From IMG/VR virus record IMGVR_UViG_3300033145_002495, positions 1 to 40,778 of that record: a stretch of 40,778 bases of DNA; one strand, given 5' to 3'. Every line of letters starts with the position of its first letter. Within the stretch, counting starts at the first letter, position 1. Made by a program: the position numbers and the translations under genes. Under the pieces are notes generated by a model. The model worked only from the letters and a program-made list of their open reading frames with translations, was not told where the DNA came from and did not search any database. Source of the DNA: a virus (taxonomy: Duplodnaviria; Caudoviricetes). Below are positions 1 through 40,778 of this stretch, piece by piece.

Positions 1-52
1 AAGAAGCTCCCGAAGGTGATGGTGAAGAAGAAGAAACGGAAAATAAGGGAGA
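1..52. repeat. Terminal direct repeat (assembly overlap of a circular genome), left copy
   Basis: 1-52 is identical to 40727-40778, and an ORF reads in frame across the junction. Confidence 0.95.
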
Positions 53-78
53 CTGGGTGGGAGGACATAAACTTTAAA

Positions 79-225
79 GTCCTGACCTGCCAACTGGTTC
101 ACTCGGAGGATTGAAAGTCAGGGAATTTAAGTTATTAGAGGAATGTGTTTCTTTTAAGAAACCCCTCTGACTATATTACTTTTTAATCCCGTTCATCTTT
201 CTTTCTTTCGGTGAACCAGTTGGCA
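79..225 (+). ncRNA. Candidate structured RNA between the junction-spanning ORF and the DUF3008 gene
   Basis: Perfect 15-bp inverted repeat TGCCAACTGGTTCAC 88-102 / 211-225, inner hairpin about 135-170, competing stem CCTGAC 81-86 / GTCAGG 117-122. Confidence 0.5.
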
Positions 226-244
226 ATAAAATAAATACAAACTT

Positions 245-628
245 ATGCCAGCAAAATCTAAAAAACAACAAAAAGCAGCCGGAATGGCATTAGCAGCTAA
301 AAGAGGGGAAATTTCACCGAATAAACTGAAGGGTTCTGCGAAACAAATGTATAAATCAATGACCCAGAAACAATTGAAAGAATATGCTGAAACTAAAAGG
401 AAGGGATTGCCAACCAGAGTAAAGAAAAAGAAAAAAGGAGATAAAAAGAAAAAAAGAAAGAAAAGGAGAAGTAAAAAAAATCTCGGTTCTACTTACAGAT
501 TTGGAAAACCAAGAACTGATGCTGAAAGAAGAAAAAGACATAAAGCTCGTTTTGGAACTTCAAAATTGCCTCCTCGCGGAACTGGCAGAATGAGAGGTTT
601 AATTCGTCAGAAAGTTAAAGAACTATAA
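245..628 (+). CDS. DUF3008-like protein with a very basic C-terminal extension (putative DNA-binding or virion protein)
   Basis: N-terminus MPAKSKKQQKAAGMALAAKRGE...MTQKQLKEYAETKRKGLP matches my recollection of the DUF3008 pattern; poly-K/R tail. Confidence 0.75.
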   Translation: MPAKSKKQQKAAGMALAAKRGEISPNKLKGSAKQMYKSMTQKQLKEYAETKRKGLPTRVKKKKKGDKKKKRKKRRSKKNLGSTYRFGKPRTDAERRKRHKARFGTSKLPPRGTGRMRGLIRQKVKEL

Positions 629-645
629 TCTAAAATTAGCTAATT

Positions 646-698
646 AAAAAGAGAACCCAATCGGATTATTTGGAGGAAATCCTTTGGGTTCTCTTTTT
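646..698. terminator. Bidirectional intrinsic terminator between the convergent late and early arms
   Basis: AAAAAGAGAACCCAA / TTGGGTTCTCTTTTT stem flanked by A and T tracts, between convergent stop codons. Confidence 0.8.
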
Positions 699-713
699 CT
701 TTCTTAAAAGATA

Positions 714-869
714 TTATCCTGTAAATTCTTTATCAAGCTGATGTCCGCCAATCCAATGGGATTTCTTTTTTTTCTTAGCTGCTCTTGCTTTCTCTAAATT
801 CTTTAAAGCTTTTGCTTTCTGTTCTGCAGTCAATGGTTTGCGTGGTTTCTTGTTTCTTTTTTGGGCCAT
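714..869 (-). CDS. 51-aa basic micro-protein MAQKRNKKPRKPLTAEQKAKALKNLEKARAAKKKKKSHWIGGHQLDKEFTG (missed by the ORF track)
   Basis: ATG at 869, 7 nt after the stop of the upstream gene; TAA at 714-716 just before the terminator. Confidence 0.75.
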   Translation of the reverse strand: MAQKRNKKPRKPLTAEQKAKALKNLEKARAAKKKKKSHWIGGHQLDKEFTG

Positions 870-876
870 CTTAAAA

Positions 877-1299
877 TTACTCTTTTTCTATTTCTTCTAA
901 TTTGGGACCGACCTTTTTTTCAATATCTTTAATAACTTTCTCTGGAATCATTTCAGTTGGTTTAACAAAACCTTTTTGAGGAATTCCACTAACTGGCACC
1001 ATTTTATTTTTTCCCATTTCAGCATCAATTTGTTTTTGTTTAGCCGCCATTTCCAAAGCCATTTTAGATGCTTCTATATTCATTTTAGCTTGAGCTTCCA
1101 TAGAAGGTTTAGCTCCAGAAGGAAACATTATTGTATCCCATTGAACTGGACTATTACATTCCATACAACGCATTTTAGTAATATCTATTTTATTCATATC
1201 AGGAAATGGTCTCTCAATAGAAAATTTAAAAGCACATTTAGAACAACGGAGATGGAAAGTATAAGATTTTACTTCTTCCTTTTCTTTATTTTTTGCCAT
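877..1299 (-). CDS. Zinc-ribbon hypothetical protein
   Basis: CSKC...CMEC pairs; tightly packed in the operon. Confidence 0.7.
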   Translation of the reverse strand: MAKNKEKEEVKSYTFHLRCSKCAFKFSIERPFPDMNKIDITKMRCMECNSPVQWDTIMFPSGAKPSMEAQAKMNIEASKMALEMAAKQKQIDAEMGKNKMVPVSGIPQKGFVKPTEMIPEKVIKDIEKKVGPKLEEIEKE

Positions 1300-1681
1300 A
1301 TTTTTCTTTGTGTAAATCTACAAGTAAAAATGCTATATCGCTTGCTGTCTTTTCAGTAAAATCGTGGCTATACTCTCTCTTTACCATATTTGCTAATTCC
1401 CAAATAAAGAGATGACCAATTTCGTGAGCAATAGTATATTTTAACCAGAGAATTTGTCTTTCATTTAAACTGGGGATTTCTTCAAAAAGCGATTGATAAA
1501 TATAGAAGTCAATTTTTCTTGTAGTGGGTTCAAAAAAAATACTAAAATGACCCCCTGCTTCATTTTCTTTTTCTTTCATTATATGGAAACTATAAACTAC
1601 ATCGTGAGGAAAAAAGGTTGTCAGCTCTACAAATAATTGTTTAGTTTTAGCCAATATCTTTTCTTTTTTTGTTTTTTTCAT
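1286..1681 (-). CDS. HExxH zinc metallopeptidase-like protein
   Basis: TIAHEIGH motif followed by a downstream E (TEKTAS), as in ImmA/IrrE-like zincins. Confidence 0.65.
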   Translation of the reverse strand: MKKTKKEKILAKTKQLFVELTTFFPHDVVYSFHIMKEKENEAGGHFSIFFEPTTRKIDFYIYQSLFEEIPSLNERQILWLKYTIAHEIGHLFIWELANMVKREYSHDFTEKTASDIAFLLVDLHKEKYGKK

Positions 1682-1941
1682 AGTAATCTTCTTTGTTGTT
1701 TCTTGGGATTCCAGTTAAAATAAATAAGATAATGATATTCCGGGGGGTCAGAAAATTTATCAAGCACTGGTTTTTCTGACCTTGCGATAACTCTATCTGT
1801 TAATTCTTCATAGGGAATTTCCATTATATCGTGTTCCACTCGGATTAAAATTCCTTCTTTTTTTGTTTTTGCTAACCAGTAATATTTATCACGGATTCCT
1901 ACTTGTCCGTGCCAAATTGACTTGACATTTACTTCAATCAT
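1678..1941 (-). CDS. Hypothetical protein
   Basis: ATGA overlaps with both neighbours. Confidence 0.7.
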   Translation of the reverse strand: MIEVNVKSIWHGQVGIRDKYYWLAKTKKEGILIRVEHDIMEIPYEELTDRVIARSEKPVLDKFSDPPEYHYLIYFNWNPKKQQRRLL

Positions 1942-2174
1942 AATTTCAGTATTTTTTCAATTTCCGCTTTATCCATTTTTTTATTGAGTTTAGCATTGAT
2001 AGTCTGATAAATTCTTGGCATTTCTTCAATAATAACATTTTCTTTCTTAAGAATTTCTATAATCTGGTCAGCAATTTTTTCAAATCTTTTTTGTTCTTCT
2101 TCGGCAATTTGTTTAGCCCGAATTTGAGCAGGGTCTATAATACCAGCGAAGGGTTTTTTAAATGGTTTTTCCAT
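1938..2174 (-). CDS. Hypothetical helical protein
   Basis: Operon packing, ATGA overlap. Confidence 0.65.
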   Translation of the reverse strand: MEKPFKKPFAGIIDPAQIRAKQIAEEEQKRFEKIADQIIEILKKENVIIEEMPRIYQTINAKLNKKMDKAEIEKILKL

Positions 2175-2460
2175 AAATTGAAATTATTTTAAAATTTTTA
2201 TTTACTTTATCATAACCCCAAATTTCAGAATAAACAGGAAGAGCTTTCCTTCTTACTTTCTTTTCTCTTGTTCTTATGTTAGAAAGAGTGGTTAATTGAA
2301 TAAAAAGGATGTTTCCGTTTGTTTTATTTACTGCCAAAATATCATAACATCCAAAAATATCACTCTCTTTTGCCCAGCGGGATTTTTGAGGATACCAGCA
2401 CAAAAAATCTTCTTTGTTTAATATCTCTATTGCTTTTTTTCTGATTAAAGCTTCTTTCAT
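2158..2460 (-). CDS. PD-(D/E)XK nuclease, Holliday-junction resolvase-like
   Basis: E..I...A...L, DIFGCYDILAV, ILFIQLTT pattern of small Hjc/VRR-NUC-like nucleases. Confidence 0.6.
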   Translation of the reverse strand: MKEALIRKKAIEILNKEDFLCWYPQKSRWAKESDIFGCYDILAVNKTNGNILFIQLTTLSNIRTREKKVRRKALPVYSEIWGYDKVNKNFKIISIYGKTI

Positions 2461-2462
2461 TT

Positions 2463-2642
2463 TTATAATTTAGCTTTTAAACAATATCCGCAGTTGTGGC
2501 AATAATAACCAATAATCCTTTCAGAGTAAGGTTGCTCTTTTCTGGTATGGGTCATAATACCTTTTACTACCACTTCCCAAGTAAGCCGACCTTTACATTG
2601 GGGACAATTAAACCACTTAACTTTTAGGTAATTTTTGTTCAT
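2463..2642 (-). CDS. Zinc-ribbon hypothetical protein
   Basis: CPQC...CHNC; ATG at 2642 preferred over TTG at 2657. Confidence 0.6.
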   Translation of the reverse strand: MNKNYLKVKWFNCPQCKGRLTWEVVVKGIMTHTRKEQPYSERIIGYYCHNCGYCLKAKL

Positions 2643-2675
2643 ATAATAACTTGACAAATTTCTTAATTGGTGTTA

Positions 2676-2900
2676 TCATAAATCTTCGTCTTCTTGCCCT
2701 ATAATTTCCGCTTCGCCTAATTCTAAATAAAGATAGGGGAAAGGACTTTTAAATGGGATTGGGGTGACTCCTGCTATCTTTTTACATTTTCTTTGTTTTG
2801 TTTTTGCTAATCCTCTCTTTTCTACATCTAATCGTTCCTTCTGAATTTCTAAATATAATTTATCTAAAATTCTATGTAATTCTTTTGGTGCTTTTTTCAT
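2676..2900 (-). CDS. Hypothetical protein
   Basis: Starts 2 nt after the upstream stop. Confidence 0.6.
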   Translation of the reverse strand: MKKAPKELHRILDKLYLEIQKERLDVEKRGLAKTKQRKCKKIAGVTPIPFKSPFPYLYLELGEAEIIGQEDEDL

Positions 2901-2902
2901 AT

Positions 2903-3922
2903 TTATGGTTTAGTTTTTTCTTTTGCTTCACCTTTAATTTTCTCTTTTAGCTGGTTATTCTTTTCTTTTAACTCATTCTCGTATTTGTCTTTCCATTCGT
3001 CAACAGATTTCATTCCTGTCATTAGGGTAAAATACTGCGAACGAGCTATTTCCCAATTGAAATCAAAACAACCTTCAATCACATATTTCTTTTTGTTAAA
3101 TTGAAATCTAAATTTTTTATAGGGGTCAAAAATAATATTATCTGGTTTAGGGGGTTCTTGCTTATTGAAAATATAATAACTCATTTGTTCTCTATCTTCC
3201 TCAAACGCTTTATTTAATTTTTCGTCATTAAGATAAATAGGAAACTCTGCGGTCATTAAATCGTCTTTACTAACATAAAGTATTCTTCCTTCGGGTATGT
3301 TGTTTGCTTTAAGATAAGCAAAACACTGGAGACGATGATGAGGATATGCTTCGGTAAGATAATCTTTTTTGTTCCAAAAAGCAAGGGAATTAATACTTTT
3401 GATTTCATAGAGTAAGGTCGGTAATCCATCGGGATAATTTTCTTGTAAAAATTTCGCCATCATTAAAGTTCTTTCGGTCACGAAATCGGAAAAATTCATT
3501 ATATGGCATTGTCTTTCTGTTTGTTCAATATCTACTTTACCTCCGGCTAAAACATCATAACTACCTAAAACCTTGAGAGCTTTTTCGGTAGCTGGAATAA
3601 TAGAATACTGTTTTTTTCCCTCTTTATCTGGGTCATCTTGGGAGTTAATAAAAATTCCTAATGCCTTAAAAACATTTTTCATTAAGTGGTGAAATTCATC
3701 TCCGGCTGAAAAGATACGCAGAACTCTATCTTCAAAAGGATTAGTTGGTTCTATTCCCATCATTTTCTGATACCGGCTCCAGTAATCTTTTCCCAAATCA
3801 GCCGGACTAATATAATCCCTTACTTTTGGAGGATAGCGTTTAGTCAAACCAAGCATTTGATTCCAGAAACCCATTACACTCCATTTTAATTCTTTATTAT
3901 TTTGATTGTTTGGATTTTCCAT
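2903..3922 (-). CDS. PD-(D/E)XK exonuclease (Cas4/RecB-like recombination nuclease)
   Basis: ISPADLG, G...H, GSYD, YEIKS, H.LQ...Y and LYVSKD motifs. Confidence 0.75.
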   Translation of the reverse strand: MENPNNQNNKELKWSVMGFWNQMLGLTKRYPPKVRDYISPADLGKDYWSRYQKMMGIEPTNPFEDRVLRIFSAGDEFHHLMKNVFKALGIFINSQDDPDKEGKKQYSIIPATEKALKVLGSYDVLAGGKVDIEQTERQCHIMNFSDFVTERTLMMAKFLQENYPDGLPTLLYEIKSINSLAFWNKKDYLTEAYPHHRLQCFAYLKANNIPEGRILYVSKDDLMTAEFPIYLNDEKLNKAFEEDREQMSYYIFNKQEPPKPDNIIFDPYKKFRFQFNKKKYVIEGCFDFNWEIARSQYFTLMTGMKSVDEWKDKYENELKEKNNQLKEKIKGEAKEKTKP

Positions 3923-3977
3923 TGATAATTATATTTTTCTTCATAGTTAATTTGTTAGACCTTTAATTTTTAGCCGA

Positions 3978-4163
3978 TTATTCAATTTCTACTACCCCGA
4001 GATTTCTAATCTCATCTACAATTTCGTATTTCTCTAACTTGATTTTTTCAACTGCCTTTAAAGCATCCTCTGCTAAAACATTTATTCTCCGACAGTGGCT
4101 AGAATACCCACCATCATCTTCGTAAGCTATTGTGATTTCGTATAATTTTTGGATTGGTGTCAT
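3978..4163 (-). CDS. Hypothetical protein
   Basis: ORF with A-rich leader and upstream AAAGGTC motif. Confidence 0.6.
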   Translation of the reverse strand: MTPIQKLYEITIAYEDDGGYSSHCRRINVLAEDALKAVEKIKLEKYEIVDEIRNLGVVEIE

Positions 4164-4195
4164 ACTTTTTTATTTACTTTAATTTATTTAGACCT

Positions 4196-4348
4196 TTAAT
4201 TTTTAATCCCCGATTTTTTAACCCTTGCTAAAAATTCTTCTAAGATTGCCAATCTCTTTACCTTAAAATATAAATCCCAATCCCAATTTACCTTGAACTT
4301 TAATGGCTTGAAATAATTTTTGGGGATTTTAATATATTTTTTCTTCAT
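4196..4348 (-). CDS. 50-aa hypothetical protein beginning MKKKYIKIPK (missed by the ORF track)
   Basis: Open frame that fills the gap between neighbours. Confidence 0.5.
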   Translation of the reverse strand: MKKKYIKIPKNYFKPLKFKVNWDWDLYFKVKRLAILEEFLARVKKSGIKN

Positions 4349-4523
4349 ATTTTTTAGCCCGCCGATTTTTTAATAAGATTTTAATTCTTTCTTCAATACT
4401 CATAACTTTATGAGGTTCAGTTTGCCAAAAATCTTTTTGGCATTTTCTACAACAATTATAACTAATACCATCAAGAGTATATCCCCTATTTTTTAATTCT
4501 TTTTTACAAATTCTACATTTCAT
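4329..4523 (-). CDS. Zinc-finger hypothetical protein
   Basis: MKCRIC...CCRKC. Confidence 0.6.
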   Translation of the reverse strand: MKCRICKKELKNRGYTLDGISYNCCRKCQKDFWQTEPHKVMSIEERIKILLKNRRAKKYEEKIY

Positions 4524-4619
4524 ATCTCAACCCTCAAACCTCTTTTAGGATTTCTTTTTTGTTTTCTTCTTTCATAAGGGTGGGGGGGGTTTTTTGGTTG
4601 GGGGGTGGGCATAAGTTTA

Positions 4620-5177
4620 CTACTTTAATTTTGGTTCAACTATTATTTTATAAAATCGCCAAATATGTGTTTCTATAATTCCCAAACATCTCTCTCCCCT
4701 ACATTGCCTGGCTATTTTTATAGATTTAGGAAAGCTTTTAATCAATAACCAAATCTGTTTTATTTCTTTCTTCATAAGGTTAGGGGGTTGGGTTAAAAAT
4801 TCTGGGTTCTCGTAGATGCTACCGATGACTTCTAATTTAGTTCTGTCAAAATCCCATAAAATAAATCCTCCTGCCTTCCAACATCCAAATTGAAATACTA
4901 CTTCAACACCTCTTTTGTCATTCCACTTTACAATATCCCCCTCGTATATCTCAACTCCATTTTTATCTTTGAGACCTGTGTATTGCATTAAAGGATAATC
5001 AGAATAAAATTGAAGCCAAGAAAAAAACATTGATAGTTTATTAAAAATTGTTTTATTAAAAGCTTTTGTTCCAAATTTATCAGAATAAACCATCTCTTTT
5101 TCATTTTTATCCCACGCTCGGAACTTTATTGGTCTTTGGGTCATACTTTTATTTAAGGTTTTGGGTTGGGGGGTCAT
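4620..5177 (-). CDS. YopX-family protein, apparently fused in frame to a short downstream gene; likely start at 5144
   Basis: IKFRAWD, LMQYTGLKDKNGVEIYEGDIV and LEVIGSIYENPE are YopX hallmarks; extra tail begins at an internal ATG at 4775. Confidence 0.9.
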   Translation of the reverse strand: MTPQPKTLNKSMTQRPIKFRAWDKNEKEMVYSDKFGTKAFNKTIFNKLSMFFSWLQFYSDYPLMQYTGLKDKNGVEIYEGDIVKWNDKRGVEVVFQFGCWKAGGFILWDFDRTKLEVIGSIYENPEFLTQPPNLMKKEIKQIWLLIKSFPKSIKIARQCRGERCLGIIETHIWRFYKIIVEPKLK

Positions 5178-5181
5178 AGGT

Positions 5182-5619
5182 TCAATTAGGTTTCCGCCAA
5201 AAGCCCGTCCAATAAGTAGAAGAACTTTTCAATCCTTTTTTTCTTACTCTAATAAGAAAAGGTCTTCTTCCATAACCAACCACTATTCCTTTATCTTTTG
5301 GCTTACAAACTTTATTTTGAATAGCCCATTTAGTAGGAATTACTTTATCTCCAATTTCTAATTTGTTCCCCTCTTCTTCAAACGCCCGATGTAAAAGCCA
5401 ATAAGTATAAGGGTCATATTGAGCTACTTTTTCATAGTCTATTTCTGGCATTTCTTTAATGTTCTTTTCAAGCAACCGAATCGCATCTTCTAATTCTTGA
5501 AATCTTTTCTTAATAATTCTTTGTTTTTGAGGTGTTAAAATGATATTATCGGTAAATAATTTCTTTATTCCTTTTTTAATTTTCTTTTCTTTCTTCATAA
5601 GTATGTTTAAGATAATCAT
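5182..5619 (-). CDS. Hypothetical protein with possible SH3-like C-terminus
   Basis: LEIGDKV...GIVVG...IRV pattern; true start probably at MKKEKK. Confidence 0.6.
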   Translation of the reverse strand: MIILNILMKKEKKIKKGIKKLFTDNIILTPQKQRIIKKRFQELEDAIRLLEKNIKEMPEIDYEKVAQYDPYTYWLLHRAFEEEGNKLEIGDKVIPTKWAIQNKVCKPKDKGIVVGYGRRPFLIRVRKKGLKSSSTYWTGFWRKPN

Positions 5620-5860
5620 TATCTTTGTTTGTTTCTATCTTTTTTCCCGCCGACAAAGTATATGTCTTTTTTTGAATTATTGGTGGCTTTTTTTCTCTAA
5701 CAAATTTCATCGGTTTTCTTTTTCCTTTTTTAACCCAGATTGTAACAATTTCTCCTTCTTTATTAACTTCCCATTCAAGTTTTATGGGTTCCCATTTAAT
5801 GGGTTTTTTCTTAATTTTATTTACAAAATCCCAAAATTTATTTTTCTTTTTTTTCTTCAT
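5576..5860 (-). CDS. Basic hypothetical protein
   Basis: Preceded by the C-rich CCCTTATG leader. Confidence 0.55.
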   Translation of the reverse strand: MKKKKKNKFWDFVNKIKKKPIKWEPIKLEWEVNKEGEIVTIWVKKGKRKPMKFVREKKPPIIQKKTYTLSAGKKIETNKDNDYLKHTYEERKEN

Positions 5861-5872
5861 AAGGGTAGTGGG

Positions 5873-6151
5873 TTAGTTCTCCTCTAAACATTTATCACAC
5901 CAATCTGTTAATTTGCTTTCTTTTTTCCCCCCGCAATTTAAACATCTTTTGCCTTCTGTGAATTCTTTTATGATTTCTTGACGAACTTTTTGAATTAAGA
6001 CGAGGATTAGGTCAGCAAATTCTTTTCTTGTTTCTAAAGAAGCTTCTGCCTTTTCAATTTCAGTGGTTCTTTCTGGTTCCAAATCTGTGCTTGCCCATTC
6101 AAATTTTTCTAATATCTCCACTATTTTATTTCGCAGTTGTTGGGGGGTCAT
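5873..6151 (-). CDS. Hypothetical protein with C-terminal zinc ribbon
   Basis: CLNC...CDKC; start moved to MTPQQLRNK, 2 nt after the upstream stop. Confidence 0.6.
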   Translation of the reverse strand: MTPQQLRNKIVEILEKFEWASTDLEPERTTEIEKAEASLETRKEFADLILVLIQKVRQEIIKEFTEGKRCLNCGGKKESKLTDWCDKCLEEN

Positions 6152-6153
6152 AG

Positions 6154-6318
6154 TTAATTGTAATTGATTGCAATAAACCCCGCAATTTGTTTTTGGGTTT
6201 TCTTTTCTCTTAATTCTTTCCAAATTCTTCCAGTTTCTTCATCCATACAAATTTGAAGTTCTATTTCTTTTGATAAAGAAATAGGATAGTAAATTATTTT
6301 TTTCTTTTTTTTCTTCAT
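6154..6318 (-). CDS. Small hypothetical protein
   Basis: Start at AATAAAAGT-ATG, the same leader as the YopX gene. Confidence 0.5.
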   Translation of the reverse strand: MKKKKKKIIYYPISLSKEIELQICMDEETGRIWKELREKKTQKQIAGFIAINYN

Positions 6319-6322
6319 ACTT

Positions 6323-6808
6323 TTATTTAGTTTTTTCGGTTGGGGGTGGAACATTTTCTTCAAAAATTTGAAGCAATTGACCTAATTCGTAAGGGAAAAA
6401 TAACTCTATTTCTCTTTCTCCGCCCATTGGTAATACTTGTTTAATTTTATTATTTTCCAGAATTCTCTTAAGGAATTTCGCTTTATCATCTGAAATTTCT
6501 ATTTCTTTATTTTTTTCATTAGCAATCAAAATTCCCAATTCAGTCGTCCAAAATGCTTCTTTGTTATGAAGAAGTGGAAATTTAGTAGAAAGAATAGTAA
6601 GCAAATAATCTCTAACTTCCAATTCTTTCTTAATAGTTTGAGGAATATTGGTTTTCTTTTTTTCTTTTTCTGAAAGAGCTTCATACTCTGGATTAGCTAT
6701 TTCAGCCGTAACTGGTGTGCCTTTAACAGTTAAGATTTTTTTAGTAAGATTTATTTTCACCATTTTCTTGAGCCATAAACAACCCAGCAGTAAGTTGAAT
6801 AACATCAT
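6323..6808 (-). CDS. Hypothetical protein (likely start MVKINL)
   Basis: Long ORF in the operon. Confidence 0.65.
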   Translation of the reverse strand: MMLFNLLLGCLWLKKMVKINLTKKILTVKGTPVTAEIANPEYEALSEKEKKKTNIPQTIKKELEVRDYLLTILSTKFPLLHNKEAFWTTELGILIANEKNKEIEISDDKAKFLKRILENNKIKQVLPMGGEREIELFFPYELGQLLQIFEENVPPPTEKTK

Positions 6809-7127
6809 ATTCCAGCATTAATTGTTCTAACTTCTTTCTAAATTCTTCTGAACGTTGCTGGAATTGGATAACTTCGGCTGGGGTTTTTGGCTTTCCAAGT
6901 GTTAATTCCCCTGACCAAAAAGTAAATTTTCTTTTGGGAGAGGGGGTAGCGACCTTTGTTTGAGAAGTGGTTTCAAATTTTTGGTTAAGAGTTTCTATTG
7001 CTTCTTGGAGATTAGCAAGAATAGTATCTCTTTCATTGAGTTGTTTTTGAAGGTCAGTAATTGCCTTATTGACCATTTCAAAATAGTCTTTATCAACTTC
7101 TATTTTTTCTTTTTTATCTTTTGCCAT
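6741..7127 (-). CDS. Coiled-coil hypothetical protein
   Basis: Heptad pattern AITDLQKQLNERDTILANLQEAIETLNQK. Confidence 0.65.
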   Translation of the reverse strand: MAKDKKEKIEVDKDYFEMVNKAITDLQKQLNERDTILANLQEAIETLNQKFETTSQTKVATPSPKRKFTFWSGELTLGKPKTPAEVIQFQQRSEEFRKKLEQLMLEYDVIQLTAGLFMAQENGENKSY

Positions 7128-7226
7128 AATTTCTTTAGTGGTTTTTGAATAAATTCTTCAAATAAACCAAAAATTGTTGTATATTTCCATAGCCATTCCA
7201 TAAGTTCTTTTCTTTTTTGGATTTTT

Positions 7227-7436
7227 TCATTTTCTTCCATCTTTTTGAAGGTATTTTTTAATTATTTGTTTGTGCCGGCAATTCCTTCTAAAAGACCCAG
7301 CCGGACAATTACAATCTAATTTCCCATTTGAAAGTAATTCAACTATCCAATAACAAAGGACTTCACCGGTATCTGGATTTTTACGTTTGCTGGGGACTTT
7401 AAATTTTTTTATCGGGACAGCTAACTTAATTTTCAT
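7227..7436 (-). CDS. SWIM zinc-finger protein
   Basis: VPS...Y.V...LDCNCPAGSFRRNCRH (CxC...CxH). Confidence 0.8.
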   Translation of the reverse strand: MKIKLAVPIKKFKVPSKRKNPDTGEVLCYWIVELLSNGKLDCNCPAGSFRRNCRHKQIIKKYLQKDGRK

Positions 7437-7799
7437 TTATTCTTCAACAACTGGGATTTCTTCTTCTGGAGTTTCTGGAACAGAGTTTTCGGGGTGTAAA
7501 AAAATGACATCTTTGGTTTTGTCAAAGACACGCTGTCTTACTATTTCTACTCTTACTTTTTTATTTATCCAATTCTTGCTATCATCTCCCCACGCTTGAA
7601 TTAACTCCTTTTGGGATGTAGGGTTCATTGAAAGGTTCTTTTCCTCTCCAGAAGGGATTTTAACTCTAAAAGTAAGCACTTCTCGGTTGGGGTCTTGGGG
7701 AAGTTTTCGGTATTCTCCCTCGTTCAAAATAGTTATTAAATCCCCATCTTGAACATCAACCTTTGGCATTACAAAATCACTTGGTGGCTTGATTTTCAT
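7437..7799 (-). CDS. Putative OB-fold ssDNA-binding or recombination protein
   Basis: Beta-rich, with LIQAWGDDSKNWINKKV and an acidic tail EEEIPVVEE typical of phage SSB-like proteins. Confidence 0.55.
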   Translation of the reverse strand: MKIKPPSDFVMPKVDVQDGDLITILNEGEYRKLPQDPNREVLTFRVKIPSGEEKNLSMNPTSQKELIQAWGDDSKNWINKKVRVEIVRQRVFDKTKDVIFLHPENSVPETPEEEIPVVEE

Positions 7800-7834
7800 T
7801 TTATTATTTAATAATTAAAAATTAAATTAGTAAT

Positions 7835-8197
7835 CTACGACCTTTCTTTTTTGGCAATTTTTTTTGCTCCACCTATCAATTGAAATATCCTAATACTTTT
7901 AATATCTACTTCTTCTCTTTTCAATAATTTCTTTACTTCTTTGTAAAGTTCTCGCCGGTTCTTACAGAAAATAACTGGGTCTTTCTCAACAGCATAAAAA
8001 ATTGCGTATTTGGCTTTGGCGGGCGAACCCTTATCTACTTCTATTGTATCTTTTCCTTTACCATCACCACGATAAGTAAAATCATTGTAATCTAATCCAT
8101 ATTCGCCCCAAGTTCTAATATCTTCTCCAAAATCAACTCCAATATCCCAATTTCCGGCAGTAGTGTTTGTGGTAATGGTAGCTGTCCAAATATCCAT
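7835..8197 (-). CDS. Hypothetical protein
   Basis: Operon packing. Confidence 0.6.
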   Translation of the reverse strand: MDIWTATITTNTTAGNWDIGVDFGEDIRTWGEYGLDYNDFTYRGDGKGKDTIEVDKGSPAKAKYAIFYAVEKDPVIFCKNRRELYKEVKKLLKREEVDIKSIRIFQLIGGAKKIAKKERS

Positions 8198-8198
8198 T

Positions 8199-8468
8199 TT
8201 ATTTTATTACTAAAATTATTTTATTGTCTTTGCCGACCTTTAAGAGATATTTATTACAATCTCTTTTGTAGATATTGATAAAATTGCGTTTATCTTTTTT
8301 ACCAAACGCTTTAGTAATTTGATAGAAAGTCATTCCAGCTTTAACACCCAGAACCACCAACATATTGCGATAGATATTTTGAGGATAAGCCATCTTATAC
8401 TTATCATACCCAATACCAATACCCCTTGTCAAGAGCAATACGGGTAAAGTGATTTGCCTTCTTGCCAC
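8199..8468 (-). CDS. Possible helix-turn-helix DNA-binding protein
   Basis: RN..V.L...GMTFYQITKAFG resembles an HTH. Confidence 0.45.
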   Translation of the reverse strand: MARRQITLPVLLLTRGIGIGYDKYKMAYPQNIYRNMLVVLGVKAGMTFYQITKAFGKKDKRNFINIYKRDCNKYLLKVGKDNKIILVIK

Positions 8469-8623
8469 CTTTCTATCATTAAATCAATATCATCTTCCGA
8501 GAAACCTAAATCGCCTAAAAATCTTCTGGTTTTATCCCAACTATTAGTTTCTTCCGCAAAAGCCCAACAGCTTTCTTCAATTTCTTTGGTCATTTGAGGT
8601 TCTTTAATCTTTTCTATTTTCAT
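8429..8623 (-). CDS. Hypothetical protein
   Basis: Operon packing. Confidence 0.55.
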   Translation of the reverse strand: MKIEKIKEPQMTKEIEESCWAFAEETNSWDKTRRFLGDLGFSEDDIDLMIERWQEGKSLYPYCS

Positions 8624-8635
8624 ATTGGCATAATT

Positions 8636-8890
8636 TTAAATTAACGCAGGTTGCTTAACTTTTTTCCAAAGTTCTTTAGCTTTTTTCTCTCCCTGAATAC
8701 TTCCTTCCCCTTCTGCCCACGCTATTTCAGTTAAGATTTTCTTTTCTTTATCAGCCATAGAACAAGACGGGTGATGTTTTACTGCTTCTTTTGGTAAAAA
8801 TGATACGCAAATAGGATAAGAGCAAGAACACTTAGGATACTTCTCCCACTCAACTTCCGGAAATTCTTTTTTAAGTTCTTGGAGTGTCAT
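8636..8890 (-). CDS. Hypothetical protein, possibly metal-binding
   Basis: CSC...HHPSC; ATGA overlap with the ATPase. Confidence 0.55.
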   Translation of the reverse strand: MTLQELKKEFPEVEWEKYPKCSCSYPICVSFLPKEAVKHHPSCSMADKEKKILTEIAWAEGEGSIQGEKKAKELWKKVKQPALI

Positions 8891-9564
8891 TTTTTATTTA
8901 ATGTTTCTAAAATTAACTCTTGCCAATGATTAGGCGATAAAATCATCAAATTAAGTGCGTGAGGAAAAGCTCTTAGAGACATCTCCGGGTTATTCTGTTG
9001 AGTTAAAAAGGTAGCAACTTTTACCCGTTGTTCGTAAGAAGTATTGTGATAAGGTTCTTTTGCTCTTTCCATAATTAAAGTTTTTATATCTGCGGGTGAT
9101 AAATCTATTTCAAAATATAAAGACCTGTCTTTAAGAGCATTTAATAAAGAGTTCTTTTTGTTGAAGCGGTTGAGCAAAAAGATAATTTTACCGGTAAAAT
9201 TAAACTCTTTTTTCTCTCTTGCTGTAATCCAACTAACTTTTCTTTGGTTGCCAGCAACCCACATTGCTCCCTTAAGAACTCCTATGCTTTGGACATTTCT
9301 TAAAGTGTCTTCTCCGTCATCAATTACAAGAAGTTTAGGGGGTTGAAGTTCATTAACTTCCTCCAATTTTTCCACAAGAGCTTTTGGAGTAATATAATTT
9401 GGGAGATAAAGATAGTGTTGCCCTTCAATTAGATTTAACTCTTGTAGTGTTTTAAGAGTAAGTTCGGTTTTTCCTATTCCGGCTCTCCCTACTACCAGCA
9501 AATTGTTAGATAATCCTTTTGTCAATCCTAAAAGATATTTTTTTAGAATTTCGTGTTGTTTCAT
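8887..9564 (-). CDS. AAA+ ATPase
   Basis: Walker A GRAGIGKT, Walker B LLVIDD, sensor-1 IFLLN, arginine finger ALKDR. Confidence 0.85.
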   Translation of the reverse strand: MKQHEILKKYLLGLTKGLSNNLLVVGRAGIGKTELTLKTLQELNLIEGQHYLYLPNYITPKALVEKLEEVNELQPPKLLVIDDGEDTLRNVQSIGVLKGAMWVAGNQRKVSWITAREKKEFNFTGKIIFLLNRFNKKNSLLNALKDRSLYFEIDLSPADIKTLIMERAKEPYHNTSYEQRVKVATFLTQQNNPEMSLRAFPHALNLMILSPNHWQELILETLNKK

Positions 9565-9566
9565 TT

Positions 9567-9824
9567 TTATAGTTCAACACCAAATTGTTCCTCTAAATCA
9601 CTTAATCCATTGGCTAAAAGATAATTACAATTAGGACAACGATATTCTATATCATCTGTTCCTATTTCCTTTTTTCTTTCCCAGACTTTTTTAATTTTTC
9701 CAGTTTGAGTTAATTCAACTATATTTTTGATATAACCGCCAATTAAAATTTCTTCTATTCCTTCTTTCCTAAAATCGGCTTGACATTTAGGACAATAAGG
9801 TAAAAAAGCAATTTTTTGTTTCAT
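9567..9824 (-). CDS. Zinc-ribbon hypothetical protein
   Basis: CPKC...YRCPNC; ATG at 9824. Confidence 0.65.
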   Translation of the reverse strand: MKQKIAFLPYCPKCQADFRKEGIEEILIGGYIKNIVELTQTGKIKKVWERKKEIGTDDIEYRCPNCNYLLANGLSDLEEQFGVEL

Positions 9825-9897
9825 AAGTTTAGAGAATAGCCAAAATAAGACGAAAACTACCAAAAGTTCTTATTTTATCGGCTATTCTATTGTGAAA

Positions 9898-9915
9898 CTC
9901 CGATTTCAATTCTCG
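9898..9915 (-). repeat. 18-bp element CGAGAATTGAAATCGGAG, copy 1
   Basis: Exact reverse complement of 14115-14132. Confidence 0.85.
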
Positions 9916-10142
9916 GTTGAATACCGGCTACCTGCCGGCAAGGTTTTTTGTCTTTCCAAAATGTCATTAAAAACTTTTTTTTGGCAACGATATTGAAACT
10001 AAAAAAAGAAATCAGTGAACTTATTCTTAACGAGAAATAACAGCTTTGAAGGGTAGTTTTAACTAAATACCTCGCCACCATTACCATAATCGTCAAGAAA
10101 GCAAGCTCCCAGCATCTTTTTTTTCGTCTCAAAAGCTCCAAA

Positions 10143-10209
10143 AATCAGTTTTTAATAGCCGATTTGATAGGTAGTTTTGAAATATCAAACCGGCTACCAA
10201 AAACCGATT
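10143..10209 (-). terminator. Long hairpin (about 27 bp) after the clamp-like gene; terminator or processing site
   Basis: AATCGGTTTTTGGTAGCCGGTTTGATA pairs with TATCAAATCGGCTATTAAAAACTGATT; deviations are G-U pairs on the minus strand; followed by a T run. Confidence 0.65.
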
Positions 10210-10218
10210 TATTCGCTT

Positions 10219-10830
10219 TTAACCTTTAATCGGCATTAAAAGGGCTTCCGCTGTCTGTCCATCACTTCTTTTGCCAAAAAACCTAATTGGACTTTCTCCA
10301 TTTACCGGAATTCTCATAACAATTCCTTTTTTATCGCTAAAACTACTATAAAAACTGGCTATTTTTTTCAAAAAATCAGGGTTCAAACTTACCTCAATAT
10401 ATTTACCTCTTTCAACAAAAATATCATTATATCTGGGATATTCTCCTTCTATAATCCGGCTTTGAATTGAATTAACACTTTCTAAATCGGTTGCTCCTAA
10501 CTCAACATCATTTTTGCTCCTTCTCATTACTACGATGTTATTTAATATCGGTAAAGAGTAATTTTTGGATTTACTTACTATTTTAACTAAATCTTGGGCT
10601 TTCTCGCTTGGTAGAATAAAAGGATTAAAATTGGTTGGTATTTTTGGTCTATGAGGTAAAACTGGGTAATCTTTAACATCAAATCCTTTTACACTACTAA
10701 CTTTTATCATAGTAAAGCTATCAGTAGCACAAGTTTCATTTGGCTTTACAAAAATCCCAGCAATTTCCGGTCTAACATTTGCTTTATCAGTAAAATCTTT
10801 AATCAAAAAGTTATATTTATTAAAAAACAT
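10219..10830 (-). CDS. Short DNA polymerase III beta sliding clamp-like protein
   Basis: RPEIAGI, ATDS, IEGEYPRY, LNPDFL, SPIRF and ALLMPIK match the central and C-terminal DnaN domains; only 203 aa. Confidence 0.75.
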   Translation of the reverse strand: MFFNKYNFLIKDFTDKANVRPEIAGIFVKPNETCATDSFTMIKVSSVKGFDVKDYPVLPHRPKIPTNFNPFILPSEKAQDLVKIVSKSKNYSLPILNNIVVMRRSKNDVELGATDLESVNSIQSRIIEGEYPRYNDIFVERGKYIEVSLNPDFLKKIASFYSSFSDKKGIVMRIPVNGESPIRFFGKRSDGQTAEALLMPIKG

Positions 10831-10843
10831 ATTATTAAAATTG

Positions 10844-11074
10844 TTAGTTATCTATAATCTCTTGTTTTTTTGCTTCAACCTCAATTTTAGCCATATCCGA
10901 AATAGCTTCTATTTTAATATCCGGCTCAAACATATTCCTAAACTGGTCTATTTTTTGCTCCGGACTTAATTTATCTAAAACCGGCTTGGATAAATAGTTA
11001 GTCAAAAACCTTTCAATAAAACTATAATACTTTGTTTCTTGGGTCATAATTTTATTTTTTATCACAATTTTCAC
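10844..11074 (-). CDS. Hypothetical protein
   Basis: ORF in the operon; likely start MTQETK. Confidence 0.55.
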   Translation of the reverse strand: MKIVIKNKIMTQETKYYSFIERFLTNYLSKPVLDKLSPEQKIDQFRNMFEPDIKIEAISDMAKIEVEAKKQEIIDN

Positions 11075-11145
11075 AAATAACTACTAACTTTCCTTCTCTT
11101 GCTTCTTTGAAGGTTTTACTATCGGCTTTACCGCATAAACTACAC

Positions 11146-11346
11146 TCATACATTTTGGGGGTTTTGTTTTTCTTCATTTTTTTTAGTAATAATAATTTTC
11201 TCTTTTAGGTATTCAACCTTAATTTTATCACCATAATTAAAACCGGCATTTTTTAGATAGTTATTAGCTATTTTTATCATCGGATACTGAGAGGGGTTGA
11301 TAGCTTTTGCTCCGGCTTGATATAAAACTTGATTTACTTTTATCAT
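11146..11346 (-). CDS. SymE-like (AbrB-fold) protein
   Basis: YPMIKIANNYLKNAGFNYGDKIKVEY...KIIIT resembles SymE P.I.L.G.WL..AGF..G..V.V....LII. Confidence 0.65.
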   Translation of the reverse strand: MIKVNQVLYQAGAKAINPSQYPMIKIANNYLKNAGFNYGDKIKVEYLKEKIIITKKNEEKQNPQNV

Positions 11347-11347
11347 T

Positions 11348-11560
11348 TTATTTTTGTCCTAATGCTTCTTTTTTACATTTAATTGAGCAGTATTGAGCAA
11401 AAGGTTTTTCTTTTGATATTTCACCACCGCACCAGATACAAGCAAGGTAGTGTTTACTAATCTTTTTGTTTCTTAAAATATCTTTTGGACTTAAGCTAAA
11501 ATGAGGATTTTTCTTTTTGTCAGTAATATCTTTTGAATTGACAATAAATGCTTTTACCAT
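11348..11560 (-). CDS. Zinc-finger hypothetical protein
   Basis: CIWCG...YCSIKC. Confidence 0.65.
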   Translation of the reverse strand: MVKAFIVNSKDITDKKKNPHFSLSPKDILRNKKISKHYLACIWCGGEISKEKPFAQYCSIKCKKEALGQK

Positions 11561-11856
11561 ATAGTAAATTATTATTTAATAATTATATTTTAGCCGGTTT
11601 GCTATTTACTTCCGAAACCGGCAAGAGGAAGGGATTAACTCCAAATAAAAATCCCTAACCTACTATTGCCTTCATTTCACTCGTCAAAACGCAACATTAG
11701 GAAAGGGATTTTAACAAAAGAGTTGTCCGGCTCGCCGGTTTTCTCTTTGGCTTCCTTTTTTATGTTTATTGCCTTTTGAAAGTTGAAACTATTTTGGCAA
11801 TAGTAGGACAAAAAGGATTTATTTTTGAAAGAGCTTACTATACTCTTCCTATCTTT

Positions 11857-11884
11857 ATTATAGCAAGCCATACCCCCCTGTCAA
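11857..11884 (-). promoter_or_regulatory. Consensus sigma70 early promoter
   Basis: TTGACA-N16-TATAAT with an extended TG. Confidence 0.85.
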
Positions 11885-11893
11885 GAGTAAAGC

Positions 11894-11902
11894 TGTGGAT
11901 AA
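11894..11902 (-). promoter_or_regulatory. Perfect DnaA box
   Basis: TGTGGATAA, the reverse complement of TTATCCACA, 9 nt upstream of the -35. Confidence 0.55.
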
Positions 11903-12049
11903 CTTTTGATAACTAACACCTATCTTCGTATAAAAAAAGAAGTGTTAGATATCAAACTTGGCTTTGAAACACGCTCTAAAGAGTAATTAGAAGTGGCTTT
12001 GGTCTGCGATTTTCTTTTTCTTTTTCTCTATTTTTGGGATTTTCTAAAC

Positions 12050-12088
12050 AAAAAACCCGTTAAGCAAGCTATAAAATAACGGGTTTTT
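12050..12088. terminator. Intrinsic terminator
   Basis: AAAAACCCGTTA / TAACGGGTTTTT stem downstream of the 12123 stop. Confidence 0.75.
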
Positions 12089-12122
12089 ATGTGTTGGTTT
12101 TATACCAAGAGATAAAAAGCGG

Positions 12123-12569
12123 TTAAATGTTGCGGTATAGTCCGATTAAATGCCTTTTGAAAATAGCATCATTAGGTTTGTCGTCTTTATCAATAAAATC
12201 AATCAATCTGCGGTTAAAATCAAAAAGTTTAATCAAGCGATGCTTTAATACTGCGTCAATCATTTCTCTGTCTCCAAATCCTGCCGTTCCTATATTCCAA
12301 ATTTGGTTAATTTCATACCAATCAACCGGCATTTTCTCCGCTTCCAACCTTTGACCCCAGCCATACGAACAATAAATCTCATTTTCACTTGTCCTAATCT
12401 GTGGCTCGTAAATATCCGCCCAAGTCAAACCGGCTAATTGGTGAAGACGCTTTAATGCTTTTTTTATTTCTTCTCTTCCTTTTTTGTTTCTGTCTTTGTA
12501 TTGCTCCGCCCAATCTCCCACATACCCAAAAGGCATTTTACCATATTGTGTAGAAAATAATTTAATCAT
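12123..12569 (-). CDS. Hypothetical protein
   Basis: 148-aa ORF with ATGA overlap. Confidence 0.7.
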   Translation of the reverse strand: MIKLFSTQYGKMPFGYVGDWAEQYKDRNKKGREEIKKALKRLHQLAGLTWADIYEPQIRTSENEIYCSYGWGQRLEAEKMPVDWYEINQIWNIGTAGFGDREMIDAVLKHRLIKLFDFNRRLIDFIDKDDKPNDAIFKRHLIGLYRNI

Positions 12570-13057
12570 TTTTTTGAAGTTAGCATTATGCTTTTTTCTG
12601 CTAACTCCGACAATTTACAAAAATTGTTAGAACCACCAGTAAAATCTTTCTCATTTTCAGCAGTCCGAACTAATAAATCCTCATACCAAGCATTTTTGAA
12701 ATACCGAACATCAGAACAAGAAAAATAAACAAACTTGCCAGTGTTTTTATTCCGAAGAAAACCGCTAAACTCAAAATGTCCTTTATTCCAACTCACCAAT
12801 TCCAAGCAGTCTGGAAGCGACTTTTTAATTAAATCTTTAATCTCTTTGTTAAACTGGGCGAACTCCGGCGTCAGTCCGGCGGAACTTTCAAAAGTATAAT
12901 CAAGCCACTTTTCAATTCCTTTTTGGGACAAATACGCTTTTTTTCCGCACTCAAAACATAATCTTTGACCTGTTTTAATGTCCTCATAATACTCCTTATC
13001 AGTAGAGAGATGACCGCAGTCATACCTGACCGGTGAAACAAATGCTTTTTTCAACAT
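12566..13057 (-). CDS. Hypothetical protein with N-terminal zinc finger
   Basis: CGH...CFECG followed by a GHF.FSGF...VYFS.SDVR...RTA....DFTGG.N domain of unknown function. Confidence 0.7.
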   Translation of the reverse strand: MLKKAFVSPVRYDCGHLSTDKEYYEDIKTGQRLCFECGKKAYLSQKGIEKWLDYTFESSAGLTPEFAQFNKEIKDLIKKSLPDCLELVSWNKGHFEFSGFLRNKNTGKFVYFSCSDVRYFKNAWYEDLLVRTAENEKDFTGGSNNFCKLSELAEKSIMLTSKK

Positions 13058-13309
13058 AGTTTTTTAAGGAACATCACCGCTTGCCAAAATGAAGTCCTGC
13101 TATTCTTTGGGATGTCCGACTTTTCCACACCCCTTTTAATTATCTCATACCCAAAAATGGTTGTCAAGTCATACTTATCCATAGGAGGATAAAAAAAATA
13201 AAAGGACCAATAAAAACAATAAAAAGAACGCACCAACCCCCTTTTTCTCTCTCAAACTTTTTTTTGGCTTTTTTTTATTTTCTCTCTTTGGTTTATAGTG
13301 GGACATTAT

Positions 13310-13830
13310 AGCTCTTTATCACTCCGTACCGCACCGCTACGCAGGAAAGATAGCTTTCAGTTTCTCTTAGGGGTAGTTTATTTTTGGGAGATGAGATTTA
13401 ATTACGCATTACCTTACAATTTAGACCCAATTTCTATTCTCCGTAATACTCCACATTATTAAAACCCCACTTTAACACTACACAGACATACCGTTATGCT
13501 TAGTAAGATAAATTAGGGTTTTAATCGGGAGGAGAAATAGGAAATTCCCAAAGCCGTTTAGGGTTTGGTTTGAACACAGATTAGATTCCGCTGTCTCTCA
13601 AAAAATGAGGGTCGGTAATCTGCTGGCTTAACTCTCCGCTTCTCTCCGGTAGGCAAGAAGGGGTAATCCTTAATTCGCAAAAGCCAATTTGTTCTTAACG
13701 AATTAAGCGATGACGGTTTAATCGGTATGGAGTTAATGAGGTTTCTTCCCGTCTATCCGCATATTTAAGTGGCTTCCAGGGGTGGCTATGCGGTTCGCCC
13801 ACCATATCCCCCAGTATTGGTTGATTTCTA
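13310..13830 (+). ncRNA. Candidate large structured non-coding element
   Basis: About 500 nt with no ORF and many nested stems (see findings). Confidence 0.4.
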
Positions 13831-13869
13831 TTTTTTATTTTAAAAGTTTTTTTAATTTTCGGAAAGGAC

Positions 13870-13898
13870 TTGACAACATTGCTTGATTGTGGTATATT
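13870..13898 (+). promoter_or_regulatory. sigma70 promoter (rightward)
   Basis: TTGACA-N17-TATATT. Confidence 0.75.
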
Positions 13899-13987
13899 TC
13901 GTTAAAGTATCAGCGGTATGGAGTTTTACTGATACTTCTATTCCGTGTCAATGGAGCGTATTCACTTACCCAAAGAACGGAATAGCA

Positions 13988-14024
13988 ACCAAAAGCCGGC
14001 AATTAAAAGCCGGTTTTTGGGTTT
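13988..14024 (+). terminator. Intrinsic terminator closing a roughly 115-nt transcript
   Basis: AAAAGCCGGC / GCCGGTTTTT followed by a T-rich tract. Confidence 0.65.
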
Positions 14025-14114
14025 TGACAACTCTCAATTCTAAAAACTATTTGGTATTTCAGATTCTCAATCCAGTAATAATTTTCAAAATTGAGAGTTG
14101 TCATAGTTTTGAAG

Positions 14115-14132
14115 CGAGAATTGAAATCGGAG
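14115..14132 (+). repeat. 18-bp element CGAGAATTGAAATCGGAG, copy 2
   Basis: Exact inverted copy at 9898-9915. Confidence 0.85.
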
Positions 14133-14202
14133 GGGGATAGATATATCCTACTTGGAAACTAAGCTAAGGTTTCCAAAACATTTCGTCTATCCCCACTTGC
14201 CT

Positions 14203-14230
14203 ATCTTAACAAATCCAAAAATGTTGTCAA
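14203..14230 (-). promoter_or_regulatory. sigma70 promoter (leftward) with an adjacent DnaA-box-like site
   Basis: TTGACA-N16-TAAGAT with an extended TG; TGTGGAAAA at 14241-14249. Confidence 0.65.
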
Positions 14231-14260
14231 GTCCGGGAGCTGTGGAAAACATCCGGCAAT

Positions 14261-14289
14261 TTGACAAATCTTTTAAGATTTGGTATAAG
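14261..14289 (+). promoter_or_regulatory. Promoter for the packaging and structural operon, probably leaderless
   Basis: TTGACA-N17-TATAAG with ATG 7 nt downstream. Confidence 0.55.
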
Positions 14290-14296
14290 AAGGATA

Positions 14297-14899
14297 ATGA
14301 TTCCCGATATTAAAAATAAAAAAGCGGAGATTAAGAAAATCTGGTTGGAGCACCGGGACAAGATGTCTAATATAGAGATTTTTAAGAATTACTTGGGGGA
14401 GTATTTTGATGTGTCTGCTAAAGCTCCGAATGGTAAAACTCCCAAAGAGTTTATTTTTTTTGTTACTATGGTGCGGGAGTGGAAGAAAGAGGAAAGCATA
14501 GAAAGAGTTAATCGGGAATCGGAAAGTTTGACGGATGAAGAAATTTTGGAAATTCAAAATCAGAATAGAAAAAGGACTATTTTAATGCTTCGGGAAACTT
14601 TGAATAAATACGAGAGCAATCCTAACTTTTTATCAAAATTAACGGTCAGGGAGATTTCAATGCTTTACAGAATCGTTCAGAGTGCGGAAGAGGCGATGAA
14701 AAGAACGGAGATTGCCAAAGGAAAATTAAAATTAGATGCTGCCAGAACTTTTCTTCTTCCTTACCAGCGAATGTCGGTGGAAGAATTATTAAAGTTAAAA
14801 GAAGTTTTAAATGCCAGCATTGAACAAATCGTTAAACTTAAATCCGGCAGACCTGATGACGGGATTGGACAGGGTGATGCTGTCGGTGGGGGAGCATAA
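14297..14899 (+). CDS. Putative terminase small subunit
   Basis: Helical protein immediately upstream of and overlapping terL; ATG at 14297 preferred because TTG 14261 is the -35 box. Confidence 0.55.
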   Translation: MIPDIKNKKAEIKKIWLEHRDKMSNIEIFKNYLGEYFDVSAKAPNGKTPKEFIFFVTMVREWKKEESIERVNRESESLTDEEILEIQNQNRKRTILMLRETLNKYESNPNFLSKLTVREISMLYRIVQSAEEAMKRTEIAKGKLKLDAARTFLLPYQRMSVEELLKLKEVLNASIEQIVKLKSGRPDDGIGQGDAVGGGA

Positions 14900-16295
14900 T
14901 CCCATTTTTTTTGCTGAATATTTTTTAGGTCTTCATCTTAATCCCTTTCAAAAAAGAGCTTTATTGGCTTTATGTTTGTATAATCAGATTATTGAGATTA
15001 CTTCCAACCAAACTGGCAAAACCGTAGAGTTGGCGATTGACCATATTTGGTTTAATTTTTATAAAAAAGGGTTTTCTGGTAATCCAGATTTAATAGAGAA
15101 ATCTCGTTACGAAACTTTAAATATTTCGCCAGTTAGCCGGCAGGCTAAAGAGTGTTTTCGCTATATTGAGGAAATTTTACATTCTAATTTTGCGTGGGAG
15201 GAAGATGGGGAAAGATTTATTAACGATTGCCGGATTGGTTGGTTTTGGGAGGGGAAGAATGATAATTTGGGCAGAATAGATTTTGCTAATAATTCTTCTT
15301 TCTTTTGTCTCTCTACTTCTGAGGATAAGGGTTCGGGATTGGCAGGAAAACAATTTGCTTTAATAACTTATGATGAATGTGTTCAATCTCTCCATCTGCG
15401 AGAGGAGTTGCCAGCCAGAATTTTTTCCCGAACTGCCAAATATTCAGGCACTATAAAATTGTCTTCTACGCCGGATGAGTTAGCTAAATCTCAGCAATAT
15501 TGGTATCATCTTTATACTTCTGCCAAGAAAAAAGAAGGAGAGTGGCATTTGGTGGAAGGGTTGTATGACGAAAATATTTTTATTCCTAAATCTAAGAGAG
15601 AAGAATTTAAGACCAGGTTAAGAAGAATAGACGAGTTAAAATATAAGCAGGTGGTTCTTGGTCAGTTTGTTGCTTCGGCCGAAAGAATGTTTTCACCGGA
15701 AGTTATAGAGGCAATGTGGAATGGTAAAACTGAACTAACTCCAGCTCAACCAGATAGAGATTATGTTTTGATTATTGATTGGGGAGTAGCTGACCAGGGA
15801 GATGAAACAGTTATGATAGTTGCCGATGTTACTGATTTGTTAAATGCTGAAGTGGTTAATGCTTATTCCAAACAAGGTGGCGACCCGATTGAATTGATGG
15901 CAATGGCTTCTTATTTGAAATTGGAGTATAATGATTGTGATTTAATGATGGATGTTACAGAAATGGGCGGAACGATTTTCAAAAAGATGATGACTAAATT
16001 AAAACCGATTGCTTTCGGGCAGGGAAACAAACCAGATGCTTTATTCTATCTTCAAATGCGGTTGAGAAATAATCTTAGGAAGAAAAATTTGACAGATTTG
16101 GAAAAAAATGCTATGGCTACTTTAAAGAGTTATTATTTGTCAAAGTTGGAAGAGCAGCTATCGTCTTATAAAATGGACGATAAAAAAATCAAGCAGGATT
16201 GGGTTATGGTTCTGGCAATGCTGGCTTGGTATCTTGATAAATATAAAAAGATTTCTCAGGTTAAAAGTTATCCTCTTAAAAATTTTTATAAGTAA
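14811..16295 (+). CDS. terL: Terminase large subunit
   Basis: Q motif LNPFQ, Walker A TSNQTGKT, Walker B ITYDEC, coupling motif SSTP, nuclease IIDWG...D and C-terminal QDWVMVLAM. Confidence 0.92.
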   Translation: MPALNKSLNLNPADLMTGLDRVMLSVGEHNPIFFAEYFLGLHLNPFQKRALLALCLYNQIIEITSNQTGKTVELAIDHIWFNFYKKGFSGNPDLIEKSRYETLNISPVSRQAKECFRYIEEILHSNFAWEEDGERFINDCRIGWFWEGKNDNLGRIDFANNSSFFCLSTSEDKGSGLAGKQFALITYDECVQSLHLREELPARIFSRTAKYSGTIKLSSTPDELAKSQQYWYHLYTSAKKKEGEWHLVEGLYDENIFIPKSKREEFKTRLRRIDELKYKQVVLGQFVASAERMFSPEVIEAMWNGKTELTPAQPDRDYVLIIDWGVADQGDETVMIVADVTDLLNAEVVNAYSKQGGDPIELMAMASYLKLEYNDCDLMMDVTEMGGTIFKKMMTKLKPIAFGQGNKPDALFYLQMRLRNNLRKKNLTDLEKNAMATLKSYYLSKLEEQLSSYKMDDKKIKQDWVMVLAMLAWYLDKYKKISQVKSYPLKNFYK

Positions 16296-16312
16296 AATTC
16301 CTCCAAAAATAA

Positions 16313-18031
16313 ATGGCGATTGTTAATCCCCTTATACAAAAAAACTTAACGGAGGAACAATTGAAAGATTACATAATTCAAAAAGATTCTGATTTAGAAA
16401 CCGATTACAACGAAAGAGTTAATGGAATTGATAATGTAACTGGCACTGGTAAGAAAATTGCCGGCTATACTAATTTAAGAGAATTTTTTGAAGGAGACCA
16501 TTGGTCTTATTTGAAGGATGATGGCACCCCTACCAGAGTTTATAATTACTGCCGAACTACAGTTTTAAACTATACATCTTTTTTGTCTAACGAACCTCCG
16601 GAAGATGATGTTCCGCCCAGAGATAATTTGGACGAAATAGAGGTTGCAAGGGCTGAAGAAGTAGAAAAGTTATTAGAAGCAATCAAATTAGACAATCAAT
16701 TTCCAGTAGTTTTTGCTGAAGCAGTTCAAAATCAGTCGTTGCTGGGCGACTGTTTTATTTTTGGTCCTTATATTGAATGGGGGAAAATTGGCGAAAAAAA
16801 AGTCCCCAGAATTAGATTTAAAAACATTAAAAGAATTGAAAATGTTAGAGTGCTTTGGTCAGACGAAGATTACAATGAGATGGAGGGATTTATTCTATAT
16901 TACCGGGTTTCTACCAAAAGAGCAGAAAAAATTTATCAGAAGCAGATGAAAGAAAGAGGAATTTCTTCTTTATCTCCTAATGAACCCAGAAATTATCAAA
17001 GAACAACCGGTTATCCAATGACTACAATAAAAATTTACTGGGATGAGACTTATATGCTGGCGATGGCTGACGAAAGAGTTTTGGATTTTGTAATTCATAA
17101 CTGGGGATTTGTTCCGGGACTTATGGTTAAAAATATTCCTCATCCAACCAGAGCTTGGGGGGTTTCTGATATTGAAGATATGCTTGATGCTCAAGTAGAA
17201 TATAACGAAGCAGTTTGTGCTACCAGAGGAAAAATTAATCAAGTAGCAGTTCCTCATATTTTTTATTCTGGGGAAGGAGAACCAACAGAATACCACGCTG
17301 GTCAGGCAGAGATGATAAAACTTGGACCAGAGGATAAAGTTTGGCCCGACCCAATGGGTCAATCTACCGCTCCTTTTGATGCTTATATTACCAACCGGAA
17401 GCACGATATTCATCAACTTTCAATGATTTCTGAAATTTTTTATGGTGGGGCTATGACTGCTAAAGCAACTGGTAGAGCTTTGTCAGTTTTAATGCAGGGA
17501 GTTAATAACAAAGTTAAATATAAGCAACAATACTGGAAAATTGCTCTTCAGAAATTAAATGCCAATATTTTAAAATTAGTTGAAATTTATATTCCTCAAG
17601 GCAAACTTTTAATTCAGGGATATTATCATACAGATATTTTCTTTCCTTCTATTCTTATCCGAAATGTTACTGAAGAAATCAATAAATTCAATATGAAACT
17701 TCAATCGCAATATACTACAATGAAAAATCTTGGTATTCCTTCTCCGAAAGAAGAACAGAAAGTGATGAAACGAGAATGGAGTGATATGGATTTGGCGATT
17801 GAAATTTCCCGAAGTCCTCAACTTAGAATGCAATTACAGCAGATGATAGCCGAAAGTATAAAAGCTCAAACTCAACAGCAACAGCAACAGCAACCGCAGT
17901 TGACTGAAGCTGAGGGGGGAGCAGAAAGAACCAAAGAAGAAGAATTACCGATGTCAGCTCCCAAAGCTCCTCAACAAGCACCTGTTTCTCCAGAAGGAGC
18001 AGTGGCTTTAAAGGGAACAAGGGGAACATAA
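16313..18031 (+). CDS. Portal protein
   Basis: Follows terL, 572 aa; YNYC, HNWGFVP, WGVSDIEDMLDAQVEYN and TGRAL portal-like motifs; Q-rich tail. Confidence 0.85.
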   Translation: MAIVNPLIQKNLTEEQLKDYIIQKDSDLETDYNERVNGIDNVTGTGKKIAGYTNLREFFEGDHWSYLKDDGTPTRVYNYCRTTVLNYTSFLSNEPPEDDVPPRDNLDEIEVARAEEVEKLLEAIKLDNQFPVVFAEAVQNQSLLGDCFIFGPYIEWGKIGEKKVPRIRFKNIKRIENVRVLWSDEDYNEMEGFILYYRVSTKRAEKIYQKQMKERGISSLSPNEPRNYQRTTGYPMTTIKIYWDETYMLAMADERVLDFVIHNWGFVPGLMVKNIPHPTRAWGVSDIEDMLDAQVEYNEAVCATRGKINQVAVPHIFYSGEGEPTEYHAGQAEMIKLGPEDKVWPDPMGQSTAPFDAYITNRKHDIHQLSMISEIFYGGAMTAKATGRALSVLMQGVNNKVKYKQQYWKIALQKLNANILKLVEIYIPQGKLLIQGYYHTDIFFPSILIRNVTEEINKFNMKLQSQYTTMKNLGIPSPKEEQKVMKREWSDMDLAIEISRSPQLRMQLQQMIAESIKAQTQQQQQQQPQLTEAEGGAERTKEEELPMSAPKAPQQAPVSPEGAVALKGTRGT

Positions 18032-18032
18032 T

Positions 18033-19664
18033 ATGGCAATAATTAGGGTAAAAGAATTTACAATAGATTTAGGGGAAATTGTCAAGGCACGACTTGATAG
18101 TTTTGTCTTTTCCAGAAAAAGAATCCGGGCATTGAGAGAATCTGAGTTTCAAAGAATGATTGTTGATAATGATTTGTCATTTCAAGAACAATTAGATTAT
18201 AGAAAAAGGCAATTAGAAGAAGAACAAGGGAAATCATATCCTGATAATGAGTTTATTGATGAAATTAAGAGTTCTATTACTGTTCTTAAAAAATTAGTAA
18301 GACAACGAAAGTATAGAGATAAATATTTTACTTTTTTACAGGAAATGGCTTCTGGTAAAAAAACTTTAGAAGACCATTTAGAATATCTTCAGAATGAATT
18401 GGAAAATGCTTTTGATAGAGATACCAGAGACCAAATTCAAGAACTTATTATTAAAGCGACTGAGGCTAAAAGAGAACAAGACAGAAAAATTATTGACTCT
18501 CAAATTGCTTTTAACCGAAAAGACAGAACTGCTAAATCTTTGAACGAAGCAATTGATTTAGTTAAAACTCAATTAGCTAAACCTGAAATTCAGAGGGATA
18601 ATGCTTTAAGAACTTCTTATCAACAACAATTAAGAACTTTGGAAAAAGAAAAATTAGAGGTTGAGATAGAAGATAAATTAAATTGGATGGCAGTTAGTTT
18701 GGTAAGTGAGGATAGAAAAAATCCTTCTTTATGGAAATTAGAAGTATTTTCTGGATTTAGAGATAAAGCTGGGACTGATTTGCCAGTAAATATTGGAGGA
18801 GTAAGATATAATTCGGCAAAAGAGTTCTGGCAGACTACTTTGAATAATTACATTCAAACTGATTTTGTGAATGAATATATTAAAGAAAATAAAACCGAAG
18901 CTAATGTGATGTGGAATCAATTAGGATTGCTTCCCCAGACTTATTTACAAAATTTAGTTAGCAAAAATCAAACTTTAAAAAATCATCCAGATTTGAGAGA
19001 TTTTCAGCAAACTATTTCTTTGGCAATTCAAGATTCAGTGAGTAATGCTTTAACTTTAAAATCTAAAGATTTAACTGCTAAATATTATTTGGATAAACCA
19101 GACCTTGCTACTGAAAAAGATTACCAGAAAGCTAAACAGGAATTGGAAAATCTTAAAACTTTATTTGGGACCGATTATTCTTTATCCCCAGAAATTACTC
19201 AACTTGAAACTAAATTGATAGAAAAACGAGTTAAAATGACTGAAGAAGCTTTAAGGACAGCTAAGGAATATGCTGAAGCTGAGGGAATTTCAGTAGAGGA
19301 AGCATTAAAGAAATACGGACCGACAGCAACCGTAGAAGTTGAAGCTAAAACTTTCAAAGAAAAGAAACCAACGGAAGTTGCGGAAGAATTGATTGAAAAA
19401 GAGAAAGAAAAAATAGAAAAAAAACCAGAAGCTTCACCAGTTTCAGAAGAAAAGACAGAAGAAAAGGTTGAAGTCCCTCCAACTACTACACAACAAAATA
19501 TTCATATTGTCAAGCAGGGAGAAACTTTATGGAGTATTGCCCAAGAGCAGTTAGGGGCAGGGGAAAGATGGAAAGAATTAAAAACCCCAGAGGGGAAAAT
19601 GTTTACCGAAGAAGAAGCCAAAAAACTACGAGTTGGGCAGAAATTGATAATTCCTTCAAAATAA
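18033..19664 (+). CDS. Helical virion (ejection-like) protein with C-terminal LysM domain
   Basis: HIVKQGETLWSIA...LRVGQKLIIP is a LysM domain. Confidence 0.75.
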   Translation: MAIIRVKEFTIDLGEIVKARLDSFVFSRKRIRALRESEFQRMIVDNDLSFQEQLDYRKRQLEEEQGKSYPDNEFIDEIKSSITVLKKLVRQRKYRDKYFTFLQEMASGKKTLEDHLEYLQNELENAFDRDTRDQIQELIIKATEAKREQDRKIIDSQIAFNRKDRTAKSLNEAIDLVKTQLAKPEIQRDNALRTSYQQQLRTLEKEKLEVEIEDKLNWMAVSLVSEDRKNPSLWKLEVFSGFRDKAGTDLPVNIGGVRYNSAKEFWQTTLNNYIQTDFVNEYIKENKTEANVMWNQLGLLPQTYLQNLVSKNQTLKNHPDLRDFQQTISLAIQDSVSNALTLKSKDLTAKYYLDKPDLATEKDYQKAKQELENLKTLFGTDYSLSPEITQLETKLIEKRVKMTEEALRTAKEYAEAEGISVEEALKKYGPTATVEVEAKTFKEKKPTEVAEELIEKEKEKIEKKPEASPVSEEKTEEKVEVPPTTTQQNIHIVKQGETLWSIAQEQLGAGERWKELKTPEGKMFTEEEAKKLRVGQKLIIPSK

Positions 19665-19665
19665 T

Positions 19666-21051
19666 ATGCCAACTTTTAATTTAACACCAATTTTATTTCC
19701 TAAACCAAAGAAAGATGAACTTTATGATATGCTTAAAGATTTGCTTGATGTCAAGGAAAGAGAAATGGCAATTGAGCAAGGGGGAGAGATTTTTAATCCT
19801 GCCAGTTATAATCTTTTGATTAAACAATGGGAACAGATTGCCAATGACCCAACTATTTCTGAAAACAGAAGGAGGGATGCCCGGAAAAAAATAAAAGATT
19901 TGGAGATTAAACAAATTAAAACTGAACTGGACAGAAAGAAAGAAATAGATTCTGGAGATTTAAGGCAATCAATAGAACAGGATTTAAGGGAATTAGAATT
20001 TGAATTTCCTGAAAATCCCATTGCTTATGCTACCGGAGCTTTAAACAAATATCAGGATGTTCTTTACGGGACTGATGACAAAATGGGTCTTTATGATTTG
20101 ATTGATGTTTTACAGAATCATTATGTTGATACTACCCAATTAGAAAGTTTTAAAATGGAAGCAGAGGAAGAATTAAATAAATATGCTGATATTCTTGATG
20201 CTTACGAAAGAGGAGATATGAGTCGGTTGAATGAATATGCGGTTCTTTATACTCCTCACGCTGGTAGAACTAAAGCAATGAGGATTATCCATAAGGGTTC
20301 TACTGACCCTTCTCATTCGCAACCAACCAATTTGAAATTCTCCAGAGGCACAGCAGGGAATTTGCTTACTGTGAGTGATGAAAATGATGGATTACAAATT
20401 TATCTTATTAGAGCTAATGCAATTGCCGGCGATAAGTATATTTTTGGTAATTCTGAATTTGAATATGAAGGAATGGGGGGAAGATGGGTAGTTTCTAAAC
20501 CAGAATTATTTGATTTCAAAAGAATAAAACATTCTCCGCTTCACGCTTTGCCATCTGGAAACTTTGTTAAGGATTCTAAAGGTAGATTATTTTATGTCAA
20601 TCAGGATAGAACTTTTAGCCCGATTAAAAATGAAAAATGGAAAGAAGAATTAGGTTTTCAAGAAGATAAAGTTTATCATTTGAGTCCGAGTGAAGAAATT
20701 AATACTTTACCCGGAGCTACAATCAATATTCCATTACCAATTATGGAACGCTACAACCGAGAAGCTGAAACTTCTAAGTTTGATATGTGGCAGGCATTTA
20801 AGGAAGAATGGGGTAAAACTTGGTTGGAAAGAATTCCAGCGGGGATAGAAAGATTTGAAAAAGAGATTAAAACTGGATTGCCTTCTGTTCGGGCTTTTCA
20901 TAGAGAGGCATTAAGGAAAGCTGAAGAAAGAAGGAAAAAAGAAATAAAAAAAGAAGAACCGAAATGGGGATTATCTGAATTGGAAACGCCTTCTTTATTG
21001 GAAGCAGGAAAGAAATTTATTAAAAAATTAACACCTCAAATTCCTAAATAA
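19666..21051 (+). CDS. Putative internal virion or ejection protein
   Basis: 461 aa, between two other large helical proteins. Confidence 0.55.
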   Translation: MPTFNLTPILFPKPKKDELYDMLKDLLDVKEREMAIEQGGEIFNPASYNLLIKQWEQIANDPTISENRRRDARKKIKDLEIKQIKTELDRKKEIDSGDLRQSIEQDLRELEFEFPENPIAYATGALNKYQDVLYGTDDKMGLYDLIDVLQNHYVDTTQLESFKMEAEEELNKYADILDAYERGDMSRLNEYAVLYTPHAGRTKAMRIIHKGSTDPSHSQPTNLKFSRGTAGNLLTVSDENDGLQIYLIRANAIAGDKYIFGNSEFEYEGMGGRWVVSKPELFDFKRIKHSPLHALPSGNFVKDSKGRLFYVNQDRTFSPIKNEKWKEELGFQEDKVYHLSPSEEINTLPGATINIPLPIMERYNREAETSKFDMWQAFKEEWGKTWLERIPAGIERFEKEIKTGLPSVRAFHREALRKAEERRKKEIKKEEPKWGLSELETPSLLEAGKKFIKKLTPQIPK

Positions 21052-21052
21052 A

Positions 21053-24000
21053 ATGCCTTTTACAGAGGAGGAAAAAAATAGATTGAGAGAGTATTCCAAA
21101 GAAATAATGGGAGGTAGGGTATTGCCTGAAGTTTCTACTCCTACGGTTACGGTTGAAAGACCAAGACGAGAACCAGAAGGAGTTTTACTGAAAGTTCTTG
21201 ATTATGCTGTTAGACCGCTGTATGCTTCGGCTGCTTTTTCTAAAGCAATAGTTGAGAATAAAACATTGGAAGATGCTTTGAAAGCATCTATTAGAGGTCT
21301 TACTGGACAAGAAAGAGTTTTTTATAGTGATGTTTTAAAATCAGCAGGGGTAAAAAATAAGTATGTTAGAGCCGTTGCTGGGTTGGCTTTGGATATTGGA
21401 TTAGACCCTGTTACTTATTTGACTTTGGGAGCTGGAGCTGGGGCAAAGTTGGGTTTAACAACTTTAAATAAAACTGGAAGGATTGTTTTAACCAGAACCC
21501 TAAGAAGACAGTTGCCAAAATTAACAGAAAGAAATATGGCAGTTGTTGCCAATCGCAGAATTGCTGAACAAATGGCGAGAGAATCTATAGAGGAAGGAAT
21601 TTTGAGAATGGCTTTAAAGGAACCCCAAAAATATATTTCAGAACCTGCTCTTAGAATTTTTGGTAAAAAAATCCCAATAGTTTCTGATGTTTTTATTACT
21701 GCTACAAAAATGGTAGCACCGAAGGTCGGTAAAATTCCGGGAATGAAATTCGTAAGAGAGCAACCAATGAGGTGGTTTGGAGAAAAGTTTATAGGAGATG
21801 AATATATTATTAAGCACGCTAAAAACCTGACTATTGAACAGAAAAATTTATTAATGCTTTCTCGTCAGCAAACCAGAGCCAGAACACTTTTAGGCGGAGA
21901 ATTAGCAATAGAAAAATCCCTTCAGATAGCTGAACAGATTCCTAAAGTTGCTGATAGGGAGTTGATTGCTCACGCTATTGAGAAAGTTGGGAAAGGAATA
22001 AAGGTTCCGGTAGTTAAAGGCATTCCTAAAGAACTTAAGCCATTAGCAAGAGAGGCGAGGAAGTATAAGAGTGCGAAAGAATGGTGGAAAAATATGAATA
22101 ATGAGACGAGAGTATATGTTTATGAAAAATTAGGATTGGGAGCAAAATTTGGAGAGCGAAATATTGATTGGGTAAAAAGATTAGACAAGGGAATATCTGA
22201 TTTTTACAACCAAGCAGTTAAAGGAGCAAAAGCAGTCGGTGTTCCAATGAAAAAAGCTACTTATGCGGATTTGTTGCCAGAACATTTAATAGAAAAAGCC
22301 AAAGAGGTAGAAAGGTTTATTTTCAAAGAAATTACTGAACCAGAAGCTCAGCAAGGATTATTAACAAGTTTCCGGAAAGGATATGTCCCTCATCATTACA
22401 AAGAAAGAATGGCTGGAATTTTAAGTAGAGATATTCCTCATCCAGTCATTGCCCGAAATCGTTTTGGTAGGACAAGAATTTTTAATACTTTGGAAGATGC
22501 TATAAAAGCTGGGTGGCAACCGATTGAAGATATTGCTGTTTCTCTTGGGTTAAGAAATGCTTACTCAAAAAGAATTATTGCGATTGACGATTATGTCCAA
22601 AAGATGCTTTCTACTGTTGCCATTCCTCTTTCTAAAAAATCAGTAGAATGGAAAACAATGGTGAAAATGGGACGAGTGCCAGAGGGAATGGGAATATATA
22701 TTCCCAGAGGGGCAGCCAGATTTTATCCCCTATACAATTCATCAAAAAAGACAACTATCCAAATTGGGAATGCTAAAGCTATTAAAAAATTATTCAAAGC
22801 CGAAGGAACTGGAGGATTTTACGGAGGCGAGTTATTAAAAGAATTGAGATTAACTCCAGTTAGGACTGCTTTCAAAGTTTCCGATGATATTCCAGTTTAT
22901 CTTTTACCGAAAGAAATAGCAGATATGATGAATGCGATTTCTCCTTATATGACCAGAGAGGTAGGCAGGGTGGATATGATGAAATACTTTGATGCTGGGT
23001 TAAATCTCTGGAAAGCATCTGTTACTTCTTGGTGGCCGGGTTTCCACGCCAGAAATGCTATGTCAAATCTTTGGCTTGCTTTTTTGGGCGGATTGAAAAA
23101 TCCAGTCAGATTTTATGATTCTGCCCGACTTCAATGGTATGCTCATCAAGTTCAGAAAGGAAGAAAGCCAGCAGATTTTGTTATTAGATTAGGTGGAACA
23201 AATTACAAAGCATCTCAATTAGTTAAATACGGAAAAGAAACTGGAGTATTGTATCGTGGTTGGTTTGGAACAGAATTAGGAAAAAGTATAGAACAAGAGA
23301 TTATGCTCCGAACCGGAATTAGACCACGATTAACTGGCAAACAAAAAGGATTAGAAACAGCCAGAACTTGGGCTTTAGAAAAACCAAGAATGGCAGGGAC
23401 GGCAGTAGAAAATAATGCTCGGCTTGCTTTATTTTTAGACCAGTTAGACAAAGGAATTGATATTGGTTCAGCAGCGAGGCACACTAAAAAATTCTTATTT
23501 GATTATGGGGAATTGACTCAATTTGAAAAAAAAGTAATGAGAAAATTATTTCCATTCTATACTTGGATTAGAAAAAATCTTCCTTTGGAAGTTGAGATGC
23601 TTTTTAGGCAACCGGGAAAGTTCGGAGGAATTAAAAAAACTCAAGAGGAATTTGAAAGTTTGTCAGAAAGACCAGATGAAAAATATTTGCCAGACTGGAT
23701 GCGAGAAAAAGAATTATTTGTTAGGTTGCCAGCAGAGAGTAAAGATAGACCTCTTTATATGAATTTTGATTTTGCCTTTCAAGATTTAGCCAGATTAAAT
23801 TTAGCTAACCCAGATGTTTTGAGAGAATGGTATGGATTTTTAAGACCTGACTTAAAAGCTATTACTGAAATTCTGACAAATTACAATATGTATTTTGGAA
23901 GAAACATTGTTGACCCGAACCTGCCAGAGGAGGTAAAATTTAGAAAAATATTGAAAGAGGAACTTTTGAGCAATATGAGAATTACTGGATATTATCGCAG

Positions 24001-24163
24001 AATGACTAAAGAAGATGTTGGAAAAATTCCTAAAATTTTAGATTTTGTTTTGGGGTTAAAGCCCTATCCGTATGACGAGGTAAAATCAAGGTATTGGTAT
24101 CATAGAAGAAAACAAGCTGAGCAGAGAGCTTTAAGAAAAGAACAACTAAAAAAGAAAAAATGA
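21053..24163 (+). CDS. Large internal virion or DNA-ejection protein
   Basis: 1036 aa; LDIGLDPVTYLTLG, PGFHARN, ENNARLALF and FDYGEL...FPFYTW motifs seen in podovirus ejection proteins. Confidence 0.7.
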   Translation: MPFTEEEKNRLREYSKEIMGGRVLPEVSTPTVTVERPRREPEGVLLKVLDYAVRPLYASAAFSKAIVENKTLEDALKASIRGLTGQERVFYSDVLKSAGVKNKYVRAVAGLALDIGLDPVTYLTLGAGAGAKLGLTTLNKTGRIVLTRTLRRQLPKLTERNMAVVANRRIAEQMARESIEEGILRMALKEPQKYISEPALRIFGKKIPIVSDVFITATKMVAPKVGKIPGMKFVREQPMRWFGEKFIGDEYIIKHAKNLTIEQKNLLMLSRQQTRARTLLGGELAIEKSLQIAEQIPKVADRELIAHAIEKVGKGIKVPVVKGIPKELKPLAREARKYKSAKEWWKNMNNETRVYVYEKLGLGAKFGERNIDWVKRLDKGISDFYNQAVKGAKAVGVPMKKATYADLLPEHLIEKAKEVERFIFKEITEPEAQQGLLTSFRKGYVPHHYKERMAGILSRDIPHPVIARNRFGRTRIFNTLEDAIKAGWQPIEDIAVSLGLRNAYSKRIIAIDDYVQKMLSTVAIPLSKKSVEWKTMVKMGRVPEGMGIYIPRGAARFYPLYNSSKKTTIQIGNAKAIKKLFKAEGTGGFYGGELLKELRLTPVRTAFKVSDDIPVYLLPKEIADMMNAISPYMTREVGRVDMMKYFDAGLNLWKASVTSWWPGFHARNAMSNLWLAFLGGLKNPVRFYDSARLQWYAHQVQKGRKPADFVIRLGGTNYKASQLVKYGKETGVLYRGWFGTELGKSIEQEIMLRTGIRPRLTGKQKGLETARTWALEKPRMAGTAVENNARLALFLDQLDKGIDIGSAARHTKKFLFDYGELTQFEKKVMRKLFPFYTWIRKNLPLEVEMLFRQPGKFGGIKKTQEEFESLSERPDEKYLPDWMREKELFVRLPAESKDRPLYMNFDFAFQDLARLNLANPDVLREWYGFLRPDLKAITEILTNYNMYFGRNIVDPNLPEEVKFRKILKEELLSNMRITGYYRRMTKEDVGKIPKILDFVLGLKPYPYDEVKSRYWYHRRKQAEQRALRKEQLKKKK

Positions 24164-24261
24164 GAGATATTTTAGATTTAATAAAAGAATATTTTCCAGC
24201 TATCGCAATGATGGTATTCTGGACTTTATTAACAGCTTTACTTCTGTTGTATTTTGACTAA
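24160..24261 (+). CDS. 33-aa single-pass membrane micro-protein MRDILDLIKEYFPAIAMMVFWTLLTALLLLYFD
   Basis: ATGA overlap with the upstream stop; hydrophobic stretch. Confidence 0.5.
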   Translation: MRDILDLIKEYFPAIAMMVFWTLLTALLLLYFD

Positions 24262-24262
24262 T

Positions 24263-24424
24263 ATGGCTTTAGAATCATCAAAAGGAGCTCCAGCTTACAA
24301 TATTCCTTTAGCAGTCAAGAAAAAAAGCTGGGCTAAAAAAAGAAAAATGAAAAGAAGGAAAAAGAATCCTTTGGGATTGTCTAATGACTTAATGAAAATT
24401 TACAAAAAAAACTTGACAGAATAA
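24263..24424 (+). CDS. 53-aa basic micro-protein MALESSKGAPAYNIPLAVKKKSWAKKRKMKRRKKNPLGLS...
   Basis: Starts 1 nt after the upstream stop. Confidence 0.55.
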   Translation: MALESSKGAPAYNIPLAVKKKSWAKKRKMKRRKKNPLGLSNDLMKIYKKNLTE

Positions 24425-24431
24425 TAATTTT

Positions 24432-24923
24432 TTGTTATGGGAAAATAATATGGCAAATTTCTACAAAAGTTTATTTGGAAAAAAAGGACAAAAAATAATT
24501 CAAGAGGTGATTAAGGAAGCAACAAAACCCTTAAAGGGAGAGGCGTTAGAGAAAGCGGTAATGAGCTCTCGTTATAAATTGGGCAAAAAGTCGGCAGGCG
24601 AGATAGGAAAATATTTAAAGGTGCGACCTTCCGTTGTTAAAAAGATATTAAAAAAATATAAGGTTTCGGGAAGGGGATTTGCTCGTGTTGGTGTTTTGGG
24701 AACATTGGGTGCTGGAGCTGCGGTTGTGGCTGCTTGGGCTCCTGTGGCTAAAGAATTGGGAGAATATTTGGGAACGAAGCTGGAAAAAAGAAAAATAAAA
24801 AAACAAAGACAGCGAAAATTACTCTTAAAGAAAGTAGAGGAATTTAAGAAAGTTAAACATCATTTTCCAGAAGAAACTCAGCAGAGAATCTATAAAGATA
24901 TTTTGAAAAAATATTGGAAGTAA
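24432..24923 (+). CDS. Basic protein with a Gly/Ala hydrophobic segment (likely start MANFYK)
   Basis: VGVLGTLGAGAAVVAAW segment in a K-rich protein. Confidence 0.6.
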   Translation: MLWENNMANFYKSLFGKKGQKIIQEVIKEATKPLKGEALEKAVMSSRYKLGKKSAGEIGKYLKVRPSVVKKILKKYKVSGRGFARVGVLGTLGAGAAVVAAWAPVAKELGEYLGTKLEKRKIKKQRQRKLLLKKVEEFKKVKHHFPEETQQRIYKDILKKYWK

Positions 24924-24973
24924 ATTACAAATTAATATGCGGGTTCTGAAACAATAAGGAATTCGTAAAAACA

Positions 24974-25666
24974 ATGGCAAATGAAGCCACTACTTCCACT
25001 CCCGATAAAGAGGAAGTTACCCCTCAAGGGAGCAAGGAAGCAATTACTTCGGAAAAGCCGAAAGGAGAGTCAACTCCTCCTGCCGAAGAAAATAAAGAGG
25101 TAACAGAGTTGAAGGGTAAGGTTGAGACCCTTGAAAAACAGCTTAAAGAAGCACAAATGCTTCAAAGTCAAGCTGATAAGAAACGAAAAGCGGAAGAAAA
25201 AGCCAGAAAAAAACTGGAAGATAAATTAGAGAGAATTAGGTCTGGAGAAATCAGTGTTGAGGAAGAAATTCCTGAAGGAGAGTCATCCGAAGATAAAGAA
25301 ACCCGATTACAAGTGAGGATTGCTGTCCAAAATCTTATTTTGGATAATCCTGACTATCAGGAACTTCTTAAACAGGATATAACCCTGAAAGAAGTTATTA
25401 GAAACAATCCTTTAGCTTTAGTCGGAGAGTTTCTTGATGCTGAGGATGCGGTAGAACAGATAAGAGATAAGTTAGAACAAAGAGTTTCTTCTTTGAAAAA
25501 ATCTCAACCTATAAAAGAAGAAAAAAAGGAAGAAGAACCTCCAGAATTTGAACCCGGACCTGTTCAACCTCCAGAAACTTCAGAAGTTCCTCCCAAGGAG
25601 AAAACTCCTAAATCTCTGGATGAAAGTTTAGAAGAGTCTATTAAAGGGAAAATCAAATTCACATAG
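24974..25666 (+). CDS. Capsid scaffolding protein
   Basis: Acidic coiled-coil protein directly upstream of the capsid gene. Confidence 0.75.
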   Translation: MANEATTSTPDKEEVTPQGSKEAITSEKPKGESTPPAEENKEVTELKGKVETLEKQLKEAQMLQSQADKKRKAEEKARKKLEDKLERIRSGEISVEEEIPEGESSEDKETRLQVRIAVQNLILDNPDYQELLKQDITLKEVIRNNPLALVGEFLDAEDAVEQIRDKLEQRVSSLKKSQPIKEEKKEEEPPEFEPGPVQPPETSEVPPKEKTPKSLDESLEESIKGKIKFT

Positions 25667-25732
25667 GGTTTAGGTCGTTTCTTCCTTTTAGTTATTTCCT
25701 CCAATAACTTATTATTAAATTGATTTCTTATT

Positions 25733-26899
25733 ATGGCTTTAAGTGCTGCAAGTGGTGCTGCTGCTTATAGCATTGCGAGTGCTGTCAAAAAGCTGGATTT
25801 GTCAGAGGAATTAGCTGAAATTATCCGAACTGATAATACTGCTTTACTCCAAAGGGTTGGAGCGGGTGGTTGTGTTGCTACTCAGCTCAAACACACTTGG
25901 CCGGAAGATAAATTAAATCCTAATACTGCTACTTTGACAGAAGGAGCTGAATTAAGTGCTGATGATACTACTATTACTGTGGGAAGTGGTGAGGGAACCA
26001 GATTTAAGGTTGGAACTTTGTTTAGGTTTAACGAAAGGAACAAAACCGAAGTTTGTAGAGTAACTGCGGTTTCGGGTGATAACTTGACTGTGGAAAGAGG
26101 ATACGGTTCTACTTCTGGCGAAACTCACGCTGACGGGACAACCATAATGATTATTGCTCACACCAAACAGGAAGATTGGAAACCTAATCAGGAAGATTGG
26201 ACTCAGGAAAGAACCGGTCCGTATAACTACTTGACTTTAATGGGTTATGGAATTGCCATTACCCGAAGGAGACAAGCAGTTAGCCACGCTGGTGTTCCTT
26301 CTGAGTTTGCTCACCAATCAGCTTACAGATTGAAAGAGTTTATGAGACAGCTTGATAGCTCAATCATTAACTCTATTCGTTCTGCTTCTGAAGGTGGAGC
26401 TGCTGATTATTCCTCAATGGGTGGTTTGATTGAATTTGTTTCTCAAACAGGCGGTAATACTACTACCACTGCCGAAACTCTTACTCCTGCTGTTCTTAAC
26501 GCAATGATAAAACAGATTTGGGACGATGGTGGAATGGTTGCTGGTGGTAGATTAGCTGTTATTGTCGGTGGGGTTCAAAAAAGGAAGATTTCTGCTTTTG
26601 ACCAAGCATACCGAAGAATGGATTTTGAATCCAGAGCTGCCGGTTATGTTGTAGAAAGATTTCTTTCTGATTTGGGCTTTGAATGTGAAATTGTTGTTGA
26701 CCCTTGGGTTCCTGATGACACTTGTATTGTTGGTGATTTGAACCGATTAAAAGTTGGTCCTCTTACTGGTGAGGCAGTCGGTTTGGAAGATATTGCTAAA
26801 ACTGGAAGATTGATTGAGGCGATGCTTTCTGGTGAATATACTTGTGAGGTTCGTAATGCTACTGAAGCTTTTGCCATTCATACAAATTTAGCCAGCTAA
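25733..26899 (+). CDS. Major capsid protein (HK97 fold, DUF5309-like) with an inserted beta domain
   Basis: KLDLSEEL, HTWPEDKL, SMGGL, SDLG, IAKTG and GEYTCEVRN motifs; position after scaffold. Confidence 0.88.
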   Translation: MALSAASGAAAYSIASAVKKLDLSEELAEIIRTDNTALLQRVGAGGCVATQLKHTWPEDKLNPNTATLTEGAELSADDTTITVGSGEGTRFKVGTLFRFNERNKTEVCRVTAVSGDNLTVERGYGSTSGETHADGTTIMIIAHTKQEDWKPNQEDWTQERTGPYNYLTLMGYGIAITRRRQAVSHAGVPSEFAHQSAYRLKEFMRQLDSSIINSIRSASEGGAADYSSMGGLIEFVSQTGGNTTTTAETLTPAVLNAMIKQIWDDGGMVAGGRLAVIVGGVQKRKISAFDQAYRRMDFESRAAGYVVERFLSDLGFECEIVVDPWVPDDTCIVGDLNRLKVGPLTGEAVGLEDIAKTGRLIEAMLSGEYTCEVRNATEAFAIHTNLAS

Positions 26900-27029
26900 T
26901 TATGGTTGGTTTTTGTTTTTGCTTTTTCCTTGTGAAGCTTATGGGTTAGGGGTTATCCTTGCTTGAAATCATAGCTAAAAACCCCAATTAAAAGGTCGCT
27001 GATTACAAATTTAATTCTCTGATACAAAA

Positions 27030-28466
27030 ATGGCTTTAATAAAAGCGTGGGAAGTTATGGCTCATTTAGAGCCGATGGCGAATGATGGGATTGAGTATAT
27101 TAAGCAATTACAGTTAGATACACGAACTTCTGCTCCGAGTGATGCCGATTTAGCTAATGGTAGAATTTACTATAATTCTACTGATAACAAACTTTATGGC
27201 AGAATCAATGGAAGTTGGGTAGATTTAGGAGCTGCTGGTGCTTCTTCTACTTTGTCAGGATTGACCGACACTACTATCAGTTCTCCTGCTTCTGGTCATA
27301 TCCTTATTTATGACGGAAGCGATAGTTGGGATAACAAGGCGGTTTCTGGAGATATTACTTTGGCGGCAGATGGAACGGTTGCCATTGCTTCTGGAGTAAT
27401 TGTTAATGCTGATATTAACGCTTCCGCTGCTATTGATTGGTCAAAGATGGCTTCTTCCACAGATATTAGTTCTGCTGGGAAGGTAACTGATTTGACCATT
27501 ACTAATGAAGCACAGGGAGATATTCTTTATTTTGATGGAAGTAACTGGGTGAGATTGGCTGCTGGGACTGCTGGTACATATCTTCAAACTCAAGGAGCTG
27601 GAGCAAATCCCCAATGGGCTTCTGTTACAGCTACCAGTGCCAGCAAGCTGACCGACACTTTTGATATTGAAGGCGGAACTTACGACATTACGGTTGACAT
27701 TACTACTCAAACCACCAGTGCTGTTACTGTAACCTTACCAGATTTGGGAGGAGTAAATCAGGAGTGGGTATTTTCTAAAGTGTCTCAAACTTTGGAAAAT
27801 AAAACTCTTACTACTCCTACTATTGCTGATTTCACCAATGCTACTCACGACCACAGCAATGCTGCTGGTGGTGGAACATTAAACGCTTCGGCGATTGCAG
27901 CAGGAACTTTAGCTCACGAGAGAGGTGGTCTGGAAGCTGATGTTAGTGCTTACAATGGATTAGTCAAGATTTCTGGCGGTGCTACTTCTCAAGTGGCTTT
28001 GCCTCTTACTCACGAAAATGGTGGATTGGAAGCAGATGTTTCAGCATATGACGGCTTGGTAAAAATCAGCGGAGGTTCTACCAGTGCGGTTACTGCTCCT
28101 TCTGGAACGATTGTAGGAACGAGTGATACTCAGACATTGACTAATAAGACTTTAACAACTCCGACAATCAATGGTGTAATTGGAGCTTATGCCACCAAGA
28201 GTGCCGATTATACAATGACTGCCAGTGATTTCTGTGTGGATGTTTCAGGGGCTTCGGCGAATGTAACCATTACTTTGCCCACCGCCTCTGGAATTGCCGG
28301 AACGATTTATGTGATTAAGAGGTCAGATGCAACTTATGATGTAACGATTGATGGAAATGGAGCGGAAACAATTGATGGTAACGCTACTGTTACCCTTTCA
28401 GCTCAATACCAATTCAAGATGATAATGTCAGATGGAACGAACTGGAAAGTTATAGCTTCCGGATAA
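27030..28466 (+). CDS. Fibre protein (head or tail fibre)
   Basis: A/G/S/T-rich; LSGLTDTTI, QGDILYFDGSNW, QTL.NKTLTTPTI twice, HE.GGLEADVSAY.GLVKISGG twice, C-terminal SDGTNW. Confidence 0.8.
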   Translation: MALIKAWEVMAHLEPMANDGIEYIKQLQLDTRTSAPSDADLANGRIYYNSTDNKLYGRINGSWVDLGAAGASSTLSGLTDTTISSPASGHILIYDGSDSWDNKAVSGDITLAADGTVAIASGVIVNADINASAAIDWSKMASSTDISSAGKVTDLTITNEAQGDILYFDGSNWVRLAAGTAGTYLQTQGAGANPQWASVTATSASKLTDTFDIEGGTYDITVDITTQTTSAVTVTLPDLGGVNQEWVFSKVSQTLENKTLTTPTIADFTNATHDHSNAAGGGTLNASAIAAGTLAHERGGLEADVSAYNGLVKISGGATSQVALPLTHENGGLEADVSAYDGLVKISGGSTSAVTAPSGTIVGTSDTQTLTNKTLTTPTINGVIGAYATKSADYTMTASDFCVDVSGASANVTITLPTASGIAGTIYVIKRSDATYDVTIDGNGAETIDGNATVTLSAQYQFKMIMSDGTNWKVIASG

Positions 28467-28484
28467 TAGATTTTCCTTGTATCT

Positions 28485-28673
28485 ATGGCTCAAGATATTA
28501 TTGAGAAACTTGAAGACCAAAAAATTGTTTTGGAAAAAGAAATCGCAGAAAAAATAGAAAAAATGCGAGATTTTTCAAAACAAGTGAGTGAGATTCAAGT
28601 TGAAATCTTGAGTTTAAAAGGAGAATTAAAAGCGGTCTTAAAAATGCTTAATTCGTTAAAGGAAGAAAAATAA
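28485..28673 (+). CDS. Small coiled-coil protein, possible fibre chaperone
   Basis: Heptad repeats; directly after the fibre gene. Confidence 0.6.
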   Translation: MAQDIIEKLEDQKIVLEKEIAEKIEKMRDFSKQVSEIQVEILSLKGELKAVLKMLNSLKEEK

Positions 28674-28674
28674 A

Positions 28675-28953
28675 ATGAATGTAAAAAAGGTTACAGCTTC
28701 ATCAAACGGAGTTTTATCAGGCATATACAAGATTGTAGGAGTAAGATTGGTTGCTGGTAGCGATGCCGCAACTGCTATTTTATACGATAATGCTTCTGCC
28801 CAATCTGGTGATGAAGTAATTAAGTTATCAGTTGCTTCGGCAAATGGAACAGATAAAGATAATTGGCAAGAAAGAGTAGCTCCCCAAACAACTAATGGGA
28901 TTTCAGTCACTCTTACTGGAACAAGCTCGGTATTGTATATTTATTATATTTAG
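28675..28953 (+). CDS. Small beta-rich structural protein
   Basis: ILYDNASA...NGISVTLTG pattern. Confidence 0.65.
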   Translation: MNVKKVTASSNGVLSGIYKIVGVRLVAGSDAATAILYDNASAQSGDEVIKLSVASANGTDKDNWQERVAPQTTNGISVTLTGTSSVLYIYYI

Positions 28954-28954
28954 A

Positions 28955-30604
28955 ATGTTAAAGATTTTATGGAGTAGTGTTACTCCGACTATTGAAAGCG
29001 GATACGGCAGAGTTTCCAGAGAAGTGGTTTCACGATTAGTTAAACACGGTTTTGATATTATCTATCACGGCTATCAGTCGTCAGGCAAACTTCATTTAGT
29101 AGATGGCACTTTCAAAATGTTAGATGCTGGCGGGGCTGAATATGGAATGAATGTTCTTTCAAAATACTTTAAAAAATATAACAGAGATGTGTTGATAACG
29201 CTATTTGATATTTGGGCATTTTTCGGAAAGATAGAATCTCTTTGCCTTCCCTGGATAGCTTATTTCCCGATTGACGCTGAACCAGTTAGTGTTCCTTTAT
29301 CAGAACCCTTAAAGCACGCTTTCAAAAGAGTATGCTTTTCAGAGTTTGCCGAGAGAGAATTAAAAAAAGTAGGATTAGATTCCACTATTATTTATCACGG
29401 AGTAGATACCAAGATTTACAAACCGCTTTCAGAAAACAAGAAAAAGGAGTTAAGAAAAAAAGCAGGAATACCTGAAAATGCGTTTTTGGTGGGGACAAAC
29501 GGAGTTAATAGATTTGAGAGGAAAGATTTTCCGAGAATGATAAGGATATTCGCCGAGTTTGTAAAAAAGAATAAAGCAAAAGACGCAATTCTGTATATTC
29601 ACGCCAGTCCTCACGGCAAAGAAGGAACATCCTATTCTTTAATAGAATTGGGAAGATTGTATGGGATAGAAAAACAATTAAAATTTCCACCCCATCTGCC
29701 TTTTGAAGATTCGGGATTGGTAAAAATGTATAACACTCTTGATGTTTATTTCTCCACTTCAAGAGCAGAAGGTTGCGGACTGCCGATTTTAGAAGCTCAA
29801 GCGTGCGGAGTGCCGGCAATAGTTCCTGACAATTCTGCCCAGCCAGAATGGGTAAGGGGACACGGTTGGATAATGAAATGCTCTGACCATATTGTTTCTC
29901 TGACTACCCCTTTACACAATAAATGGTATTTAACCGACATAGAAAGTGCGGTTGAGTGCCTGACAGAAGCATATCAGAACAAAGAACTCCGAGAGAAATA
30001 CGGGAAAATGGCTCAAAAAGCAATGCTGAAATATGACTGGGATAAAATTGTAGAAGAACAATGGATACCTTTTTTGAATAAAGCGGAAGAAGAATTGAAA
30101 AATCCATTTGATAAAAAATACTTTGACATTAGAGAAAAGACCGATAAATCGTTAAACTTTCAACAGATTGGAGAGGAAATAAGAGGAAAATCAGTTTTGG
30201 AAATAGGGTGTGGAGACGGTGAATTCTTAAAGATATTACAAGATAAAGGTTACAAAGTTAAGGGATTTGATATTTCAGAGGAGGCAATAAAGAGAGCAAA
30301 GGAAAAAGGAATAAAATGCTTTCAGGACGATGCTTTAAAGGGTTTATTGAAATATGAAGATAATTCGTTTGATACCGTATTTTCAATGCACCTTTTAGAG
30401 CATTGCGAGGATGATATGGCGGTAATTAGAGAAAGTATTAAGAAAGCAAGAAAAGTGGCTTTACATCTTATCCCGTTAGGAGTTAGAGCTGACTGGACAC
30501 ACAAAAGGGTTTATACCTTTGGGCAGGTAATGAGCAAATTAAAGCCAACAAAAATGCTTACCTATCCGAATGGAGACGCACTTTTGGTCTATATTAAAAT
30601 TTGA
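28955..30604 (+). CDS. GT-B (GT4-like) glycosyltransferase fused to a class I SAM-dependent methyltransferase
   Basis: SGYG, IYHGVD, RKDFP and EGCGLPILEAQACGVP; then VLEIGCGDG, GFDISEEAI and FDTVFSMHLLEH; ATG 28955 follows the upstream stop. Confidence 0.9.
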   Translation: MLKILWSSVTPTIESGYGRVSREVVSRLVKHGFDIIYHGYQSSGKLHLVDGTFKMLDAGGAEYGMNVLSKYFKKYNRDVLITLFDIWAFFGKIESLCLPWIAYFPIDAEPVSVPLSEPLKHAFKRVCFSEFAERELKKVGLDSTIIYHGVDTKIYKPLSENKKKELRKKAGIPENAFLVGTNGVNRFERKDFPRMIRIFAEFVKKNKAKDAILYIHASPHGKEGTSYSLIELGRLYGIEKQLKFPPHLPFEDSGLVKMYNTLDVYFSTSRAEGCGLPILEAQACGVPAIVPDNSAQPEWVRGHGWIMKCSDHIVSLTTPLHNKWYLTDIESAVECLTEAYQNKELREKYGKMAQKAMLKYDWDKIVEEQWIPFLNKAEEELKNPFDKKYFDIREKTDKSLNFQQIGEEIRGKSVLEIGCGDGEFLKILQDKGYKVKGFDISEEAIKRAKEKGIKCFQDDALKGLLKYEDNSFDTVFSMHLLEHCEDDMAVIRESIKKARKVALHLIPLGVRADWTHKRVYTFGQVMSKLKPTKMLTYPNGDALLVYIKI

Positions 30605-30653
30605 AAACCCCGATAGTCGTAAGGGGACAGAATAATTAACAAAATAAAACATT

Positions 30654-30738
30654 ATGGCTGCTGATTTCAATTGGTATCAATACAACGGAGCAAGCACTGC
30701 TGAAACCAGTTTAGGAACTGGTGGGAATCTGTTTAACT
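30654..30738 (+). CDS. Exon 1 of an intron-split structural protein (MAADFNWYQYNGASTAETSLGTGGNLFN)
   Basis: ATG after an A-rich leader; frame hits TGA just inside the intron. Confidence 0.85.
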
Positions 30739-31006
30739 TCAAATGAGGTTCTTTAGAGAGTAATCTCTATTGCTTATCTGGCTATTTGCTGGAAACTCTT
30801 GTTAGGTTCTGGATACAAAACAGTAATCCGAAGGGATAAGCTGAAAGTAAAAATTCCAGAAATAGAGACAACCAGCAGGGAAGATTCCTTCAACGGAAAA
30901 CCCTCAGAGACTATACGCCAGACTCCTCTTTATGAGGATGAAGATATAGTCCGAACCGTATAGAAATATACGGAGTTAAGCAGAAATGACTTAACCATTT
31001 AGGATA

Positions 31007-31035
31007 TTGACAATTTATTGTTCCTGCTGTATAAT
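31007..31035 (+). promoter_or_regulatory. Intron-internal consensus promoter for the HNH gene (leaderless)
   Basis: TTGACA-N17-TATAAT with ATG 8 nt later. Confidence 0.85.
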
Positions 31036-31043
31036 TAAAGTAT

Positions 31044-31658
31044 ATGAAGCAGGAACAACAAGGCAATAGAACAATCAGGAAAAGATATATTCCTTGGAAT
31101 AAGGGTAAGAAGTGTAATTATCTTTTAGGAAATCAATTCGCTAAAGGGAATAAACCTAATAAAACTTCTTTTAAGAAAGGACACATACCTTGGAATAAAG
31201 GTAGAAAAAGACAACAGGTTGCTTGGAATAAGGGACTAAATAAAGAAAATAGTGAAGGAGTAAAGAGAGCATCTGAAAAGAGAAAAAAAAGAATTATTAT
31301 TAAATGTGGTTATTGTGGAAGAAAGATAGAAAAAACTATAAGAGAGTTTAAGAGACACTTATATCATTTTTGTGATAATAGTTGTAAGGCTAAGTTTAGA
31401 AAGGGAAAACTGGCTGCTAATTGGCAGGGTGGAATTACTCCCTTACAAACAAAAATTAGAAATTCAAAGGAATATGAAATTTGGAGAAAAGCAGTATTTG
31501 AGAGAGATAATTATACTTGTCAGGATTGTGGTCAGAAGGGAGGGAAATTAGAGGCACACCATATTAAATCTTTTTCTAAATATCCCGAACTAAGATTGGC
31601 AATAGATAACGGAAAAACGCTTTGTGAAAATTGTCACAAAAAATATCCTAAAGAGTAA
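31044..31658 (+). CDS. Intron-encoded HNH homing endonuclease
   Basis: WNKG repeats (NUMOD-like), CGYC...FCDNSC finger, RDNYTCQDC...LEAHHI...[10 protein letters not shown]. Confidence 0.92.
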
Positions 31659-31666
31659 CAAAATTG

Positions 31667-32082
31667 TCAAAAATGTGGATACTGCCGGAACTGCTGGGTA
31701 TGACACAAATCCGATTACTGCCGGGAATAATAGCTATGAGGTTTATCTGAAAGGAGGTTGGTCGGGGACATTCAACAAGATAGATAACTTGCAAGTGTGG
31801 ATGTCAACTGATTTTTCTCCGAATACTGGTTTAAGCGTTTATTGGAAAGCAAACGGAACTACTGCTTATGCTGCACCTTCAACTGCCACTTCGGTTGCGG
31901 TAGATGCTGTTCCGACTTCTGACCCCGGTTCAGAAAACCTTTATATTGGCGGGTCATCTGGTGGTTCTTTGACTGCTGCTGGAAAATCCGATTATTGTGT
32001 TTTGCAACTAAGGACTACTACGGCTGCTGCGGCTGGGGATACAAGTCTTGCTGAATTTACCCTGCAATTTGATGAAAGTTGA
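31667..32082 (+). CDS. Exon 2 of the intron-split structural protein (spliced product 166 aa)
   Basis: Splicing gives ...LFN-F-KNVDTAG... in frame; T/A/G/S-rich beta protein. Confidence 0.85.
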
Positions 32083-32094
32083 CGCTCTGAAGTA

Positions 32095-32123
32095 TTGACA
32101 ATATGATGAGTATAGATTATCAT
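32095..32123 (+). promoter_or_regulatory. sigma70 promoter for the second HNH gene
   Basis: TTGACA-N17-TATCAT followed by AAAGGTCG. Confidence 0.75.
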
Positions 32124-32159
32124 AGAGTAAAGGTCGTTTATTATTAAATCTTTACTACT

Positions 32160-32627
32160 ATGAAATCTATAACAAAAAAAGCTCTTTACAAAGAATATGT
32201 TGTAAATAAAAAGTCAACTCGTGAGTGTGCAAATTTTTTTGGAACTTATCAAGCAAAGATTCGTCAGTTAATGAAAGAGTATGGTATTAAGGCACGAGAT
32301 TATACAGAGAATAAAATGCCCCTTAAAAAAGGAGACAAAATGCCGCAACAATGGAGAAAGAAAATTGCTAAATCAATGACCAATAATCCCAAAAATTGGA
32401 TGTATGGTAGAACGCTTAAAAAACATCCTAATTGGAAAGGAGGCGTAAGGGTGTATAGACGAATAAAACTTTCAGAAGTTCCTCTTGTTTGTAGTATATG
32501 CGGTAAAAAGAATTGTAATCTTGAAGTTCACCATATTGATTTCAATCGCAAAAATAACAAGTTGACTAATTTACAAGTTCTTTGTGTGAGTTGTCATCGC
32601 AAAATCCATTTAGGTCAGAAATGTTAA
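32160..32627 (+). CDS. Free-standing HNH endonuclease
   Basis: HTH-like N-terminus, HPNWKGG, CSICG...LEVHHIDFNRKNN..NLQVLCVSCH. Confidence 0.9.
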   Translation: MKSITKKALYKEYVVNKKSTRECANFFGTYQAKIRQLMKEYGIKARDYTENKMPLKKGDKMPQQWRKKIAKSMTNNPKNWMYGRTLKKHPNWKGGVRVYRRIKLSEVPLVCSICGKKNCNLEVHHIDFNRKNNKLTNLQVLCVSCHRKIHLGQKC

Positions 32628-32651
32628 ATTCAATTAACTTTAAGGCGTATT

Positions 32652-33311
32652 ATGACGAATTCCATCGTTCCCGAAAGGGAAAATATAAATAAAAAAATAG
32701 ATTCACTTCTTCAAATCAGAAGACGAGCTTTGTATGATTTGGAAAAATCAATTGAAGAACTTTACAAAATAGGATTGATATTTTTTTCTCCCTCTCTTGA
32801 TGGCATTCCAGAAGTTTCCTCTGCTCAAGATTTGCTCCCTCGTTTTGAAAAAACATTGGAAAGCTGGGAGTGGAAAGCAATTTACGAAGATGGAACAGAG
32901 TTAGACCAATATGGAGAAAAGCAACATCATTTCGGGGATATTGACCAATCTAAATTAAAACAGCTCTTATACATTTCTAATTTTGAAATTTCTACCAGCA
33001 ACCAAGAAAAAAGAGCAATCGTTACACTTAATTGGAAAGAAGGAACTTTTGATTTTCTAAATTGCGGGGCAATGGATATTAGGGGGCAATTAGACAAACC
33101 TTGTTTAGAAGATAAAAAGTTGATTCTTTTCAAAAGAAAAAGGCAGGATTTTACAGTAGGGTTCACTCCTAAGGAAAAAGGAATGGAAGTTGAACCCACT
33201 GGTGAGCAATTTATTTATCAGAGATATTACTTGGGCTGGGAAACAAAGAATAAAAAAGTTTTAATTTGTCTTTATCCCAATGGTGAAATTAGGATAGAGG
33301 AGAATAAATAA
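32652..33311 (+). CDS. Hypothetical protein
   Basis: WKAIYEDGTELDQ...LILFKR...YYLGW pattern; in the structural module. Confidence 0.7.
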   Translation: MTNSIVPERENINKKIDSLLQIRRRALYDLEKSIEELYKIGLIFFSPSLDGIPEVSSAQDLLPRFEKTLESWEWKAIYEDGTELDQYGEKQHHFGDIDQSKLKQLLYISNFEISTSNQEKRAIVTLNWKEGTFDFLNCGAMDIRGQLDKPCLEDKKLILFKRKRQDFTVGFTPKEKGMEVEPTGEQFIYQRYYLGWETKNKKVLICLYPNGEIRIEENK

Positions 33312-33312
33312 G

Positions 33313-33666
33313 ATGATGAAATTTCCTTCAAAATTGACCGATGAAGATAAACTTAGGTTTCTCTACCGAGCGGTTGAGCTTTTGAGATTGGAACATAACG
33401 AAGAAGGAAGGAAATGTAGAGAGGGCGAAATTTCCGAAAGTCAGTTCAGGGAATATCAAAAAAATTCTTTTGAGCCGAGAAATCAGGCATTGTTCTTTGA
33501 AATAAATAAATTAAAGGAAAAGTTAGATTTAGTTAAGAATTACAACCCAGAACGACCAGAGGAAAGTCCAAATTTGATTAAAGCCCAACAGCTTAAAGAA
33601 GAAGGTAAAAAAGAAACTAAATGGGATATTAATGTTAAAAAGATTATTCAGAAAATTAGCTTTTAA
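33313..33666 (+). CDS. Hypothetical protein
   Basis: Operon packing. Confidence 0.65.
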   Translation: MMKFPSKLTDEDKLRFLYRAVELLRLEHNEEGRKCREGEISESQFREYQKNSFEPRNQALFFEINKLKEKLDLVKNYNPERPEESPNLIKAQQLKEEGKKETKWDINVKKIIQKISF

Positions 33667-35452
33667 GCTAAAATACTGGAAGCCGATTAAACTTTGCTGG
33701 TGGTTTAAAAAACACGGATGGAATATCCCGAAGTTTCTGGTTGGACATCCTGGAACCGAAGACTTCACAACTTATACCGAAAATGACGCAAATGGTAGAT
33801 TTACTGTAACCTCAAGCAAGATAGATGTAAGCGGTCTTCGGAGAGATGACCAGGGTCATTATGTCTATAAAGATAAGGGGGTGAACCATTTTGACGGAGA
33901 CTTTGAATTTTTGTTTGAAGCCTCTGTGGCTGATGTTGGTTCTGATGATAGTAGCTGGATGTATATGGTAATGGTGGCTAATGCGGTAAATGATTTTAAG
34001 GGTTTAGAAGGTGCGAGCGAAGATTGTATTGCTGCCGATGTCTATCCATATCGCCCCAATGATGGAGATTATAGATGGGGTTTGCAGGAATTAGATAGTG
34101 GAACAGGGTATCTTGATTATTCGTATGCTGGATATACTTTTGATACTCTTTATTATCTTACCCTGAAGCGAGACGAGAACGTGGGGACTTATGGCACTGC
34201 TTATTTATATGTTTATTCAGATGCTGCCAGAACCACCTTGGTAGATAGTTATTCAATCGCCCTTCATACTTCCAAAAAAGATTATCAGTATATTTATGGA
34301 GTAAGTGCCAGAGGTGATTCACCAACAGCTGCCGAGGCTATTACTGGTTATGTTCAGAATTTAGATTTACAGGAGGCGGCAACGGAAACAGTAACCACTA
34401 CCGCCAAAGCCAGAATTAAACAGACAGGAATTTCAAAAACAATCCAAGCTAAAGCCAGAATTAAAGCAGAAGTTTCAAAAACTTTAACGGCGAGGGGAAG
34501 AATTAAACAAGAAGGTATTTCAAAACAGGTTCAATCAAAAGCAAGGATAAAACAGGTTGATATTACAAAAACAATTAGTTCTCAAGCAAGGATTTTAACT
34601 ACCGAAGAAAGTATTATTCAAGCTAAGGCACGCTTAAAAACATTAAACGAGAAATTGATTTCAGCAAAGGCAAGAGTAAAACAGACCGACATAACCAAAA
34701 CCCTTCAATCCCAAGCCCGTATTAAAATAGAAGGAATAGATAATTTACTTTCCTCAAAAGCCAGAATTAAAGCAACGATTGATAAATTAACTCAAGCCAG
34801 AGCAAGGATATTTGGAACACAGGAAAAAGCTCTGACCACTCAAGCCAGAATTAAAATAGAAAACATCACAAAAACTATTTCTGCTTTGGCAAAAATAGTT
34901 TATACTTATGAGCAGTTAATCCAAACCAGAGCCAGAATTAAAGCACTTCAAGAAAGTTTAATTACCGCTAAAGGAAGAATAAAACAATTAGGGATTGAGA
35001 AAGACATAACAGCGAGGGGAAGAATACAGTATACTTATACCGAAACTATTTCCTCGCAGGCAAGAATTGAAAGATTGGAAGAAAGTATTTTATCTTCAAG
35101 GGCAAGGATAAAAGTTTTAGGAACTGAAAAAATTATTTCAGCGAAAACAAGGATTAAACTATTGGCAACTGAAAAACAATTTACAGTAAAGGCAAGAATT
35201 AAAGCATTAGGTATTACTAAAACAATTTCAGCATTAGCCCGAATTAAGATTACTGATATTACAAATCAAATTTCAGCAATGGCACGGATGTTAAGAGTAG
35301 AAACTAAAGGTCTCACAACTAAAGCAAAATTAACTTATTGGTTTGGGGAAGGGTTGGCTTCTGCTAAATCTATTCCTTACCCTTCTGCTAAATCTATTCC
35401 TTACCCTTCTGCTAAATCTATTCCTTACCCTTCTGCTAAATCTATTTATTAA
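33632..35452 (+). CDS. Virion protein with a lectin-like beta domain and about 20 short (K/Q)ARI(K) repeats; fibre or decoration protein
   Basis: Acidic aromatic N-domain, then 13-15 aa repeats K.I.A.ARIK. Confidence 0.7.
   Translation: MLKRLFRKLAFKLKYWKPIKLCWWFKKHGWNIPKFLVGHPGTEDFTTYTENDANGRFTVTSSKIDVSGLRRDDQGHYVYKDKGVNHFDGDFEFLFEASVADVGSDDSSWMYMVMVANAVNDFKGLEGASEDCIAADVYPYRPNDGDYRWGLQELDSGTGYLDYSYAGYTFDTLYYLTLKRDENVGTYGTAYLYVYSDAARTTLVDSYSIALHTSKKDYQYIYGVSARGDSPTAAEAITGYVQNLDLQEAATETVTTTAKARIKQTGISKTIQAKARIKAEVSKTLTARGRIKQEGISKQVQSKARIKQVDITKTISSQARILTTEESIIQAKARLKTLNEKLISAKARVKQTDITKTLQSQARIKIEGIDNLLSSKARIKATIDKLTQARARIFGTQEKALTTQARIKIENITKTISALAKIVYTYEQLIQTRARIKALQESLITAKGRIKQLGIEKDITARGRIQYTYTETISSQARIERLEESILSSRARIKVLGTEKIISAKTRIKLLATEKQFTVKARIKALGITKTISALARIKITDITNQISAMARMLRVETKGLTTKAKLTYWFGEGLASAKSIPYPSAKSIPYPSAKSIPYPSAKSIY
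35358..35446 (+). repeat. Perfect 24-bp tandem repeat, 3.7 copies, encoding (SAKSIPYP)n
   Basis: CTTCTGCTAAATCTATTCCTTACC at 35358, 35382, 35406 and a partial copy at 35430. Confidence 0.95.
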
Positions 35453-35454
35453 AT

Positions 35455-36315
35455 ATGACTTACGAAACCTTTATAGCCAAATTAAGGTTAGAATTGAAAG
35501 ATACAGATAAGATTGCCAGAGATAAATGGGACGGAGACGGCTCTACTACTTTATTTATGACCAATTATAAACCGATTAAAGATGCTTCTTATACTGTAAA
35601 GATAGGTGGAGTAGAAAAAACTGAAAATACCGATTATACGATTGATAAAGATTTAGGGTTGCTTACTTTTACTTCTGCTCCGGCTTCTGGTTCTGATAAT
35701 GTAGAAATGACTTACCGTTACCAAAAATTAAGAGATGCTGATTATTTAGAAATAATTAACGATGGTATTGACCATTTCAGGTGGAAGTTCTGGAAAGAAA
35801 CTGAAGATACAACCACTATTACTACTACCAAAGACCAATATAATTATGATTTATCAGGATTAACTGATATTCTTTATCTTATTCAGGTTTGGTATAAAAC
35901 TTCTTCTTCGGCTACTTACTGGACAGCAGTTTCAGGATTAACTAATTGGAAATATTTAATAAGACAGAAAAAACTTTATGTTGACCCCCCATTTAGTAGT
36001 AGTTCTTTGCCAATGAAATTCCGTTATCTCCAATCATTTACCAAAGGAACCACTACTTCTGCTACTTTGGACATTCCCGATGAATGGCTTTTGCCTTATA
36101 AGTATTATGTTTATGCCAGATATTATGAACGCTTAATTCCTGAAAAAATTCACGAAACCGCAGCAATTACTACTCAACCATCTTTTGCTCCCGCTCAACT
36201 TGCTTATGATATTTCCCAGAAATACTATTCATTAGCAGAAATAGTAGCTAATAAGTTAGCTCCGAAATTACCTCCAATGCCAATTCGTCAAATCCACGAA
36301 GGAATAAGTTTATAA
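35455..36315 (+). CDS. Head-tail adaptor-like protein with an inserted Ig-like domain
   Basis: Helical start, GDGSTTLF...DYTID...LTFTSAPASG insert, YNYDL and LDIPDEW motifs. Confidence 0.65.
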   Translation: MTYETFIAKLRLELKDTDKIARDKWDGDGSTTLFMTNYKPIKDASYTVKIGGVEKTENTDYTIDKDLGLLTFTSAPASGSDNVEMTYRYQKLRDADYLEIINDGIDHFRWKFWKETEDTTTITTTKDQYNYDLSGLTDILYLIQVWYKTSSSATYWTAVSGLTNWKYLIRQKKLYVDPPFSSSSLPMKFRYLQSFTKGTTTSATLDIPDEWLLPYKYYVYARYYERLIPEKIHETAAITTQPSFAPAQLAYDISQKYYSLAEIVANKLAPKLPPMPIRQIHEGISL

Positions 36316-36319
36316 AAAT

Positions 36320-38452
36320 ATGGCAGACATAAAAAGAAATCTCTATAATTGTGCTCTTGGAAGTCAAGGTTTTATTTTAACTGGCACGCCTGAACGTCCA
36401 GCTCGCACAATGGTTCAAGCCCCTGTTTTTGGCAATCGTTATGCTTTGGGCGATAGAGATTATACTGATTTTACTTTTTGGTGGTATTGGGCTCAGACAG
36501 AATGGGCTAATGGATTTAAAGATTCAGTTTCTTGGGCGAATGATGGTAAATTTTATTATTCAACCAATATAGATACTTGGTCAGAGTATGGAGCTATTAA
36601 ATTAGCAAGCGGATTAATTTTAGAGAAGGAATTTACTGAAAATATTACTTGCGGAAGTTATGAAATGGTAGCCGGCACTTCTTATGGATATATCGGAACG
36701 GACGATGATGTTGATGGCAAACCAAGAGTTTATCGTAGTGATGATTGGACTACTAATATTGTTTCAGCTTGGATGCCCACTTCTGCTTCTTGGGTGAATG
36801 ATGTTATCCACCATAAAGAAAAAATCTATATTTTAACAACTGGCAGTTCTTCAGCTACTACTTATGTTGTAACTAAATGTGATGCTGATGGAACAAATCA
36901 GGTTGACTATACCGGAACTTCTACTACTTATATTTACCAAGCAATGGGATGGCAACCAACTGGTGCTACTTCAGCTACTTCAGATGACAATACTCTTTAT
37001 ATTGCTGTAACTGCCTTTCAAGGAGCTAAATTTGGGATTGTTAAAACTGATGACAATGGAGCTAATTGGACCAAAGTTTTAGAATACAGTTATGAAGGAA
37101 ACATTCCCTGTATGTTATTAATCGGTAGTGCCTTATATTATTTAATTGAACCTTCAAATGAAAGCAGATTAGAATTTAGAAAATATGATATCTCTGCTTC
37201 GGCTGATGCTTTTATTTATTCTTTTCCGACTTCGGGCGTTAGCTCGGTAGCAGCCGGATTTAAAGGAGCTTCCCGAAGATTACTTCATTACTTTAATGGA
37301 AAGTTAATCATTAGTATTCCCAGAAAAGAAATTTGGCAATACGACGGCACAAATTTAACCAGATTAAAAAAATTAGATGATGCTAAAGATTCTATTGGGA
37401 ATTGTGAAGCAAATTTTGATATAGGGGGAACAGCTGTCCAGCTAAAAGGAGGAATTATTCACGATAATAAACTCTGGTGGGCTAATCTGATGTATGATGG
37501 GACTTATTTCTCTAATACCAAAAAACCTTTTAGTGATGATACTAATTGGTTAAGACCCGTTTTTTCAGACGGAACTAATATTTATTGGACTTCTGTTAGT
37601 GGTGGTGCTTACAAAAAGTTGTATAAAGACAGTAATTACAAAGGAGCAACCGCTAATGCTAATTTTCTTATTTTTAATCAAATAGATATTGTTTCAACTA
37701 TTGATAAACTTTTTTATACTTGTAATCTTATTTTCAAACCATTAGTAAGCGGACAGAAAATTATTGTTGAATATACTACTGACCCCATTGAGAATGTATC
37801 AACTTGGCATTCTTTAGGGAGTGTAGATTTTTCAGTAGATGGAGGAACGATTACCGATAAGACTCTTTATTTTCCCGAAAATACTATTGAAAAAAAACTT
37901 TGGTTGAGAGTAGAATTAGAAGGGGGAGGTTCTAATACTCCTATTCTTCAGGATATTTCCATTGCTTATTATCCAGTTCCTGAATATAAACAAAGATGGA
38001 GTTTAACTGTTAATTGTATTGATAATTTAACATTGCTTGATGGAAAAACTAAAGAAACAAAAAGAGGAGAAGAATTAAGAAACATTCTTAAAACTTATTG
38101 GAAGAATAAAAATGTTGTAGAATTTCAAGATGTAGATTTTGCCGAAACCTTGTTGGATGGGTCTTTAACTGCCAGTGCTACAACTATTACGGTTGACTCT
38201 ACTAACAAATTTCCAGAACAGGGTATAATTAGAATAGAAAAAGAGAAAATAAAATATACCGGCAAAACCGCTACTGCTTTTACTGGTTGCACCAGAGGAT
38301 ACGAAGGAACAGTAGCCACTACTCATTCTGATAATACCGTTTGTTCTAATAGTTATAAAGTTATTATTACTAATTATGCCGAGTCTACTCCTGTTGGAAC
38401 AGAAGCCAAGATTAATGAGTTTCTGGTTAACTTGGAGTTAATGGAGATTTAA
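36320..38452 (+). CDS. Tail nozzle or tubular protein (beta-propeller-like)
   Basis: 710 aa, beta-rich, Asp-box TDDNGANW; follows the adaptor. Confidence 0.65.
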   Translation: MADIKRNLYNCALGSQGFILTGTPERPARTMVQAPVFGNRYALGDRDYTDFTFWWYWAQTEWANGFKDSVSWANDGKFYYSTNIDTWSEYGAIKLASGLILEKEFTENITCGSYEMVAGTSYGYIGTDDDVDGKPRVYRSDDWTTNIVSAWMPTSASWVNDVIHHKEKIYILTTGSSSATTYVVTKCDADGTNQVDYTGTSTTYIYQAMGWQPTGATSATSDDNTLYIAVTAFQGAKFGIVKTDDNGANWTKVLEYSYEGNIPCMLLIGSALYYLIEPSNESRLEFRKYDISASADAFIYSFPTSGVSSVAAGFKGASRRLLHYFNGKLIISIPRKEIWQYDGTNLTRLKKLDDAKDSIGNCEANFDIGGTAVQLKGGIIHDNKLWWANLMYDGTYFSNTKKPFSDDTNWLRPVFSDGTNIYWTSVSGGAYKKLYKDSNYKGATANANFLIFNQIDIVSTIDKLFYTCNLIFKPLVSGQKIIVEYTTDPIENVSTWHSLGSVDFSVDGGTITDKTLYFPENTIEKKLWLRVELEGGGSNTPILQDISIAYYPVPEYKQRWSLTVNCIDNLTLLDGKTKETKRGEELRNILKTYWKNKNVVEFQDVDFAETLLDGSLTASATTITVDSTNKFPEQGIIRIEKEKIKYTGKTATAFTGCTRGYEGTVATTHSDNTVCSNSYKVIITNYAESTPVGTEAKINEFLVNLELMEI

Positions 38453-38456
38453 AAAT

Positions 38457-38699
38457 ATGCCCTTAACTTTAGTGGGAAAACCTAAATTAAAAAATCCGAT
38501 TATTAATAGAATTAGAAATGTTACTTCTCAACTTTTTAGTTATATTCGTCCAGAAGTTATTTTGGGGATATTTTTAGTATGTGCTATTTTATTAGCATTT
38601 CTTCAAATCCCGGCAATAGGATTTTATTTAGTTTTTGGAATATTTATTGCTGGATACTTTTGCGAAAGAATTTTTATTAAAATTAAAAAAAGAGAATAG
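38457..38699 (+). CDS. Two-TM membrane protein, holin candidate
   Basis: Two hydrophobic segments and a basic C-terminus. Confidence 0.55.
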   Translation: MPLTLVGKPKLKNPIINRIRNVTSQLFSYIRPEVILGIFLVCAILLAFLQIPAIGFYLVFGIFIAGYFCERIFIKIKKRE

Positions 38700-38701
38700 C
38701 A

Positions 38702-38920
38702 ATGGAACAAAACACTAATTACAAAAACCAAGAACAAGACCGCAGAATTGAAGTTTTAGAAAAACACATTGCCACTATTAACGACGAATTAAATTCAGTT
38801 AAGATTGATATGGCTGAGATTAGAGCCAATGTCTGTTGGTTGAGAAAAAGCTATTGGATAATAATTACAGCTTCCTTGGGTGGATTAGCCACCGCTTTGA
38901 TTAATCTTTTGTCCAAATAA
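38702..38920 (+). CDS. XhlA/hemolysin-like lysis membrane protein
   Basis: Coiled coil then W...WIIITASLGGLATAL transmembrane segment. Confidence 0.6.
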   Translation: MEQNTNYKNQEQDRRIEVLEKHIATINDELNSVKIDMAEIRANVCWLRKSYWIIITASLGGLATALINLLSK

Positions 38921-38936
38921 AATGTTAGAAGACCCA

Positions 38937-39256
38937 TCGGATAATTTATGTTTCAAAAAATTGGAAAGAAATCTGTCCGAAATAGAGAACCTCCTGATAA
39001 AAGTGGCGGGGAGGGAATATCCAATTATTGAGAGACAGGTCAAAGTTTTTGGCACTATTCTCTCCCCGCAATGTTATATGATTCTTGAATTCTGGGCGAG
39101 TATGGGCTGAATGCCCGCAAAAATGTGGCTTGGGGTATAAGGTCGGCTCTTATACCCGACAAAATGTTCAGCGGTTGAAAGTCCGCAAGGCTCTGCGTAA
39201 AAATAGGAGTTAGCCGCCCGCAATCCTTAAAAACGCCCCGCCCAGAATTGAGAAAT
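38937..39256 (+). ncRNA. Candidate multi-domain structured RNA
   Basis: Three consecutive GC-rich stem domains (see findings). Confidence 0.55.
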
Positions 39257-39340
39257 TATGAAAAAGGTTATTCAAAAACTTAAAAAATTAAAAAAGGTCA
39301 AATTTTTAAGATTTAAACCACGAGGCAAAAAGAATAACAT

Positions 39341-39883
39341 ATGGAAGAAGATAAAAGAAAACAGCTAAATCTTTATAAGAACTTAGGAGCAATTTTGATT
39401 TCAAAGGGAGAGTGGTTTTTGGCTAAAGCCCATAATGTGAAATATACTCAAACTATCAGTAGTGCCACTTTAAAGAATTTCCTTGTTGGTTTGGGACTTA
39501 CAAACATTTATACAGCGGATAACAAATATCGTCTGGCAGATTGGAAGGTTTGGCAAAGTATTATAAAATATGATTGGACAGATAAAAGGAAATATCTTTC
39601 GGACTTCTTTGATTGCGACGATTATGCCAACGCTTTTAAATCAAGAATGTCAGAAATCTATAAATTGAACTCGGTGGCTTTGGCAAGAAGCACTATTTTA
39701 TATGACAGAAATACAAAGAAAAAGGTTGGTGTTCATCGCCACAATATCATAGTTGCCACTTCCAACGGCATTCTTCAAGCGTATGCTTTTGAGGCTCAAA
39801 CGGACGAGTGGCAACTAATTCAAAAAGGTCGTCCCATTGAAATGGGAAATTGGCAATATCAAATTAAATACTTAGATTTTTAA
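39341..39883 (+). CDS. Papain/transglutaminase-like cysteine peptidase
   Basis: FDCDDYA, H..NII and FEAQTD pattern consistent with a Cys-His-acid triad. Confidence 0.65.
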   Translation: MEEDKRKQLNLYKNLGAILISKGEWFLAKAHNVKYTQTISSATLKNFLVGLGLTNIYTADNKYRLADWKVWQSIIKYDWTDKRKYLSDFFDCDDYANAFKSRMSEIYKLNSVALARSTILYDRNTKKKVGVHRHNIIVATSNGILQAYAFEAQTDEWQLIQKGRPIEMGNWQYQIKYLDF

Positions 39884-39884
39884 A

Positions 39885-40040
39885 ATGCTAAAAGGACACA
39901 AAACAAAAATATCCGCTGTTATGCTGGTTGTTTCTGCCCTGCTTTATGGATTTGGAGTTATTGACCAGCAAGCATTTACCACTTTGGTGGCTATCTTTGG
40001 CGGCACTGGATTGTATGGCATACGGGACGCTATGAAATAG
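39885..40040 (+). CDS. 51-aa two-TM holin-like protein MLKGHKTKISAVMLVVSALLYGFGVIDQQAFTTLVAIFGGTGLYGIRDAMK (missed by the ORF track)
   Basis: Starts 1 nt after the upstream stop; L.G.KT...G.R.A pattern of small phage membrane proteins. Confidence 0.75.
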   Translation: MLKGHKTKISAVMLVVSALLYGFGVIDQQAFTTLVAIFGGTGLYGIRDAMK

Positions 40041-40096
40041 CTGTAGATAAACAAAAGGATGTTTAAAAACCAAAGAGATTATTTAGGAAAAACTTC

Positions 40097-40124
40097 TTGA
40101 CATTAGTTTTGGTTAAAATATAAT
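40097..40124 (+). promoter_or_regulatory. sigma70 promoter (leaderless to ATG 40133)
   Basis: TTGACA-N16-TATAAT. Confidence 0.75.
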
Positions 40125-40132
40125 TGAATAAT

Positions 40133-40569
40133 ATGAGAAATTTTTAATAGGGCATCTGATATTTATAGCTTTATCCTTGTTGCTTCCTATATCAGTTTTT
40201 GCCCCATTAAATCCGTCATTTCGGGAAATAGGTAATAATACTCAACTTCTGACAGAAAACAGTTCTTTTAAGGGCAAAACAGCGATAATATGGGGGATAA
40301 AAAGCCGGTTGTGGGAAATGGCGGACAAATACGGATTAGATTATGATAGGTTCTATAACTTAGCTTGGTGCGAGAGTAGATTAAATCCAAACGCTAAAGG
40401 AAAGTATGGTGAGGTGGGGATATTTCAATTCAAGATAGAGACATTTAACGAGTATGCTGAAAAATTTAAAAAGGTCGGTTTCAGCATTGATGATACTAAT
40501 AATCAAATAGAATTAGCAGCCCAAATGATTTCAAAAGGATTAGAGAAACATTGGGTCTGTCGATACTAA
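40133..40569 (+). CDS. Lytic transglycosylase (SLT) with an N-terminal hydrophobic segment; start uncertain (frameshift at about 40140, or TTG 40177)
   Basis: LAWCESRLNPNA, GIFQF and NQIELAA...W SLT motifs. Confidence 0.8.
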
Positions 40570-40570
40570 A

Positions 40571-40612
40571 ATGGGAAAAAAGAAAAAAGGAAAAAAGAAG
40601 AAAAAGAAATAA
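40571..40612 (+). CDS. 13-aa poly-lysine micro-ORF MGKKKKGKKKKKK
   Basis: ATG 1 nt after the SLT stop. Confidence 0.35.
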   Translation: MGKKKKGKKKKKK

Positions 40613-40665
40613 TTTTCAAAGGTCGTTTTTTTCTTTAGTAATTACGATTATCAAAATTATTAACT

Positions 40666-40778
40666 ATGATTACTAAACCTTTTGTTAATCAAGACGAACC
40701 CGACACTCCAGAAGAAGAAACTCCGGAAGAAGCTCCCGAAGGTGATGGTGAAGAAGAAGAAACGGAAAATAAGGGAGA
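40666..40778 (+). CDS. 45-aa acidic micro-protein spanning the circular junction (ends at 77): MITKPFVNQDEPDTPEEETPEEAPEGDGEEEETENKGDWVGGHKL
   Basis: In frame across the 52-bp overlap; AAAGGTCG motif 40 nt upstream. Confidence 0.7.
   Translation, partial: MITKPFVNQDEPDTPEEETPEEAPEGDGEEEETENKG
40727..40778. repeat. Terminal direct repeat, right copy
   Basis: Identical to 1-52. Confidence 0.95.

Follow-up and report, generated by a model that had tools for sequence, protein, structure and literature searches.

The lysis region of IMGVR_UViG_3300033145_002495, a complete virus record with direct terminal repeats whose 40,778 bases are the window analyzed here, contains a GC-rich stretch in which a preliminary description saw a three-domain RNA with tRNA-like parts. 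Is this a real RNA, how much of it is conserved, and what might it do? The window encodes terminase, portal, SU10 capsid, SU10 adaptor, LysM, and SLT proteins (Pfam). The SLT and LysM genes point to a bacterial host with peptidoglycan, which might, as a guess, belong to the Patescibacteria.

The stretch is bordered by a holin-like gene and a gene with a DCDD motif (Table 1). Residues D91, C92, D93, and H132 of the DCDD protein are invariant in all five sequences compared, and the gene likely encodes a papain-like peptidase; a 51-aa hydrophobic ORF and then the SLT gene follow on its 3′ side. The 62-aa ORF of this region is likely spurious. Its best tblastn match across 245 loci has an E value of 0.49, and two of three homologous RNA elements, described below, contain several stops in each forward frame. 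Two lysine-rich mini-ORFs also occur in the window, and similar basic mini-ORFs are present at the end of contig L104 and in L047.

Table 1. Positions of the RNA element, its parts, and other features in the window
Feature	Position	Strand	Remarks
72-aa holin-like gene	38702..38920	+	Pfam XhlA, E 8e-5, sub-threshold; upstream of element
62-aa ORF	38922..39110	+	no Pfam or PHROG match; likely spurious
Weak hairpin (domain 1)	38937..38980	+	folding z -3.2 on +, -0.8 on -
14-bp hairpin (domain 2)	39006..39069	+	folding z -5.7; locally real
Conserved structured RNA element, 162 nt (domain 3)	39088..39249	+	model match and covariation
P1a, 5′ strand	39088..39098	+	partner 39239-39249; closing-stem sequences differ in L104, L150, and L167
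P1b, 5′ strand GGGC	39104..39107	+	partner 39235-39238 (GCCC), not 39113-39116
Junction word UGAAU after P1b	39108..39112	+	identical in 4/4
P2 hairpin GCC/GGC	39113..39129	+	invariant loop word GCAAAAAU
P3 helix GGGTATAAG/CTTATACCC	39133..39157	+	7-nt loop; between invariant UUG and GAC
Hairpin with invariant 12-mer GGUUGAAAGUCC	39171..39186	+	probably T-loop-like or GAAA-tetraloop-like
Candidate 3′ pseudoknot	39189..39227	+	hairpin 39205-39211 / 39222-39227; drawn by eye
AAAAC strand before P1b 3′ strand	39230..39234	+	invariant, 4/4
36-aa lysine-rich ORF	39258-39368		tiny; next gene after element
180-aa DCDD-motif gene	39341..39883	+	Pfam Lectin_C_term, E 0.0012, sub-threshold; downstream of element
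13-aa lysine-rich ORF	40572-40613		tiny
Group I intron core	30729-30973		91.5 bits (Rfam)
AAAGGTCG sites	916, 2594, 6957, 7845, 8241	-
AAAGGTCG sites	26991, 32129, 39824, 40470, 40618	+

All of the stem words quoted in the preliminary description are present at the positions it gave. Three segments, picked beforehand for their stems, were compared on the plus strand with dinucleotide shuffles, giving folding z values of -3.2 for 38937-38982 (2 of 200 shuffles as good), -5.7 for 39003-39072 (0 of 200), and -3.1 for 39085-39252 (0 of 200). The whole genome has 11 comparable long helices, two of them inside 38937-39256. The third domain has a GC content of 51% vs 35% for the genome, a value unequalled by any 170-nt segment of the genome sampled at 10-nt steps. 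Conservation is shown only for this third domain. Domains 1 and 2 have no homologue among the 245 loci, and neither of them lies 5′ of the L104 or L167 element. The claim of a novel non-coding RNA is accordingly supported for domain 3, whose stems covary and whose overlapping 62-aa ORF is unconserved, but not for the other two.

Three homologues of domain 3 were found, namely L104, a metagenome contig, and L150 and L167, both from IMG/VR. A covariance model that had only L104 and L167 as input, the window and L150 being left out, matches the window at 39089-39255 (62.1 bits, E 1.8e-15) and L150 (42.5 bits, E 7.8e-10), and its next-best match in 208 sources scores 20 bits with P1b broken. In all four loci the element is intergenic, lies on the sense strand, and forms part of a lysis module; it is single copy in the window genome and ranges from 162 to 243 nt in length. 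L181 (20 bits, E 0.0023) was rejected as a homologue because its P1b is unpaired.

The family is sparsely distributed across the collections searched. The DNA pattern GACAA..GGTTGAAAGTCC..GG recovered L150 as one of 20 matches, and two of the eight matches to a P2 pattern were homologous, L167 and L168, the latter being the same contig as L150. No homologue was present among the 15 loci from an exact 16-mer scan of viral contigs, the 11 matches to a pattern containing AGTATGG, or the 33 matches of a pattern scan of genome contigs, while a last viral pattern scan returned two homologues already in the set and none among its other 23 matches. Model R1 had no match in those searched of 101 genomes from the phylum of G010, and blastn against phage and plasmid collections gave nothing or short chance matches. 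Relatives of the DCDD gene were collected at 82 loci (33 of 64 parts of the metagenome scan, 80 of 216 confirmed loci kept, many contigs short), one of which, L104, carries the RNA. Inspection by eye of 20 upstream regions of these relatives revealed no such RNA; in about a dozen of them the holin-like gene directly adjoins the peptidase gene.

The neighborhoods of the four copies differ. L104 carries domain 3 only, 12 nt 3′ of the peptidase stop codon and upstream of a holin-like gene. In L150 the element, which has lost its 5′ end to the end of the contig, stands immediately 5′ of an M23 peptidase gene. L167 has the order XhlA-like gene, metallophosphoesterase, RNA, small HNH, DCDD peptidase, and NUMOD3-HNH, and its element starts 0 nt after a stop codon. 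In the window the next gene is the 36-aa ORF, followed by the peptidase. The distance from the element to the next start codon is 8-73 nt over the four loci, and the peptidase gene follows the RNA in the window and in L167 and precedes it in L104. The L150 and L167 records are 78% and 34% complete, respectively, and the content that they have in common with the window is limited to HNH, one small ORF, or the peptidase. G002, the closest capsid relative, has terminase, portal, and tail genes in common with the window, and both the RNA and the peptidase are missing from its entire record (41 kb, 84% complete). Because G002 is without it and the records are otherwise dissimilar, we regard the RNA as a rare accessory of lysis modules. 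As a separate observation, the M23 peptidase gene just downstream of the L150 element (1183-2892, minus strand) is split by a LAGLIDADG-bearing insert, likely an intein.

The conserved element consists, in order, of P1a, a bulge, P1b, UGAAU, the P2 hairpin with its GCAAAAAU loop, UUG, the P3 domain, GAC, and a linker, followed by the hairpin GG-UUGAAAGU-CC, a 3′ domain, AAAAC, and the 3′ strands of P1b and P1a. The closing stem seen in the preliminary description is borne out by the homologues, being at least 11 bp long in the three complete copies and 25 bp long in L167, with a P1 bulge that is AGUAU, A, or absent among the variants. In the window an imperfect extension of P1 (39078-39087 / 39250-39259) lies over the ATG of the 36-aa ORF (39258). 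P1b is paired in 16/16 cells, and both sides have changed in three of its four pairs. The preliminary description had instead folded GGGC-TGAAT-GCCC as a hairpin; this is refuted, as 62.5% of its cells are paired, no pair has changed on both sides, and GGGC pairs with the 3′ end. P2 is paired in 12/12 cells with one C-G to U-A change. The P3 domain, 25 nt in the window and 45-81 nt in the homologues, contains the best-supported helix, with 28/28 cells paired and all seven counted pairs changed on both sides. The T-loop-like hairpin, also written GG-TTGAAAGT-CC, is likewise upheld by the homologues; its loop is UUGAAAGU in all four and the outer pair of the GGUUGAAAGUCC hairpin is C-G, A-U, G-C, and A-U over the four sequences.

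Covariation was thus found in four helices across the window and the three homologues. Together, P1b, P2, P3, and the GGUUGAAAGUCC hairpin are paired in 68/68 cells and changed on both sides in 12 of 17 pairs, P1a being outside the counted alignment, in a comparison of four sequences from which the structure was itself derived, with the alignment fitted to the model. None of 500 shuffles reaches this score, and slid controls pair in 33-53% of cells. The 3′ halves of L104 and L167 resemble each other. The outcome in which a conserved ORF would have accompanied stems that do not covary is the reverse of what we see, and the element is almost certainly a selected RNA structure. G-U pairs in P1b and the sense orientation of all four copies favor the plus strand. 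No Rfam family matches the element in the window or the homologues, and the freely accessible literature that we searched holds no description of the motif, and the invariant 12-mer GGUUGAAAGUCC brings up only unrelated papers.

Further pairings can be drawn in the P3 and 3′ regions. The bistable segment of the preliminary description survives in one of its two states, as the helix GGGTATAAG/CTTATACCC covaries and the GTCGG/CCGAC alternative has no compensatory change. The latter pairing can form in the two short variants (the window and L150), though not at that place in L104 or L167, and it competes with P3. A better candidate for a two-state segment is 39212-39216, because both pairings drawn for it in the window use these nucleotides; they are complementary to 39189-39192 and, alternatively, to the P3 loop at 39144-39148 (candidate pairings, by eye). 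A local H-type pairing in the 3′ region can be drawn by eye in all four sequences, with 15/16 cells paired and one double change. All four sequences also have a 5-bp complement that could join the P3 domain to the 3′ region, with a different sequence in three lineages and a chance of 0.12-0.30 per sequence.

What, then, might such an RNA do? Tentatively, and with confidence somewhat short of even, we read the element as a stable, compact, late non-coding RNA with a trans-acting role, comparable to raiA, ROOL, and GOLLD. Domain 3 would be transcribed together with the late lysis genes and cut free at the long stem that closes it, presumably through RNase III-type cleavage of P1 or of the flanking hairpins. 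The released RNA would then adopt a compact core, probably with a pseudoknot, and late in infection bind a protein or complex of the host. Variable peripheral arms stand beside invariant unpaired words; because these words do not change even as the P3 domain ranges in length from 25 to 81 nt, we envisage a tertiary core with optional arms, which would imply a tertiary fold that binds or catalyzes something. The long P1, the lack of a terminator or common expression platform, the changing next gene, and element starts 0-12 nt from a preceding stop codon point to co-transcription and release in trans, and the starts of the L104 and L167 elements in particular fit co-transcription. Among the copies there is no alternative partner strand common to the closing stems. 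Against this reading, no partner protein is common to all four loci, all four elements lie 5′ of a lysis-region gene at the short distances given above, so that a cis role also fits, and the RNA is an accessory, missing from G002. An unrelated long hairpin lies immediately 3′ of the L167 element, and on this basis flanking hairpins may serve as processing signals.

The preliminary description proposed a switch for the peptidase and holin genes, and a riboswitch-like element sensing a host metabolite or protein and timing lysis-gene expression would suit the sense orientation and the position ahead of a lysis-region gene that every copy has, the P1 extension that overlies the ATG at 39258 in the window, and the two candidate partners of 39212-39216. 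UGAAU junctions and T-loop-like hairpins also recall the c-di-AMP and FMN aptamers; in the c-di-AMP (ydaO) riboswitch RF00379, too, a short stem comes after a UGAAU junction, and genes for cell-wall hydrolases are neighbors. However, the RF00379 model has no match to the element at E<=10 (2 of 14 controls above cut-off), and the element has neither the two-fold junction repeat nor an expression platform. No terminator-like site is present from the element to the peptidase gene, the long P1 has no common anti-P1 strand, and the downstream genes are unrelated, differing in all four loci, with the peptidase upstream in L104. We therefore consider the switch a weak proposal and quite improbable. 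An undescribed class of ribozyme, self-cleaving or processing the late lysis transcript, is a little easier to accept but still unlikely. A multi-way junction with a T-loop-like hairpin is reminiscent of twister-sister, and the element is intergenic, as small self-cleaving ribozymes are, with neighbors that change. The unpaired words that never vary, the multi-way junction, and the candidate pseudoknots are among the marks of "biochemically sophisticated" RNAs, as set out in PMC5737381. The window also carries a group I intron, and the L167 element has HNH genes in its vicinity. Yet no Rfam ribozyme, twister-sister included, matches at E<=10, and the sequence offers no nameable cleavage site or cleavage-site motif. 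Taking catalysis and ligand sensing together, we give a limited though appreciable chance to the reading that the element founds a class of RNA, either catalytic or ligand-sensing, that cuts or gates the lysis transcript and so sets lysis timing by RNA alone; its carriers would be phages that infect uncultured bacteria (possibly Patescibacteria) and have it in their lysis modules.

The remaining readings have still less in their favor. Pairing of the P3-domain loop with the 3′ loop of another molecule could build dimers or cages like those of ROOL, GOLLD, and manA; the 5-bp complement that recurs in every copy with lineage-specific sequence would suit this, as would loops rich in A, and cages are possible for RNAs <200 nt (bioRxiv 10.64898/2026.07.01.735769). 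The complement is, however, frequent enough by chance, and may equally pair within one molecule, that we hold self-assembly to be improbable. A tRNA mimic or decoy for anticodon nucleases, as first proposed, would draw on the conserved T-loop-like hairpin and on a GTCGG/CCGAC helix that L150 can form too, but the loop called anticodon-like has 9 nt in the window, not 7, is absent in L104 and L167, and competes with P3. ARAGORN finds no tRNA gene in the window or the homologue loci, Rfam tRNA, tmRNA, and Y RNA models do not match, the 3′ ends are without CCA, and UUGAAAGU is without the UUC of tRNA T-loops. The element is not tRNA-like, and mimicry or decoy activity is very hard to credit. Least probable of all is a circularly permuted, shortened RNase P-like RNA. 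The element shares GAAAGTCC with all three RNase P RNAs compared, and its UGAAU, GCAAAA, and GGCUU occur in the order of an RNase P 3′ end, with a long helix coming next; but the P4-like helix that is complete in the window (8/8) has 6, 5, and 6 of 8 in the homologues, a core-adjacent pair is broken in L150, competing local hairpins covary, and doubled targets give no profile match. Resemblance to domain V of a group II intron was also considered and rejected, the AGC triad being missing 5′ of the hairpin (by eye).

Within the preferred reading of a stable RNA acting in trans, the nearest known RNA in size and layout is the raiA motif (RF03072), an RNA of about 200 nt with a closing P1 and two pseudoknots that works in trans (PMC12968392). 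Both have a long closing P1, variable arms, and a pseudoknotted core, the last only a candidate in our element. A UGAA word comes straight after P1, as in raiA, but position 5 of the UGAAU after P1b is U in all four copies vs the A of the raiA U19-A23 pair. The 8-mer GGTTGAAA occurs in three of six raiA sequences compared and the 11-mer GGTTGAAAGTC in two of the six. In raiA, however, the common word joins P1c to P3a, whereas in the element it forms a hairpin of its own whose outer pair covaries. The GU and GGU bulges of raiA P1, the PK1 words, and the PK1/PK2 core order are not seen. The raiA covariance model has no match to the element at E<=10; as a control, it matches in 6 of 61 genomes from the class of G010. 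raiA is chromosomal in Bacillota and Actinomycetota, while the element was found in phage-type contigs only. In this respect it resembles GOLLD and ROOL, structured RNAs of unknown function that are phage-borne and feature kissing loops and A-minor contacts, with GOLLD rising at lysis (PMC12286853). GOLLD is often >800 nt, and GOLLD and ROOL often lie near tRNA genes; the element is far shorter, ARAGORN finds no tRNA in the window, and the GOLLD and ROOL models give no Rfam match. Objects of the same kind from the same IMG/VR source were collected as viral candidate structured RNAs by Fremin, Bhatt, and Kyrpides (2023; PMC10690425); the invariant words and two sample numbers do not occur in seven of its supplementary files, and two very large further files may hold the motif.

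In sum, domain 3 represents a genuine phage RNA family, small and uncatalogued, that belongs with the orphan structured RNAs and has one conserved domain rather than three. The family is compact and has no entry in Rfam 15; its covariation is clean, its core is invariant, and its four natural variants are synthesis-ready, which makes cleavage, ligand, and cryo-EM tests cheap. The element resembles raiA in one word and in layout and resembles GOLLD and ROOL in setting, RNAs of unsettled function, and a 162-nt minimal form in the lysis modules of otherwise dissimilar phages could reveal the role of such RNAs. Should it prove to be a new ribozyme or a lysis-controlling phage riboswitch, that would be a notable find.

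Several other features of the window and related contigs were observed. HNH ORFs at 31044 and 32160 come after the group I intron, and a fused glycosyltransferase and SAM methyltransferase gene (28895-30604) lies amid virion genes. A second structured element at 88-225 on the plus strand has a 16-bp closing stem and a folding z of -7.9 (0 of 200 shuffles as good). It lies ∼1.6 kb downstream of domain 3 on the circular map and on the same strand, has no Rfam match, and is not matched by model R1 on the plus strand; the genome's only other copy of TTGAAAGTC falls just after its closing stem. Two strong tandem hairpins of 12 and 15 bp (13989-14103, plus strand, z -4.6) mark the switch from the early minus-strand to the late plus-strand gene blocks. 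The motif AAAGGTCG occurs 10 times in the window vs 0.6 expected, always on the local coding strand and often near gene ends. It is found 11 times in G015, 6 in G017, 2 in L104, 1 in G016, and 0 in G002, shows no enrichment in five unrelated genomes, and is possibly a host-linked signal. Lastly, at about 2330-2590 of L238, a tRNA-like 5′ arm and a T-arm with a CCA end (by eye) surround an insert of ∼180 nt that contains GGGTTGAAAGTCCC, an element different from domain 3.
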